A stretch of 64,000 bases of DNA from Schizochytrium sp. TIO01. Lineage: Eukaryota; Protista; Bigyra: Labyrinthulomycetes. The translations under genes and the position numbers were made by a program. Under the pieces are notes generated by a model that made no database searches, was not told the origin of the DNA, and saw only the letters and a program-made list of their open reading frames with translations. The stretch covers positions 2,785,648 to 2,849,647 of the forward strand of contig SMSO01000014.1 of the NCBI GenBank assembly GCA_004764695.1, read 5' to 3'. Positions 1 through 64,000 of this stretch are shown here, one piece after another (within the stretch, counting starts at the first letter, position 1; each line of letters begins with the position of its first letter).

Positions 1-239
1 TGATTTACAGTGATAAGCTCCTTCTCTCCCTTATGTATAACATGCGTCTGATACTTAATCTAAATTCAAAATCTGAGGCATTTTGACGATCACCCACCCA
101 TGTTTAGATGACGTTATTGAGACAAACATGAATTTGCCATGCCAATTTACAAAAATTGATCCAGCTGTTTCTTTAAAAGCAAGTCACTCTCCTGCAAATT
201 TTGTCTTCTGAAGAACGATGCCCTCAAATTATCTCGATT

Positions 240-1330
240 ACCCACTGAGTGCAGCAAGTGATCTCCAAAAACGACATTTTCAGCTCGCATATGTGAGCTT
301 TACTTGTCTTATAACAAATATGTAATCTAACGAATGAGACAGAGGGTAAATGAAAGTTCTACCTATAACGACCTTATATTCACAATTATCGTATGAAGAA
401 CAAACAGCACCCCGATGCCTTTTGTTTCAGGCTGTGAATTGTTTTCAGGAACTAGGTACCTTCTACCTATTATTCCTACTAGTTTTGTCTTCAAATTTGG
501 CAAATTAATAAATAAGCAAGTATCTTGATTCACTTAAACCATGTTCATGAGACTGGAAACAGTAAGTAGCTCCATTTGATAGCATCGGAAATGATGCTAG
601 GATACTTTCCAAACCCGTGCACATGGGGTATATTTCAATTACATTCCAACTTTTACATTCTGGAGATAGAACTTCAAGGTTCTTTTTTGAGCACATTCAG
701 TAATATCTTGATCCCTCTAGATTTTTGTCAATGTCCGAGCCATGTCTCATCAACTATTTTTCACTGTCGTAGCATAGCAATGACGCTGACATCAGGACGG
801 CCCTCCCACAGCTCCTCGACGCTTAGGGTAGAAGAGTACACACCTTTGGGTAAGGAAGCCTTGATGATGCGTCTTCTAACCTATACTGTAGAACTATTGT
901 TAAGGACATCGATTAGTTTCTTTTAGTTGACTAGATGGTGGGTGTTATACTCATTGAGATTCGCGCCTTTGACCACGACACACGCGTAAGCACCTACTCT
1001 CGTTGATCTGTGACACGCAGTTCAATCTCAATATCTAGCTTAACTTACTGTTTAAAGCCAAAAAAAAGAACAACCGAAAAGATTTGTAATGAGGACCATA
1101 TGACTTGAAATGGAAGATAGTAACCCTGTCCATGTGTTTGTCATTCTCAATACAGTCCGCAGAAAATGATTGGGTGCTCGCTGAGTTTTTTTCTATATAG
1201 TACTCGTAGTATATTAACAGATCTATCGTCCTAGCGTTTCATTTTCGAAATGTATGTTTCTGCGAGTTTTAGAGCACGTTGTGAGAATCGATAGCAAGCA
1301 ATTTACAGAAAAAGATACATGCCATAATTT
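240..1330 (-). mobile_element. Decayed non-LTR (LINE-like) retrotransposon remnant: APE-endonuclease motifs, possible ORF1 Zn-knuckle
   Basis: Minus-strand translation gives, in the order expected for an APE endonuclease: VDETWL (754-737), SRGIKILL (~721-698), NVIEIYP, RTF..HSLDYIFV (~360-313) and FGDH (~269-258), with stops and frameshifts between them. A weak C-x3-C-x7-H motif (CIFFCKLLAIDSH, ~1320-1280) lies upstream. No GDFN motif was found. Confidence 0.5.
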
Positions 1331-4300
1331 TTGTATGGGAGTGGCTTTCGGTAATCTGATCATACTTCCTAGGAGTTGAAACCTAGAACCCTATGATTGC
1401 CGTAGTAATTCCTCTATGAGAGTCTCCCTGGGAGGTTTTGTTTGAGTGCCATCGCTTCTTCTACCTCTAAGGAGTGTACCCATATATACTTCATGCGCGC
1501 TCACCCCTTCTGGAGGTGAACTCCAATTTGGATATTGAAGTTCACGAAACTGGGAAATCTCTTGAAATCAAAGTATCGTGGATTTTGCAAGTTCGGAAGT
1601 TATTGGAATCTTAGGCAAAAAGTCTGAACGATATCGTGCTTCTCCTCTACGAGTCGAAACTTAATCTCAAGAACAAGAAAACTAGAGAAAAAGCTAGAAA
1701 CCTTCATTTTAGTGGCCCATTCATTGTCTTCATTGAGACCAGATACAACTTTTTGGTTTTGTTCATCTCTCGCAACTGACAGATGGTACAATGATGCAGG
1801 GATGGTGCTGCTCCGGTAGCGCGACTTGTCTTCAAGAATTAATAAACTAAGGCAAGACATGCTGTATAGTACTCCTCGCTGACCTTCCAGGAAACTGCTC
1901 CTCTGATTCACAGTACCCTCGCTTCATAGGACGTACCCACGCGCCACATTTTGCAAAGTCTCCGAGGCGCCATCTTGCCTGCTCTTGTAAGATGGAGCGT
2001 CGCCGCCGAGAAAGTTATTGTAAAGAGGTGCCTAAACCTACAATCTGGGCCTCAACTCCAAGAGTCTTGTAGAGCATAGTAGAATATTGAAGCTACGAGC
2101 GTCTGTCGTTTGTCACAATATGGCAAGCAGCATGCCAACTCAAAAGACCTCGCACACATTCCCCCTTGTGCTTACTTACACCAATACCCATGGTGAAGTC
2201 TAGGCATATTCAGAGAGAGAGAACTCACTCAAACGAGCAGGTATTCGAGCCCTAATTTGAGCTAGCTAGAGAGCCACAACTTGGCTAATTGCCCCTGTCT
2301 TTAGTTCCTACGCACTGAGCGGGTTGAACGTCGCCTTACCTTGTTCGGATTTATTTGAGGCTGGTGTCAAAGCTAATCTCATGCCGGGGGTTGAGGTTCC
2401 TAGCATAACTTTAAGTTGCATTGATGCAACTGTTTCAGGCCCTTCCAATAGCAGTAGTGCCTGGGCGCCTACTATTGAGCAGTGGCGTGGGCACGTTTTG
2501 AAGAACCCCTGCAGGGAAAGTGATTTTCAGACTAGCTAGAAAGCTTTTATTGAGCCTGGAATTCCTAGCCACAGGGATAAAACTTGGCTATGAGCCTTCG
2601 GACAAGTATCCACTCGGCAGTACATCGCTAGTAGCCATGCAAGAAGATGGTAGCACACAAGGAAGATCTCTTCCGAGCTTTATGAGTAGGTAGGTACCCT
2701 GGTAGCTAGAATTCGAGTAAACCTCAGGCTATGATCTCTTTTAATAGCCTATATCTGCATGAATTATAGCTCTTGTTTCCAGCATTTTGGAGGAGCCACT
2801 TATGACTTTAAAATACTAATTCTTATCTCAAACCAAAAGTCTCGGCATCAGGTTATCGACATGATGGAATTTATAGCTCTGAGTACTGACTGACAGAATA
2901 CGATATAATTGTGGCAGCCGCTTGGTAGAGAAGGACCTTTGAATGTCCGAGGTCTCCGCGCGTTTTCAGGCGCCAATTTTGGGTCACCTTCGACCCTCCT
3001 ATTCTAGAATATCCTTTCGTAAAGTGCTGCTCATAGGATACTTCTATAATTTTTACTAGAAGGCTTTCTTCTACAACCAGCCAGAAATGAAGACGCTGCA
3101 CTTGTCTTTTTCAGGTTCTCGCTCTTTTTCAAGTTTTGAGCAAACTTAATCAGGAACTCAAACTTCAAACAGGTGAACGTCTGCCCAATTAACCTTAATG
3201 ATCTTGCCGTGAATATTCTATGAGTAGGAAAGGTGCGGCGAGCACGAAACGACCGCTAATAAGGTTTGATCTAGTTTTCGGAAACGTTTCGATTTCTTTC
3301 CTCCTCAATTATTGATGGGACTTTCAGGCAAATACAGCGTTCTGCAGTTATAGCTGCGCCAATCATGCCGACGATGGTTATAATGTTGATCATTGATTGT
3401 ATCACCTCGATGCTTATGAGTATGAAACGAGGATCTTTCGTCAATAGTCAAAGACAGGACTGAACGGGAAACGGGAAGAAAGGTAAAAGAAATCGAGAAA
3501 GTTGAAGAAGAGTCTTTTGATCTCTAAACGTTCATTTAGTTAGCTTAAACCTATAGTTCTAATAGCAGAAGAAAAATACACAAAACCTCAAATGAAAATA
3601 CATCAGTGTAAAACATCAACATAAATAATAGGAGTCATCTTGAGTTGAAAAAGAATAATTGTTTATCTGGAAACTCAAACACAAAACGACGTCGCGAAAG
3701 CGGCTGCTGACAGACAGGAGCTCCAGGACTAACTCCGGTCCTCTCTCAAACTACCTGAGCCTTCGACGGCTCCCCCTTCATCGCTTCCCCTCTCGATCCT
3801 CTGCTGCTGTGGCCTGGTGAACAGGGATAGTGAGCAGGAACTCGGGAGTCCATCGGCATCGAGTTCAAGGTCGCTCAACCATTTAGTCCTGCAACTCAAT
3901 TTCCCCAAACTTGAAAGTTACGTGGAGACAGAAACCCAGAAACCCCCACGTGGGAGGAAAGTAACCGCAAGAAACCGAAGAAGCAGCCCATAAACCCCTC
4001 GTGCCTCTGAAGCAGAGCTCAAGCCTCGCCGCGGAAGGCACAAGCTCCCGAGGTACGCGGAAGAACGAGGAGAAATAAAATAAGACGTAGTGCGTTCTTT
4101 CCCCGTTCTTTTGTTGTTCTATCTTATACTGCCTGCACGCGCGCACTTTCAAGGATATAACGGAACACGAGTGCATTGCGGAGCTCCACTTTTCTCCACT
4201 TTTTCACTCAATTCCATCGTTGATTTTAGTTGATTCAACCTTTTATAGCTTCGCTCACTCTCTGGAAGGCCTCCACTCCGGCTGAGCGACGCACGAGAAG

Positions 4301-5757
4301 ACACCCTGGCTGCACAGACCAAACGATTGGCAACTTGCTATAGATATTTTGGCCTGCTCAAGGGCGTCCTTAGTTGGGGCCTGGCCATATAGCGTTTGCA
4401 TTTTCACGTGCCAAATCAAGAAGCTCATATATAAACAGACAGTTCCACAGAACAGGTTCCCGCGGAGCAGCTCTGGAGACGCACGGGGTGGACCAGCCTG
4501 GGCTAGCGAGCGTGCTCTTCTCCGCCTAATCCTTTCAAGCTACCTAGAGCAAACCTTGGCGTGGGCTTGGGCAGCGCCTAGCTGGCAGAATCTCCGCCTC
4601 CAACTCGCGCACACCCTGCTGCGAAGAAGGCAAAGAAGCCGCCTTTGGTCTAGGACTCTCTTAGCATATACATAGGACCTACGAAGGGCGCTCGCGTGAG
4701 CTTGCTTCTTTCTTTAAGTTGGTAAGCAAGCTAGCTCGCTCGGACTTCCTGTGTTGCACTGCAAGCAGTCAACCACTAGAGCTAATAAAAATCGCTGCGT
4801 TCATTTTGAGCTGTGCGAGGACTGATTCATCAGCATCATCCACACTCTTTGCATCCTCCACTTTTATTGTTACACCTGCTCTTAGTTTAACACTTGCTAC
4901 GGCCGCGTTAAGTGCATCTCTATTGACAAGCAGACACGCCAATAAACTCTTTGCTTGTCTTCTGTGAATCATATCACCATACTACGGCTGCAAGGCTGCA
5001 TCGTTGTTGCATTACGCACATAGGCTGCAGCAAAGCGATAGAAGCGCTCTCGAAGGACTCAGGGAGACGCGCGCTTGCTTAGAGTGCAGAGCGTAGGTTT
5101 CCGACATAGATAGTAGGCCTAATTCTCTGCGGCACGCGCTGTGCGCTCTGTCTTGGGAAGAAAAAACAAAAAAAAAAGGCGAATTGCTGGTAGTAGTGGA
5201 TCGAGCTGGCTGGTGTGGCAGCATTCTGCGTGGGTTGATTTCGTTGTCGCTTCGAACGCTGGCTGTGGACCTAAGGATTGGTTTTGCTCGCTCAGCCATC
5301 ATTATTACTCTTGGTGATCTTCTGTTTTCAACAAATTTTGGGTAGTGGCAATCTACTAAAGCTTCGGTTTCAAGTTGCCTTGATCATCTTCTTCCGGACA
5401 GGCGAGCAGTTGCCGGCGAGAATTTGCTACGCTTCCGTGGTGGTGCGGGGGATAATCAGGAAAGCTCTACTCGCTGCTCAGTTTTTTTGTTCCTGGTGGA
5501 GGGGGGAGGGCCAAGGATTTCGGAAGCCGAGAGTAGTGAAGTCTCTCTTGGCAGTACTTGTTTACGCGGCTACGAGCGTTTCGGGTGCCGCTCCAGCTCC
5601 TCCTCAGCTATAACTATAACTAGACGAGGGCAATCCAAATAGGGGAGGCGGTTGGCAAGCTCTACTATTGCAGATCTAGTTTGAGTGATCCTGGGCTCGC
5701 TAGCAGTTTATAAACAAAATTAGCACAGAGCTCTCGGGCTCGGTCGTGTAGACCAAC

Positions 5758-8649
5758 ATGATGTTTGCCTCGAGGTACGGGGCACGCATGCTCACAGAGG
5801 ACCGCGGTAGCGATCATGATAACGAAGTTGCTCTCCGCAGGCGGCGGCGGAGGCGGGTACATTTTCCAGAGGATGACAACATGGCTTCTATCTTCGGAGA
5901 CCCAGACGCTACTCTTGAGGATTTTCATATGGAGAAGCAGGCTGCCAAGGCACTTGAAGGTGCCGGAAATATATCGTCGGGAAGTGACAGCAAAGTAGCT
6001 CGAATTATGGCTGCTGCTGCTGCAATGGCTGCCGGGGCATCAAATAGCGATCAAGATGGTACTTCGGGAGATGAACCTAAACGTTTTATTATAGAAGGGA
6101 TCAAGCCCGCATTTAAGCTGAAAGGCCGTCGCTCCCTTTCTTCGCGTCGACGAATCGACCAAAGATCTCCTGCGGAGGATGCAGAATATGTGAAAGCACA
6201 GTTTGTACTTGCTCGCAAAACAAATAACCCACAACTTTTAGCGCAAGTCGCCGAGAAATTCAACATGGATTCTGGAGCAGGGCTTATACGCAAGAGAATT
6301 ACACAACAAATGGTTGACGAAAGTCTTTTATACAGCATGCTGAGCGGCAATGAGGAGATGGTTTTTCTTCTTATCGAAGGCGTTGGTGCAACCGTCAAAG
6401 GTGCAGACGCAGTCTTCAACGAGAATAAAGGAGAGCTGTCCTCGTGCGAATGCGGACGGCACCCAGGTTTTCTCTTAGTCACGCTCGCCCGGCAAGGTTC
6501 GCATCGAATGGTAGAGTTGGCCCTGCAGGGTGGTATTGACCCAAACCTCAGTGTTTGTGATGGTGAAGCGCAATGTATGCGTTGGGCAATTGCAATGTCG
6601 ATTCAGGGCGTACAATTGATCAAAACGCCAGTGCTCCGTTCAACTTTTGCCAAAAGTACTGCGTTAACAGCCGCCGTTAGAAATAATGATCTTGCAATGG
6701 TTCACTTGCTTTTAGAACATGGCGCAAGGCCCTCTATTCACAACTATGCCGCTATCTCTGAAGCCGCAGTTGTACAAGATCCTATGCATCAGTGCTTGAG
6801 CTTTTTATTGCGGCAATTTCCTGAAGATTCAGCAGAGTTCCGTGATGCCTGTGCTGTGGCATTGAAAGCTGCTGCATCAAGAGGTAATCCAGAATCTGTT
6901 CAGTGGATTATTGAGCAACTGGAGCTGCGCCAGGACTGGGGCGCTCTAGGTGATGATGCGACAAAGCGTGTTCGTCGTCGGCGTACGCTTCTTGCATCAG
7001 CTGGAGCTGGTACTTCGCAAGGCTGGACAATGAAAACAGCTAAAGCTGCCGCGCAAGCGCTGCAAGAGATGCACGAAGATGATCAAATCATTCGACAAAA
7101 GTCAAGCTCGTCTGTCTCATCATCTTCATCGTCTGCGTCACGGAACCACTTGAACAAACATGGTCTTGTTGGAGACTCTGGCTTTGATAATGAGAACTCC
7201 TGTTTGAATGCTTCCAGTATGCGCGAGTACGGAGCACGACGACGCTCACTTTCTACGGCGTCGCATGGACAGTTGCAACAGGAGATTCATACTGGCAGTC
7301 GCAAGGGTCTCCACCGACGTCAGCCAAGCCAAGCAAAAGTCCAATTCGCTGCTTCTGAAGACCTTGTGACAAGTACAGTAGCCCATGCTATTGACGTTCT
7401 TGTCGATGAAGCAACTCAACCAGGCTATGTGCACCGTGATGCATTCGTGCGCGGCCTTGAGGGTCTTGCACATATCGAGCAAGATAGGTGTGGAACCACA
7501 ATCACTACTTCTCGCCGCGTGGAAGATCTCTATAAGATTTTCCTGAACACTCTTGAGGATACAAATCCTATCAATGCACGAGATAGTGTTCTGACTCTGC
7601 TCAACGTTGGTGTTGAGAGCTTTTTAAACCTTGATGGCCCTGCTCCTGGTGCACCAACTACCAAGTGGCGTAATCGAAAAGGTCAGTCGGTACGTTCAAT
7701 GGATAGCCTTTCAGAAACTTCTGACGATATCAACGGCGATTCTTCTGGGACAAGTTCGTCTTCGAAGTCGGGCCTTAGTCGACTAGCTGCTGGCGCTTGG
7801 GGGCGCGTGCGTCTTGGGCTAAAGAAAATCAAGGTACCCACAACATCTTCTTCATCCTCATCATCATCTAAAAACAAAGAACGTGCCCCACGTCGAGCCT
7901 CTGGGGACGAACAAGCAAAAGCATTAATCACTGCGACCAAGGGTGGTCATACATGGATTGTGCAGCATTTGCTATCGGGTGCCCGTCCTGATCTTCGTGT
8001 GCTTGTTCCAAACCTCATTACAGTGGCTGCCAAAGAGAATCACTTTGACACCTTCAAAATGTTGCTTGAATTTATGCCGGATGATATGGATGAGGGTGCG
8101 CTTCAGGAGTCTCTTGATGATGCTCTGGTCGTTGCTTTAGAATCTGAGGCTATGGAGACCGCCCACTTAATCATGAATTCAGGGGCGACACAGGATAAGG
8201 AGACTTTTGTGCAAGCTATGTCGTATGCTTGCTCAGAACCATCATATATGGAGGAGTCTGCCGATGCTCTTGTCGATATCATGCATCATGCTGATATGAG
8301 CTTTACTCTCGATGATGTCAAGGATATCATCATGCGAACTGTGTCTTGCGATGAACCCAATTTGTACAGTCTTGCTACTGTACTCGACCTTGACGAGTCG
8401 TTTCGCACTGCTGCGAGTCCGGAGCATTTACTCAAACTCATTGATTCTTCTGCTCGCAACTCAGCAATCCCCGAGTGGGCAGATCTTACCATGATGTTAC
8501 TCAAATGCATTGAGGACCACCCGGATCATGAAGATATTGCTGCAGAGGTTTACGAGAAAGCCACTTCGGTCCCCAATGTCCATCCGGGCGTATTAGGCGT
8601 TCTGATGCGCCATACCGATATTCCTGAGCATGAAGACCAATGGGTATAA
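5758..8649 (+). CDS. Ankyrin-repeat protein with RVxF-type motifs (possible PP1 regulatory subunit)
   Basis: 963-aa ORF with ankyrin repeats (TALTAAVRNNDLAMVHLLLEHGA; ALKAAASRGNPESVQWI; ALITATKGGHTWIVQHLLSGA; LITVAAKENHFDTFKMLL), RRVHF and AKVQF motifs, and Ser-rich linkers. Confidence 0.8.
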   Translation: MMFASRYGARMLTEDRGSDHDNEVALRRRRRRRVHFPEDDNMASIFGDPDATLEDFHMEKQAAKALEGAGNISSGSDSKVARIMAAAAAMAAGASNSDQDGTSGDEPKRFIIEGIKPAFKLKGRRSLSSRRRIDQRSPAEDAEYVKAQFVLARKTNNPQLLAQVAEKFNMDSGAGLIRKRITQQMVDESLLYSMLSGNEEMVFLLIEGVGATVKGADAVFNENKGELSSCECGRHPGFLLVTLARQGSHRMVELALQGGIDPNLSVCDGEAQCMRWAIAMSIQGVQLIKTPVLRSTFAKSTALTAAVRNNDLAMVHLLLEHGARPSIHNYAAISEAAVVQDPMHQCLSFLLRQFPEDSAEFRDACAVALKAAASRGNPESVQWIIEQLELRQDWGALGDDATKRVRRRRTLLASAGAGTSQGWTMKTAKAAAQALQEMHEDDQIIRQKSSSSVSSSSSSASRNHLNKHGLVGDSGFDNENSCLNASSMREYGARRRSLSTASHGQLQQEIHTGSRKGLHRRQPSQAKVQFAASEDLVTSTVAHAIDVLVDEATQPGYVHRDAFVRGLEGLAHIEQDRCGTTITTSRRVEDLYKIFLNTLEDTNPINARDSVLTLLNVGVESFLNLDGPAPGAPTTKWRNRKGQSVRSMDSLSETSDDINGDSSGTSSSSKSGLSRLAAGAWGRVRLGLKKIKVPTTSSSSSSSSKNKERAPRRASGDEQAKALITATKGGHTWIVQHLLSGARPDLRVLVPNLITVAAKENHFDTFKMLLEFMPDDMDEGALQESLDDALVVALESEAMETAHLIMNSGATQDKETFVQAMSYACSEPSYMEESADALVDIMHHADMSFTLDDVKDIIMRTVSCDEPNLYSLATVLDLDESFRTAASPEHLLKLIDSSARNSAIPEWADLTMMLLKCIEDHPDHEDIAAEVYEKATSVPNVHPGVLGVLMRHTDIPEHEDQWV

Positions 8650-10576
8650 GAATGTTTTCCATGCGCTCTTCCAACGTCAATCATCGACTACGCTCAAACA
8701 ATTCATAACCTTTCTCCTAGGGGTCTAAACCATCCCTCGAAAAAAAATGCATGCATACTTTCGTGCATAAATTCATACACACCAAAGATGTAATATTGTG
8801 TTCTGATTTTTTAAAATCGTAGAGACCATCTGTGTGTCTACTGCTGATCTATTCTCTTACCTTTTCATTATAAAGTTTTTGTTTTTGTTCCACTTACCTC
8901 TGGTTTTTCTCAACTTCAATCAGCGTGATTTACGTTTGTGTGTGTGTGCATATCATATACTGTGAAGGAATGACCACCGGAAAAGCCTATGACAAAAACA
9001 TAGGTGTTCGCGATTATTCTTCTACCCCACCAGCACGCGTCTATATCAACGCGCAACCCACGGTACCTCTATCCTAGAAAAAGTCTTGCGGCATCGACAC
9101 ATGCATTTTCGACTCCCCAGAGAAACAAAGAACACCACTCGGCCCGAGCGATCCCTCCACGGTCCACTCCGGCCAAGGAAGGGTCCATCCGTATCGTTGA
9201 GAAAGTCAAACTCCACAATTTTCATGCGTGCGCGATGTATAGCCCTCCCATGGATGTCCGTTCTCCCCATGGGCCCAAAGAGTACATTCCTTTAAAGTAG
9301 CTGCATGTTTCTGGACTCGAGATTAAGCTGCCCTCAGCATCGGAATCGAAGCAGAAGCTCTACTTCAACTGATATGACAACATAAAAATACACTATCTGT
9401 CTATTTGATTGAGAATTACAGAAGAAGACTCGGGCCAGGACAGTTAAGGCGGTCCGCGGTAAAGGCCTTTGAAAGCTTTTTGCGCTTTGATCCCTTCGTC
9501 GTTTCCCAGACTAGATACCTCGAATGCAGTAGGTAGGTAGGTGGTACGCGCGCGTACTACAATAGTATCTCGCACGATAAGCACGTATTTGTGGGTAAAA
9601 AATCTATGCCTCAAGTATATGAGCAGGAGGACCACCGTCCGTGAAAGTACGCGAGTGAACATTGGAAACAGTCGAAGGCTCGCGAGGACGTCGTCTTTTG
9701 CTGTCGCAAGAGCCGGAGATCACCCGACATCTGAAGACTGCTCCGGGTTGATCTTCTTCAGATTCCGGGTTGATCAGATGATCTTGAAACATACGGTCAC
9801 CGTGCCAGGAGAACTTGAGATCTGGAACTGGCAACGACGATGGGAAAGTGTGACTTTTTTAAGTTTTCGCCGGGAGTTTCAAGTGACGATAGACGCTTAT
9901 CACGAACAGGTACGCAAAAGAAGGGACGTAAACTACGATAGAACCAAAGTTATGCTAATGAATAAATAATTAAATAAATAAATAATGCGGGAGCTGTCTG
10001 TCCGCGTCCGTTTGGCATGCGTTTATTACTTTGCGTTGTTCTCCAACACCAAAAACAGGGAAACTCTGCGTCTTTTCTCTCTTTTTTCTTCTTCTTTTTT
10101 TCGCTTTCTAAAATGGAATAAAAGACTAAACATGTGACTTCGTAGATCTTCGTCTTTCAACCTCACTGGTTGGGCAGAAAATCTAGGTAGAGCGAGACCA
10201 GGCATTTCAAGTATTTGCAATAGTGAAAGGCTTCGGAAAATTCTACAGCATATGGCGGGTTCGTGTTGCTTTGCTGTACAAGGACTAAGAGTAAACACGG
10301 GAAGATCGCACCTAATTTCAAGTGGAGGTAAGAGAGTGGCAGAAACTTTGAGAGCCCATGTTGGATCGTATGTTCAAACTAGTGAATAAAACTAATAGCA
10401 CTTAGTCGTAGGAGACACAGAATGCTAAAGGGCCCTGGCCAAACTAGGAGAAAACGTTCTAGTCAAGATGTGATGGCTAGAACTCAAGAACTCAGCATAT
10501 CTGCTTATAGGATGCATTGCGATACCGATTCTGGCCATTCAGGGATTCGGATAAAACAATTATAGTTACATACATA

Positions 10577-10580
<4 letters not shown>

Positions 10581-10619
<39 letters not shown>
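10581..10619. repeat. (AT)n microsatellite
   Basis: About 19 perfect AT units. Confidence 0.95.
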
Positions 10620-10622
<3 letters not shown>

Positions 10623-10743
10623 TGGTCGAGTCGGAATTTGATGATTGCCTGAGGTGGTACTATCAGCAAACCTTAAACTCATCAACTCAAACAAATACAT
10701 ACAGATAGTGCATCACTTCGCAGTTCAGATCCTTTAAACAACA

Positions 10744-12117
10744 ATGCGTCTGCACCAAGAAGCACGCATTCTTGCCTTTATGGTGATCCTGGCGGGGTTT
10801 CTCGCCGCCCAAAGCTATGCTGATGCTGCATCCGCTGAGAGCTCCTCCTTCAAGTTCAATGTAACCGATTCACGAGCACTCATATCTACTGAGCTGAAGG
10901 AACGCATCGCTGAGCTGTTCGAGTACTACAGCAGGTCTTGTGAACTAATGAATACCATCAGTAAACAGCGTTTATGCAAAAAAAAGGCTATGGCTCTCGC
11001 CAAGAAAGATGCAAAAGATATGACAGTTAATGATGAAGCACAGAAAGACGAGTACGGGTTTTATATGGCTCCAATTGATGAGACTACAGGATCTGCTGAA
11101 TTTATGAACCCGAAGCAATTCTGCCGCAAGATTTACGATTGGGTGTCGGGGTCAAGCACGGGCACATTGTCCACATGTGTTAACGAACTTAATATTCCTG
11201 GACACTTGATGCCGCAGACAACGTCTAGTGACTTGACTTCCTCAAATGTGACAGAGGCCATGTGCAATTCTTTAGGTGAAAGCACTTGCTACGGGACTTC
11301 GGGCTGTGCTTTCCAAAATAATATATGTTTTTCGGCCGTCACAAATGAGCATTGCGATAACTACTCTACCGAGAAAAAGTGTAATGCAGATAAAGCGGAT
11401 GCATGCTATTGGGGTACGCCTAACAACGGGACTGAGCCGCAGTGCATGCTTCGGCTCCAGTACTGTGGGCAATACACAGATGCCGAACAATGTGTTGATG
11501 TTGATGGTTGTATGTGGTACAATGATTTGCAAAATGGCCAAAGTGGTGGTCCTTCCGATAGTTCGCATCGGGGCCGCTGCATGGCTGACATGTGCGCACG
11601 TATCAATAATGGCCGTTGCACTATCCAACATACAGGAGGCCGGTGTGTGTGGTATACGAAGGAGCAAAATCTTGCTTACAGAGGCAAAGACTTCCCGGGT
11701 TGCTACTTATCTCCATGCAATAACCGTTTCACGAAGGATAGTTGTAGCTCTGCATCTGAGACTGACCCATACTATGATTGCGTATGGTGTAAGAACTATC
11801 CGGACACAATTTTAGGATGTCAAAACGCCAAAACAGGTTCATTGGCACAATGTTGGAACGTTCAAGACTCCAACCCCGAAGCATATCCTATCCAGGGTTC
11901 TGGGTGTACGCGTTGCATGGGAGAGTTGACTGCTGATGGCATCTGCAAAGGAACTCAGCGAAACCCAAATGCCTGTTTTGAGAAGTGTTGTGCAAGCTCT
12001 GCTTGCACCTGTTTTAGCGGTGATTTGACATCATTTACTGATGGCACAACCACTTCTGGTTTAAACGTCTTCTCCACTCCTTCTCCAACAAGCTCGCCGT
12101 TTGACACTCAGTCTTAA
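10744..12117 (+). CDS. Secreted cysteine-rich repeat protein
   Basis: N-terminal signal peptide (RILAFMVILAGFLAAQSYA), about 5 repeats of C-x7/8-C-x5-11-C-x-[WF], and a C-terminal TPSPTSSP tail. Confidence 0.8.
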   Translation: MRLHQEARILAFMVILAGFLAAQSYADAASAESSSFKFNVTDSRALISTELKERIAELFEYYSRSCELMNTISKQRLCKKKAMALAKKDAKDMTVNDEAQKDEYGFYMAPIDETTGSAEFMNPKQFCRKIYDWVSGSSTGTLSTCVNELNIPGHLMPQTTSSDLTSSNVTEAMCNSLGESTCYGTSGCAFQNNICFSAVTNEHCDNYSTEKKCNADKADACYWGTPNNGTEPQCMLRLQYCGQYTDAEQCVDVDGCMWYNDLQNGQSGGPSDSSHRGRCMADMCARINNGRCTIQHTGGRCVWYTKEQNLAYRGKDFPGCYLSPCNNRFTKDSCSSASETDPYYDCVWCKNYPDTILGCQNAKTGSLAQCWNVQDSNPEAYPIQGSGCTRCMGELTADGICKGTQRNPNACFEKCCASSACTCFSGDLTSFTDGTTTSGLNVFSTPSPTSSPFDTQS

Positions 12118-15100
12118 GAATATAATCATAGTGAGAGGAACACTTGCTTGCTTAGCTCCAAGGTCAAAGCCAACACGTGCGTCTCTAAGTGTCCATCTTG
12201 AAGGAACTTATCTTTGTCTAATTTTGGCTAGCTCTAGATTTCCATCTCCGGCACTATTCTTGCACAAATTTATCTTCCTCTTTCTGATCAAATCCAACAT
12301 TTACATGGCGTATCATTGCTCGGCCAAGATAAATCCACGTCGCGTATGCTTTGTTTGCATTCAAAAAGTCAAAAAACACTATTTTGCTTTGTTATTTTGC
12401 TTCCGACAATTACTCCAACTTTTTTGGTCATCATCAGTTAACAGCAGGCGGGTTGTATACATAGATGCATTCTACCTTCATATTTAAAGATCAAATAGCC
12501 CACTGCACACCAGGTCATGGTACTTCTTCCTGAGTTGGAGATGGTTCGGCATTTGTATTTTGTAGAGTTTATTTGTCACTGATCAAATATATGTACGTAG
12601 CGGCACTTGAAACATAAGCAGGAAGCTACTCTACCAATTTACTCAATATGCTTCCTCTTTTCGGGCACTATGTGGCAAAAAGAAATTATAAGGCAGTTGT
12701 ATTGCAACTTCCTCTCAGCCCCGAATGCTCATCGCGCAATTTTGTCTTTATTTTAGTATTCGAGAATCCCTGCATTGGCAATCCTTCCTCTTCCGCTTTA
12801 TTCTACGCATGCAACACTGCTGTTATGTCGCTGGCGTTGATTTAGGGGTCACAATGACAGCGATCCTTCCTAGTCATCATAAACACGCAAGTCCGCGTTC
12901 ATTAAGTCGGCTGTTATACTGATTCTCAATCAAATCAAGAGGTTCCCACACGTCTCTTTGATCCGCCTGCATCTCTATTGTTGTTAGCGAGAAGTATTCG
13001 AAGCCAAGCCTTCCTTGACTGACTAAGTGAGTCTATCAATTAGCACAGTCCCTCTTCGCAGCCGTACAATTCATGTATGTACTGCCTTGTGCCTACCTAG
13101 TACTGTTTCCCTGCTTGTCCGACGGCAGCAACTTTTGCCTCGCATTCCCTGACAGCAAAGGCCAGTCCTGAAGCAGGGAGGCCCGTTATTCTCGCAAACT
13201 TTCTCCGCGAACGGAAGTGAAAGGCTAGCCCCAATGTTCTGTTTCCTTTCCCCAAACCGTCTCGACGGCGCGCGGGGATCAACGTACTTTTAGAGGTCCT
13301 CCTCGGTTTCCACAACTCACACAATTCACCCCCCTTTCCTTTCTTTCGTTCAAGTAAACTCGACACCCGATAGACAAAGAGACAGCTAACGGTCGCGAGG
13401 TTTGGACGGGCCCCACTACCGAGACCGCCCACCGCAGAGAGTGAAGGAGATGCCAAAGATGTCAACGGCTGAGCTCTGACGAAGGTAACGCATGGGCTCA
13501 GCAATGAAGCCTGAGATGTTTCATCACCTTCTTCAATTCCGTTTCGTGTTCACCCCAAATTATACCTTTCCAAAGTTCCTGTCTATCGCTCTTATAATTT
13601 ATTCATCAAACAAACAATTAAATTAAATTAAAACAAATTAAGTAAATATAGAAGAAGGAAAGAATTTTTAAAAATCAGGTCTCAACTTTTTTATTTTCAA
13701 TAAATAAATAAAAACTTTGAAAGAGCAAAAAAAAGGGGAAAAAGAAAAAGGAGTAATAACAGTGCAAGTTTATCGAGAAAAAATGGTCACCCGCCGGCAC
13801 GTTGTTTGTTTCCCTCCTCTTCTACCTACGGTGCTGTGTGCGCACGTCGCGTCACCCTGACAGTGACAAACCACAGCGGATCCACCACGGTCTCATGTCC
13901 TCCTTCACCTCTATATCATCCATCCACCGCGACCTCCAAGACTCGCGTGTCCCTGAAACCAACGAGTCTCCATTTCTCGAGGTGCTGGTCGCGTCGGGTC
14001 GCGCGTGACCTGTAATGTATAACTACCGCTAATTATAACACTCGTCCAATCGCCATTTATTTATTTTTTCACCCCGGCGCTCCAACGCTGCTGGCGATGA
14101 TGGCATTCGAGAGGTTCTGCAGCCTTGCTTCGTCACTGCACCGGCCACGGCCGTGTTGCTGGATCGCCAAGGCCCTGATGGCACGCTGTAGTGGCCCTCC
14201 TCAAAATACCGTCAAACACAACAGCAGAAGCAAACTAAAGCGAGCAATAAAATGTACATATACTACGAGATGCATGCATCTTGTATGGCACGCTCGAAAT
14301 GATCGGTTCGCCGCTCCCTTCGAGACCTCGACAGGCCCTGCGTGGTCTCTCGCTCGGCCCCTTCTGGGTGGCAGCCGCTCGCCAGCCCGTCTCCGCACGC
14401 GTTCGTTTCCTTTCGGCCTCTGGAAATGTCTCGTTTCCACAGCAGCACTGAGGAATTGCGTGGAACTGCGTGGAATCGCGTAGAACCCGCGGTTCTTGGC
14501 GCCCTTTGCAGCGCCTCTGTCTGCGCGCCTGGCCTTCCGCCGCTCGACCCAGACCCTGGGATGCCGATGCGCTTGGCCTCCACGCTTGCCGGGACCTACC
14601 AGAGCTAGAGTGGGCGTTGCAGGCCGCGCTCTTGCTCCTGGACCCCGCCAGGCTCGCGACGTCTCAGCGGTCCAGGGAGACTGCTTCCAGCTCGGCGTCG
14701 GCGCTGAGTGCTGCTCTTCTCTTCTTTTCTCGCTCCAGCCGCTCACGGCCACCTCAGTGCAGCTGCTGTCCGGCGCAGCCCTTCGCCACCAGGCCGTCGA
14801 TGCAGGGTTTCAACCTGGGTCTCCAGGGTCGCCTCGAACCCCATCAACCAACCTCTTGCGCAGCATCTTCGAAGATGCTCATGCTCACGCTCATGCTCAG
14901 GCCCACGCTCAAGCTCAAGCCCCAGCCAGCAGCAGGCCCAAGCCAGGCGAGCGGCTGCTGGCTCGCGAGAAGCGAAGAAGGTCTTGGAGGCCGTGGGCTG
15001 GCTCATACCTGGCCTGGGCACGAGAGCGTGGCATATCCTCAGCGGCAGCGCGTGAGACGTTGCTGCTCTTCGCATGGACCCGCGTGTGCGTCATGCTGCG

Positions 15101-17950
15101 CTTCGAACCACTGCGCGGAGGAAGAAGCAAAGAACTAACTTCATATCAACCCACCCAGCCAGTCAATTCGCAAGTCGCCAGGTATGCGTACCCAGCTACG
15201 TGCTACCTTCCGCCCGCTCATGGCCAGGGCGCAGGAGGCTTCGCGAGAAGGTCCTGTGCTCCAAGGTCAAGCTGATGGCTTGCTTCACTTCACTTCACTT
15301 CGCTTCGCTTCGCTTTGCTTTGCTTCGCTTTGCCTTAGGCCTCGAGATTGATTGACGAGACTCCAAAGGCCTTTGGACAGCAGGAAGGCGCGAAGAAGCG
15401 GGGGGGGGGAACCGGAAACAGATGGGAAAGCTGTGCGGATGAGCAGCAGGGAACTCGAAGTTCACGGCGGCCGAAGAAAAGCAACGAAACCTTTTCCAGA
15501 GCTATTGCATTACCTTTTTTTCTGCCCTTTTGTTGGAGATAATAACTTTTGTGGAAATGATAACTCGTGTTGCAATTTTCAGGGAGGCGGTGGGTAGCGC
15601 TAAGTGGAGTTTAGGAGGTCTTAGAGGAGGGATGTGCTATTTCCAAGAATCGTCGTCATCATCATCATCCGTCGAAGAAGGTTGAAACCATCTATCGAGT
15701 GACCGAATGAGCTTCGAGGCACGGAAAGGCCTTTGGGCGAAGCTGCGGAAGAAAGAACTCGGGAGGAGCTCTTGGATTGCTCACATCTACGGAGGACAAC
15801 GAGATCCACAGCGAACAGATCGAGTTCTTCCGGAACCGCATCATTACTGTTCTGATTTTCATTGCAATTGTGCATTCATTTCTTCACTTTCATGTGTATG
15901 TATGTGTATAAGGGATTACTTTTTTTAATCTCACCTTTCCTATGTATTCCGCTATTTATGCTGAATAGAAGAAGTGTTAGTGGTACTTCTTTTTGTTTGT
16001 TTGTTTGTTTGTTTGTTTGTTTGTTTGATTTCTCTCAAAGAAAAAGAAAAAAGAAAACTCGTGCTGCTGTCTCCTTTTGACACATCGACTCTGGAAACAG
16101 CAAAGCAAGAAAGCACGATATAACGTAATTCAGGAATGCGAATGCACACGTTTATGATGTCCCTTGCGGCCGCGTTTGCGGTCTTGAAGTTCCACCCAGC
16201 AGCACCTTGTCCAGTTCCCTCCTTCTATCCCAGTGCGGTTCTGCGATTGAATTCAATTCATTCTTCTATTTCATTCATTTCAACGAAAGAATAAAAAAGA
16301 CGGAGAGCCGCCTGAAATAAACAAACAAACAATTAAACAAACAAATAAACTTACCTCGAATAGTTAATTCTTCATCGATCTGCTGAGTTATCAATTCAGG
16401 CACTCCGCCTCTGCCGTCCATTTGATGCTCTCGCCTCAGCCCAATAATGAGAACGCAGTACGAATAGACAAAGTGCCACTGGTGCTGATAAATGAGAAGA
16501 GCTCCATCCGCTAAAACCACCACAAAAGCGCCTTCCCTTCTCCTGACTTTGTTCTTCTCACCGGTATTGACTTTCCCCGACTGCAAAAGTTCCTCTCATT
16601 AGTCTATCGCAATCCTTTTCTTATGTCTTCTTTCTTTCTTTCTTTCTTTCTTATTTTCTTTCTTTTCTTCAGCTTTTCTTTCTGTACTACATATAAGAAA
16701 CACCCAAGCACAGCTTAAGTATGGGAGGGCCTTCGTTTTGATTGCCTTTTCTTTTCTTTCTCATCGAGGGTGCCGTGCTAGCGATGGTTAGCGGTCGCTT
16801 ACTGGGTGTCCCTTTCTTTCTTTCTGTCTCTTTGACCGGCAGATTGGAAACTAGGAGAGAGAGACATAGTAGGTACCATTTGGTTTAGTATTAGCATATA
16901 CTGAATGCCTTCTTCGATTTTTATAAGTTTTAATTATATTATTGTAATTATTATAAATTAGAATTTACATTTAAATTAAAAATTAATTAAATTTTAATTA
17001 ATTTAAAAGATGAGAGAGGAAAGGAAGTAATAGAAAAGGAAGAGAGAGAAACAGACAGAAACCAAACTCGAAGTCAAACTCGAAGTCAAAGCCAAGGTCG
17101 GCCCTCAACCGCGTCCACTCGCCTGTCTTCGGCAGACCTGGCGTGGGACGTCCTAGGTACCCAGGCACCAAGGCAGCTAGGTTTCCACCGGCTCCGACCT
17201 CAAACCTTGAGCGTTCCAACCTCTGGCGCTGCGAGCGGGTCTAGACGCCGCCGTTGTTGCAGCTGCTTTGAAAGTAGGTGTAGGATTATTTCACTCCGCC
17301 ATCGACTCACTCGACGATCCAAGGCACTGACCTTAAAAGCCAAAGCTGGGTCGGTTGAAGGCACGCAGATCAGCGGGTGGCTCAACAGGCACAGTCTGGC
17401 CCTGCAGCACGATCGAAACTCGGAGTGGAACCTCGGTTCCAGCGATTCTGTCAAGCGGCTCGAATACGTATTCATTCATTCATTCATTCATTCATTCTTC
17501 ATTCATTTGTTCATTTGTTTTAAACACTTCACAGACTCACACACTCGCGGAGAAAACAGTGAAAGAACAAATTACTAATTAACTAACCAGATTTAGTAAA
17601 CACCGTGGGTAGAGGTGTAAACGAACAACAACGCGGTACACCCAAAGCTTCGATACTCTCGTCGGGCAAATCAAAGTGTACCTAGGTGCCAGAAGGTTGC
17701 CTCGCTTTGCGTAAAAAAGAATCAGCCTCATTTTTACTGTACATCTTTATATACGGTGGTGGTAGGTACCTACTCGTCGAACAAATAAATACATTCGGTT
17801 GCTTGCGGGTGTGAATACTGCTCTGTGCGGGTGTGCTGTGAGCAAATCAGAAACTGGAACTAGCTCTTGCGTGGACTTGTACAACAGGGGTTCGCAGAGG
17901 CAGTTAAGAACGTAGTTCGAAAAATTAGGAACCATTCAAAAGAAGGAATT

Positions 17951-19700
17951 ATGCTGGACCCGGAGTTTGGCGTAGGGGTGTGCAGCGAATGCTGGGACTC
18001 ACTCCTCGTGGCAAGGGTTCCACATGGAGAAACTGTACGAGTCCTTGATGATGAAAACTCATACTGTTTCCACTGCGGTGCAAGCGGGTCCACATCACCC
18101 GCAATCGTACTGACCTCGAAAATGTCAGCAGCAATTAAAACCTAATTCTCCGCTCGCAGCAGCGGCAGCAGCAGCAGCAGCAGCAGCAGCGGGCTTTGCA
18201 GAGCGGAAGTTTGCAGAGCGGAAGTTTGTTGAGAGTCGTAAACGCAAGTCCGTCAAGGACACTCGTATCAAAAGCCACCGAGTGGATATCAGTTTGGATG
18301 AAGAAGAAGATGATGACGAGGACAACTGGATTAGCGACGACTCTGATGCAAGCGAAATTATGCTCGCTCCTGAGGATCAGGATGAAACAACTCTTACGAA
18401 TGTTGGCTCAGCACGTCTTGTAGATCTTCTTGCGCACGAATACGGGCTTTGGGAAATGATTATGAGCTACCTTCGCCCTGAGTCAATTGCGATGCTTTCA
18501 GTAACATGCCGGGAGGTAAGTATGCAACTCTGGGGCAAACATCTCGATCTTCTTGACATGGAGCCAAGGCGATGGTTTGGACGCACATCATTGGCACGTT
18601 GTTTTGTTTCTCGTAGTGTGCGCCGTAGATGGCTTATTCAAGGTGTTGCTCTAAACTGCCGCGACGCAAATGTTGCGGAAGTTCTCGACGTTGCACTTGA
18701 ACCTTTGGTCTTGCGATCCCTCGCTATTTGCGGCGCAGGGCAGCGAGGACTCTATGGCCTCAGCTCTTGTCGCTGGCTCACAACCTTAGACTTGAGCTTT
18801 AACACCATTGAAAACCTTGCACCCCTCACAGCGCTGCGAGATCTTCGAGAGCTCCGTCTTGAAGGTTGCGAGTCAATCGTCTCGGTGGAACCCCTCGCTT
18901 CTTGTGAAGAGCTTCGCCATCTTGTCTTGGCCGGATGTAGGCGTATTGTGAGCTTGCGAGGTCTTGAGTATTGCACACATCTGGAGGAACTTGATTTGAG
19001 TTTATGTTTTTCGCTATTCAACGATTATGTTACTGCGAATACCGAACTTCGGCAACTTCGAAGCTTGCGCCGCCTTATCATGCAAGGCTGCTCGCAGCTT
19101 TTGAGCTGCCCGGAGATGCCAATACAGCTTGAGTTCCTTGATTTGAGTTCTTGCGATCAACTTATTAATATATCAGAGATCCGTTCGTGTGCTAACAGAC
19201 TACGACAACTCTTTTTGTCTGGTTGCGATTCGCTCACAAATTTTGAGGTGTTGATGCATTTTCGCTCTGTTCAGTTTTTGGACATGAGCCATTGCTATAA
19301 TTTTTCGGATTCAGCTGTGTTGTGCAAATGTACCAAGCTTCAACGCTTGTCGCTAAATGGATGTATTAGCCTTGTGGAGGCCAATTTAAGGGGTTGTACC
19401 TCTCTTTTGTATCTAAATCTTACTGGCTGCGCAAATCTCGCTGATCTTTCGGGGCTTGGTCAGTGCCATAAGCTCTCGTATCTGGAGCTAGGCTTTTGCG
19501 CGAGTCTAAAGTCAATTACACCCCTCCTAGCGTGCAACTCGTTGGAAACTATAAATCTCACACGTTGTAGCAGTCTCAAGGAAATAACAGCGCTTGGCCA
19601 GCTTCCAGCCTTGCGGCGCCTCTGTGTTCGCTGGTGTCCACAAGTTGGCCAGGGCCAACTACATAAGTTATCGTCCAACGTTGAGGTTGTTGTGACCTAG
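17951..19700 (+). CDS. F-box/LRR protein, probably with an N-terminal ADD-like Zn finger; one +1 frame break at ~18114-18142
   Basis: ORF 18282-19700 has an F-box (LVDLLAHEYGLWEMIMSYLRPESIAMLSVTCREV) and many LxxLxLxxC repeats, and its frame is open back to TGA 18111. The upstream ORF from ATG 17951 has DPEFGVGVCSECW...DDENSYCFHCG and joins it with one extra base (TCG AAA A TGT). Confidence 0.7.
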
Positions 19701-21547
19701 ATTGGTAATCCCTATTGCGGTAAATCTTGTCTTCTCTTGACTGGCTCCGCTCATTGAACATGTCATTTATCCTGATCTCAAACCTTCTTCAACATTTCGA
19801 GAACTTTATATGTTTGTAAGTCCTCCTTTTAATGAGGGAGCATAACCTCTGTACATGCTGTTGCACTAATTTTTTGGATTGGGTTCTCTGGTCTACGTCT
19901 ACATGAACAGTATTAAAGCCTCCGTAGAGAGTATGTTGTTCTCATCCCAATGCAATTATCTCATATTGAAGCAGATTTATTTGGTGTAATTTTTCACTAT
20001 AAAAAATAGAAATAACTAAGGATGGCGGCCTGCTGTGTGCATAAGAATCCAGACTTTGAGTTAATGCTTATATACTCTGTTGATTCACGAAGATAAAATA
20101 TGTAATCATAAATTGAAATAATATAGTAAAATTGTGCACGTGTCTTATGTACGCTCTGCGTTGTACGTTGTATCAGGTAAACGTCTGAGCAGATGTTAAA
20201 CCATCTACTCTCCATGCCATGATAACTTAGGACGCTCTTAGTCACATTTTATTTAGAATTTTGCAGTGGATAACTCCAAGCAAATCTTCATTTGCAGGTG
20301 CATTCATTGCAAACATTCAGCTCGTTCAATTCCTTCATGTCTTGTCCCATCCTTCATCACGTTAGTCTCAAAAGAAGGATCCTGGCGTTTCCATAGTCGG
20401 GAGAGCCCACAGAACAATTTTTTGTTTCAAATATGTTATATAAAATAAATATAATCAAATAAACAAACAGCGCCGTAGAAAATAATAGTTTCCTGGTTAA
20501 TCTTATGAGCTGAATTGAAAAACAAGATTGACAGGAACACGAGCCGCCTTTAAAGACCCCCCTTAATTTAAACACAGGCTAATTTGACAGTAATGTAGGG
20601 TGGTCAGATGGAGTAAACCCTTTGTGGCGATGGTCAAAAAATATTTTCTCATGGGGCTGAGGGGGTGTCTTTTTTTTTTTGCATGTTGGCTCTCTTATAG
20701 TTTAGGCTATACATATTTGTTAAGATAAAATATATAAAACACAGTTTGTCGGAAGAAGCTAGAGACAAGTAAGTTTCTGCGACTGGCTAGTATTATATGT
20801 ATGGAACGAAAATGTTTATGTGAATCACTCATTCTCAACGCCACATTCTTCGCGTATGTTTTCATTAATGCTGAAGGATTTTGATGGTTGTGGGATGTTT
20901 TGAGGCTCGTCAGCTTTATCTTGGATATAAGGACCGCATGCTTATCCATTAATTTGTCCAAGCAAATTTATCTTACAAATGAAGTATTTCCAAGTTCAAT
21001 GGAAAGCTCGGATACTTTCGTGGGCTTCATGAAAGAAGACATTCACACACAAGCAGAAAGATCGTTGACTTGCAATGAAAAAATATTTATGTAAGACGTA
21101 AAATGCAACAAGAGTTTTGCTTGCGGGTTTAACTTTTATTGTTGATTTGTTTTCTTAGAGGGAGGGTACGATCGTGGTGTACGATTCTGTTGAATGAAAT
21201 ACATTCTGGAGAAAATAGGTCTCCACGAGCCTACCTTTCTGATAGTTGCGATCACACAGTCGGGCTCTGCAGGGGGGGGGGGGACAGATGTGCGCTCAGT
21301 CATGTGTGCATGGGTTCTGAAGAAAGTAATACGTAATTTGGTTTCTTTTGGATTGAATGAACGCAAAGTTTGTAAATTTGGGTCAGGGAACGAATTTATC
21401 GTCGTCGTTGTTGTTTGTAGTTGTTGACAAAGTAGTAAAAGTTGAAGATAACGATGGAGAATAATTGTCGAAATGTAGAATTGGAGAAGGAACTGAAATG
21501 GTGAGCAGCATAAAGATAAAACACGGCAGTCAAACAGCAGTTAAGCT

Positions 21548-22609
21548 TTAGTTTGAAGGCGCGTAGGCAGGCTTGTCCTTCTTCTTGTTCTTCTTCTTGG
21601 TCGCCGAAGCGCGAGCCTTGTTGGCCTCAGCAGCCGCAGAAGCAGCCTTTTGTGCAGCAGATGCGTTAGGCGTCTTCTTTTTGGATTTTGTGCGAGAGGC
21701 GATGAGCTTTTTGATATCCACATCCTCATCATCCTCATCATCGCCAGCGCTGCCCTTGGTCGGTGTCGAAGGCGGCACAGGAGATGGGGCGCTCGCGTGG
21801 AGTGCCGAAGCAGGAGAGGAGGTGGTGCTACGGTCAGGTCCTCCGTTACCGCCCTTCTTCTTCTTCTTCTTCTTCTTGGCTGAAGCGGCACCAGAAGCCC
21901 CGTTTCCGGTCTGCACGCTTAGGCCCATCTCCTTGGCCAGAAATGCGGCTGCCTCAGCAGCAGCCGCGTCGTCAACACCGTTTGTCGCACTTGCGTCGTC
22001 GCTTGCGCCGGTGGCGGCGTCCACGGCTGCCTCCGCGCTCGCGGCCTGGCGTTTGTTTTCCTCTGCAACCTCGTTCAATAATGCGTCAAGATCGTCCATT
22101 TCCTTCTGCTTGAGCTCCTTTTGCGACATTTGCGCCTTGAGAGGGGGCTTCTTAGCGTCCTCGCCGCGCTCGCTTGGCCGTGTCGAGTTGCTGTCTGAAA
22201 GGTCACCCTTATCGGCCTCAGCCTGTGCGTCTGTGTCGTCCTCGTCCTCGCTTTCTGACTCGGACTCAGAGTCGGAGTAGTCGCTGTCGTCGGTGTCTTC
22301 GTGCTCAAGGCCCTCATCCTCAGGTTTGTCGTTGATGATGGTCGGTGCCGCAGTGCGAGTAGGCGAAATGAAGCCGCCCATGTCGTCGTCGTCGCTCAGG
22401 TCTCCCCAGTTCTGGTTCAGGTCCAGGTCAGCAAGCTCCTCAAGCGTCTGTGCGGCCAATGGCTCCTCACCAGCGAGAAGGCTGTCTGCGGCAACACCGG
22501 CGTCATCAACGTTTTCAGCAGCAGCAGCGCGAGCCTTCTTCTCCTTGCGCTTGCTCTTCTTGCTGGATCCAGCATTCAAAGCCGCGAAAATGTTGTTTGA
22601 GGTCGACAT
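21548..22609 (-). CDS. Acidic/Lys-rich low-complexity conserved protein
   Basis: Likely start is ATG 22609 (MSTSNNIFAAL), just after a CAG acceptor-like site. Motifs: NIFAAL, WGDLSDDDD, SQKELKQKEMDDLDALL, poly-Lys, DVDIKKLI. Confidence 0.8.
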   Translation of the reverse strand: MSTSNNIFAALNAGSSKKSKRKEKKARAAAAENVDDAGVAADSLLAGEEPLAAQTLEELADLDLNQNWGDLSDDDDMGGFISPTRTAAPTIINDKPEDEGLEHEDTDDSDYSDSESESESEDEDDTDAQAEADKGDLSDSNSTRPSERGEDAKKPPLKAQMSQKELKQKEMDDLDALLNEVAEENKRQAASAEAAVDAATGASDDASATNGVDDAAAAEAAAFLAKEMGLSVQTGNGASGAASAKKKKKKKKGGNGGPDRSTTSSPASALHASAPSPVPPSTPTKGSAGDDEDDEDVDIKKLIASRTKSKKKTPNASAAQKAASAAAEANKARASATKKKNKKKDKPAYAPSN

Positions 22610-25600
22610 CTTATCGCTTGCTTGGTCACTGAAGATCAAGTTTCAAGGTTCGTGCTCCAAGTGTGAACTAAATGAGGATACTACGATCACAGGCGGAGAA
22701 AGAAAGCAGCAGCTAAGACGCGTGCGTACAATCTCACGTAAATCGGCGTATCTGGTGATTCGGACTTGTATGTACTAATCAAAAGAGGTTCTTATAAAAG
22801 ACCTCTTCGCGCCTCGAATCGGATCTGAATGAAAAGTCTAAGTGGTGATTTTATGCACGTCTCCGTCCAAGGAAGACTCGTGAACAACCACTTGAGTAAA
22901 GGCTTTAAAACCTTGAAGATGTCGAGTTGTTACTGATTTGAGTTTCGAATGGCTGGGCCAAGAAAGCAAGCAAAGAGCGTGAAGAGTGCGTGAAAAATGT
23001 CCAAAGAAGACCGGCCTACGCGAACAAAGCACGCACAGCAACGATCAGATCTAACGGAAGATGGCGAAACTAGCGGAGTTCTTTAACTCCTTGGTTGGTT
23101 GGTCTCGAGGTCGATCGAATCGTTCGTCTCGAGGCTCAAGAACCGGATTTGACGAGGAAGACCTCGGGTTCTATGGACCTGCTGCGTTCAGATCTCAGTC
23201 CAGCGTCCCAGGGAGAGTGCCTCGGGATATCCGGGTAGTGCTCGGTCTAGTGATCGAGCAGACTCCGAAGGGTTTGCGGAAAGCAAGAGAAAGAGAAAGA
23301 GAAGCGGAGAAAGAGAAAAGAAGGAGGAACGATTTGGAGGATTGAATGAATAGATCAATCAATCGTCTGTCCAACGCGACCTGCAAGAGCCACAAGAAAA
23401 GCTAATATACCGCGGACTACCGACGGCTTCCTTGCGAAGGTCTTTGCTCCAGCCAACTCCAACTTGAATGCGCACGGCGAACTCCGAGGCTGCCACGACT
23501 AGTGAGTCTGCGTTGCTGCCCACGACTGGCCACGCTCGCTTTGTGCGCGGTCGCGTCGCTCTAACAATTTTAGGCCCTTTTAAACCCAACCTTAAGTCTT
23601 CCTTTTCCCTTCTTGGAGCCTTCCTTTCCTTTTTCTTTTCTCACTCTTCCTCCTTTAACTACCATCATCACTGATCCAATATAATGGAAAGAGATCGTAA
23701 GCAAATGATCACTCATAAACTCCTCAATAACTAAACTTTTATTTTCAATTATACAATTATAAACATATACACCATACCATAAACATATACATAGATAGCT
23801 CACTCAGGTTGTTGTTCATTGATCGATTATGAATTATAAAAATAGTTGAAAAAAACAACCTCGCTTGCTTTGCTTCACAGTACAGAAAGGGGTAAAAGAA
23901 GAAACAACAATCGCCACCACCAAGAAGACTAAATGGGGGTGAGAGTTAGACCACCACGTATCTTGAGAACAAGACTCGAGCAGGCGGGCGGGGTTCCTCT
24001 CCTTTTCTTTAATTCCCGCTCCTTCCGCGCTTTGCAGCCTTCTGGTCTCCATGAAGAATTTACCTTTACATTTCTTTGCCGCCACCTGTGCCTTTGATTA
24101 ATTAACTATTCACTGCTTATTTGTTTGGTGTCTGAAAAATTGGCGACGAAATAATAAAAGTAAACTTTATTGCTATGGTAAACAAACATAAAAGTGTCTC
24201 TGCATAATAATATTTACTTTGCGCTTTTTCTTTATCGTCCTCCGCCATTGGCTCACCCAAAGGACCAAGGACAAGACAGGCACTCGAGGATGTCGCGGTA
24301 AGCACAATGTGAAAACGCCATGCAATCAGCAGGGCCCTGGCGCGGTGCGGTGCAGACAGAAATCTACGTGGAAAGTGGCAGCATATGGGCCAATGCCACG
24401 AGTTTGCGTGCTCTTCTGCTCTGGAAATGCCGGGTGGTGCCCCTCTTTCCATCAAAGTAACCACCCATAAAACCCAAGTTTTGCTTTTGAGGGTGCTGCT
24501 GTTTAACCCTTCAAAATGCTTGCTTGGGCGTAAGTCCTTCGAGGCGAGCAAAGCGAGAAAACAGCTGACACCAGCAGGCCAAGTGGCGAGCTCGCCCACT
24601 TCAATATCGAGCTGCCGCTCCTCGTCTTCGGGCGAGTTGACTAATTCTCGTGAGAAATCAATTAATTGCAAATGGTTGTTGCTAAAGCAAAGTGGTGCCA
24701 CCGCGTAAGAGTCCCTAACCCTTGGATAGCACTATCGCAGGCAGTCTCTCGGCGCGGGAGTGCTTTCTTTGGCTGCTTATGATGTACAATATATACAGAA
24801 TCAACAAAATTTAGGAGTATAGGACTATAAAGACAGACATAAATGGAAATGGGTAATGAGAATGGCGCGACTGATGATCGATTAGTTCTGTCTGATTGAT
24901 TAATCAGATTAATCAGTCACTCAGGGCGATGACAAGGACATGGATGGAGGATGGGGGCTTAACCATCATGTCTTCGAGCACCAACCACCTGTACTGGTGT
25001 TGTTGTTGTTGTTGTTGTGATTTTTAAGGTCGCCTTGAGGTTTGAGTGGCTGGCCAGAAGCTGACTTGCCGGCACCCGGATGGCTGGCCAAGGAGCAGAG
25101 GAAAAGCAAGGCCAAAGGAAAACCAATGTGCCTTTTTCCAATTCTCATTGGCTTTTGGTAGAGCTGCCCAGTACCACATACTAAGTTCTATCAGGAATCC
25201 CGTCTCGTACTTTGGGCTGCGATGCATGAATTTGTAAATGGCTTGCCTTTGAAAAAGAATTGGCGTTCCCCTACCTTAGCTGTTGACTCGTTCGCTCGTT
25301 CTATGGCCGCCATTTTTAATTGTTATAATATGATATGTTATGTGCTCCGTTCGTGTCGTTCCCATAGACCAAGAATGGACGAGGGTGAAACCAGAAGTGC
25401 AAAGTTTTAGCGAAACTAGACTTTAATGAAACATTCCCTATAGTAATTTGTAGGGGTATATACAGTATACTGTCGAGACAAGTGAATAATTGGGGACTCA
25501 AGTGAACTATAACGCTCCTGGTCTCGCTACCATATCGAGCCCGAAATGAATGGTCGAGACCTACCTCTTTGGTTGAGTTTGATTGGTACACTTGCTTTAC

Positions 25601-26801
25601 AGTGACAGCTGGTTGGCTCAGGCCAAAAACTTTGCTCGCTTTAAAAGTCGCGCTGGGTCTCATGATATTGGAAGGGTTTTCGCGTTGCGATCGCACGCTC
25701 TCAGATATCGGCAGTATTTACTTACCTTCAAGTTGCTAAAGAATGCCTTTCTAAGATGATGCTGTGAGGGGGGAATGAGGTCAAAAGCCCTGTGTTTGTT
25801 CTGATAAGCCGCGCTAGCCCTGAATTCCATTTCCCATCATAAGTCATTGGGTAACGACTAGTACAGTTCCTCCTCTTCCTGCTAACACATTGTTATGACT
25901 ACTCCTAAACGTGACGGTGTCGCATTCTATTCTTGTGGTTGGCTAAGGCTGACCGTGACCATCAAAGAAATAGTTGTTCTCGCTTGATAATTTTTCTTTC
26001 TGCCTCATGAGAATCGTAGAATCAGCCCTTGTGGGTACCTCACGTGCTAAAAGACAAGAAGAACCCTTTGGTTGACGGGCAAGAAAGCATTGCCACTGCA
26101 TAATACCCAACATTTTAATTCTAATTATAATATCAAGATCTCTGAATTGCTTGACAAAATTTGGTATAGTATTCGAAATGGCGGCTAAACTGCGCTAGAT
26201 AATCAAGAAGAGCAGAATGTATCCTCTTTTATTTTATTACATCAGTAGTAGCCACTGATTGCTCGGAACGTTAATCTAGCCTAAAATCTTAAGTACCTAG
26301 TGTTAAGTTATTTTAACCCTCATTATTTATATTACTATTCTTCCATCTAAAGTAGGTACCCCTTCTCGATCTTCTCATTTTGCTCATTTTGACTGCTTCA
26401 ACTAGATTTAATTAATAGCTTAATTTTGCCGAACTGAGTATGTCTTGTATCTATGCATATGCTCAAATTTCTACACCTGGTGACCCTGAATTTTGCAGTT
26501 GGAAGTCATCGAAACTGCTCTTTGAAAAGTCATACATGGATATCTCAAGTCTGGACTAGATGTGCCGCACCAATTTAGAAACCAAATATTCTTTTCGTTT
26601 AAGTTTTTTTCAAGAGGGCCACATGGTTTTATGTCAAAGGACATGTATGCCACATTGGCATCAAATGTGACCAGATAGTCCAGTTATTTTGAGGTTTCAG
26701 AAAGCTATATTTCGTTTGATCTTATGTATAATTTTAATCTACACCATTTCAGGTAAAATAGGGAGAGTAAGGGACGACGGCTAACTTAAGAGACACAACG
26801 A

Positions 26802-27935
26802 CTAGTTTTTAAGCTGGTCAAGACGGTTCTGCAGATCCTTCCTGCCAGGATCCTCAGGTTTGACGAGAGAAATTGCCTTTTCGAGAGCAGCACAAGCTTC
26901 TTCCGTACGGCCCAAAGAAGCAAGAGCTTCAGCCTCTCGTCCATAGGCTTTGGCCCATTGAGGTTTCACACGAGCACATGCCTGAGCATTCTCAAGAGCC
27001 TCGTCGAAGCGGCCTAGCTTATGCAAACATGCTGACTTATTGCTGAGTAAAGCATGCACGATCGCGGACGAGGAGAACTGGGACATGTCCTCAAAGAGCT
27101 CAGTTACACCTGCAAGTTTCAATGACTCAGAATAAGCCTCAAGAGCCTCCTCGGTCTTGCCTGCCATGAAAAGACGGTTGCCCTTCTCTTTAAGAATCAC
27201 AGCGTTACGAGAGTCCATATGCTTCTTGTGTGCAGCCGCTTTCTCTTCTGCAGTAGGTGGCTTCGGAGCGTTATATTGCGCAGTAAACTGCTTAAGCTGA
27301 TCCGCTGACGAGGGCTGACCACGGTGTGACTCGTTATAAGCTTTCGCGAACTTCATCCACGGCTGTGAGGCATCCAACTCCACTGCCTTGAAGTCAAGAC
27401 GGTAAAATGCATCTTCGTCGTCAAACTGTTTGCCAATAAAAGCATCACCTAGTACCTGGGTCGCTTGTCCACAAGCCTGTACAATTGCCGTAGCACGCAC
27501 ATTTGGTGTCAGCTCCTTCGCCATGCCCTTGTCATCCACATACATGTTGATAGAAACAAAACCAGTGTCGGCGCGGTTGGGGTGCAGCACAATCATGTCT
27601 ACCATGGTACGTGCGGCAAGGTTTTTGAACATCTCATCAGTAATCTGGTGCTCCTTGGCGTGCTCCTGCACCTGCTTTTTGTACGTGTCGAGTTGGCTAC
27701 CTTCAAGTGTTTGCTTGCTAAAGTGGTTCTTGCAGTAGTCAACAAAGCACCCGAGAGCCTTACCCTTGGCTTGGTGCAGGGTAAATTCCTGCACAGGCTT
27801 TGAAGGGTCTGCCGGCACAAGAACTGCCACAACATCACGCTCAGACTCATCAACCCCTCCACGTCCTCCGTTCCTCTTCTTAAGCTCCTCCATGGCAGTC
27901 TTGCCTTCAGACACGAGCGGCGCAGAAGAGCTCAT
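26802..27935 (-). CDS. TPR co-chaperone-like protein with an uncharacterised N-terminal domain
   Basis: Three C-terminal TPRs with carboxylate-clamp residues (KEKGN, SNKS, KAYGR). N-terminal globular region with MYVDDKG...PNVRAT...GDAF. Start codon uncertain (ATG 27935 or 27893). Confidence 0.8.
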   Translation of the reverse strand: MSSSAPLVSEGKTAMEELKKRNGGRGGVDESERDVVAVLVPADPSKPVQEFTLHQAKGKALGCFVDYCKNHFSKQTLEGSQLDTYKKQVQEHAKEHQITDEMFKNLAARTMVDMIVLHPNRADTGFVSINMYVDDKGMAKELTPNVRATAIVQACGQATQVLGDAFIGKQFDDEDAFYRLDFKAVELDASQPWMKFAKAYNESHRGQPSSADQLKQFTAQYNAPKPPTAEEKAAAHKKHMDSRNAVILKEKGNRLFMAGKTEEALEAYSESLKLAGVTELFEDMSQFSSSAIVHALLSNKSACLHKLGRFDEALENAQACARVKPQWAKAYGREAEALASLGRTEEACAALEKAISLVKPEDPGRKDLQNRLDQLKN

Positions 27936-28764
27936 GATGCTTGATGAGAATACGACAACAGGCAATACGTTGCTCTATCGGAGACTTTTGTTGTACTACG
28001 GAAACCAATTTAATGCCTCAGTACCAAACTGTTGCCAAAGCTGTCTCCGCTAGATCTATGGCCTCAAGAGTTAGAGTTTTGCCACAGGCAGTCCTCTCAT
28101 ACCGCATAGGTCTCTCAGAACCAGCGCTGTCCAGAAAAACAAGATCAGCCTAGGTCATATAAATTAAACGTGAAAGTAGGAGAACTAGAGGTAACACTAC
28201 CCGTAATATGACGAAAAAGGAACAGACCAACAGAATATATTGCAATAAAGAACAGGAACTCATACTACAATGATCTAGGTAGGTACTATCAGATCATTCG
28301 AGAATCAGGACTATGCTTGGTTAGTAGTTGTCAATTACTTTTTTCTTCGTTTGTCTGCTTCACTTGTTACATGCACTTTCAACTACAAAAAGGAAGCCTA
28401 CGTTTTTAGTTCTTGTGCTAGCAAGGCATTGGTTTACTGCTTTATTTGTGTCTCAACTAAGCTATAGGAGGCTGAAGATGTGCCTAAGGTCATAGGATCA
28501 AGCTTTGAGGCACATAGCGTACCACAAGAGGACTACTTCAGTCAAGGTGAAGAAGTGTAATAAGGCCATTCTTTGAGCTCCTGATTAGGTCTTGAGCTGC
28601 TAGTGTGTTTGCAATTTGGGAAAACGATACTCTTGATAATTCAAGAATATTATGGACAAGACTGGCCAAGAGAGTATGAGTTGTGAAATGAGACGAATGA
28701 ATGGAGAGAAGGGAGAGGTTCACAAAAGCAAACGCAGGGGGCAAATGAATGGTGTTTTTACGGT

Positions 28765-29136
28765 TTAGAAGCGGGTACGGGCGACCTGAACGTTGGGGAT
28801 GTTGACCTTCAACTCCTTGAGCATGTCCATGGTGTCGTTGTCGACCTCGATGGTCTCGTGGGCAATAGCGGAAACCTCCGGGACGTAGTCCATGCGGCGC
28901 TCGCGCTCCTCCTCCTGGAGCTTGAGGGAGATGCCACGAACGGGGCCACGCTCAATACGCTTCATAAGGCGGGTGACGAAACCGGCGACCTTGTTGCGCA
29001 TGCGCTTGGAGGGGAGGATAGCGACCTCCTCACAAAGGCGCTTGTTGGTCTGAAAGTCAAGAGTCAGGCGGGAGTAGTGGAGCTCCACCACCGCCTTGGC
29101 GGACTTCTTGACGGTCTTGGTACGAACACGACCCAT
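28765..29136 (-). CDS. RPS17: 40S ribosomal protein S17 (eS17)
   Basis: [11 protein letters not shown]...[10 protein letters not shown]...[12 protein letters not shown]...[18 protein letters not shown]; strong codon bias. Confidence 0.98.
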
Positions 29137-29158
29137 GGTGCCTGAGGTTTTTAGACTG

Positions 29159-29817
29159 CTGTAAATTATACAACGCAACACAAGTTAACAATGCAAGCAG
29201 ATCAGGAGCAAAGCATACAGCGTAGCATCCAAAGTTAGTCTTTCTCGTCCATCTTCAAAATGTAAGACCACCAACACCGCAGAGGAGAGCATATTATAAG
29301 GAGAAGCAACACAACAAACTAGCCCAAGATGTACACAGCGTTTCCCGATACAACCTGCTCACAGCACTGTGGTCCTGTGCAAACAGACGCATTGTAATCG
29401 AAAGTCAAAGAGAGCTATTCTTGAAGCAAAGTGCAGACATCGAGACCGCCAAAGTCCAGGTAATAGTAGAAAGGACAACCAAGACATGCACTTTGTGCAA
29501 AAACTCGGCTCCATGATGACCATAAGCTGTGTAAATCCAAGGCCCCGTACGTAATCCACGTTCAATTGTGATCACAATGCGCTGCTGTGCTCAAGTCTCC
29601 ACGTTGATCCACGGTACTTCTATGGGCCTCGCGGCGGCCATGTCGAAGAATGCCATCATCTGCACGACCCAGATGAGGACCAGGCCCGCACAGAGATACC
29701 CCTAAACTGATCGAGGAAGCACGAGTCCGTCCAGAGAAAGTCGCGCCGCGCTCCTGATGCTCCCACGCCCTGCTCACGCTCGTCGCCGCTGCCGCGCAGC
29801 AAGTCGCCGTCACTCAC
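29159..29817 (-). other. Putative 5'-UTR intron of RPS17
   Basis: Minus-strand donor AAG|GTGAGT at 29817 and NAGNAG acceptor (TACAG/CAG) at 29159/29156, just upstream of the ATG. Confidence 0.6.
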
Positions 29818-30851
29818 CTTGGCTTTCCTTTTTGTCTGGACCCTTCATTCGCCTCCGCTCCGGAGCGCCCGCGCGACAGGCGGCTGGAACTCCTACCATT
29901 TAATCTAAATACACCTTATAGGGTGTCTAGGGTTTTCAATAATTCGGCGCGTGATAGCGCCGATGCTGGCACCTTGCGTTCTTCGCACTATAGAACACTG
30001 AGAGAACGTAAAATGGGTTGCGCAGGCTGAGGAGGTTGGAAACGGTGATAAGTTGTGGAAGTTTGAGGGTTAAGACGGTGATAACTACATACCTATTTAG
30101 TGTGGAGCGCAAGATGGGCTTAGATAGTTAGATTGGGATGAAGAGAAGCCCGTAAGACGAGGATCATGAAGATGTAGAAGGGGGGAATGGAATGAGTTTC
30201 ATGTTTTTAAAATAGCCACGAGAGTAAGTTTAAGATTGTCAACCAGATTGCAGTTTTGTGATTTATCGTTTGGTCGAGAAAGACTTATTTAGCGGGTGAT
30301 AACTTGGAAAACAGATACAGAAGTCACTGAAGAGAGCTCGCTTGGAAAAACACTAACAAGTGACGATGCGAGAAAGATGACAGATTTCGCTTGGATGAGA
30401 TTTGATTATAGTAGATCAAATAAGGCGAGGCTGCTCGTTGATAGAGATAATGTAGTAGACATTTTGGCAAGAAACTTCGGATTGCTAGTTACACTACTTT
30501 ATTAATACATGTCGTGAAAAGAACTTCTTTTTCGAAACAATCCACTCAAGATGTTGATATCAGGACTGCAAAAATATTATTTATATAAATTTCGGATTGG
30601 CGTATACTTTTCCTAAATTTTGTACTGTTTACCGATGGATTAAGAGCTGATGTGGCGATCACCTCCCTTGGCTTACATGGTCCAAAGCATTAAATTTTGA
30701 GGATTGCAGTGAGAACGGTAATTTGCAATATTCTATTGCAGAAACAGGATACTTCAACTCTCATTCACGATAATCTTTGTAAAGAATTTCAATATTAACT
30801 GATGACTATTTACGACCAATAAGCTTGGTCTGAGACATATTGCATAAGCGT

Positions 30852-31661
30852 TTATAAGCTTGAAGAGTTGTGAGCACCATCCACAAGAATCTCTGATCCA
30901 GTCATAAAGCTGGAAGCATCGCTTCCAAGCAAGAGCATGACACCATCAAGTTCCTCGAGAAGTCCAAGACGCTGCATTGGAACATGCTTCTTTAGGAACG
31001 CATCACCTTTGGGAGAATCATAATAATCTTGCGTAAGTTCGGTTCGGAAAAAGCCAGGGTGCACCGAGTTGACACGAACACCGTGCTGAAGAACCTCAAT
31101 GGCCATTGCCTTTGTCATTTGAGTCAGAGCAGCCTTGCTTATCGAATAAACAGCATGTCCATGGCCTACTCGAAGGCCATAAATCGATGAAATATTAATG
31201 ATACTTCCATTCTTGATGCCCTTGTCCTTCAAACGACGAACTGCCTCTTGAGCTACAAAGAAGCAGCCGCGAACATTGACGTCCATAGTCTGGTTGTAAG
31301 ACTCAGGGGTTTCTTGCAGAACGCGATTCACAGGACCAACACCAGCATTGTTAATGATGACATCAAAAGTACGTCCTGTAGATTGCTCTACACTATCAAA
31401 TGCAAGTGCGATATCTTGGACATTACCAACATCGCATCGCGCTGTTGCCACAGTTATGCCAGGAAAATCAGCCCGGAGCTCCTCAGCAAGAGTATCAAGG
31501 CGGTCTGTTCGGCGAGCCAAAAGGCCGAGGACAGAACACCCAGCTTGAGCATAAGTCCGGGCAAAATGCTCACCAAATCCGCTCGAAGCTCCAGTAATGA
31601 GCACTGCCCTTTTTGAGACATCGAAAGTCTTCGCAAGGAATGCGGCTCCAGGATGCGACAT
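30852..31661 (-). CDS. Classical short-chain dehydrogenase/reductase (SDR)
   Basis: TGASSGFG, NNAG, catalytic YSISK, RVNSVHPG, and a C-terminal MTGSEILVDG. Confidence 0.95.
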   Translation of the reverse strand: MSHPGAAFLAKTFDVSKRAVLITGASSGFGEHFARTYAQAGCSVLGLLARRTDRLDTLAEELRADFPGITVATARCDVGNVQDIALAFDSVEQSTGRTFDVIINNAGVGPVNRVLQETPESYNQTMDVNVRGCFFVAQEAVRRLKDKGIKNGSIINISSIYGLRVGHGHAVYSISKAALTQMTKAMAIEVLQHGVRVNSVHPGFFRTELTQDYYDSPKGDAFLKKHVPMQRLGLLEELDGVMLLLGSDASSFMTGSEILVDGAHNSSSL

Positions 31662-32488
31662 ATTGGGTGCGCACTCTCTTTCTTTCTCTGTCTCTCCCTC
31701 CCCGAACCAGATCTGATAGCAATTTACTTTTGTTCAAAGAATGACAATCTTCGTTCCTACCTAGCACAAAGCGTTGCTAGATCCCTTTCTAAGTATGTAT
31801 GCTGGAGATTATCGCACCAAGAGCGCGATGAGATGAAGATTAGTCTTACCCTTCCGCTCCTGCACAGAACCAGGGATCTCTTGATGTTCGTAGTCTCCGC
31901 ACTGCCTCGAGAAGAATAGCTATAGAGAATGGCTCAAAAGTAGAGCCTTCCAAAACCCTCAGAGGTTAGAGCTGTCCCCTAGAGCGTGTTCGCTTCTGCT
32001 ACAGCGTAGTTTGAGAAAGAAGAATTGCATCTGGGATAGCAACTATGAAAGATGGATTCTCGTGCGATCTAAAATATTAGATACTAGTATCTTAGAACCT
32101 CTATTCTTAAAAGCCCTGTCCGACCAGGTACAATCGAGCGACTCTTGTACGTGCAGTGAAATGTTCTGCGTTTGAACTAGGTAGTATTAGATGCTACTAC
32201 CTAGGACCCGAACGACTGCAAAAACGATATTGGGATAGGGAATCAGAATCATCAGTTCAATTCAAAGAGTTTGGACTCTTTACCGTAATAATACCGACTC
32301 TGAAGCCATTGGCGTGCATATCGCGGATATCTTGATTGGGTGTTGCTTAGCAGACTCACGACCTGCATTATTGAACGAGTGAAATTAAGACTTGGTGTCA
32401 CATCTTGCGTAATTTGAATATTCAAGTTGAATCTGGAACAAGAAAAGGTTGCGGGAGTTTTGAAGATTATAATTGAGGCTTCGAGGTC

Positions 32489-34944
32489 ATGCCAAAGCAA
32501 AATGGGTCTGTTATAGCTGGGGTTATTGGGAATAATAATGGAGAAGTCGGGCTTGCTTGGATCGACTTGGCGAACCCAGTCCTCCATCTCGGTCAGCTAC
32601 GCGACAGTAAGCTGTATGAAGCTACTATTACAGCACTGCGCGAGTGCAACGCTAGTGAAATAGTCTTCCCTTCGACACATACACAGAGTGCCCTCTATGA
32701 AGCTCTTGTGCGAGATGATAAGCTCCCTTGGATTGTTTCTCCACGACCTCGACGGGTGTTTTCTGAGGATTGTGGACTCGACAAAATTCAAAAATTGAGC
32801 GCTGTGGAGCTGGATCTTCGCGAACTTGATCGTCGGTACCTATGCCGTGGGGCTGCTGCAGCACTACTGGCTAATGTTGAGCTAACTCAAGATGCGAGGT
32901 TCGCTCAAGGTTCACTTCGTGTCTGCGTTGACGACGATGACCATACACGAATGACTTTAGATGCAGTAACTATATCCTTATTGGAAATCCTCGAAGACCG
33001 CAGAGCTGTTCTTGAGCAGCATCGCCAGGCAAGTATGCACTCACTAGTTAGTGTCATGGATTATACAGTGACCCCCTGTGGTGGCCGTCGGCTTCGAGCG
33101 GAACTGGTCGCTCCTCCCTGCCTACTTGATAAAATTCATGCCCGACAGGACCTAGTGCAAGAACTTTTAGAAGATGAAACACTTTGTGATCTTCTTGTTG
33201 AGCATCTTCGTAAATTGCATGATTTGGACCAACTGACATCGCATTATGCAGCTCGACCAAAACAATTCACCATGATTACTCTAAAACGCGAAGCTGATAA
33301 CACAATTCGATTGCTCGAAACAGTCCGTGAATTGTTGGCTCTTGACGAAGCTGTTGGTAACCGTGTCGGATCTACTCTAGGGAAAAGAGCTTCTAGGAAG
33401 CATTCGCAACTCCCTGCCTATCCTGAAAACACTTGAACAGCACCTTGCAAAAAAGCTTCAACCAGGTGTTGGTTTTCAGCGGAATCCAGAAGAACAACGA
33501 ATTGAAGTTGTGTATTGCGTGATAGCAGGGATTGATGGTGTGCTTGACGTTGCACGACAAACCTATGCGGAAAAGATTGCTGCAATGAAGCATTACGTAG
33601 CCGAGCTTAATAAGCAATATGCTGATTTGGATGCTTGTCTATGGTTTTCTGTAAAACGGGGCTATCACCTACGCGTTCCTAGGGAGCATGCCACACCATC
33701 AAGGTTAGGGTCTCTCCTTAATACGGCCTGCTTTTCACAAGAAGACGGTAGATTGTACAACAGAAGAGTTAGCAAGTTTGAACTTGAAACAAGATCAAGC
33801 TACACGGGAGGCACTTCGGCGTACGGAAGTCCATCTTGAAGACGTGAGGGGCAAGGTAAGAACTGCGTTGCCAGCTCTCTACGCAATTTCTGAAGCTATC
33901 GCGCTTTTGGATATTCTTCAAGGTTTCGCTCAAATGGCCTCAGAGCACGACGTAGTTCGTCCTAGAGTCTACTCCGGCAAGTTTGGTGCATCCTCAGAGC
34001 CTCTCGAATTGGATGACCATGGCCATCATAAGTCCAAGGAACATGTTAATGGAGTCAACATCAAACAAGGGCGGCATCTACTAGTAGAGACTAGCTTACA
34101 GAAGCAACAACAAAAACTACAACATCAGTTTCAAGATGAGAGTAGTTCGCGTCGTGAAACCAGAGATTGGACTTTTGTTGCCAATGATCTTAATCTATCT
34201 TCCTTGGCGGTTGTAACTGGACCCAATTCTGCAGGAAAATCAACGCTACTTAAACAAACTGCACTTATTGTGATTCTCGCGCACGCTGGGGCATGGGTCC
34301 CCGCTGAGAAAGCAGAAATTGTCCTTATCAACCAGATTCTTACCCGAATTGGTACTGAAGACAATATTGAGGCCAACGCATCCACTTTTAGCTTAGAGAT
34401 GACAGAGTTTGCTCACATCGCTCGAGCCGCTAGTCCATCTTCAGAGACTGGCGCGTATCACCTTGTCCTCATCGACGAGCTTGGTCGAGGGACTAGTTCA
34501 CAAGAAGGACTATCTCTAGCTTGGGCTGCTTCGGAGTACCTCTTACGTAGGGAATTTACACTAACTATATTCGCGACACACTTTCGAGAGATCGAGGCAC
34601 TGCCAGGAATTTCTTTGGTTCGATTTTCTGTGGAGATCGACGAAGTTACTCAAGCTTTAGTCCTCAGTCATACTATGCAACAGCAACTACAAGCTCATCC
34701 GTCCGAAATGGAAAAACCTGAAGCGCAAGGATTTCCTAGTGATTATGGAATTCGCCTTGCGGAAGCATGTGGATTTCCCCGCCATGCTATTGATGACGCC
34801 AGAATTGCACGTGAGCTCTTACTTGAACATCGTGTATCGCTTGAAGCCAAAAGAGCTGGACTATATGTCTTAGTTCGAGATGCGTATATGATGACTTTAC
34901 CGGAGCTTCGCAATGCATTGACTCATCTGCAATCACGAGAATAG
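32489..34944 (+). CDS. MSH4: MutS homolog MSH4 (meiotic), interrupted by two +1 frame breaks (~33381-33390 and ~33709-33721); possible pseudogene or assembly error
   Basis: No mismatch-recognition domain I. Motifs EVGLAWIDL, TPCGGRRLR, GIDGVLDVARQTY, RGYHL, Walker A GPNSAGKST, DNIEANASTFSLEM, DELGRGTS, ATHF and YGIRLA, spread over three ORFs in successive +1 frames. Confidence 0.85.
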
Positions 34945-35628
34945 GGTGTATATCAGCTGAATGAAAAGCTTAGTCGTGTAAATATCTAACTTCATGCATC
35001 TAGCATTACTCAAATGTACAATGATCAGCTTATTGAAGTTGGAAGATTCTAAAGTGACAAAATTATAATTTTGAAATTAATGTAAGTGGCCCAAATAAAG
35101 GTCCGTTAGACCACTTCCCATTCTTCTTTTGTGTAAATTAGCGGCGACAAAGTAGCAAGAAGTGTCTTTCACAGAAAGGTTAATGCGAAAGATAATTAAA
35201 AAATAGCTATATCATCAAGTAATGTATCCTACTTTGGGTGAACTGACCAGTGACCTGGAATTTCACGTGCCATGAGGAAGGTGCCGCACGTGTTGAATAG
35301 CAGTTGAAAAAGGGAAAATGAGAACGTAGACTTAACACCTGTTCTCATAGGGAGCGATTTTTGTGAACTCGTTTGCAACAGCGGGTCTGCAAGCACTGCT
35401 ACAGTCCACTCAATTTTGTCTGTTCTTTTTGCTAGGTGTACACTCGCGTGGATCCATATAAAGGGGTCAAATTGTTAATTTATTCATTGCTACTGTCTAG
35501 GACGGCGCAAAAGCTGAGCACGTGGACGCAGCTTCAGTTGGGGCAGTGGCCTTAAAAAGCGTCAGTCGTGGAGTAGTGAGCAACCAAGCTGCTGTAAAGA
35601 GTGTTGACGTCGCAGGGACCTCATCGCA

Positions 35629-36774
35629 ATGGATCTCGAGGAGCAAATTTCTCTGGAACCGCCCAAGGTTCGCAACTGCAAAGGTCTTTCGCGCGAAGAC
35701 TTGCGTCGAGAGTTACAATTCAGAGACTTACCAGCTATTGGAATTCAAGGGGAAGATGAACAAACACTGCAAAAGGCATATGATGCTGAATATGAGCAAG
35801 AGCTTGAAGAATATCGACTCGCGCAGCAAGAAAGAGCTCAGCGCATTTTGGCCGAGCAGGATCGTCTTCGTGATGAACAGCGTAGACTTGTGCACGAGCG
35901 TGAAGATGAGCAATTGGTAGCCAATAACGGGAAGCTGCGGCTTTTTCTTCAGCTTGCAAGGAACAACCAAACAGCGCCAGAAGTTCACTTTATCGGTGGT
36001 CCGGCAATGGCACGTGTTCTTGCGCATGCTTTACCTAATTGCACCTCATTAATGGCCTTAGATTTATCAAATGGCCAAGTGAAAAATGAAGGTGCTCGTG
36101 CTTTGGGATTGGCACTAGGAGACCCCCAAACTCATTTACGTCGTCTCGAGCTTTCCCGATCAGAAATTGGTCCAGAAGGTCTGGTTTCCATTGGGGAGGG
36201 TCTCTCAGAAAACGATACTTTACTGACACTCATATTGGAGGATAATAACCTTACAGATGACGGACATGATTGGACAGGCATTGAATCATTTAGCGAAGCG
36301 CTTGTCTCCAACTCCACTTTGACATGCATCAATTTATCAAGATCAAATCTAGGCCAGCGCGGCGTTGCGCTCCTGGCAAGACGGATGACCAAAAATCAAA
36401 CTGTGCGTTCGATGGATTTAGAATTTAATGGACTCCCTTTGCAGAGCGATATGGACATAATTTTACAAAAGCTAGACGAGAATAAAGAGTTGTACGAGAC
36501 AACGATGGCAGAAACGCATGCCAGGCTTCGAGTAGAACGACAACAATTAGCAGTGATTGAACTTGAGCAAAAACGAGAAGACGACCGCTTGAGGGAAGAG
36601 CAAGCTGCTCATGATCGAGCAGCAGCAAGGCAAGCTGAACGACTGAGAAAGTTTGAGCAGGCGAAGGCAGACCGATCTCGCGAACTCGAAGAAGGCAAAT
36701 CCCACGCGTATGAACGGCATGCTGCATTTATGGAAGCGGAACTGGCAAGTAAAAAGAAAGGGAAGAAAAAATAA
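35629..36774 (+). CDS. RNI-like LRR protein with an N-terminal SAP-like motif and coiled coils
   Basis: LSREDLRRELQFRDLPAIG (SAP-like); 28-residue LRRs (LMALDLSNGQVKNEGARAL, LRRLELSRSEIGPEGL, LTCINLSRSNLGQRGV); basic C-terminus KKKGKKK. Confidence 0.8.
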   Translation: MDLEEQISLEPPKVRNCKGLSREDLRRELQFRDLPAIGIQGEDEQTLQKAYDAEYEQELEEYRLAQQERAQRILAEQDRLRDEQRRLVHEREDEQLVANNGKLRLFLQLARNNQTAPEVHFIGGPAMARVLAHALPNCTSLMALDLSNGQVKNEGARALGLALGDPQTHLRRLELSRSEIGPEGLVSIGEGLSENDTLLTLILEDNNLTDDGHDWTGIESFSEALVSNSTLTCINLSRSNLGQRGVALLARRMTKNQTVRSMDLEFNGLPLQSDMDIILQKLDENKELYETTMAETHARLRVERQQLAVIELEQKREDDRLREEQAAHDRAAARQAERLRKFEQAKADRSRELEEGKSHAYERHAAFMEAELASKKKGKKK

Positions 36775-37379
36775 ACATAAAATCTATTGTATGTATGATG
36801 ATGCTCTAAAAACCAACATTCATGATCAGATTGCAGCAGGCATACAAACTAAGCAAAATCACTCTGCAGATGGTAATTCGACTGTAAAGAGAAATTGCAC
36901 ACCAAAAAACTGAGCAATCCATTAACTTTGCACAAATGCACTAAAGCCAAATAAAAATCCTTACATAATACTATATAGTATTCTATTCTTTGTCCCAACT
37001 CAATATATTCCCCCATTCGCACAATTGACACAATAACACTTTCGTCCCTCAACTTAGTGCCAACTCAATAATCATAATATTTCGAATAAATTCTATATCT
37101 ATATGCACGTTCTAATTCACTTAAGCTCTTAAGGAGTAATCCAAACATGACCTGCTTCTTGCTTTAACATAGATATACAAGTGGAGACAGCATGTTGCAA
37201 TAGAGCTGACTGTTTCAACTTTCATTCACTCTCAAGAACGTTATGGACCATGTGAATTTGGTCACATTGAGTAATAGAATGAATGGAAACATAAGATGAG
37301 TGTTCAAAATAGCAAAGTGGTGTACATCTGAGAAGTCATGACACAAGTTAGTGCATATATTTCGAAATGTTTCGCTTAA

Positions 37380-39140
37380 TTAACTATGGTGGCTGTTGGG
37401 TCGCTTCCGCGCACGGCTGACCGATAAAATAAGTCCGGGTTGGCCAGGTTTACCATGAAGAAATTTTATTGCTTCCTGAATCTTAGATTCGTCTTGAAGG
37501 GTCACAAAGCCAAAGTCTCTACCTTCCATAACACGAATGCGAGGTTGGCCATTGTGGTCCCTCTCGATACCAAACTGTTCAAAATGACGGAGGCACTCAT
37601 TGAAAGCAGATGTACTCTCTTTTGGCAAGCCCGATACAAAGAGGACTTTTTCTTCGAGTTGTTGCGATGCACGTGGCCGCCTGTGCCCACCAGTGTGTCC
37701 ACCTCGCGCCCCCCCTCCGTGATGACCACCATAGCCACTTCCGAAGCTGCTAGCATGCGGTCGCATCCCATTCATATGATGGAACTTCTTTTGCGGTGAG
37801 AGTGCAGATGAGCTTCCACCAGACGGTGTGCGTACTTGAGCTGGTCGGTGGCCCCACCACACACCGTGGATAATGACATCCTCCTTATCACCGTAGTGAT
37901 CCTCCACAAGAGGAACGATTAAGTATAAACTTTCTCCGTTTTTTAGGTATCGAGGGTCGGCACGATTGCCGAAAGTATCGAAATGTTTTCCGTCGAGAAA
38001 AACTAGAAAGTCCCGTTGAGTAATTGTAATGCGCAACTCGAAGCGCTTATTTTTTGTGATAGGCATGCTGCTTTGTTTTGCCCGATCAACCCACTTTCCA
38101 CCTACAAAGGCATTCTGTTGAATCTGCTTCTTGCCCCAGCCATCACGCGGGTTAAAATGATATAAGAAAATAGTTTTCTCATCTCTCTCCTTGTATGAGG
38201 CTGAGGGTGCGATATTGATGGAGAAGCGCTCCGATGCATCTGGAAAAGTACCCCAGATGACAACCGTATTGCCCTGCTGTGGACCCTGGCCAGAAACATT
38301 TGTGATTCTTGGAGTATTAGACGGCGCTTCATGTTCGAGTTCAGGAAGTTTGATAACCAGTGGTTCTTTGCTCTCCGTTGATCTCCAGTCGGAAAGCATT
38401 AGCACTCCTGCATCATCATAGTTCGAGCTCAACATACTAATGGACTTGCCTCGGTCCATCTGGCCCTGAGCTAAAGCATGCGATGCACTTGCTGGTGTAA
38501 TCGCGGATTGTGGTGATTGAAGCACCTGGCTATTTTCTGGTAGGGTAGCATTGATTCTTGGTCTCTTCACCACTCCTGCTCTAGGGTCTCGATCCCCAAA
38601 TACGCCTCCTCTGCGTTTGTTTTCCTCCATCTCCTGAGCTCTCCGTGCGGCCGCTACTTGTTCCACTCTCGCTGAAAACTTGGGAACAAGTTTCTTCGAA
38701 TGCACGTACTTAACCAGCAGCCTTTGTTCTTGTTCGGTCAAATCATGCACAATATTTTGATACCTTTCCGGCACAGACAACCTTGACACGCTGCTGCTCA
38801 TGGCTGCGCTTGCAGCTTGGCTAGCCTCAATTGATTCAGCATCATCATCGTCATCATCGTCGTCATCTGATATAACCACTCTCCCTACAGTCCCTGAACC
38901 TGCAGAGCTTCGAAATTGTGTGCTCGATCTCGATCTGTTTTGAGGTTCTTCATAATCGGCGTCGAGAGCGTCGCGTTTGTCCACCGGCTCCGCGATATCG
39001 TCGTCGAGGTCTTCCTGATCATGAAGCGACTTGCGACCTTCGGAATCAGAATCAGATTCGTCACTGCTGCTCACGTCCACGTCCACGTTCGACGCGGCGG
39101 CGGCGCCGCCAGGCGGCAGTTTGATCCGAATCGTTGTCAT
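37380..39140 (-). CDS. Galectin-domain + RRM fusion protein
   Basis: Galectin-like CRD ~38290-37855 (VVIWG...RFSINI...HFNPR...QQN...GKW...FELRI...VFLDGKHF), a Gly/His/RGG linker, then an RRM ~37650-37405 (RNP2 LFVSGL, RNP1 RDFGFV). Likely start ATG 39140. No signal peptide. Confidence 0.8.
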   Translation of the reverse strand: MTTIRIKLPPGGAAAASNVDVDVSSSDESDSDSEGRKSLHDQEDLDDDIAEPVDKRDALDADYEEPQNRSRSSTQFRSSAGSGTVGRVVISDDDDDDDDDAESIEASQAASAAMSSSVSRLSVPERYQNIVHDLTEQEQRLLVKYVHSKKLVPKFSARVEQVAAARRAQEMEENKRRGGVFGDRDPRAGVVKRPRINATLPENSQVLQSPQSAITPASASHALAQGQMDRGKSISMLSSNYDDAGVLMLSDWRSTESKEPLVIKLPELEHEAPSNTPRITNVSGQGPQQGNTVVIWGTFPDASERFSINIAPSASYKERDEKTIFLYHFNPRDGWGKKQIQQNAFVGGKWVDRAKQSSMPITKNKRFELRITITQRDFLVFLDGKHFDTFGNRADPRYLKNGESLYLIVPLVEDHYGDKEDVIIHGVWWGHRPAQVRTPSGGSSSALSPQKKFHHMNGMRPHASSFGSGYGGHHGGGARGGHTGGHRRPRASQQLEEKVLFVSGLPKESTSAFNECLRHFEQFGIERDHNGQPRIRVMEGRDFGFVTLQDESKIQEAIKFLHGKPGQPGLILSVSRARKRPNSHHS

Positions 39141-40166
39141 GGCGGTCGGCCTGGACAAATTCCAGCGAATGAACCACCACAACAGAAGAGGTTAGGTTAA
39201 ACACGGGCTGGAAGGCACGGGTCAGTACAAGAGATGGTTCGATGCCGAGGCTCCCGCCCGGGTTGACGTGGATCCACAGCGTAGGGGAGCTCCTCGCAGG
39301 GGTGGATAACTTTGACTTGGGCTCTTGCTCAAAGTATTATTTTTGGTTTTTCACTTCTCTGCTTTTACTATCTAATCAGTAGGCAGTATGTATTGTTCAA
39401 TAGCAGTAAGGGATAGTAGCACCAGGGTACCTTTGGTACAAGAATGTAATCATACATAATCAGATGACGGCAACGAGAACGACGTTCAGGTTTGACGCAT
39501 TGGGTTCTTTGCTGACGAGAGGTCGAATAGGACATACTTGGCATAAAATACAAAATGAAGACCTAATTTCTTTCGAGCGCTGCCAACTGACCGAATAAAT
39601 TTGGGGGTTCTTCATAGGCTTCATGATAATAGGAAGAGAGTTAACATGGATTTCAATGAATGTATTTTGACTCCTTGATAGAACATGACGTTCTTGTACG
39701 ATAAATTGAATACATAGAAACACAGAAATACTATCTCAACCTTTGCGTTGCTGTGAAGTTTAGATAAAGGTTTGAGACCAAGATTATTTCAAAGTTGCAG
39801 TGTTAGTTAGTTCAACAGCGACATCTTCAAGATATTCAAACTGCCTTCATCAATTACAAGTGAAGTCTCATGGACAAGGAAGATAAGGATAAGAACAGGA
39901 CAAGCGATTTTGGATTGGGCTTAATCTCTTAGATCATGATTTGATGCAATTATCGACGACAGGACAAATTTCAATGTTAAACTATCTCAAGAAACGGATA
40001 CAAGAAATTCGGGACGAATTGAATGAATGTAGGGAGAAAATAAACAGCCAGAAAATGTGTGTCAGAGCGAAAATCGATTTCTCTTTTTGCGCTAGATAGT
40101 TGAATTATTGTGGTAGAAGGTATTTGTTTTCAGGACAGCAAAAGGTTTGGGGAGTAAGTCGCATAC

Positions 40167-42308
40167 TTAGTCGACGCTCTCCATGGCGGAGAAGTCCTCC
40201 TCATCGCCACCCTCGTCAAGGGCAGGGAGGTCATCGAGGTCATCAAGACCCTCATCAGCCTCGGCGCCGTCATCGATGCTGAGACCAAGCTTGACGAGCT
40301 TGTGGAGACGGCCAGCAAACTGGACGGGGTCGTCGAGGGAGAAGCCGGAGGTGAGGAGAGCAGTCTCGTAAAGGAGCCAGATAAGGTCCTTGACGGTCTT
40401 GTCAGAGGCATCAGCGTCAGCCTTCTCGCGGAGGGCGCGGATGATGCTGCTGTACGGGTTGATCTCCATGGTCTTCTTGGAGGCCATGTAGCCCATGGTG
40501 GAGCTGTCGCGGAGGGCCTGGGCCTTCATGACACGCTCCATGTTAGCGGACCAACCGTACTCACCAGTGGAGAGGGTGCACGGGGAGTCAACCATGCGGT
40601 CGGAGACGATGACCTTCTCAACCTTGTCATCGAGCACAGACTTGATGAGCTCGGTGAGCTTAGCGGTCTTGGCCTTCTCCTCCTCGAAGTCCTTCTTCTC
40701 CTCGTCGTCAAGGCTGAGGTCAAGACCCTCCTTGGTGACAGAGATGAGCTTCTTGCCATCGAACTCCTTGAGCTGCTGAACGGCGTACTCATCGATGGGG
40801 TCGACCATGAAGAGGCACTCGTAGCCCTTCTTGCGGAGACGCTCGAGGAAGGGAGAGTTCTCGACGGCCTTGCGGGACTCACCGGTGATGTAGAAGATAC
40901 CCTGCTGCTTCTCAGGCATGCGGGAGATGTAGTCCTTCAAGGAGGTCATCTCCTCGCCAGACTTGGTGGACGGGTAGCGAAGGAGCTCAGCGAGCTTCTG
41001 GCGGTTCTGGGAGTCCTCGTGTACACCGAGCTTGAGGTTCTTGGAGAAGGCCTCGTAGAACTTGGCGTACTTGCCATCAGCGGAGTCATCCTCAGCAAGC
41101 TCAGCGAAGAGCTCGAGGCACTTCTTGATGAGGTTCTTGCGGATAACCTTGAGCACACGGTTCTGCTGAAGGGTCTCACGGGAGATGTTAAGGGGAAGAT
41201 CCTCAGAGTCAACAATACCGCGGACGAAGCCGAGCCACTCGGGCATGAGGTCCTCGCAGTTGTCCATGATGAAGACACGGCGAACGTAGAGCTTGATCTG
41301 GTTCTTCTTCTTGGTGTTGCCACCCTCGAACATGTCGAAGGGAGCACGCTTGGGCACGAAGAGGAGAGCGCGGAACTCGAGGTTACCCTCGACGGAGAAG
41401 TGCTTGGTGGCAAGGGGAGCCTCCCAGTCGTTGGAGATGCTCTTGTAGAAGGCATCGTACTCCTCGGTGGTGACATCATCGGGCTTGCGCATCCAGATGG
41501 GCTTCTGGTTGTTGAGGAGCTCCCACTCAGAGGTGACCTCCTTGACCTTCTTGGTCTTCTTCTTCTTCTCGCCGTCTTCCTCCTTGTCGGTCACGTCCTC
41601 GACCTTGGGGGCATCACCCTCCTCTTCCTCTTCCTCCTCTTCGTCGTCGGTGACCTCCTTCTCGGTCTCCTTCTCAACCAAGAGGTAGATGGGGAAGCTG
41701 ATGAACTCGGAGTGCTTCTTGATGAGGTCCTTGATGCGGCGCTCCTCAAGGTACTCCTCCTGGTCGTCCTTAAGGTGGAGAACGATGTGGGTACCGCGGG
41801 GGATACGCTCGTACTCGGTATCCTCAGTCACGGTGAAAGAGCCACCAGCGGAGGAAGACCAAACCCACTGCTTGTCGTCGTCGTTGGACTTGGAGTGGAC
41901 CTCGACGCGGTCAGCAACAAGGTAAGCGGAGTAGAAACCGACACCGAACTGACCAATCATAGAGATATCAGCACCAGCCTGGAGAGCCTCCATGAAGGCC
42001 TTGGTGCCGGACTTGGCGATGGTACCGAGGTTGGTCACGAGGTCCTTCTTGGTCATACCAATACCGGAATCGCAGATGGTGAGGGTCTTGTTGGCCTTGT
42101 CGGGGATGATCTTGATCTCCATCTTCTCGCAGGCCTCGAGGACCTTGGGGTCTGCGATGGAGGAGAAGCGGATCTTATCGAGAGCATCACTGGCGTTGGA
42201 GACGAGCTCACGAAGGAAGACCTCCTTGGAAGAGTAGAAGGTGTTGATGATCAGCGAAAGAAGCTGGCTGATATCAGCCGCGAACGAGAATGTCTCGGCG
42301 TCGCTCAT
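40167..42308 (-). CDS. HSP90: Cytosolic heat shock protein 90
   Basis: [70 protein letters not shown]-terminal MESVD. True start at MSDAETF (42308). Confidence 0.99.
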
Positions 42309-42341
42309 TGTGCTTGTTGGGTTGGCTGTACTAAAAATAGT

Positions 42342-42784
42342 CTGTAGTTTCAAAAAAAAACAAAAACAGAATCAACAGTTTGTCAGTTAGTTTTATTGTG
42401 TTCGAGCAATTCTTACACAAAAAAGACTTCTTGTAGATGGAAATGCAAGTAGTCTACTGTGCAATCTCACTCCCTCTCCTGTGCCACCAAGGCCGTGCGC
42501 AAGCTCTCCGTTGCGCTGCAAAACTTCTGCGCTTCGCAACCGTCCGTTTGTCCCTTCCTCTCTATCTATTTACTAGTAAGTGCATAGATAACAATAAGAA
42601 GAAGATACAATCCGAGCCGCCGCCGTTGAGCCACCAAGCCGAGTTGCAAGACGCACTCGGCGGAGTGAAGCGCGAGAGTTCGCTGCGAGATGACAAAGCA
42701 AGCACACCTCCACTGATGGGAGCGAGAAGAAGCGAAGTCGAGGCCAATAGTCGCGGCTGAAGATGTATGTCCTCAAGTACGTAC
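42342..42784 (-). other. Putative 5'-UTR intron of HSP90
   Basis: Minus-strand donor CAG|GTACGT at 42784, branch CTAAC at 42390-42386, poly-T tract, and acceptor CTACAG at 42342 (alternatives 42331, 42326). Confidence 0.7.
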
Positions 42785-42884
42785 CTGCCGTTGCGAGTTA
42801 GGTGTCTGCTGCAACTCTGGCCGCAATTTGCTGCTCGGCCATCCCAGCTCACCTACTCACAAACTACCCCCCAATCATTTGCAC

Positions 42885-43279
42885 CTATATCGCCCAAATA
42901 ACACCCAAGGAGGCGCTCCGATCCTTCTCGAAGGAAGGAGGGGTATTCCAGGCTGGCTCCCCTCTTTTCAAACATGCGCAAATCCTTCTCGAAAACGCCC
43001 TCTCCCCACCCTCCTATCAACCCGCCGGTCTTCCAGAACGCATTTTCAGGCCAAATTGGGGTTCCGCAACGTCAACGGTCGCGCACGCGGCGCTCTCAGT
43101 CTCTCTCTCTCCCTCTTCGCCAGGAAGAAGTCGGGAACTGCCTCAAGCGGGCGTTGGCGGCCAGGCGAGAACGGCGCGTCCCGCTCCGTGGCGAGCCTGC
43201 CTGGCTGGCCCGCAGCAAAGCAAGCAGCCAAGCAAGCAGTCAAGTACTGAGGTCGCTGGGTCAAGCGAGTGTTCGAGAA
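42885..43279 (-). promoter_or_regulatory. HSP90 promoter with heat-shock-element-like TTCnnGAA units and a TATA-like box
   Basis: TTCTCGAA at 42925 and 42986 (both within ATCCTTCTCGAA), TTCCAGAA at 43031, TTCGAGAA at 43272; TATA-like sequence at ~42885-42889. Confidence 0.6.
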
Positions 43280-43682
43280 TCCGAAAAAGCTCGGATCGTC
43301 CGCCTTCCATATTAATGATAGGGGCTCTGTACGAGTCCATCAACGGCAACGCGCTCATCTCGAGCGGCGCTATCGCTATGGCCATGCGCAGAGGTCGTGG
43401 TGCCCAGTGGAGTGAGCGGCAGGAGGCCTGGAGGGAGGAGGCTCTGCGCTGGAGGGTGTCGGTGCTCGTGCTCGAGTAGATTCCGGGTCAACGTGAATAG
43501 CAACAGCTGACACGGGTGTGCAATTTTGCAAAAGTTTGTGCTCCAGAGCAAGCTGGTGACTGGAGTTATTATTGCCTGAGCGTTGCCAACGACGATCCTT
43601 CGCGACTCTCGCGAGGGTGGCTGGCCACAGGGCTGTTCTAGCAGCAGCACCTGCCTGGCTGACTGCTCGAAGACGGTGATGG

Positions 43683-43719
<37 letters not shown>
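43683..43719. repeat. (GAT)n microsatellite
   Basis: About 12 GAT units. Confidence 0.9.
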
Positions 43720-43722
<3 letters not shown>

Positions 43723-45359
43723 AAGCAATGCGAACTTCGAAGAACTCGTGCTTCGGCGGGGATGACCTGGCGGGCTGTGCAGAGGAGATCAGTAAGGTGG
43801 TGCTAGTGGAAACCATAGTATAAGAAAGCGCAAGCGCTCTCGAGAGGTAGTAAGTAGTAGGTAGGTAGGTAGGTAGAGCAGGTGGCCGACTTGAGTAGAA
43901 CTTGAGGAGGATCTCGAAGAATCCTCTCAAGTTGGGAGTAGTTGCTGGAGGTTAACTTGAAGACGAGTCATGATAAACGTATTGCTTAATGTGAATGATG
44001 AATTGATTGGTGATGCTGTGGAGAGTATTCTGTCTCAAAGCAAAACAACGCTTAGGGATAACTGTGCGTTGAGTCGTCGTCGTCGTTATAGTGTATCGTG
44101 ATGTTTTGTCTCTAAACAGGCTGTCTACTTTTGACACTGATGGCATCACGTCTTAATTTCAGACATCATTCGTATCACACACACACACACCAAAGGAGGA
44201 AGTACTAGCTAGTAATTTTGGATCTATGCGTGTGATGTCGGGTAACAGTACTCTTCTGTAGAGATAGTGCATGTTTATTTAAGTTTATGTTATTTTCAAT
44301 GTTTTGCTGGAATTAGCATGGCCACATTGACACGTGGACATACAAATAAAGTGCTAGGTTTGAGAATAGAAGTAATAATTTGGATGCTTAACTTGTCCCG
44401 AATCTTTGTATCTGGGAATTATTGAAAAAAATAATGAGGTTAGGGGAACATGGGTCGGCACTAATGAGTTCTATTGCAATCGTGTGCAGCAACTCTCAAT
44501 ATCGGGGTTTGGGGATTTTGAGCCCGACAGGCTGGTGATCTTCTTATAGCCCAGAGAGAATAAGCTTTCCTTTCCAAAGAAAAAGATCGCATGGCAATTC
44601 AAGGGGAATTAAGTATGCACACGCCAGCTAAACTACTGCAGCCTCAAACAGTTAGAAAACCTTTCGCATTTACCAAGATGGCACCATTGAAAGACTGCGA
44701 CTTTTACTTCGCTAGACTAATCTACTATCCACATGGCGTCTTCAAAACATTTCTAGCGTCGTGGCAGCAGATCCCTTCTTTAGGTTATCTTGCTTGGCCC
44801 CAATAGCGTTTAGAGGGCTTTATTATTTCTACTCGACACCTAGTACGGGCCAGAGTAGTTTGTATGTTTCATGTCAGCACAGCACAGAACCCGTTCTCGG
44901 GGCTCCAGGTCACCCACAGATCTCTTCTCTGCTATAATTTCGGATCGGAAGACCTCGTCGTGACAGCAATCATTACGCTCTGGTCCATCCCTAGCCTGGC
45001 CTGAACTCGCCTACCCAAGCCTACCTCGAGGTGCTCTGAGTCCCTCACTCTGTTGTGGATCAGCTTTAGAAGATCTTGCAGTCCTTATCAATTTGCACAG
45101 AGTCTTAGTAGATAGATATAAGCAGAGGTACGGTATCATGAGCACCTGCGCTCGTCTGAGAACTGACTAAGAAGTCGTACCTACCTAGGTAGTAGATGAT
45201 AGCGACTTGAGTTGAGCATTCCCGTCACGAGCTTGTTTCCAGAGCTATTTCCGTCGCGGCCGAGAGCTTCTTGAGCGGTGATATCGAAGGCAGCAGTGTT
45301 CTGAGGCTAGTTCGGCATCTGCGTTTTGCTACTTTTGTGGAACGGTATAGGAGGAGGTG

Positions 45360-46556
45360 ATGGGCGGGGAGAAACCTGAACGCGCCGTCGCTTCGGCGAC
45401 AGTGAAGAACTGGCGTTCTGCTGACGAAGGCCACGCTGAGTATGAGGTGGAGTGGCACACGAATGACGGTGCGAGCGGAACGGTTTGGCGTCGTTTCCGA
45501 GAGTTCGACGGGCTTACTCAGGAGGTTGGTGCTGGAGCCGACGAACTCCCGGGCAAGATTTTTGGTAGCAAATCTCCTCGCAAGCGATCCAAAGGGTTGA
45601 ATGCAGTTTTAAAAGCAGTCATTCTCAAAGCACCAACATCTGCTGGTTTACACAGATTTTTAAGGATTCCCGAGGACGAGGATGGTCTACAAGCAAATGT
45701 TTTTAAGGTTCGTCAGCAGCTTTTATCGTTAGCAAAGGATATTCAGGATGCTGACATGAAGCCTCCACAGGGGTGGAAATTGTGCTCGTCAAAAAATGGC
45801 ATGACAAGCTGTAACAATAGTGCTGAGGGAAAACGCGGTGTTTTCGGCATAATTAAAAATTCTTCACCAGAAATCATTGGTGACATTTTGATCAATAAGC
45901 TGCCTGCTGTGGAAACAAACATTGACAAAATTGAAAAGGTCTCACCCGTCGGTGGGCTGGATGTAGTTTACATCCTTATGAAAGCCATGATGTTCATGCG
46001 CCCTAGGGATGTGGTTATGATCGTAAAGCGTACGAAGGAAGAAGATGGGACAGAGGTCATTGTTCATCTCGGGCTCAATGAGCACCCAGATGTCCCACCT
46101 CCTTCGGACGCCGGAGACCGTAAACGCGCAACTCAGAGTTTTGGCGGCATGGTGCTCCAACCAACTGATGCAGGTTGCTTTGTGCTTATTGCAAACAACC
46201 TTGACGCAAGGGTCAGTGTTCCAGACTCATATAGGTCCACAGTAGATGACTACACCACCAACATGATTGCAGATAACTTTGTGAACTTGCAGAAGCTTGC
46301 ACAACAGGCAGCTCGTCAGCAACCAAAAACCACAAACTCGTCCTCCATGGCCGCACAGACTTCTTCTGCTTCGGCACCCGGTACTTCAGCATCTAAGCTA
46401 ACAAATGGTAGTTCTAAAACTAGCGCGCTCAAGTCTGGGTCTGATCCGAAATCTACCCCGTCCTCTGAAACAGGTGGCAATGGACCATACATTGCAATAG
46501 CTTCGATCAGCATTGTCGCTATAGCCCTTTACATTGCTGCAGTGCACCAGACATAA
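45360..46556 (+). CDS. PX domain + START/SRPBCC-like domain + C-terminal transmembrane anchor
   Basis: PX (YEVEW...VWRRFREFDGL...LPGK...LHRFL), START-like (W.L...MRPRDVV...HPDVP...RA...GGMVLQP), S/T-rich linker, terminal hydrophobic helix YIAIASISIVAIALYIAAV. Confidence 0.75.
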   Translation: MGGEKPERAVASATVKNWRSADEGHAEYEVEWHTNDGASGTVWRRFREFDGLTQEVGAGADELPGKIFGSKSPRKRSKGLNAVLKAVILKAPTSAGLHRFLRIPEDEDGLQANVFKVRQQLLSLAKDIQDADMKPPQGWKLCSSKNGMTSCNNSAEGKRGVFGIIKNSSPEIIGDILINKLPAVETNIDKIEKVSPVGGLDVVYILMKAMMFMRPRDVVMIVKRTKEEDGTEVIVHLGLNEHPDVPPPSDAGDRKRATQSFGGMVLQPTDAGCFVLIANNLDARVSVPDSYRSTVDDYTTNMIADNFVNLQKLAQQAARQQPKTTNSSSMAAQTSSASAPGTSASKLTNGSSKTSALKSGSDPKSTPSSETGGNGPYIAIASISIVAIALYIAAVHQT

Positions 46557-47088
46557 AAAGTTTGTCCCCATGGCTTTTTCATCTAGCATTTTGTACAGCA
46601 CCAAGTGTCAGGAACGTGTTCGTGTGTCTGGTTGTATATTCTTTCTACCTTCTGAATACAATAGTTAAATCTTCCCCGCCTCTAGAATTAAAAAATTAGC
46701 TTATATCAATCCATGTTGGCGTGTTAATTCAAGTACATCATCTACATTAAATTGCAACATACTGCTAATGTATCAAATAAATCGATTAAAACTTCCAAAA
46801 TAGCACAATTTAGTATTATGTAGCAAAAGAAACAGGACAAATACCGAGCACTACGTGACTTGCATCCGCTTTCGTTCAAAGCAAGTTTTAAATAACGCTC
46901 ATAGTGATGGTGGCTCTGGTCTGATATCAGCATAGAGAAGTACAGCTGGAAAACAACAGAAAAGAGTTTTACATCAAAGAAAAGAGAGAACTCTTAATAA
47001 GGGCATGTCTTTTCTTATTTCTAGAACCGAAAGCGTATCATGATATCATGACCACAGTCTTGTACCCGAACTCTTATTCATTCGCTTG

Positions 47089-48120
47089 CTACTGTGACGG
47101 AGGCGCGCGAGCCATGCCCCAGATCTCGCGAGCGGGAGGCAATGACGCCAAGGGTGAAAGGTCCGTGGTGGCTCCAGACTCCGCGTAGGGGATGACTGCG
47201 TCCGGGTCGAGCACGTCGCAGACCTGACCAATAACAAGAATAGCCGGTGATGCAACACCAGCCTTTTCTGCCTTATCCGGAAGCGATGCAACCGTTCCAC
47301 GCACCACGACTTCGCCACGAGTAGTTCCGCTTTGAATGACCGCTGCCGGTGTACTGGGAGCCCAGTTTACATTAGATACGAGGTAGTTGCAGATTTTGCG
47401 CATGTTCTTGGCTCCCATAAGGACCACGAGCGTGGCTTCATGGCGCGGGACGTGATCCCAATCAGCCGCTCCAGGTTCTCCAGGTGCTACATGTCCGGTA
47501 AGGACCATGAAGGAGGTGGCTACTCCCTTCTGGGTCACAGGGATCCCGGCGCAAGCTGGCACTGCGATCGAGCTTGACAAACCTGGTACTACCTCACACT
47601 TCACACCAGCTTCCCGGAGCGCCAAAATCTCGTCACCACCAAGCCCATACACGAAGGGGTCTCCGCCCTTCAGCCTGACGATCGTAGAGCCCTCCGGAAC
47701 ATCATAATCAGCATGGGAGTTCGTAGCAAGGTCTACGAGAACTTTGTTGATCTCAGACTGCGGGAAACGCTTCTTAGTCGGTGCCTTGCCCACATTCACT
47801 AGTGTGACGCCGTTCTTGGTCATTGCAATGAGTTCTGGTGAGACTAGGCGGTCATGAACAAGGAAATCCGCTTCGGCGATAGCTTTGGCGCCTCGTACTG
47901 TGATCAAGTCAGCGCTGCCGGGGCCTGCGCCAACGAGCACCACACGAGGACCTTTTGATTTGGCGTTGCCTCCGTGCGAGACGCCCAGACGAGCTGCCAG
48001 AACGGGGTTCGAGCGACGCAAATGCCACACAAGCGCCAAGGCGGTGGCGGCAGCAGCACCGCAAGAAGCAGCAACCGCGATGCCGACGACGGACTGCGTA
48101 GACCACGAGGACTGCGGCAT
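47089..48120 (-). CDS. cobA: Uroporphyrinogen-III C-methyltransferase (SUMT; siroheme precursor synthesis)
   Basis: LVGAGPGSADLITVRG, HDRLVS, RLKGGDPFVYG, VVPGLSS, GIPVT, TLVVLMG, SPAILVIG; hydrophobic N-terminal extension. Confidence 0.93.
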   Translation of the reverse strand: MPQSSWSTQSVVGIAVAASCGAAAATALALVWHLRRSNPVLAARLGVSHGGNAKSKGPRVVLVGAGPGSADLITVRGAKAIAEADFLVHDRLVSPELIAMTKNGVTLVNVGKAPTKKRFPQSEINKVLVDLATNSHADYDVPEGSTIVRLKGGDPFVYGLGGDEILALREAGVKCEVVPGLSSSIAVPACAGIPVTQKGVATSFMVLTGHVAPGEPGAADWDHVPRHEATLVVLMGAKNMRKICNYLVSNVNWAPSTPAAVIQSGTTRGEVVVRGTVASLPDKAEKAGVASPAILVIGQVCDVLDPDAVIPYAESGATTDLSPLASLPPAREIWGMARAPPSQ

Positions 48121-51100
48121 CTTGGGCGAGGAGAGGCGTGTGGGTCGCCTGATCTAAAGCCTCTAGCGGCGGCGAAAGCGTAGGAGGAAAGAGGTTGTAG
48201 GTTTTAGGATTGTGGTTGAAGATCAAAGTATCCAATCAGATAATTCTTCTAATGATTCCTCAATATACTATTGTATAATACCAACTCCACGGTGGGTACT
48301 AACAACATGATTGGTACTGGTACCGCAACTCATTTGGGGGAAGGGTTGCGGAGAGACTGATCCTTTACATTATATCTACTAGCTAGGTGTGATGCGATCT
48401 GGGGCTGTTGAGGTTAGGAGATGCAGAGAGAAAGCTGGGGGTTGTTCAAGACAAAAGCAGAAGATGATGGGGATAATTTATCCAAGGTGGTAGAGACTAG
48501 GAGTGGACCGTAACGAATCAAACTAATATTCACTACGTCTCATCGCGATGAATAACTTTTGTGTTACTCACCACATTCTAACGAATTTTCTTTTGAATAG
48601 GTTATGATATTGAGTGAGCTGGTTTAAAATATTCTGGTTGATGAGAAGAAATCAAAACCCTCAAAATTATTTACTGGGCAGATTTTTCACTATTCACATT
48701 TAACCAGCGTACGAAAAGCGCCGTTCCGAAAATAAGGTCTGCCATGCACCGCCTCTTTCATGTTATGGCACAGTTTATTGTGGGTTGGTTGTTTTACGAC
48801 TAACTATGAATTTGCATAAACTTTCAATCTCCAGAGGAGACACTTCTCGTTGAGGCTTTGACTGGAACATCGTACATAAAGGTGACATATTGCAGTTGGT
48901 TTCACATCATGAAATTCCATTTAAAAATATAAAAATATATTTCTGTATTAGATGAGATCAGCAGTGATTATGGTACGGTACATTATAATTTACTCCAAGT
49001 ACAAGTTGTTGCAATTGCGGTAAGGACTGAGGCCAGTATTGACTAAGTGCCGTCACCTTTAAAAATAAAAAAAACGGAAACAAAACAAACAAACGAGGCT
49101 GACTAAGTTTGTTCGTTTCCTTCACTTCTATTGCAATACTACCTGACAAATAAATTATCATGCAAATACGAATTCTTTCAAGCTAGGTGCTACAATCAAC
49201 TGATCGTGCCATATATCGTGGTATTGTTTGGGCAATTAAATTAAAGTGCTACAACCGTTAATACCAAGTTTGATAGTCCAAAGACCTGTCATGGGAAGCT
49301 ACTTGCGAAAGAATATACTTTCTTTTTAATAACTACTGAAGGTACATTATGATATAAATCCACATTTTATATACTTGATCGTCAATGGATTGATCATAAA
49401 CAAAAACTTAATATGAGAGGATTGATCGATTTCTTTTTTTTAATGTATAGTTTTAAAATCATCATAAAACAAAAGTTTTGACAACTCCAACTCGTAGCAC
49501 CTCTGTCTTTAAAAAAAAGTTTAGTCTAGGTTATGTGCTGCTCGCTGTAATCGTTGGGAGCTTCCCCACGTGCCTCCACACATGAAGACGGTGTTCGATG
49601 AACCAACTTTGAAAACTGGGGGTATCCGGGAGTGCCTTTGGGCAACTCTTTGAAAGAGTGTTGACCAGCGGATCTTATAGACAGGGAGGTTTTGTACTGG
49701 TAGGAGCACTTCGCCTGGATGTTGATCTCAGATAGCTCGTTTGTCTATATAACTTTCGGTGGTTGGCTCAATAGATCTTGCGCAACGAACCGCGAAGCTT
49801 GACAGTGTTCTTTTGTGCTAGGGACTACATCATCATACCAGGCTCGAATGTCTTGAAACTTGAAATCTTTTCCTCGAACAGGCCAGAAATGATCGTAATG
49901 CTACCTTCCTTCATAGGTTCAACTCAGAACTACAAGTAAGTCCCGCCAACGCTAGCTGACATTGTAGCACCATCGCTGACTTCCTGAGCGTTTCTTCCTT
50001 TTAAAGTTCAGAATGTTTCCTTTAAAACTAGTTTTAAAATTAAAATATTTGAAAGCCAGTGGGAACTTGCCAAATTTAAAATTTGTTTTTGATTAAAATT
50101 TTAAAAAATGGAAGGAAACATAAAGTTGAAAGTTCGCAAGTTATATATAGTGGGGCACCCTGATTTTGAACGAAGTAAATTATTTTAAAAAAAAAAACCA
50201 TCACTAACATTAGTATTTTTAAAAATGTCATTTTTAATATTAAAAGAATATTCGGTGCCTTTTCTCTGGAGACTCGCGGATTGAGGTCAGCGTGCTACAT
50301 GCCTTGGCGGAGGAGCCTCCTGGTTCGTGAATGCCATGCCGCGTGCGGTGTATGAAAATATAACTCTTGGTACTACCCGCCTAGCACCTCTGTCTGAGTA
50401 AGCGAGTTGTTTTAGAGAACAGCCTAAGGTGCCGTCAGAGTATCTCTCTTATTTTATTTTTAGTTAGAAAGGGTAGGTATAGCTAAACCACTCGCAGCGC
50501 TGTATGTTTTTCGTCAAGTCATACTCCCATGGTTGCTGGTGTCGAATGTAGTAGACCACGAAAACGATTTGTTGCAGACTGACTGATAGTGTACAAACAC
50601 ACTATCAGTTTGTGGAAGTTGTCATGGTGCTTTCCCATCCTCACCGTTCCCGCTTTCACTCACACCCAAGCTACCTACAGAATACCTGATTAGAATGTAT
50701 ATTATATGCAGGAGCGTTTCCCTGGCTGCCTAGCCGATCTTTCTTTCATCTGCGCTTCCGCAACCTCAATTGCGTCATGTACATCCTTGGACGGCAATGC
50801 TGATAGCAATCTATAATAATGAGTTTGTCTTTTACTAACAAAGTCATTGGTATCACCATCCCACTTGCGTCTGTAGCATAAACGCAATGTAGCAACTATA
50901 GTGTCTGCGACACTGACTGTCTTTTTTTATGGACTTCAAACCGTGGCAGCGTTTGAATGCCCGCGATAAGCTACACACGTAAAGCAAGATAGCTAGCTTC
51001 ACACGCGCAGTACACAAAGTTGAAGAACCTTAGTCTTATGGTAAAGCTAAATGTTGATAATAAAAACAAAATTTGGTGCTACTGTTTGTGCTTGCAGTGA

Positions 51101-52815
51101 AAAGCTGAATCCACTTCAAAAGCTACTCTTTTAAAATTAAATTTAATAGTCGTGGCGTTATGTTTTTGGCTTTGGTTTATTACCCAACAAAAGGATTGAT
51201 AGGTGTACTTAGCTTCTAACCATTGTGAGTCAGAACCTTTCAAAGTACAAAAAAGCAAGTTGTGCAGCTAACCACTGACTTAATTGCTTGAACAAGTAAA
51301 GGCAATCGATACGCTAACTATGCTGCACGAACAGCAAAAGTGCGCCAGTTGTTCGGAACGCATGAGCGAGGGAAAGGTATTCTTATCATTCAAATGTTTT
51401 CCTGTTGAGGTCAGGTCTTTCTATATTTGCTTTTCAATATATAAAAACCCGAGGGTGCGCAGTAGTGTATCGCGAGATGTAGCACTATGACCCTACATGC
51501 ATTCTTGTATTTTCTCATCCCATCTTGAACATGGCCTAGTATGAGATGATTGACAACTTCTAGGATAACGATTATCCGCGAGAAAAGACTCTCGAATTAT
51601 TGCTTTCATGGTCACTAAGCTATATTGTGAAGGTATTCAAAGTGGAACTTTTGATGCTGCAGTTGAGGCGTCAAGTACTAGGGTGTGTATTAATCCTTTA
51701 TGTTTGCGCTATAAGTCAGCGAAATGCAGGACTTCGTCTTTTAGTAACTTGAGCCCTACCTAGAGCTACTACCTAGAGTCGCCTCTCCATGACGTCCCGC
51801 TTACCTGAGTTGGCGTTAACATTTGGCGTATCAGTCTGCAAAGATGCCCTAAAAATTCTGTGTAATATCGCGGCCTCACTAATTGCAGATAGACCTTGCT
51901 AGACATTTAATGTTCAAACCTAGGAGTTACTGCTTCGGAGAAGTGCTTGTACTCAGCTTTTTCTTCCCGTCCGGTTTCTTTCATACCTTTTAAAAATATA
52001 AAATTAAAATTAAAATTACTTAAATATAAAAAGGCCTTGGTGCAGACGAGAAAGAGTGTTTTGATTTTCTTTTGTAGCTAGTTGCCCAAAGTTCAAGGTG
52101 CCGCAATATAACGAACGACGCTAGTGTAGTAATCTTTCAACCTTGTTATCCCGGACTCTATATGATCGACATGATCGACTGTCACATGATTTTGATGTTG
52201 ACCGGTCTCTGCGGTGGTTAGGTTAGGTGCGCATCGCCTTGGGGAACTGTTTGGCCGCAAAGTATTTGCGATAAAGGCTAGCTAGCAGCCAACCAAAGCA
52301 GATAGAAACTCATCCATCACTGGAGCTGCAGCAGCGTGCCCTCGCTAGGGTCTAGGGAGGAGGGCCCAGGAGCAAGCAAGAAGCCATTTACTTTCCACAC
52401 GACCATGCCGGCACAGCATTGTGAATTGCCAATCCCACGTACACGAACAAAAACTCGCATGAAGAAGGCAAGTCGGCGGAGAGCGAGCGCCCTTTTCCTA
52501 GGTGTCCCATTCCGCGGGCAACTCCAAGAATTCTTAGAGAAGCACCGCTGCTGCTGCTGCTGCTGCTGCTGCTACCACCATAGCAGCATGCCCTCGGGCT
52601 GAACATCACAAGAAAGGATCAGTGTGCGAAGAGTGCAGAAATCACAAGCGCTCGATGGCGGCATTGGCGAGCAAAGTTCCCACGGCCCCCTTTTGCATTG
52701 CCTTCAGTTCCCAAAGTGAATGAATGGGTGGTGGTAGCACGCTCGCCACGTCACTCACTTACTCACACTCTCTCTCTCTCTCACTCACTGCCTTTGCCCC
52801 TCTGAGCCGGGGATG

Positions 52816-52838
52816 GTGCTACAACCAGGTTGTAGCAC
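52816..52838. repeat. Perfect 23-bp palindrome GTGCTACAACC-A-GGTTGTAGCAC
   Basis: 11-bp arms are exact reverse complements with a 1-nt spacer. Confidence 0.95.
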
Positions 52839-53522
52839 ATTCGCCTGAATTACCTTCAAGCTAAGATTCTTCAGTTCGACTGCTCCGCCAACAGAAAAGC
52901 GAATTCAAGAGTGCCTGCGTAGGTAAGTTGGTGGGTAGGTACTTGCTTGCTTGCTTGCTCGCTCGCTCGCCTGCCTGCCTCTTTACAACAGACAAACAAA
53001 CAAACAAACAAACAAACAAGCAGAGAAGAGGCGTGGACCTGTTCGCATCGCGCTCGTGCGGGCCTTTCCCCCGCCCAATGTTTTGTTTTATTCGCTCCGC
53101 TCACTCGCTCGCCTTTTCGTGGCGCCCTCCGACTCCTTTTGCTTTGCTCGCTCACTGAGCGTGCAGGTTTGCATGCAGAGCAGAGCAGAGGAATCTATCT
53201 ATCTATCTCACCCCCTCTGCATCTGTGAACCTAAGTTGCGTCGGGTTCGCGGGCGCCCGGCGGCACCAAGAATAATTGCTCTGCGCTCCAAGGCTGAATC
53301 GAACTGGACAGGGCAGGACTTGACTCGACTCGATGCGAAGAAGGCGACAGCTGAGACCCAAACGGAGACACCTGACTGACAGACGACATGCAGACAGAGA
53401 GACCGACCACTGGCGAGGAGCCGAGACTTGAGAACTTACTTGAGGGAGTCGAAGAAAATGCAAATCAACGCAATACTCGCACTCGCGGTCGGCTCATAAA
53501 AGCAGTCCAGGGCTCGTAGCAG

Positions 53523-53579
53523 CCAATGTGCAGCATTTCGTTGGTCCATTGTGCAGCATTCGTTGGTCCATTGTGCAGC
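53523..53579. repeat. Short tandem repeat, ~22-23-bp unit (CCATTGTGCAGCATTCGTTGGT) x~2.5
   Basis: Direct inspection. Confidence 0.85.
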
Positions 53580-53737
53580 TAGCTAGCTTGGCAACTCTGC
53601 ATGCATTTCGGCGAGAGGAGCGGCCCGCCGGCAGCAAAACTCGGGTCGGGGCTGGGCTACGACGAGATGAATGATGAAATCGAGGGCGTCCAGTTTAGCG
53701 CACTTGGAATGAATTGCCTTAAGGCATTTATTTCTTC

Positions 53738-53769
<32 letters not shown>

Positions 53770-55539
53770 TTGTTGCTGTGTGCTTGAGCGCTTGATGATT
53801 ATTATTGTTGTTATTAATTAATTTTTAATAATGCAAAGTTGGAAAACTCAAGGCGAACTTTTCTTTTCATTCAGGTGGTGGTGTTAAAAAAAGGCATCCT
53901 TCCCATCCCCTCAGGTTCATTCCAACAGAAGAATACAAAATGTTTTCAGCGAAACTGCATTTAAAGCTATTCTTTCTCTCCTTTGTAGCTCTAAAGGTAA
54001 GTAGGAAGGTAAGTATAGGGTAGGTAGGTACCTACTAGGTACTCAAGATCTTCCAGCAAAGGGGCATTTTTGGTGTACTTTCTTTTACACCCATCCTATT
54101 CCTTCACCACTTTCTTCGTCATGAAACTAAAAACAAATTTTAAAAACTTTTTAAAAGGAAACCTGAACGCCCCCTCACAGATGACTCATTTTTTTAAATT
54201 ATGCTTTTAAAAAAATAAAATAAGTTTGGTTTTATCCATTTAGGAAAAGGGTCGATTTTCTCTGTTTTTTTGTTTGTTTTTTGGCAAGCGAAGGTACTAA
54301 CTACTGCGTCCTGGCTTTTCAGCAGTCAAAGTCGGCCAGCTCGAGGGCATGCTCTCGAGGCAGCGACAGCTATCTATTGACGTGTTCGTCGAAACCTTTC
54401 AAAGGGCCTGGGCTCTCTCTGCTCTGCGCCTCGGTCTTGTGACTCTCAGACCTTCTTTCCTTTCCTGTTCGTTCCATACATTCAATTAATTGGGTATTTC
54501 TTCTTCTTCTTCTTTTTCTTTCAAGTTGGTTTGAAGAATTCGCTTTATTCTTCGACTTCTATTTCTCATACAAATTAAAGGGAAGAAACTAAAAAAATAA
54601 AAAAAAATTGAGTTTGCTAGTTTTAACAAGTAAGAAGAACAGAAAGAAAGAGTGCAGGGTGGCGCTGGCTGGTTAAGAAAATCCAAGGCCTGAGCGTTGC
54701 TCCATTTCTATTCTTGTGCGGTCCCTTACACCTCAAGAGGCAGCCACGAATAGTGAGCAGACTGTGCTACGTCTCCGCTTGGACCGTTGCGGCTAGCCTA
54801 TCGCTGCTCATATTCGCAAATGCAAAGGCGTCCTGGCGACGAGCGAGTCACACGGCTGCATTTTTTTGTTTGTTTGTTTGGCAAAAGATCGTGGATGCGC
54901 AATTAGCTCACTTATAGACTTAACTCTATCTTGGGTGTCACTCTTCTTTAATTTTATAAAGCAATAATAATAATACTACATAAAATAGCAAATATATATT
55001 TACTTTATTTAATACAAAAAAAATAAAAAATAAAAATAAAAACTCTATCGTAGAACTGGGCACATGGAAAGGGATAGGTATAGAGGGAAAGTGCAACGAA
55101 AACACATGCCGGGAAAACCGGCGACTCCTCTTGGTCTCAGAGCGCCTCAAAGGCGAGCCTTTGCACGGGTTTTGCGACCTGATGGAGCTCCTTCTCAGGA
55201 ATAAAGCACCAGTCATCACCCGTTTTCGATTTGCCAGGACAAGAAAAGGACGCCTTCTCATAACTTGAGAGAATACTCTGTCTGTGTTGTGCGCTTCTTC
55301 TTCCCATTTTTTAGTTTTTCATTTCTTTTTTGTTGGTTCACACTGTGCAACAATCTCCAGTTTTGTTTGTTTACTTTCTTTGAAGTTTATTCGTGAATTG
55401 ATAATAAAAGAGTGGGCGGGCTCAGAATGAAAAGCAAAAGAGGTGGCAGGCAGTAGGTGCCTGCCTACCTAGTTTTATACATTTTATACATCGCAGATAG
55501 CCCAAGTTTAATGTATGTGGGAGTGCATAAATGGCTCAT

Positions 55540-55540
<1 letters not shown>

Positions 55541-55608
<68 letters not shown>
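55541..55608. repeat. (AAT)n microsatellite
   Basis: About 22 AAT units, ~220 bp upstream of the aminotransferase ATG. Confidence 0.95.
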
Positions 55609-55610
<2 letters not shown>

Positions 55611-55824
55611 CAAAAAATGTGGGCACAAGGATCTTTTTAAAAGGAATAAGAGAAAAAGAGCAGAGTAAAAAGAAAGAGTAGTAGTGAACAATAGTGGCGC
55701 AGAAGCATATGGGCGAAGAAGAGCAGCAACCAGGACATCATCAAACCCAAAACACGAAAGCAAAACCAAAACTTGAGGCAGCAGCAGAAGCAGCACAGTC
55801 GCAAGCAATACAAACCTAGGCAAG

Positions 55825-57066
55825 ATGTCCCAGGCCGCTAAGCAAGCTATCAACCGCGGTGTTGGCCGCCTCTCTGACCTTGTCGTCGTAAAGGGCAAGG
55901 GCTGCTGGGTTGAGACCAACGAGGGCCGCAAGATCCTCGATATGGCCAGTGGTATCGGTGTCGTCTCCACCGGTCACTCTCACCCCAAGGTTGTCAAGGC
56001 CGCCCAGGAGCAGATCTCCCGCATTGTCCACGCCCAGGTCAACATCTCCTACCATGACAAGATGCTCGAGCTCACCGACGCCCTCCGCCCGGTCGTGCCC
56101 CAGACCCTCGACAGCGTCTTCTACACCAACTCTGGTGCTGAGGCCGTTGAGAACGCCGTCAAGATCGCCCGTAACGCCACCCGCAAGGGCGGTGTCATCG
56201 TCATGCAGGGATCTTACCACGGTCGCACCCTCGCCACCTCCGCCATGACCACTTCTGGCCGCTACTACCGTCAGCACTTTGGCCCCTTCATGCCTGGTGT
56301 CACCACGACCCCCTTCCCCTACGAGCACAAGGGCTGGACCACCGAGCGTGCCATCGAGGAGTTCGACCTTCTCTTCAAGCAGCAGCTCCACCCTGAGGAC
56401 GTTGCCTGCCTCATCATGGAGCCCATCCTCGGTGAGGGTGGCTACGTGCCCGTGACCCAGGAGTACCTCGACCACGTCTCCAAGTTCTGCAAGGCCAACG
56501 ACATCCTTGTGATCATGGACGAGGTCCAGACCGGCTTTGGCCGCACCGGTAAGATGTTCGCCTGCGAGCACTACAACTTCCAGCCGGATATCCTTGTCAC
56601 CGCCAAGGGTATTGCCTCTGGTTTCCCCCTCTCTGCCGTCTGGTCTCGCCAGGAGATCACTGACAAGCAGGAGCCCGGCAGCATGGGTGGTACCTACACC
56701 GCCAACGCCGTCGCCTGCGCCGCCGCTATTGCCACCCAGGAGGTCATGCGCGAGGAGAACCTCGTCCAGAACGCCGCTGACCGTGGTGCCCAGCTCCAGG
56801 CTGCTCTCCGTGAGTTCCAGCAGGAGCGCCCCGATGTCATCTCTGACGTCCGTGGTCTTGGCTGCATGGTTGGTGTCGAGTTCAACCCGAAGCTCAAGGG
56901 CATCAAGGGCGCCGTCTCCAAGGGCTGCCTTGACCGTGACATGATCCTCCTCGGCTGCTCTGCTTACGAGACTGTCCGCTTCATCCCTCCCCTCGTTGTC
57001 AGCTCTGACGAGATCAACAAGGCCGTCGGCATCTTCAAGGAGTCTGTCAACGCCTTCACCGCATAA
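55825..57066 (+). CDS. Class-III PLP aminotransferase, 4-aminobutyrate aminotransferase (GabT)-like
   Basis: NSGAEAVENAVKIAR, YHGRT, EPILGEGGY, DEVQTGFGRTG, PLP lysine TAKG, GGTY, DVRGLGCMVGVEF. Confidence 0.9.
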   Translation: MSQAAKQAINRGVGRLSDLVVVKGKGCWVETNEGRKILDMASGIGVVSTGHSHPKVVKAAQEQISRIVHAQVNISYHDKMLELTDALRPVVPQTLDSVFYTNSGAEAVENAVKIARNATRKGGVIVMQGSYHGRTLATSAMTTSGRYYRQHFGPFMPGVTTTPFPYEHKGWTTERAIEEFDLLFKQQLHPEDVACLIMEPILGEGGYVPVTQEYLDHVSKFCKANDILVIMDEVQTGFGRTGKMFACEHYNFQPDILVTAKGIASGFPLSAVWSRQEITDKQEPGSMGGTYTANAVACAAAIATQEVMREENLVQNAADRGAQLQAALREFQQERPDVISDVRGLGCMVGVEFNPKLKGIKGAVSKGCLDRDMILLGCSAYETVRFIPPLVVSSDEINKAVGIFKESVNAFTA

Positions 57067-58695
57067 ATCCAACCTAGTGTATGACCACAAACCCGTTTTT
57101 ATGCACGTACCATCCTGCCCGTGAAATACCAAGTTCCGTTTTTCTTATATTTCATTCTAAACACACCATTGCTACGCAATCGTAAACAACTGTGACTCAT
57201 TGATTCATTTCTTTCGTATTTTTCTTTCTTTCTTTGATATCCCTCTTTTACTGTCCAGCTTCACTGTAAACCACCCTGTCGATTCCCTCTAATACCCACG
57301 TGCCGTGGTCCTGACGATCTTGATTCGGTCTTGACGTCTCAGAAGATGCAACCGCATACCATGCACACTACCATGATGGTTAGCTTGCCTCTTATTCCTG
57401 CTGCTGCTTCCAGACCCAAGACACGAAAGAGCAAACCTCAAGTTTCATCATGAGTCTTGTCATTCATCGAGTAGAAAATGCATGAATGAGCCTTTGGTAG
57501 CTAGCTGCCTGCACCCTGTTGTACAAGTTCCACCATAATTTATTTCTTCAGCCATCATCTAGATCACACACCTGCTCCCCAACACAGGGAGGCTTGTCCT
57601 TCATCCCTCACACAGGCAGCCTCAACGCCAACCTCTCCAGACCAAGCCGGCACTTGTAGCATGCATGCATGCATGCATGCACTTGCTTTGCTTTGCTTTG
57701 CTTTCTTTCTGCCACAATTCGCGATCTCAACCCTTCTCGTGCTACCACCACTCCTACTGACGTGTTAAATGGTCCTACGCAATGCCAATTTTTCCATAAC
57801 CGAGCATCGACACGGCTCTCTACGACCCGCATACCTCAAACGCTAAGCCTCCACCCGTGCCTTTCTTCCTGCTTTAGTCGTGACCTTGAGGACAGCGCGA
57901 AGTCCAAGCTTCGTCTCGCCAACTCTGGCACCTCGAAGAGGGAGGCTCAATAATGGGTCCTCAGCTGCTCAGGTACGAAGAGCTGAGGCGCTTTGCAGCA
58001 CCGTGCACGGCGGCTGAACGGAGGCCTCACTCACTCCTTGCTAGTGCTTCTTACGCGTGAGCGATGGAGTGAGCGAGTGAAACGGTCATGACCTGTACGT
58101 ACTAAAAGCAGAGTTTCACCCCCCCTCCATCTGGGAAAGTAAAAGCGCAGTTGTGTTGAAGGTCGCAAGTGGGTTATAGAGAGGGATACAGTGGGAGTTT
58201 AGAGGTGCAAGTGGGTTATAGGATGCAAGAACTATAGAGCAAACGGGGCTACCCTCGCCTAGGGCGGTCCTAGAAATGCCCCGCTGTCCTCAAGAATACC
58301 ATCACCACATCGCATAATCTAGCCTCAAGCCACGCAAGCCTGCACGGTAAGGAGATTATGAAGGCCAGCGAGTCGACCTTCTCGTGGGCATTCGTCGGAT
58401 ATCAACAGCTGCGGAGTTGCTGCTGTTTATGTTGGCTGATCTGGCGCCCGAATTTCAATGTTACGCATGACAATTAGTTAGCGGTAACAAAGCATAGTCG
58501 CAGATAGAGAATACTACTACCACCGAAGGCTCTGTTTCGTAAACAGAGAAGCAAACTTAGGTTGGGTTTGTACAACTATCACAGCAAACGCGAACCGAGG
58601 GTGCGTGCAACTCCCACTCAGCAAGTGCTTTGCGGCATCGGGTCGTCGCAACGAAGGCGCGCTCTGAAGCCCTCAGGGCCAGCTTTCGTGGCGGG

Positions 58696-61600
58696 ATGGA
58701 CCTGGACCAGGCCGGAGAAGATGTCTTCAGGCAGGCCATCATGGACCACGCCCTGAGCTTGGGCATGGACCCCGAGCGAGATGCAGGGTTCCTCTGGCTT
58801 GCTGAAGAGGCATTGACAGCAGAACTTCCCGATGAGTGGGAACCTGTGGAGTCCGATGGTCAGCAGTATTACTACAACCGTCGTACAGGACAGAGTTCGT
58901 GGGAAAACCCGCTTGACGAGCCGTACAGAAGGCTTTTCTTGAAACTGCGCAACAATCCTGAGATTGCGCGGGAAGAGAAACAGCGCAGATCGGCAGCAAG
59001 AAATTGGAATGGAAGTAATTTGGGTGCTGGTTCTATCAGCAAATCATCTGCCGCGGCACAGGGCTCGCAGGATATTGTGTATGCTGACAGAGAGCGAAAA
59101 ATGGCGGAAGAACTTGGGCTTCACCCCCTGGATCTTGGAGAAGACCCTCCAAGCGCGCCCGGTAGCACTTCGAGCAGCGGTGGGGTTTTAACATTTCAGG
59201 GTTCGCAGGCAGATGGATACACGAGCTCGAGAACGTCTGCAATGAGCCAGTCGAACCAGCCGAGCATTGTGAATATCATTGACCACAGAGCAGCAACCAT
59301 GGCTGATGGTGAGGTGGACATGCAGTATCTAGCAGAGTTCAACGACGGCAATACGAACTGGTTCTCTGCTAACACGATGTTTTCAGAGGTGCCCGACCTT
59401 ATTCACGAATACAACAATGGCATTCTCGCGTCGAGGGCCCAGGCAACAAAGTCGTTGGAAGTTCAGCTAGAAGAAGAGCGTGCCCGCGTGGCGGCACTTA
59501 AACGTACACTGGAGGAGGAGCGTACGCAATCTGCAAAGGAGCTCCAAGAGCTGCGGGAAGAACTCGATACAGAGCGTAGAAATGCACTAGATAATTTTGA
59601 CTCTGCATCGCATTATAACAGCGCTAGCAAGGGTCCACGAGATTTCAAAGAACGCGAGGCCATGGCCCAGCAGCTTGAGGACATGGCTTCTGCAAAACGT
59701 AGCGTAGAGCATGCACTTAGTCAGGTGAAGCAGGAGCTTAATGAGGAGATTGCATCCAATCTTGCGTCGCGTAAGCAAGTCGTTGCTCTCGAGGCTGAGC
59801 TTGAGCAGGCCAAACGTCAATGCGATCAAGCACAAGCCGATCACAAGGCTGCCAAACAGCGAGCTCAGGAGGCTGAGCGACGTCTGCGTGATCGCAGTTT
59901 TGCTAACAGCCCTGCAAAGTCAAGGGCTGGGGGCTTTGCAGATAATGAGGATGAAGACCTGGAATCTGAAATCCAACGCTTACGAACTGAACTGTCTCAG
60001 AAATCAAATGAATGTCTCGAAGCTACCGAGGCTCTTGAGGCCTCCAAACGTCAGCTCAATCGTGCTGCAAATGAACGTGATGTTGTGCAAACTGCACTTG
60101 ACAAGGTTAAAGTTGAGTTGGATCTCGAATTCAAAACCACTGCGCGCCTTCGCCAAGATGCTCAACAAGCTCAGGATCGTGCAGACACCCTTGAGCGAGA
60201 ATTGCAAATCTCACGCCATGACCTTAACACAGTCCTTGCAAAGGCATCCCCTGGAAAGTCCACATCCCCATCATCTAAGTCAGTTACAAGCAACGCAGAG
60301 CACGCCGAGGTCAAGTCCTTACGGCAGGAAATCTCAACATTACAGGATAAACTTTCGCACGAGAAATCAGAGGCACTCAATACGCAAGAACGTCTTTATG
60401 CTGCAGAGCGACGAGCAACTCGTGCTGAGAATGAGCGAGATGTTCTTCAAAAGGCTCTTACCCAAGTCAAGGCTGAGCTCCAGCAGGAGTTTACAACTTC
60501 TGCTGGTTTGCGTCAAGAGGCTCAAAAGTTGCAGGACAAGGTAGACTCTCACGAACGCGAGATTCAATCTTTGCGAGACGAGTTGCAAGATGTCCAGAAT
60601 GCTAGCAAGAAGAATGATAATGTGGATGACGATGCTACACGCAAGCTTGAGGATCTCCAGAACACAATTCACAAGCTGCGTGACTCCCTTCGTCAAAAGG
60701 ATAGTGAACTTGATGATACGCATGCAAATCTTTTGGCTGCTCAAGAACAGGCACAGAGCGCAACCCGTAGCCGCGATCGTGATGCTGCAGAACGTGAGGT
60801 TTTGGAGAACTCAGCTCGTACTGCCAAGGAGGATCTTGCACGCGAGTCTGCCCTTGCAGCTCAAATGCGTCGCGAGCTCACAGCAGCACAGGTGAAGATT
60901 GAAGAGATGGGTAAGCAGGCAGGAGATAAAGAAGCTCATGAGCAACAGTTAGCTGATATGGATATGAAGTTGCGCCGTAGCAAGGAGAAGGTCCGAACTC
61001 TTGAGCAGACTCTGGCTCGCTGCAAGGATGAAATGGACACTGTCATTCGAGCGCATGATGCTCGCACAGGTGCCGCCAATGAAGAACGGGTGCGCGATCT
61101 TGAAGAGCAGCTTCGCGAAAGGGATTCACAGATGCAACGCCAAACAGAGGCTGTGGAGCAAAAAGCAAAGAAGATTGCCTCTCTCGAACATGAAATTGAA
61201 GTCATTCGAAGTGCAGAAACCATTGATCCGATGGAGCTTGAGCGTACAAAGCAAGAACTTGCCGCAGCCTCGGAGCGACTTGCCGAAGAAATTCGAAAGC
61301 GCCGCGCTATTCACAACAAGCTTGTCGACCTACAGGGTAATATTCGCGTCTATTGTAGAGTACGTCCTGTGCTAGTTCACGAGACAAAGTCTGGTCGTGC
61401 AGATGTCGTTGTGCGTTTTCCCAATGAAGGTGAGATTAAGTTACTTCAGTCTTTGTCTTGCCGTGACCAGGAAGATGCCTTCGAGTTCGACCAGGTCTTT
61501 CAACCTACTGCTCAGCAATCGCAGGTCTTTTCCCAGGTCGAGCCACTGGTTCAGTCTGCACTCGACGGTTATAATGTATGTATCTTTGCTTACGGTCAAA

Positions 61601-62367
61601 CTGGATCTGGTAAGACGTACACCATGGACGGTACAGAATCGGACCGTGGTGTTATCCACCGTACTTTTGAGACCTTATTCCAGACGGTTGAGGAACGCAA
61701 GGGTCTCGTAGAATATGCTGTTGAGATGTCAATGCTTGAAATTTACAATGAGACGATTCGTGATCTGTTTGCACCACCAGTGGACCCCAAACAACTTCCT
61801 CAGCACCAAGTGCGGAGGAAACTGGAAGTTCGCCAAGGCCAGCACGGTCTGCATGTCCCTGGCCTTGAGCAAGTTTCAATTGATAACCTCGAGCTTGTTG
61901 AACAGCTCATGAAGAAGGGCATTCAGAATCGCACTGTCGGTCAACACAATGTTAATCAGCATTCCAGTCGTTCACACCTTGTGGTAACAATAACTCTGGT
62001 CGCCAAGCACGAAACGCTTGTTACTCGATCTAAGCTAAATTTGATTGATCTTGCTGGGTCTGAGCGCCTTGATAAAACCAATGCATCTGGCGGAATGCTA
62101 ACTGAAGCAAAAGCCATCAACAAGTCTCTTTCGGCTCTTGGAAACGTTATTCAAGCGCTTGGCAACGAGAAGAAAGATCACGTACCTTTTCGTGATTCAA
62201 AGCTCACTTACTTACTACAAGATTCTCTTTGTGGTACTTCCAAGGTATTGATGTTTGTGAACGTCTCTCCCGTGGAATGGAATTCACAAGAAACTTTATG
62301 TTCACTTACATTTGCTCAACGATGCCGCCGCACTCAGCTGGGCCAAGCTGTAAAACAGAAACAGTGA
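58696..62367 (+). CDS. C-terminal-motor kinesin (kinesin-14) with an N-terminal CEP164-like WW module and long coiled coil
   Basis: Motor: GNIRVYCRVRP, DGYNVCIFAYGQTGSGKT, NQHSSRSH, DLAGSER, HVPFRDSKLT. N-terminus: LGMDPERDAGFLWLAEEALTAELPDEW...YYYNRRTGQSSWENP. First ATG at 58696; the ORF is open from 58630. Confidence 0.92.
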   Translation: MDLDQAGEDVFRQAIMDHALSLGMDPERDAGFLWLAEEALTAELPDEWEPVESDGQQYYYNRRTGQSSWENPLDEPYRRLFLKLRNNPEIAREEKQRRSAARNWNGSNLGAGSISKSSAAAQGSQDIVYADRERKMAEELGLHPLDLGEDPPSAPGSTSSSGGVLTFQGSQADGYTSSRTSAMSQSNQPSIVNIIDHRAATMADGEVDMQYLAEFNDGNTNWFSANTMFSEVPDLIHEYNNGILASRAQATKSLEVQLEEERARVAALKRTLEEERTQSAKELQELREELDTERRNALDNFDSASHYNSASKGPRDFKEREAMAQQLEDMASAKRSVEHALSQVKQELNEEIASNLASRKQVVALEAELEQAKRQCDQAQADHKAAKQRAQEAERRLRDRSFANSPAKSRAGGFADNEDEDLESEIQRLRTELSQKSNECLEATEALEASKRQLNRAANERDVVQTALDKVKVELDLEFKTTARLRQDAQQAQDRADTLERELQISRHDLNTVLAKASPGKSTSPSSKSVTSNAEHAEVKSLRQEISTLQDKLSHEKSEALNTQERLYAAERRATRAENERDVLQKALTQVKAELQQEFTTSAGLRQEAQKLQDKVDSHEREIQSLRDELQDVQNASKKNDNVDDDATRKLEDLQNTIHKLRDSLRQKDSELDDTHANLLAAQEQAQSATRSRDRDAAEREVLENSARTAKEDLARESALAAQMRRELTAAQVKIEEMGKQAGDKEAHEQQLADMDMKLRRSKEKVRTLEQTLARCKDEMDTVIRAHDARTGAANEERVRDLEEQLRERDSQMQRQTEAVEQKAKKIASLEHEIEVIRSAETIDPMELERTKQELAAASERLAEEIRKRRAIHNKLVDLQGNIRVYCRVRPVLVHETKSGRADVVVRFPNEGEIKLLQSLSCRDQEDAFEFDQVFQPTAQQSQVFSQVEPLVQSALDGYNVCIFAYGQTGSGKTYTMDGTESDRGVIHRTFETLFQTVEERKGLVEYAVEMSMLEIYNETIRDLFAPPVDPKQLPQHQVRRKLEVRQGQHGLHVPGLEQVSIDNLELVEQLMKKGIQNRTVGQHNVNQHSSRSHLVVTITLVAKHETLVTRSKLNLIDLAGSERLDKTNASGGMLTEAKAINKSLSALGNVIQALGNEKKDHVPFRDSKLTYLLQDSLCGTSKVLMFVNVSPVEWNSQETLCSLTFAQRCRRTQLGQAVKQKQ

Positions 62368-63367
62368 AACAGTAACGCACCTCAGCATGCCTGTATTTTC
62401 TACAAAGAAAGAAATGGATATGGCGCAAGTACTGATTGTTGGCCGTGGAGGGTTAAGGAAAGAACCAACTCTTCAATATCAAAAAACTACAATCCTTAGC
62501 AGCTCTTCATGAATAAATCGTAATCTGTACTGCACCTCCCTTGCATTGTGCGCATGTATGTCTAATGAGCTGCTCTTATCGAACAATCATGTTGCTCGTT
62601 TCTGATACGTTTTCGTTCATGAGCAGATACAAATAGTTCATAGGTGTTAGATTATGGTGGTACGTAGTACCTAGGTAGGTTGTAGTAGGTAGATAAACCC
62701 ATACTATTCTTTTGTTTACCTTTTGTTGATTCCTTTATTTCTATTTTCAAACATTGGACCACAGTTATAGTATACGGTATGACGGTGACTCAATGGGATC
62801 CTTCACCCTCGGTTGGTATAGAGCATCATGAGATGAAACAAACTTCTTGGTTCTCATCGACTTTGAACGGAGTGGACTTATCCTGCTCCTTGTCCCCCCC
62901 CCCCTTGAACAGAACCAGACTCATTTGCTAGTTCATCGTTCGGAATGGTTATTTGCCATCTTGATTCTGTCTTCAAAGTATAGAACTTGAATTGCTCCTT
63001 TCTATCTTAAAAAATAATATATATTAAAAAAATAAAAAAATAAAAACTAGGATTTCCCTTTTTATAAAACGATCTTTCGCTGGTTATGACATCACTATCA
63101 GCTCTTAGTAGAAATATAAGACGAGAAATAAAGATCCATAAACTTGACAAGGAAATATTCGGGATCGTCATCCAGTCCGGAATCCAGCAGTTCCCAATCG
63201 CCAAAAGCCACAGGACAGATCTCCTTGGGGCTCTGGAGGTGCGTGGACCTGGCGCTGGTGAGAAAGTTTGCGATCAACTCGAGCTTGACTAAATCCCACG
63301 TCTTTAGGGAGGAAGGCTTAACTTGGGCAAGACTCGAGAAAAGGTTGGGTTGACCTTCAACTCAACA

Positions 63368-64000
63368 ATGACTTCGTACTTTGAGGATAAAGATGCAAAG
63401 TGGTTTGCAGGCGCAGGTGCTGGAGTTGCATGCGCATTGATCTTGGGCCGAGCAGCCTTGAAAAAAGCCAAGAGGATTCATGACATGGAAATTGATGTCA
63501 ATACACTCAAGCCAGGATTTGAGAGCGTTCGCGATGTGTTCGAAGCGAACTATCGTGAGGGCCGTGAAGAAGGTTCGCAGCTTGCTGTCTACGTGAACGG
63601 CGAGCTTGTAGTAGATCTGAACGGAGGCCGCAATAAAGAGCGCAAGCTTGCAGCTGATGACCTCACCGTCATTTTCAGCTGCACAAAGGTGGTCGAGTCT
63701 TTGGCAATTGCTATGCTCGAAGATCGCGGGTTGATTGATTACGAGGCTCCCATAAGCAAATACTGGCCATCGCTAGGTCTCCATGCAAGCGTAACTGACC
63801 TCATGCGTCATGAAGGTGGTGTCCCAGTGTTTCAAAATCCACAAACGAAGGCCGAAGGACTGAAAACTTTTAGTGATCCTGATCTGACACAAAAGTATCT
63901 CGAGAACAACAAACCTGAGTGGATTCCAGAAAAGCCTACGAAGCGTCGTTTTTATCATGCTGTTACAAGAGGTATGTATGCCAGTGAAATTGTACGGCGT
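63368..64000 (+). CDS. Beta-lactamase-fold serine hydrolase (esterase/class C-like), truncated by the window end
   Basis: Not in the ORF track because no stop is reached. MTSYFEDK..., hydrophobic N-terminal segment, GFESVRDVF, GSQLAVYVNGELVVDL, catalytic FSCTK (SxxK), IDYEAPISKYWP, LMRHEGG, FYH. Confidence 0.88.
   Translation, partial: MTSYFEDKDAKWFAGAGAGVACALILGRAALKKAKRIHDMEIDVNTLKPGFESVRDVFEANYREGREEGSQLAVYVNGELVVDLNGGRNKERKLAADDLTVIFSCTKVVESLAIAMLEDRGLIDYEAPISKYWPSLGLHASVTDLMRHEGGVPVFQNPQTKAEGLKTFSDPDLTQKYLENNKPEWIPEKPTKRRFYHAVTRGMYASEIVRR

What the first reader, a model, noticed from the sequence alone, without database searches (positions are those of the whole stretch)
37380..39140. 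Galectin carbohydrate-recognition domain fused to an RRM: candidate glycan/RNA bridging protein
Seen: one ORF with an acidic disordered N-terminus, basic NLS-like motifs (KRPR, RKRP), a galectin-like domain, a Gly/His/RGG linker and a C-terminal RRM with RNP2 and RNP1; no signal peptide. The galectin signature H-x-N-x-R and the downstream N and W are kept (HFNPR, QQN, GKW). The canonical W-x-x-E-x-R is replaced by W-V-D-R-A-K, so the galactoside-binding Glu is charge-reversed. Established: animal galectin-1 and -3 act in nuclear pre-mRNA splicing without an RNA-binding domain of their own. Inference: this fusion could couple a galectin fold to RNA directly, as a splicing/RNP factor or as a reader of anionic glycans, glycosylated nuclear proteins or glycosylated RNA. 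I do not recall this architecture being described.
Basis: partly seen in the sequence, partly recalled or inferred. Interest (0 to 1): 0.78.

Follow-up and report, generated by a model that had tools for sequence, protein, structure and literature searches.

The report
Galectin-bearing NELF-E candidate in stramenopiles
This is a real, unspliced gene that joins a sugar-binding (galectin) fold to an RNA-binding domain and is shared by diatoms, brown algae, oomycetes and thraustochytrids; it is possibly the overlooked counterpart of NELF-E, a transcription-pausing subunit so far thought to exist only in animals.

Summary
Observation confirmed: ORF 39140-37380 (-), 586 aa, galectin fold (Pfam E 1.4e-17; model Z 18.8) plus C-terminal RRM, on one unspliced transcript-like contig. 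It belongs to an ancient stramenopile family (132 sequences, 69 representatives) whose galectin tree follows the species tree; automated labels show the domain pair, but ten literature searches found no study. Helix-insert-RRM order matches NELF-E, whose presence outside animals was reported as unsupported. The same galectin subfamily is also fused to INTS11 and NCBP3 in single lineages. Against: human NELF-E was missed by the same profile, the RRM is not diagnostic, NELF-E's second helix and RxxxxY cap-complex motif are absent, and NELF-B binding could not be tested. Verdict: real undescribed family; NELF-E orthology about 50%.

The parts
36990..39335 (-). Transcript-like unit (unspliced; about 190 nt upstream and 390 nt downstream of the ORF)
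   Evidence: Single contigs in 6 of 8 runs stop at nearly the same ends, no joints; a DNA-like run continues across. RNA status is the tool's guess.
37380..39140 (-). ORF, 586 aa (P0001)
   Evidence: 64% full-length identity (69% over residues 270-586) to Hondaea fermentalgiana 'Galectin-related protein'
38781..39140 (-). Acidic, low-complexity N-terminal extension (residues 1-120), poorly conserved
   Evidence: 31 D/E against 11 K/R in 120 residues; poorly aligned across the family
38679..38741 (-). Conserved helix H1 (residues 134-154), matches helix alpha-1 of NELF-E; predicted NELF-B-docking helix
   Evidence: Found in 47 of 59 representatives; family-only profile scores arthropod NELF-E residues ~8-36 at median 16.5-23.2 bits depending on profile and null2 setting
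38556..38567 (-). KRPR basic motif (residues 192-195), putative nuclear localisation signal
   Evidence: Basic cluster before the galectin domain in 51 of 59 representatives; localisation not tested
37845..38414 (-). Galectin-fold domain (residues ~243-432) with family-specific C-terminal strands ending in W-W-G
38145..38159 (-). H-F-N-P-R galactose-site motif (residues 328-332)
   Evidence: H 60, N 59, R 63 of 69 representatives
37653..37844 (-). Disordered Gly/His/Ser linker (residues 433-496), not conserved
   Evidence: pLDDT under 50; family linker 16-93 aa, median 23; RGG in 3 of 53
37407..37652 (-). C-terminal RRM (residues 497-578)
   Evidence: present in 53 of 69 representatives

Best explanation
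The protein joins a conserved N-terminal helix, a galectin-fold domain and a C-terminal RRM, and is possibly the stramenopile orthologue of NELF-E, the RNA-binding subunit of the Pol II pausing factor NELF. In this model the helix would dock on NELF-B with its basic end facing downstream DNA, as alpha-1 of human NELF-E does, and the basic motifs would import it into the nucleus. The RRM would bind nascent RNA. The galectin domain, gained once in the stramenopile ancestor in the stretch that is disordered in animals (RD repeats in vertebrates), would act as an accessory docking module, perhaps with a weak galactose site. Shown: architecture, family range, helix similarity. Inferred: orthology, NELF-B binding, nuclear role, ligand.
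For: (1) A helix profile built from family members only scores 123 arthropod NELF-E proteins at median 20.1 bits; 82 of 123 reach E<=0.01 and 119 of 123 E<=1 at the PDB database size, while the best of 177,635 real PDB sequences scores 12.5 bits. With the iterated profiles, 119 of 123 hits start within the first 15 residues; 0 of 2460 shuffled NELF-E and 0 of 383 window reading frames reach 10 bits; the 5 of 154 other proteins that do are truncated family members. (2) Profile-profile score 36.1, probability 91.5, against a maximum of 18.6 in 200 column shuffles. (3) Reverse direction: a NELF-E helix matrix finds the motif at p<=0.01 in 27 of 59 representatives; the HMM version gives >=5 bits in 10 of 113 against 1 of 1130 shuffles. 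(4) Same register: L1 T2 E5 L8 Y/F12 in 23, 41, 47, 45, 44 of 47; K/R at positions 16 and 20 in 32 and 26 of 47, the positions of human Lys23 and Lys27 (register) that contact DNA (PMC11881899, passages). (5) Same order as NELF-E: N-terminal helix, insert, one C-terminal RRM; 39 of 69 representatives have both. (6) NELF-B and -C/D are reported widespread in eukaryotes, NELF-E only in animals by reciprocal BLAST and HMM (10.1101/2023.02.19.529146, section 6 and passages); an inserted galectin domain would divert reciprocal best hits (inference; searches show galectins on top). (7) The same galectin subfamily is fused to INTS11 (P0249; E 7e-102) and to NCBP3 (P0086), both tied to NELF or the cap-binding complex (PMC5670239; 10.1101/2023.07.25.550453, passages). 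(8) A clade that lost the sugar site keeps helix and RRM, and holds the best helix matches.
Against: Human NELF-E is in the PDB copy but was not hit at E<=10 by either family N-terminal profile (0 hits; 7 unrelated hits). All 123 NELF-E sequences tested are arthropod, i.e. one independent lineage, and the first three were fetched with a pattern that contained the helix motif. The idea came from recall after seeing the alignment, so it is post hoc. The match is about 22 columns of an N-capped amphipathic helix. The RRM is not diagnostic: NELF-E ranks 4th-5th of 23 RRM groups, is not in the top 60 PDB hits, the NELF-E RRM HMM scores family RRMs lower than other RRMs (median 7.6 against 16.9), and the RRM tree is unresolved. 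NELF-E's second helix is not found (1 of 59 at p<=0.01). The RxxxxY cap-complex motif is in 1 of 53 family tails against 114 of 123 NELF-E. The INTS11 fusion is a single sequence on one 4.9 kb contig.
Confidence: 0.5

Rival explanations
1. A stramenopile-specific nuclear RNA-binding protein unrelated to NELF-E. The N-terminal helix is a convergent docking helix for some other partner, and the galectin fold is a protein-interaction module in cap-binding, Integrator or mRNP complexes.
For: RRM not closest to NELF-E; human NELF-E missed; second helix and RxxxxY motif absent; galectin subfamily reused with INTS11 and NCBP3; galectin-8 binds a peptide ligand in a solved structure (4HAN).
Against: The helix match exceeds every real PDB sequence by about 8 bits and lies at the matching end of a protein with the same single C-terminal RRM.
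Confidence: 0.33
2. One reading: primarily a nuclear lectin that couples glycan recognition (glycosylated nuclear proteins or RNA, anionic glycans) to RNA binding, in the manner proposed for galectin-1 and -3 in splicing.
For: H, N, R, N and W of the galactose site are kept in 58-66 of 69 representatives across the phylum, which suggests a pocket under selection.
Against: The Glu and Arg that complete the lactose site are kept in only 8 and 7 of 69; the charge reversal is not conserved; a 7-member clade has lost the site; nothing points to the spliceosome. A sugar-binding side role is compatible with the best explanation.
Confidence: 0.15
3. Artefact: two neighbouring genes or a mis-assembly read as one ORF.
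For: The RRM scores below Pfam's cut-off in this sequence.
Against: Unbroken ORF, the same fusion in 53 of 69 representatives across the phylum, single contigs in independent runs.
Confidence: 0.01

Closest known systems
NELF-E (negative elongation factor E, RDBP) of animals
   Same: N-terminal helix with the same L-T-x-x-E-x-x-L-x-x-x-Y/F-x-x-h-K register; single RRM near the C-terminus; variable insert between them; basic motifs.
   Different: A folded galectin domain in the insert; no detectable second helix; no RxxxxY or terminal xDxF cap-complex peptide; long acidic extension before the helix in thraustochytrids; RRM not demonstrably closest.
Animal galectins (galectin-8, -9, -4 N-terminal domains, galectin-3)
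   Same: Fold (Z 18.8, rmsd 2.0 A) and H-x-N-x-R, N, W residues; no signal peptide seen.
   Different: E-x-R lost family-wide; extra strands and W-W-G end; single domain fused to an RRM; forms its own clade against 14 tandem-type galectins (SH-aLRT 96).
Galectin-related proteins with altered sugar sites (human GRP 3B9C, GRIFIN 5NLD, fungal CGL3 2R0F)
   Same: Galectin fold among the structural matches; altered canonical site (recalled, not tested here).
   Different: Stand-alone domains without RRM or N-terminal helix.
Database entries of this family ('Galectin-related protein' Hondaea; 'Galectin' Phytophthora, Aphanomyces, Cylindrotheca, Ditylum; JGI 'Galactoside-binding lectin/RNA recognition motif')
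   Same: Orthologues; the domain pair is visible in automatic annotation.
   Different: Automatic names only; no characterisation or NELF link found in the searches run.

Membership tests
Galectin fold (PF00337) | Profile match above the gathering cut-off and beta-sandwich fold | tested here: met
   63.8 bits against 22.1; Foldseek and VIA-align top hits are galectins
Canonical beta-galactoside-binding galectin | H-x-N-x-R, N and W of the galactose subsite | tested here: met
   H328, N330, R332, N343, W350; 58-66 of 69 representatives
Canonical beta-galactoside-binding galectin | W-x-x-E-x-R | tested here: not met
   Absent in P0001; E in 8 and R in 7 of 69 at those columns
Canonical beta-galactoside-binding galectin | Binds lactose or LacNAc | not testable with these tools
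   Needs a binding assay
RRM (PF00076) | RRM fold with RNP2 and RNP1 | tested here: met
   Model matches RRMs at Z 11.3, rmsd 1.6 A; family profile hits 415 PDB sequences at E<=0.001; P0001 alone is below Pfam's cut-off
NELF-E | N-terminal alpha-1 / leucine-zipper helix | tested here: met
   Met against arthropod NELF-E; human NELF-E not detected by the same profile
NELF-E | Single C-terminal RRM of the NELF-E type | tested here: inconclusive
   Position matches; rank 4-5 of 23 groups; tree unresolved and AU test unfinished
NELF-E | Second conserved N-terminal helix (arthropod residues 55-70) | tested here: not met
   1 of 59 at p<=0.01, 5 of 59 at p<=0.05; 0 of 113 at 5 bits
NELF-E | C-terminal RxxxxY motif for the cap-binding complex | tested here: not met
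   1 of 53 family tails against 114 of 123 NELF-E
NELF-E | Trp-containing segment after the RRM (W345 in human) | tested here: inconclusive
   A Trp follows the RRM in 29 of 53 representatives (mostly diatoms and one other clade) but not in P0001
NELF-E | Binds NELF-B; NELF-B and NELF-C/D present in the same genome | not testable with these tools

The most novel reading that the evidence does not exclude
NELF-E is far older than animals: it survives across stramenopiles disguised by a galectin domain that still binds a galactoside or glycosylated nuclear protein, so diatoms, oomycetes and thraustochytrids have a NELF complex whose control of Pol II pausing can be gated by a sugar ligand.
Probability: 0.2. 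Interest if true: 0.92.

Novelty: new variant of a known kind. Interest (0 to 1): 0.72.

Why it matters
A recent survey concluded that NELF-E arose at or just before the origin of animals and tied it to focal promoter-proximal pausing and developmental gene control (10.1101/2023.02.19.529146). A NELF-E orthologue throughout stramenopiles would move its origin to near the last eukaryotic common ancestor, predict NELF-dependent pausing in diatoms, brown algae and thraustochytrids (directly testable by PRO-seq), and give the first galectin fold hard-wired into a Pol II factor. Even if the NELF-E link fails, this is an undescribed phylum-wide galectin-RRM family, and it shows that galectin folds are repeatedly fused to nuclear RNA-processing proteins (RRM, INTS11, NCBP3), which bears on the long-open question of what galectins do in the nucleus.

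Tried and rejected
Single-sequence fold was poor (mean pLDDT 43.5) and was replaced by the 40-sequence model. ESM Atlas: residues 240-586 gave only a generic galectin cluster at 0.75; the N-terminus of the Aphanomyces member gave no usable hit. No whole genome is held, so copy number and NELF-A/B/C/D presence were not checked. The search for related loci could not use the family alignment. PDB searches with family N-terminal profiles did not find human NELF-E; the full-length profile list was filled by galectins and multi-RRM proteins; NELF-E is not among the 60 shown of 415 RRM hits. The RRM tree (81 rows, 93 columns, quick method in place of the unfinished careful one) is unresolved and does not even hold the family together; the one-clade test did not finish. 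No run is on record as RNA. No complex prediction was sent because no NELF-B partner was available. NCBIfam gave only generic RRM families. Earlier scan findings: nothing by sequence or by words. Literature searches without a relevant paper: galectin+RRM+stramenopile 0; galectin+diatom+domain 94, none of the 20 listed relevant; NELF+COBRA1+oomycete, oomycete absent from the 15 listed of 74; galectin+RNA recognition motif+Phytophthora 1, irrelevant on reading passages; NELF+pausing+diatom 0; galectin evolution in protists 7, none relevant by title and abstract start; pausing+NELF+Phytophthora 0. Blastocystis genome paper: 'galectin' only in a reference. Rejected: conserved charge reversal, conserved RGG linker, gene-fusion artefact.

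Full report
Observation. The window holds an uninterrupted ORF at 39140-37380 on the minus strand, 586 aa, between an LRR gene and Hsp90. Pfam gives Gal-bind_lectin at E 1.4e-17 and a sub-threshold RRM_1 at E 0.1. An AlphaFold2 model of residues 238-586 from a 40-sequence alignment has mean pLDDT 84.4, two folded domains and a disordered linker; the first matches galectin-8 and -9 (Foldseek E 2.8e-12; Z 18.8, rmsd 2.0 A over 144 residues), the second RRMs (Z 11.3, rmsd 1.6 A over 74 residues). Of 8 public runs laid, 6 give one contig spanning the ORF and stopping at nearly the same two ends with no joint, one gives two contigs with both domains on one, and one runs through the intergenic DNA like a genomic run. 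The tool only guesses that the runs are RNA, so a single unspliced transcript is likely, not proven. The closest named relative is Hondaea fermentalgiana (69% over residues 270-586), so the source is inferred to be a thraustochytrid.

Family. Three searches (9 hits of 1799 candidates; best 150 of 370 hits; 102 hits of 7990 scored) and cluster look-ups gave 132 family sequences among 409 stored proteins and 69 representatives at 60% identity. Named members are all stramenopiles: Hondaea, Phytophthora, Globisporangium, Aphanomyces, Ectocarpus, Chrysoparadoxa, diatoms (Cylindrotheca, Nitzschia, Pseudo-nitzschia, Ditylum, Skeletonema, Cyclostephanos, Corethron) and MAST-4; many members are unnamed, so a wider range is not excluded. 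53 of 69 representatives have the RRM; most of the other 16 end soon after the galectin domain. A tree of 49 hand-picked family galectin domains and 14 tandem-type galectins (quick method, SH-aLRT only) holds the family as one side of a branch (96) and separates the Hondaea group from oomycetes plus ochrophytes (93), with diatoms nested. That matches the accepted stramenopile tree (own knowledge) and indicates vertical descent from the phylum's ancestor.

Galectin site. H328, N330, R332, N343 and W350 are kept in 60, 59, 63, 58 and 66 of 69 representatives, whereas the E and R of W-x-x-E-x-R occur in 8 and 7. A seven-sequence clade (P0028, P0030, P0039, P0040, P0041, P0082, P0095; support 98) has lost the H-N-R motif but keeps fold and helix, and the RRM in the six that extend that far, so sugar binding is not the indispensable function.

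The overlooked helix. Upstream of the galectin domain, 47 of 59 representatives with an N-terminal segment share a short helix (residues 134-154 here), usually near the N-terminus (median start 30). It recalled NELF-E (recall, noted). Three arthropod NELF-E sequences were recovered from metagenome contigs, identified by PDB search (human NELF-E, E 2.7e-51), and extended with the best 120 of 290 homologues. Profiles built from family members only score these 123 proteins at medians of 16.5-23.2 bits by profile and setting, with 119 hits starting in the first 15 residues; 0 of 2460 shuffles and 0 of 383 window reading frames reach 10 bits, and the 5 of 154 other proteins that do are truncated family members. 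A tight 34-sequence profile gives median 20.1 bits, E<=0.01 for 82 of 123 at the PDB database size, and a profile-profile score of 36.1 (probability 91.5) against at most 18.6 in 200 column shuffles; over the real PDB copy its best score is 12.5 bits. In reverse, a NELF-E matrix finds the motif at p<=0.01 in 27 of 59 representatives and a NELF-E HMM gives >=5 bits in 10 of 113 family segments against 1 of 1130 shuffles, 1 of 113 reversed and 0 of 145 others. The register is exact, including basic residues at the positions of human Lys23 and Lys27 in 32 and 26 of 47; the representatives are diatom-rich and not independent.

What is known of NELF-E. Its leucine-zipper N-terminus binds NELF-B (PMC6769589, passages; PMC4940160, passages: residues 1-138 suffice); helix alpha-1 contacts downstream DNA through Lys23, 27 and 34 (PMC11881899, passages); the C-terminus binds the cap-binding complex through a Trp helix and an RxxxxY motif, at sites shared with NCBP3, and Integrator is recruited to NELF-paused Pol II (PMC5670239 and 10.1101/2023.07.25.550453, passages). 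Chivu et al. [quoted passage not shown]

Supporting context. The same galectin subfamily is fused C-terminally to INTS11 in one unnamed protein (P0249; INTS11 E 7e-102, CPSF73 E 3e-62; single member, 4.9 kb contig) and N-terminally to an NCBP3 domain in a MAST-4 cluster of 11 members (P0086). Both partners act at the 5' end of Pol II transcripts. This supports a nuclear RNA role under either of the first two explanations.

Results against NELF-E. Human NELF-E, present in the PDB copy, was not found at E<=10 by two family N-terminal profiles. All NELF-E tested are arthropod and the hypothesis is post hoc. The RRM is compatible but not diagnostic: the family HMM scores NELF-E RRMs above other RRMs (median 36.9, n=87, against 29.0, n=81), but the NELF-E HMM scores family RRMs below them (7.6, n=108, against 16.9); NELF-E ranks 4th or 5th of 23 RRM groups; the RRM tree is unresolved. 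The second NELF-E helix is not detected and RxxxxY is in 1 of 53 tails against 114 of 123 NELF-E. NELF-B presence and binding were untestable.

Mechanism and verdict. Most likely (0.5) this is a divergent NELF-E: helix to NELF-B and DNA, RRM to nascent RNA, galectin fold as an acquired docking or ligand module. It works like an N-helix + RRM subunit of a nuclear RNP; membership of the NELF-E family is not established because two defining features tested were not met and the decisive one was not testable. The architecture appears in automatic annotations but not in the papers reached by the searches; most subscription papers are outside that library. Novelty: new variant of a known kind; interest 0.72.

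Noticed in passing
P0249 (unnamed ENA protein, 727 aa), residues ~10-507 and ~564-700: INTS11 (Integrator endonuclease) fused to a C-terminal galectin domain of this subfamily; single sequence, could be a gene-calling chimera.
   Followed up: partly
P0086 (MAST-4 cluster, 11 members), residues 125-233 and 359-410: Family-type galectin domain fused to an NCBP3 domain and a weak Tho1/MOS11 C-terminal match instead of the usual RRM; lacks helix H1.
   Followed up: partly
P0028, P0030, P0039, P0040, P0041, P0082, P0095 (unnamed): Clade that has lost the H-N-R galactose motif, has the best NELF-E helix matches and ends in a conserved Q-V/L-P-x-W-F tail in the six complete members.
   Followed up: partly
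Diatom members, C-terminus after the RRM: A conserved helix-like tail ending in a terminal Trp, a candidate for the Trp pocket of CBP80 used by NELF-E and NCBP3; untested.
   Followed up: no
window 38826: 7 of 8 runs laid carry a 12-nt in-frame insertion here (four residues, also present in Hondaea); the window's allele is the shorter one.
   Followed up: partly
window 32489-34944 (+): A MutS-family gene appears as two ORFs (MutS II/III at 32489-33436, MutS V at 33934-34944); intron, frameshift or sequence error not resolved.
   Followed up: no
window 58696-62367 (+): 1223-aa protein with an N-terminal WW domain and a C-terminal kinesin motor domain.
   Followed up: no
Galectin domain, residues 328-355: The Q-N and W-G pattern without the Glu resembles, from recall only, the galectin-like domain of plant hydroxyproline O-galactosyltransferases; not tested.
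   Followed up: no
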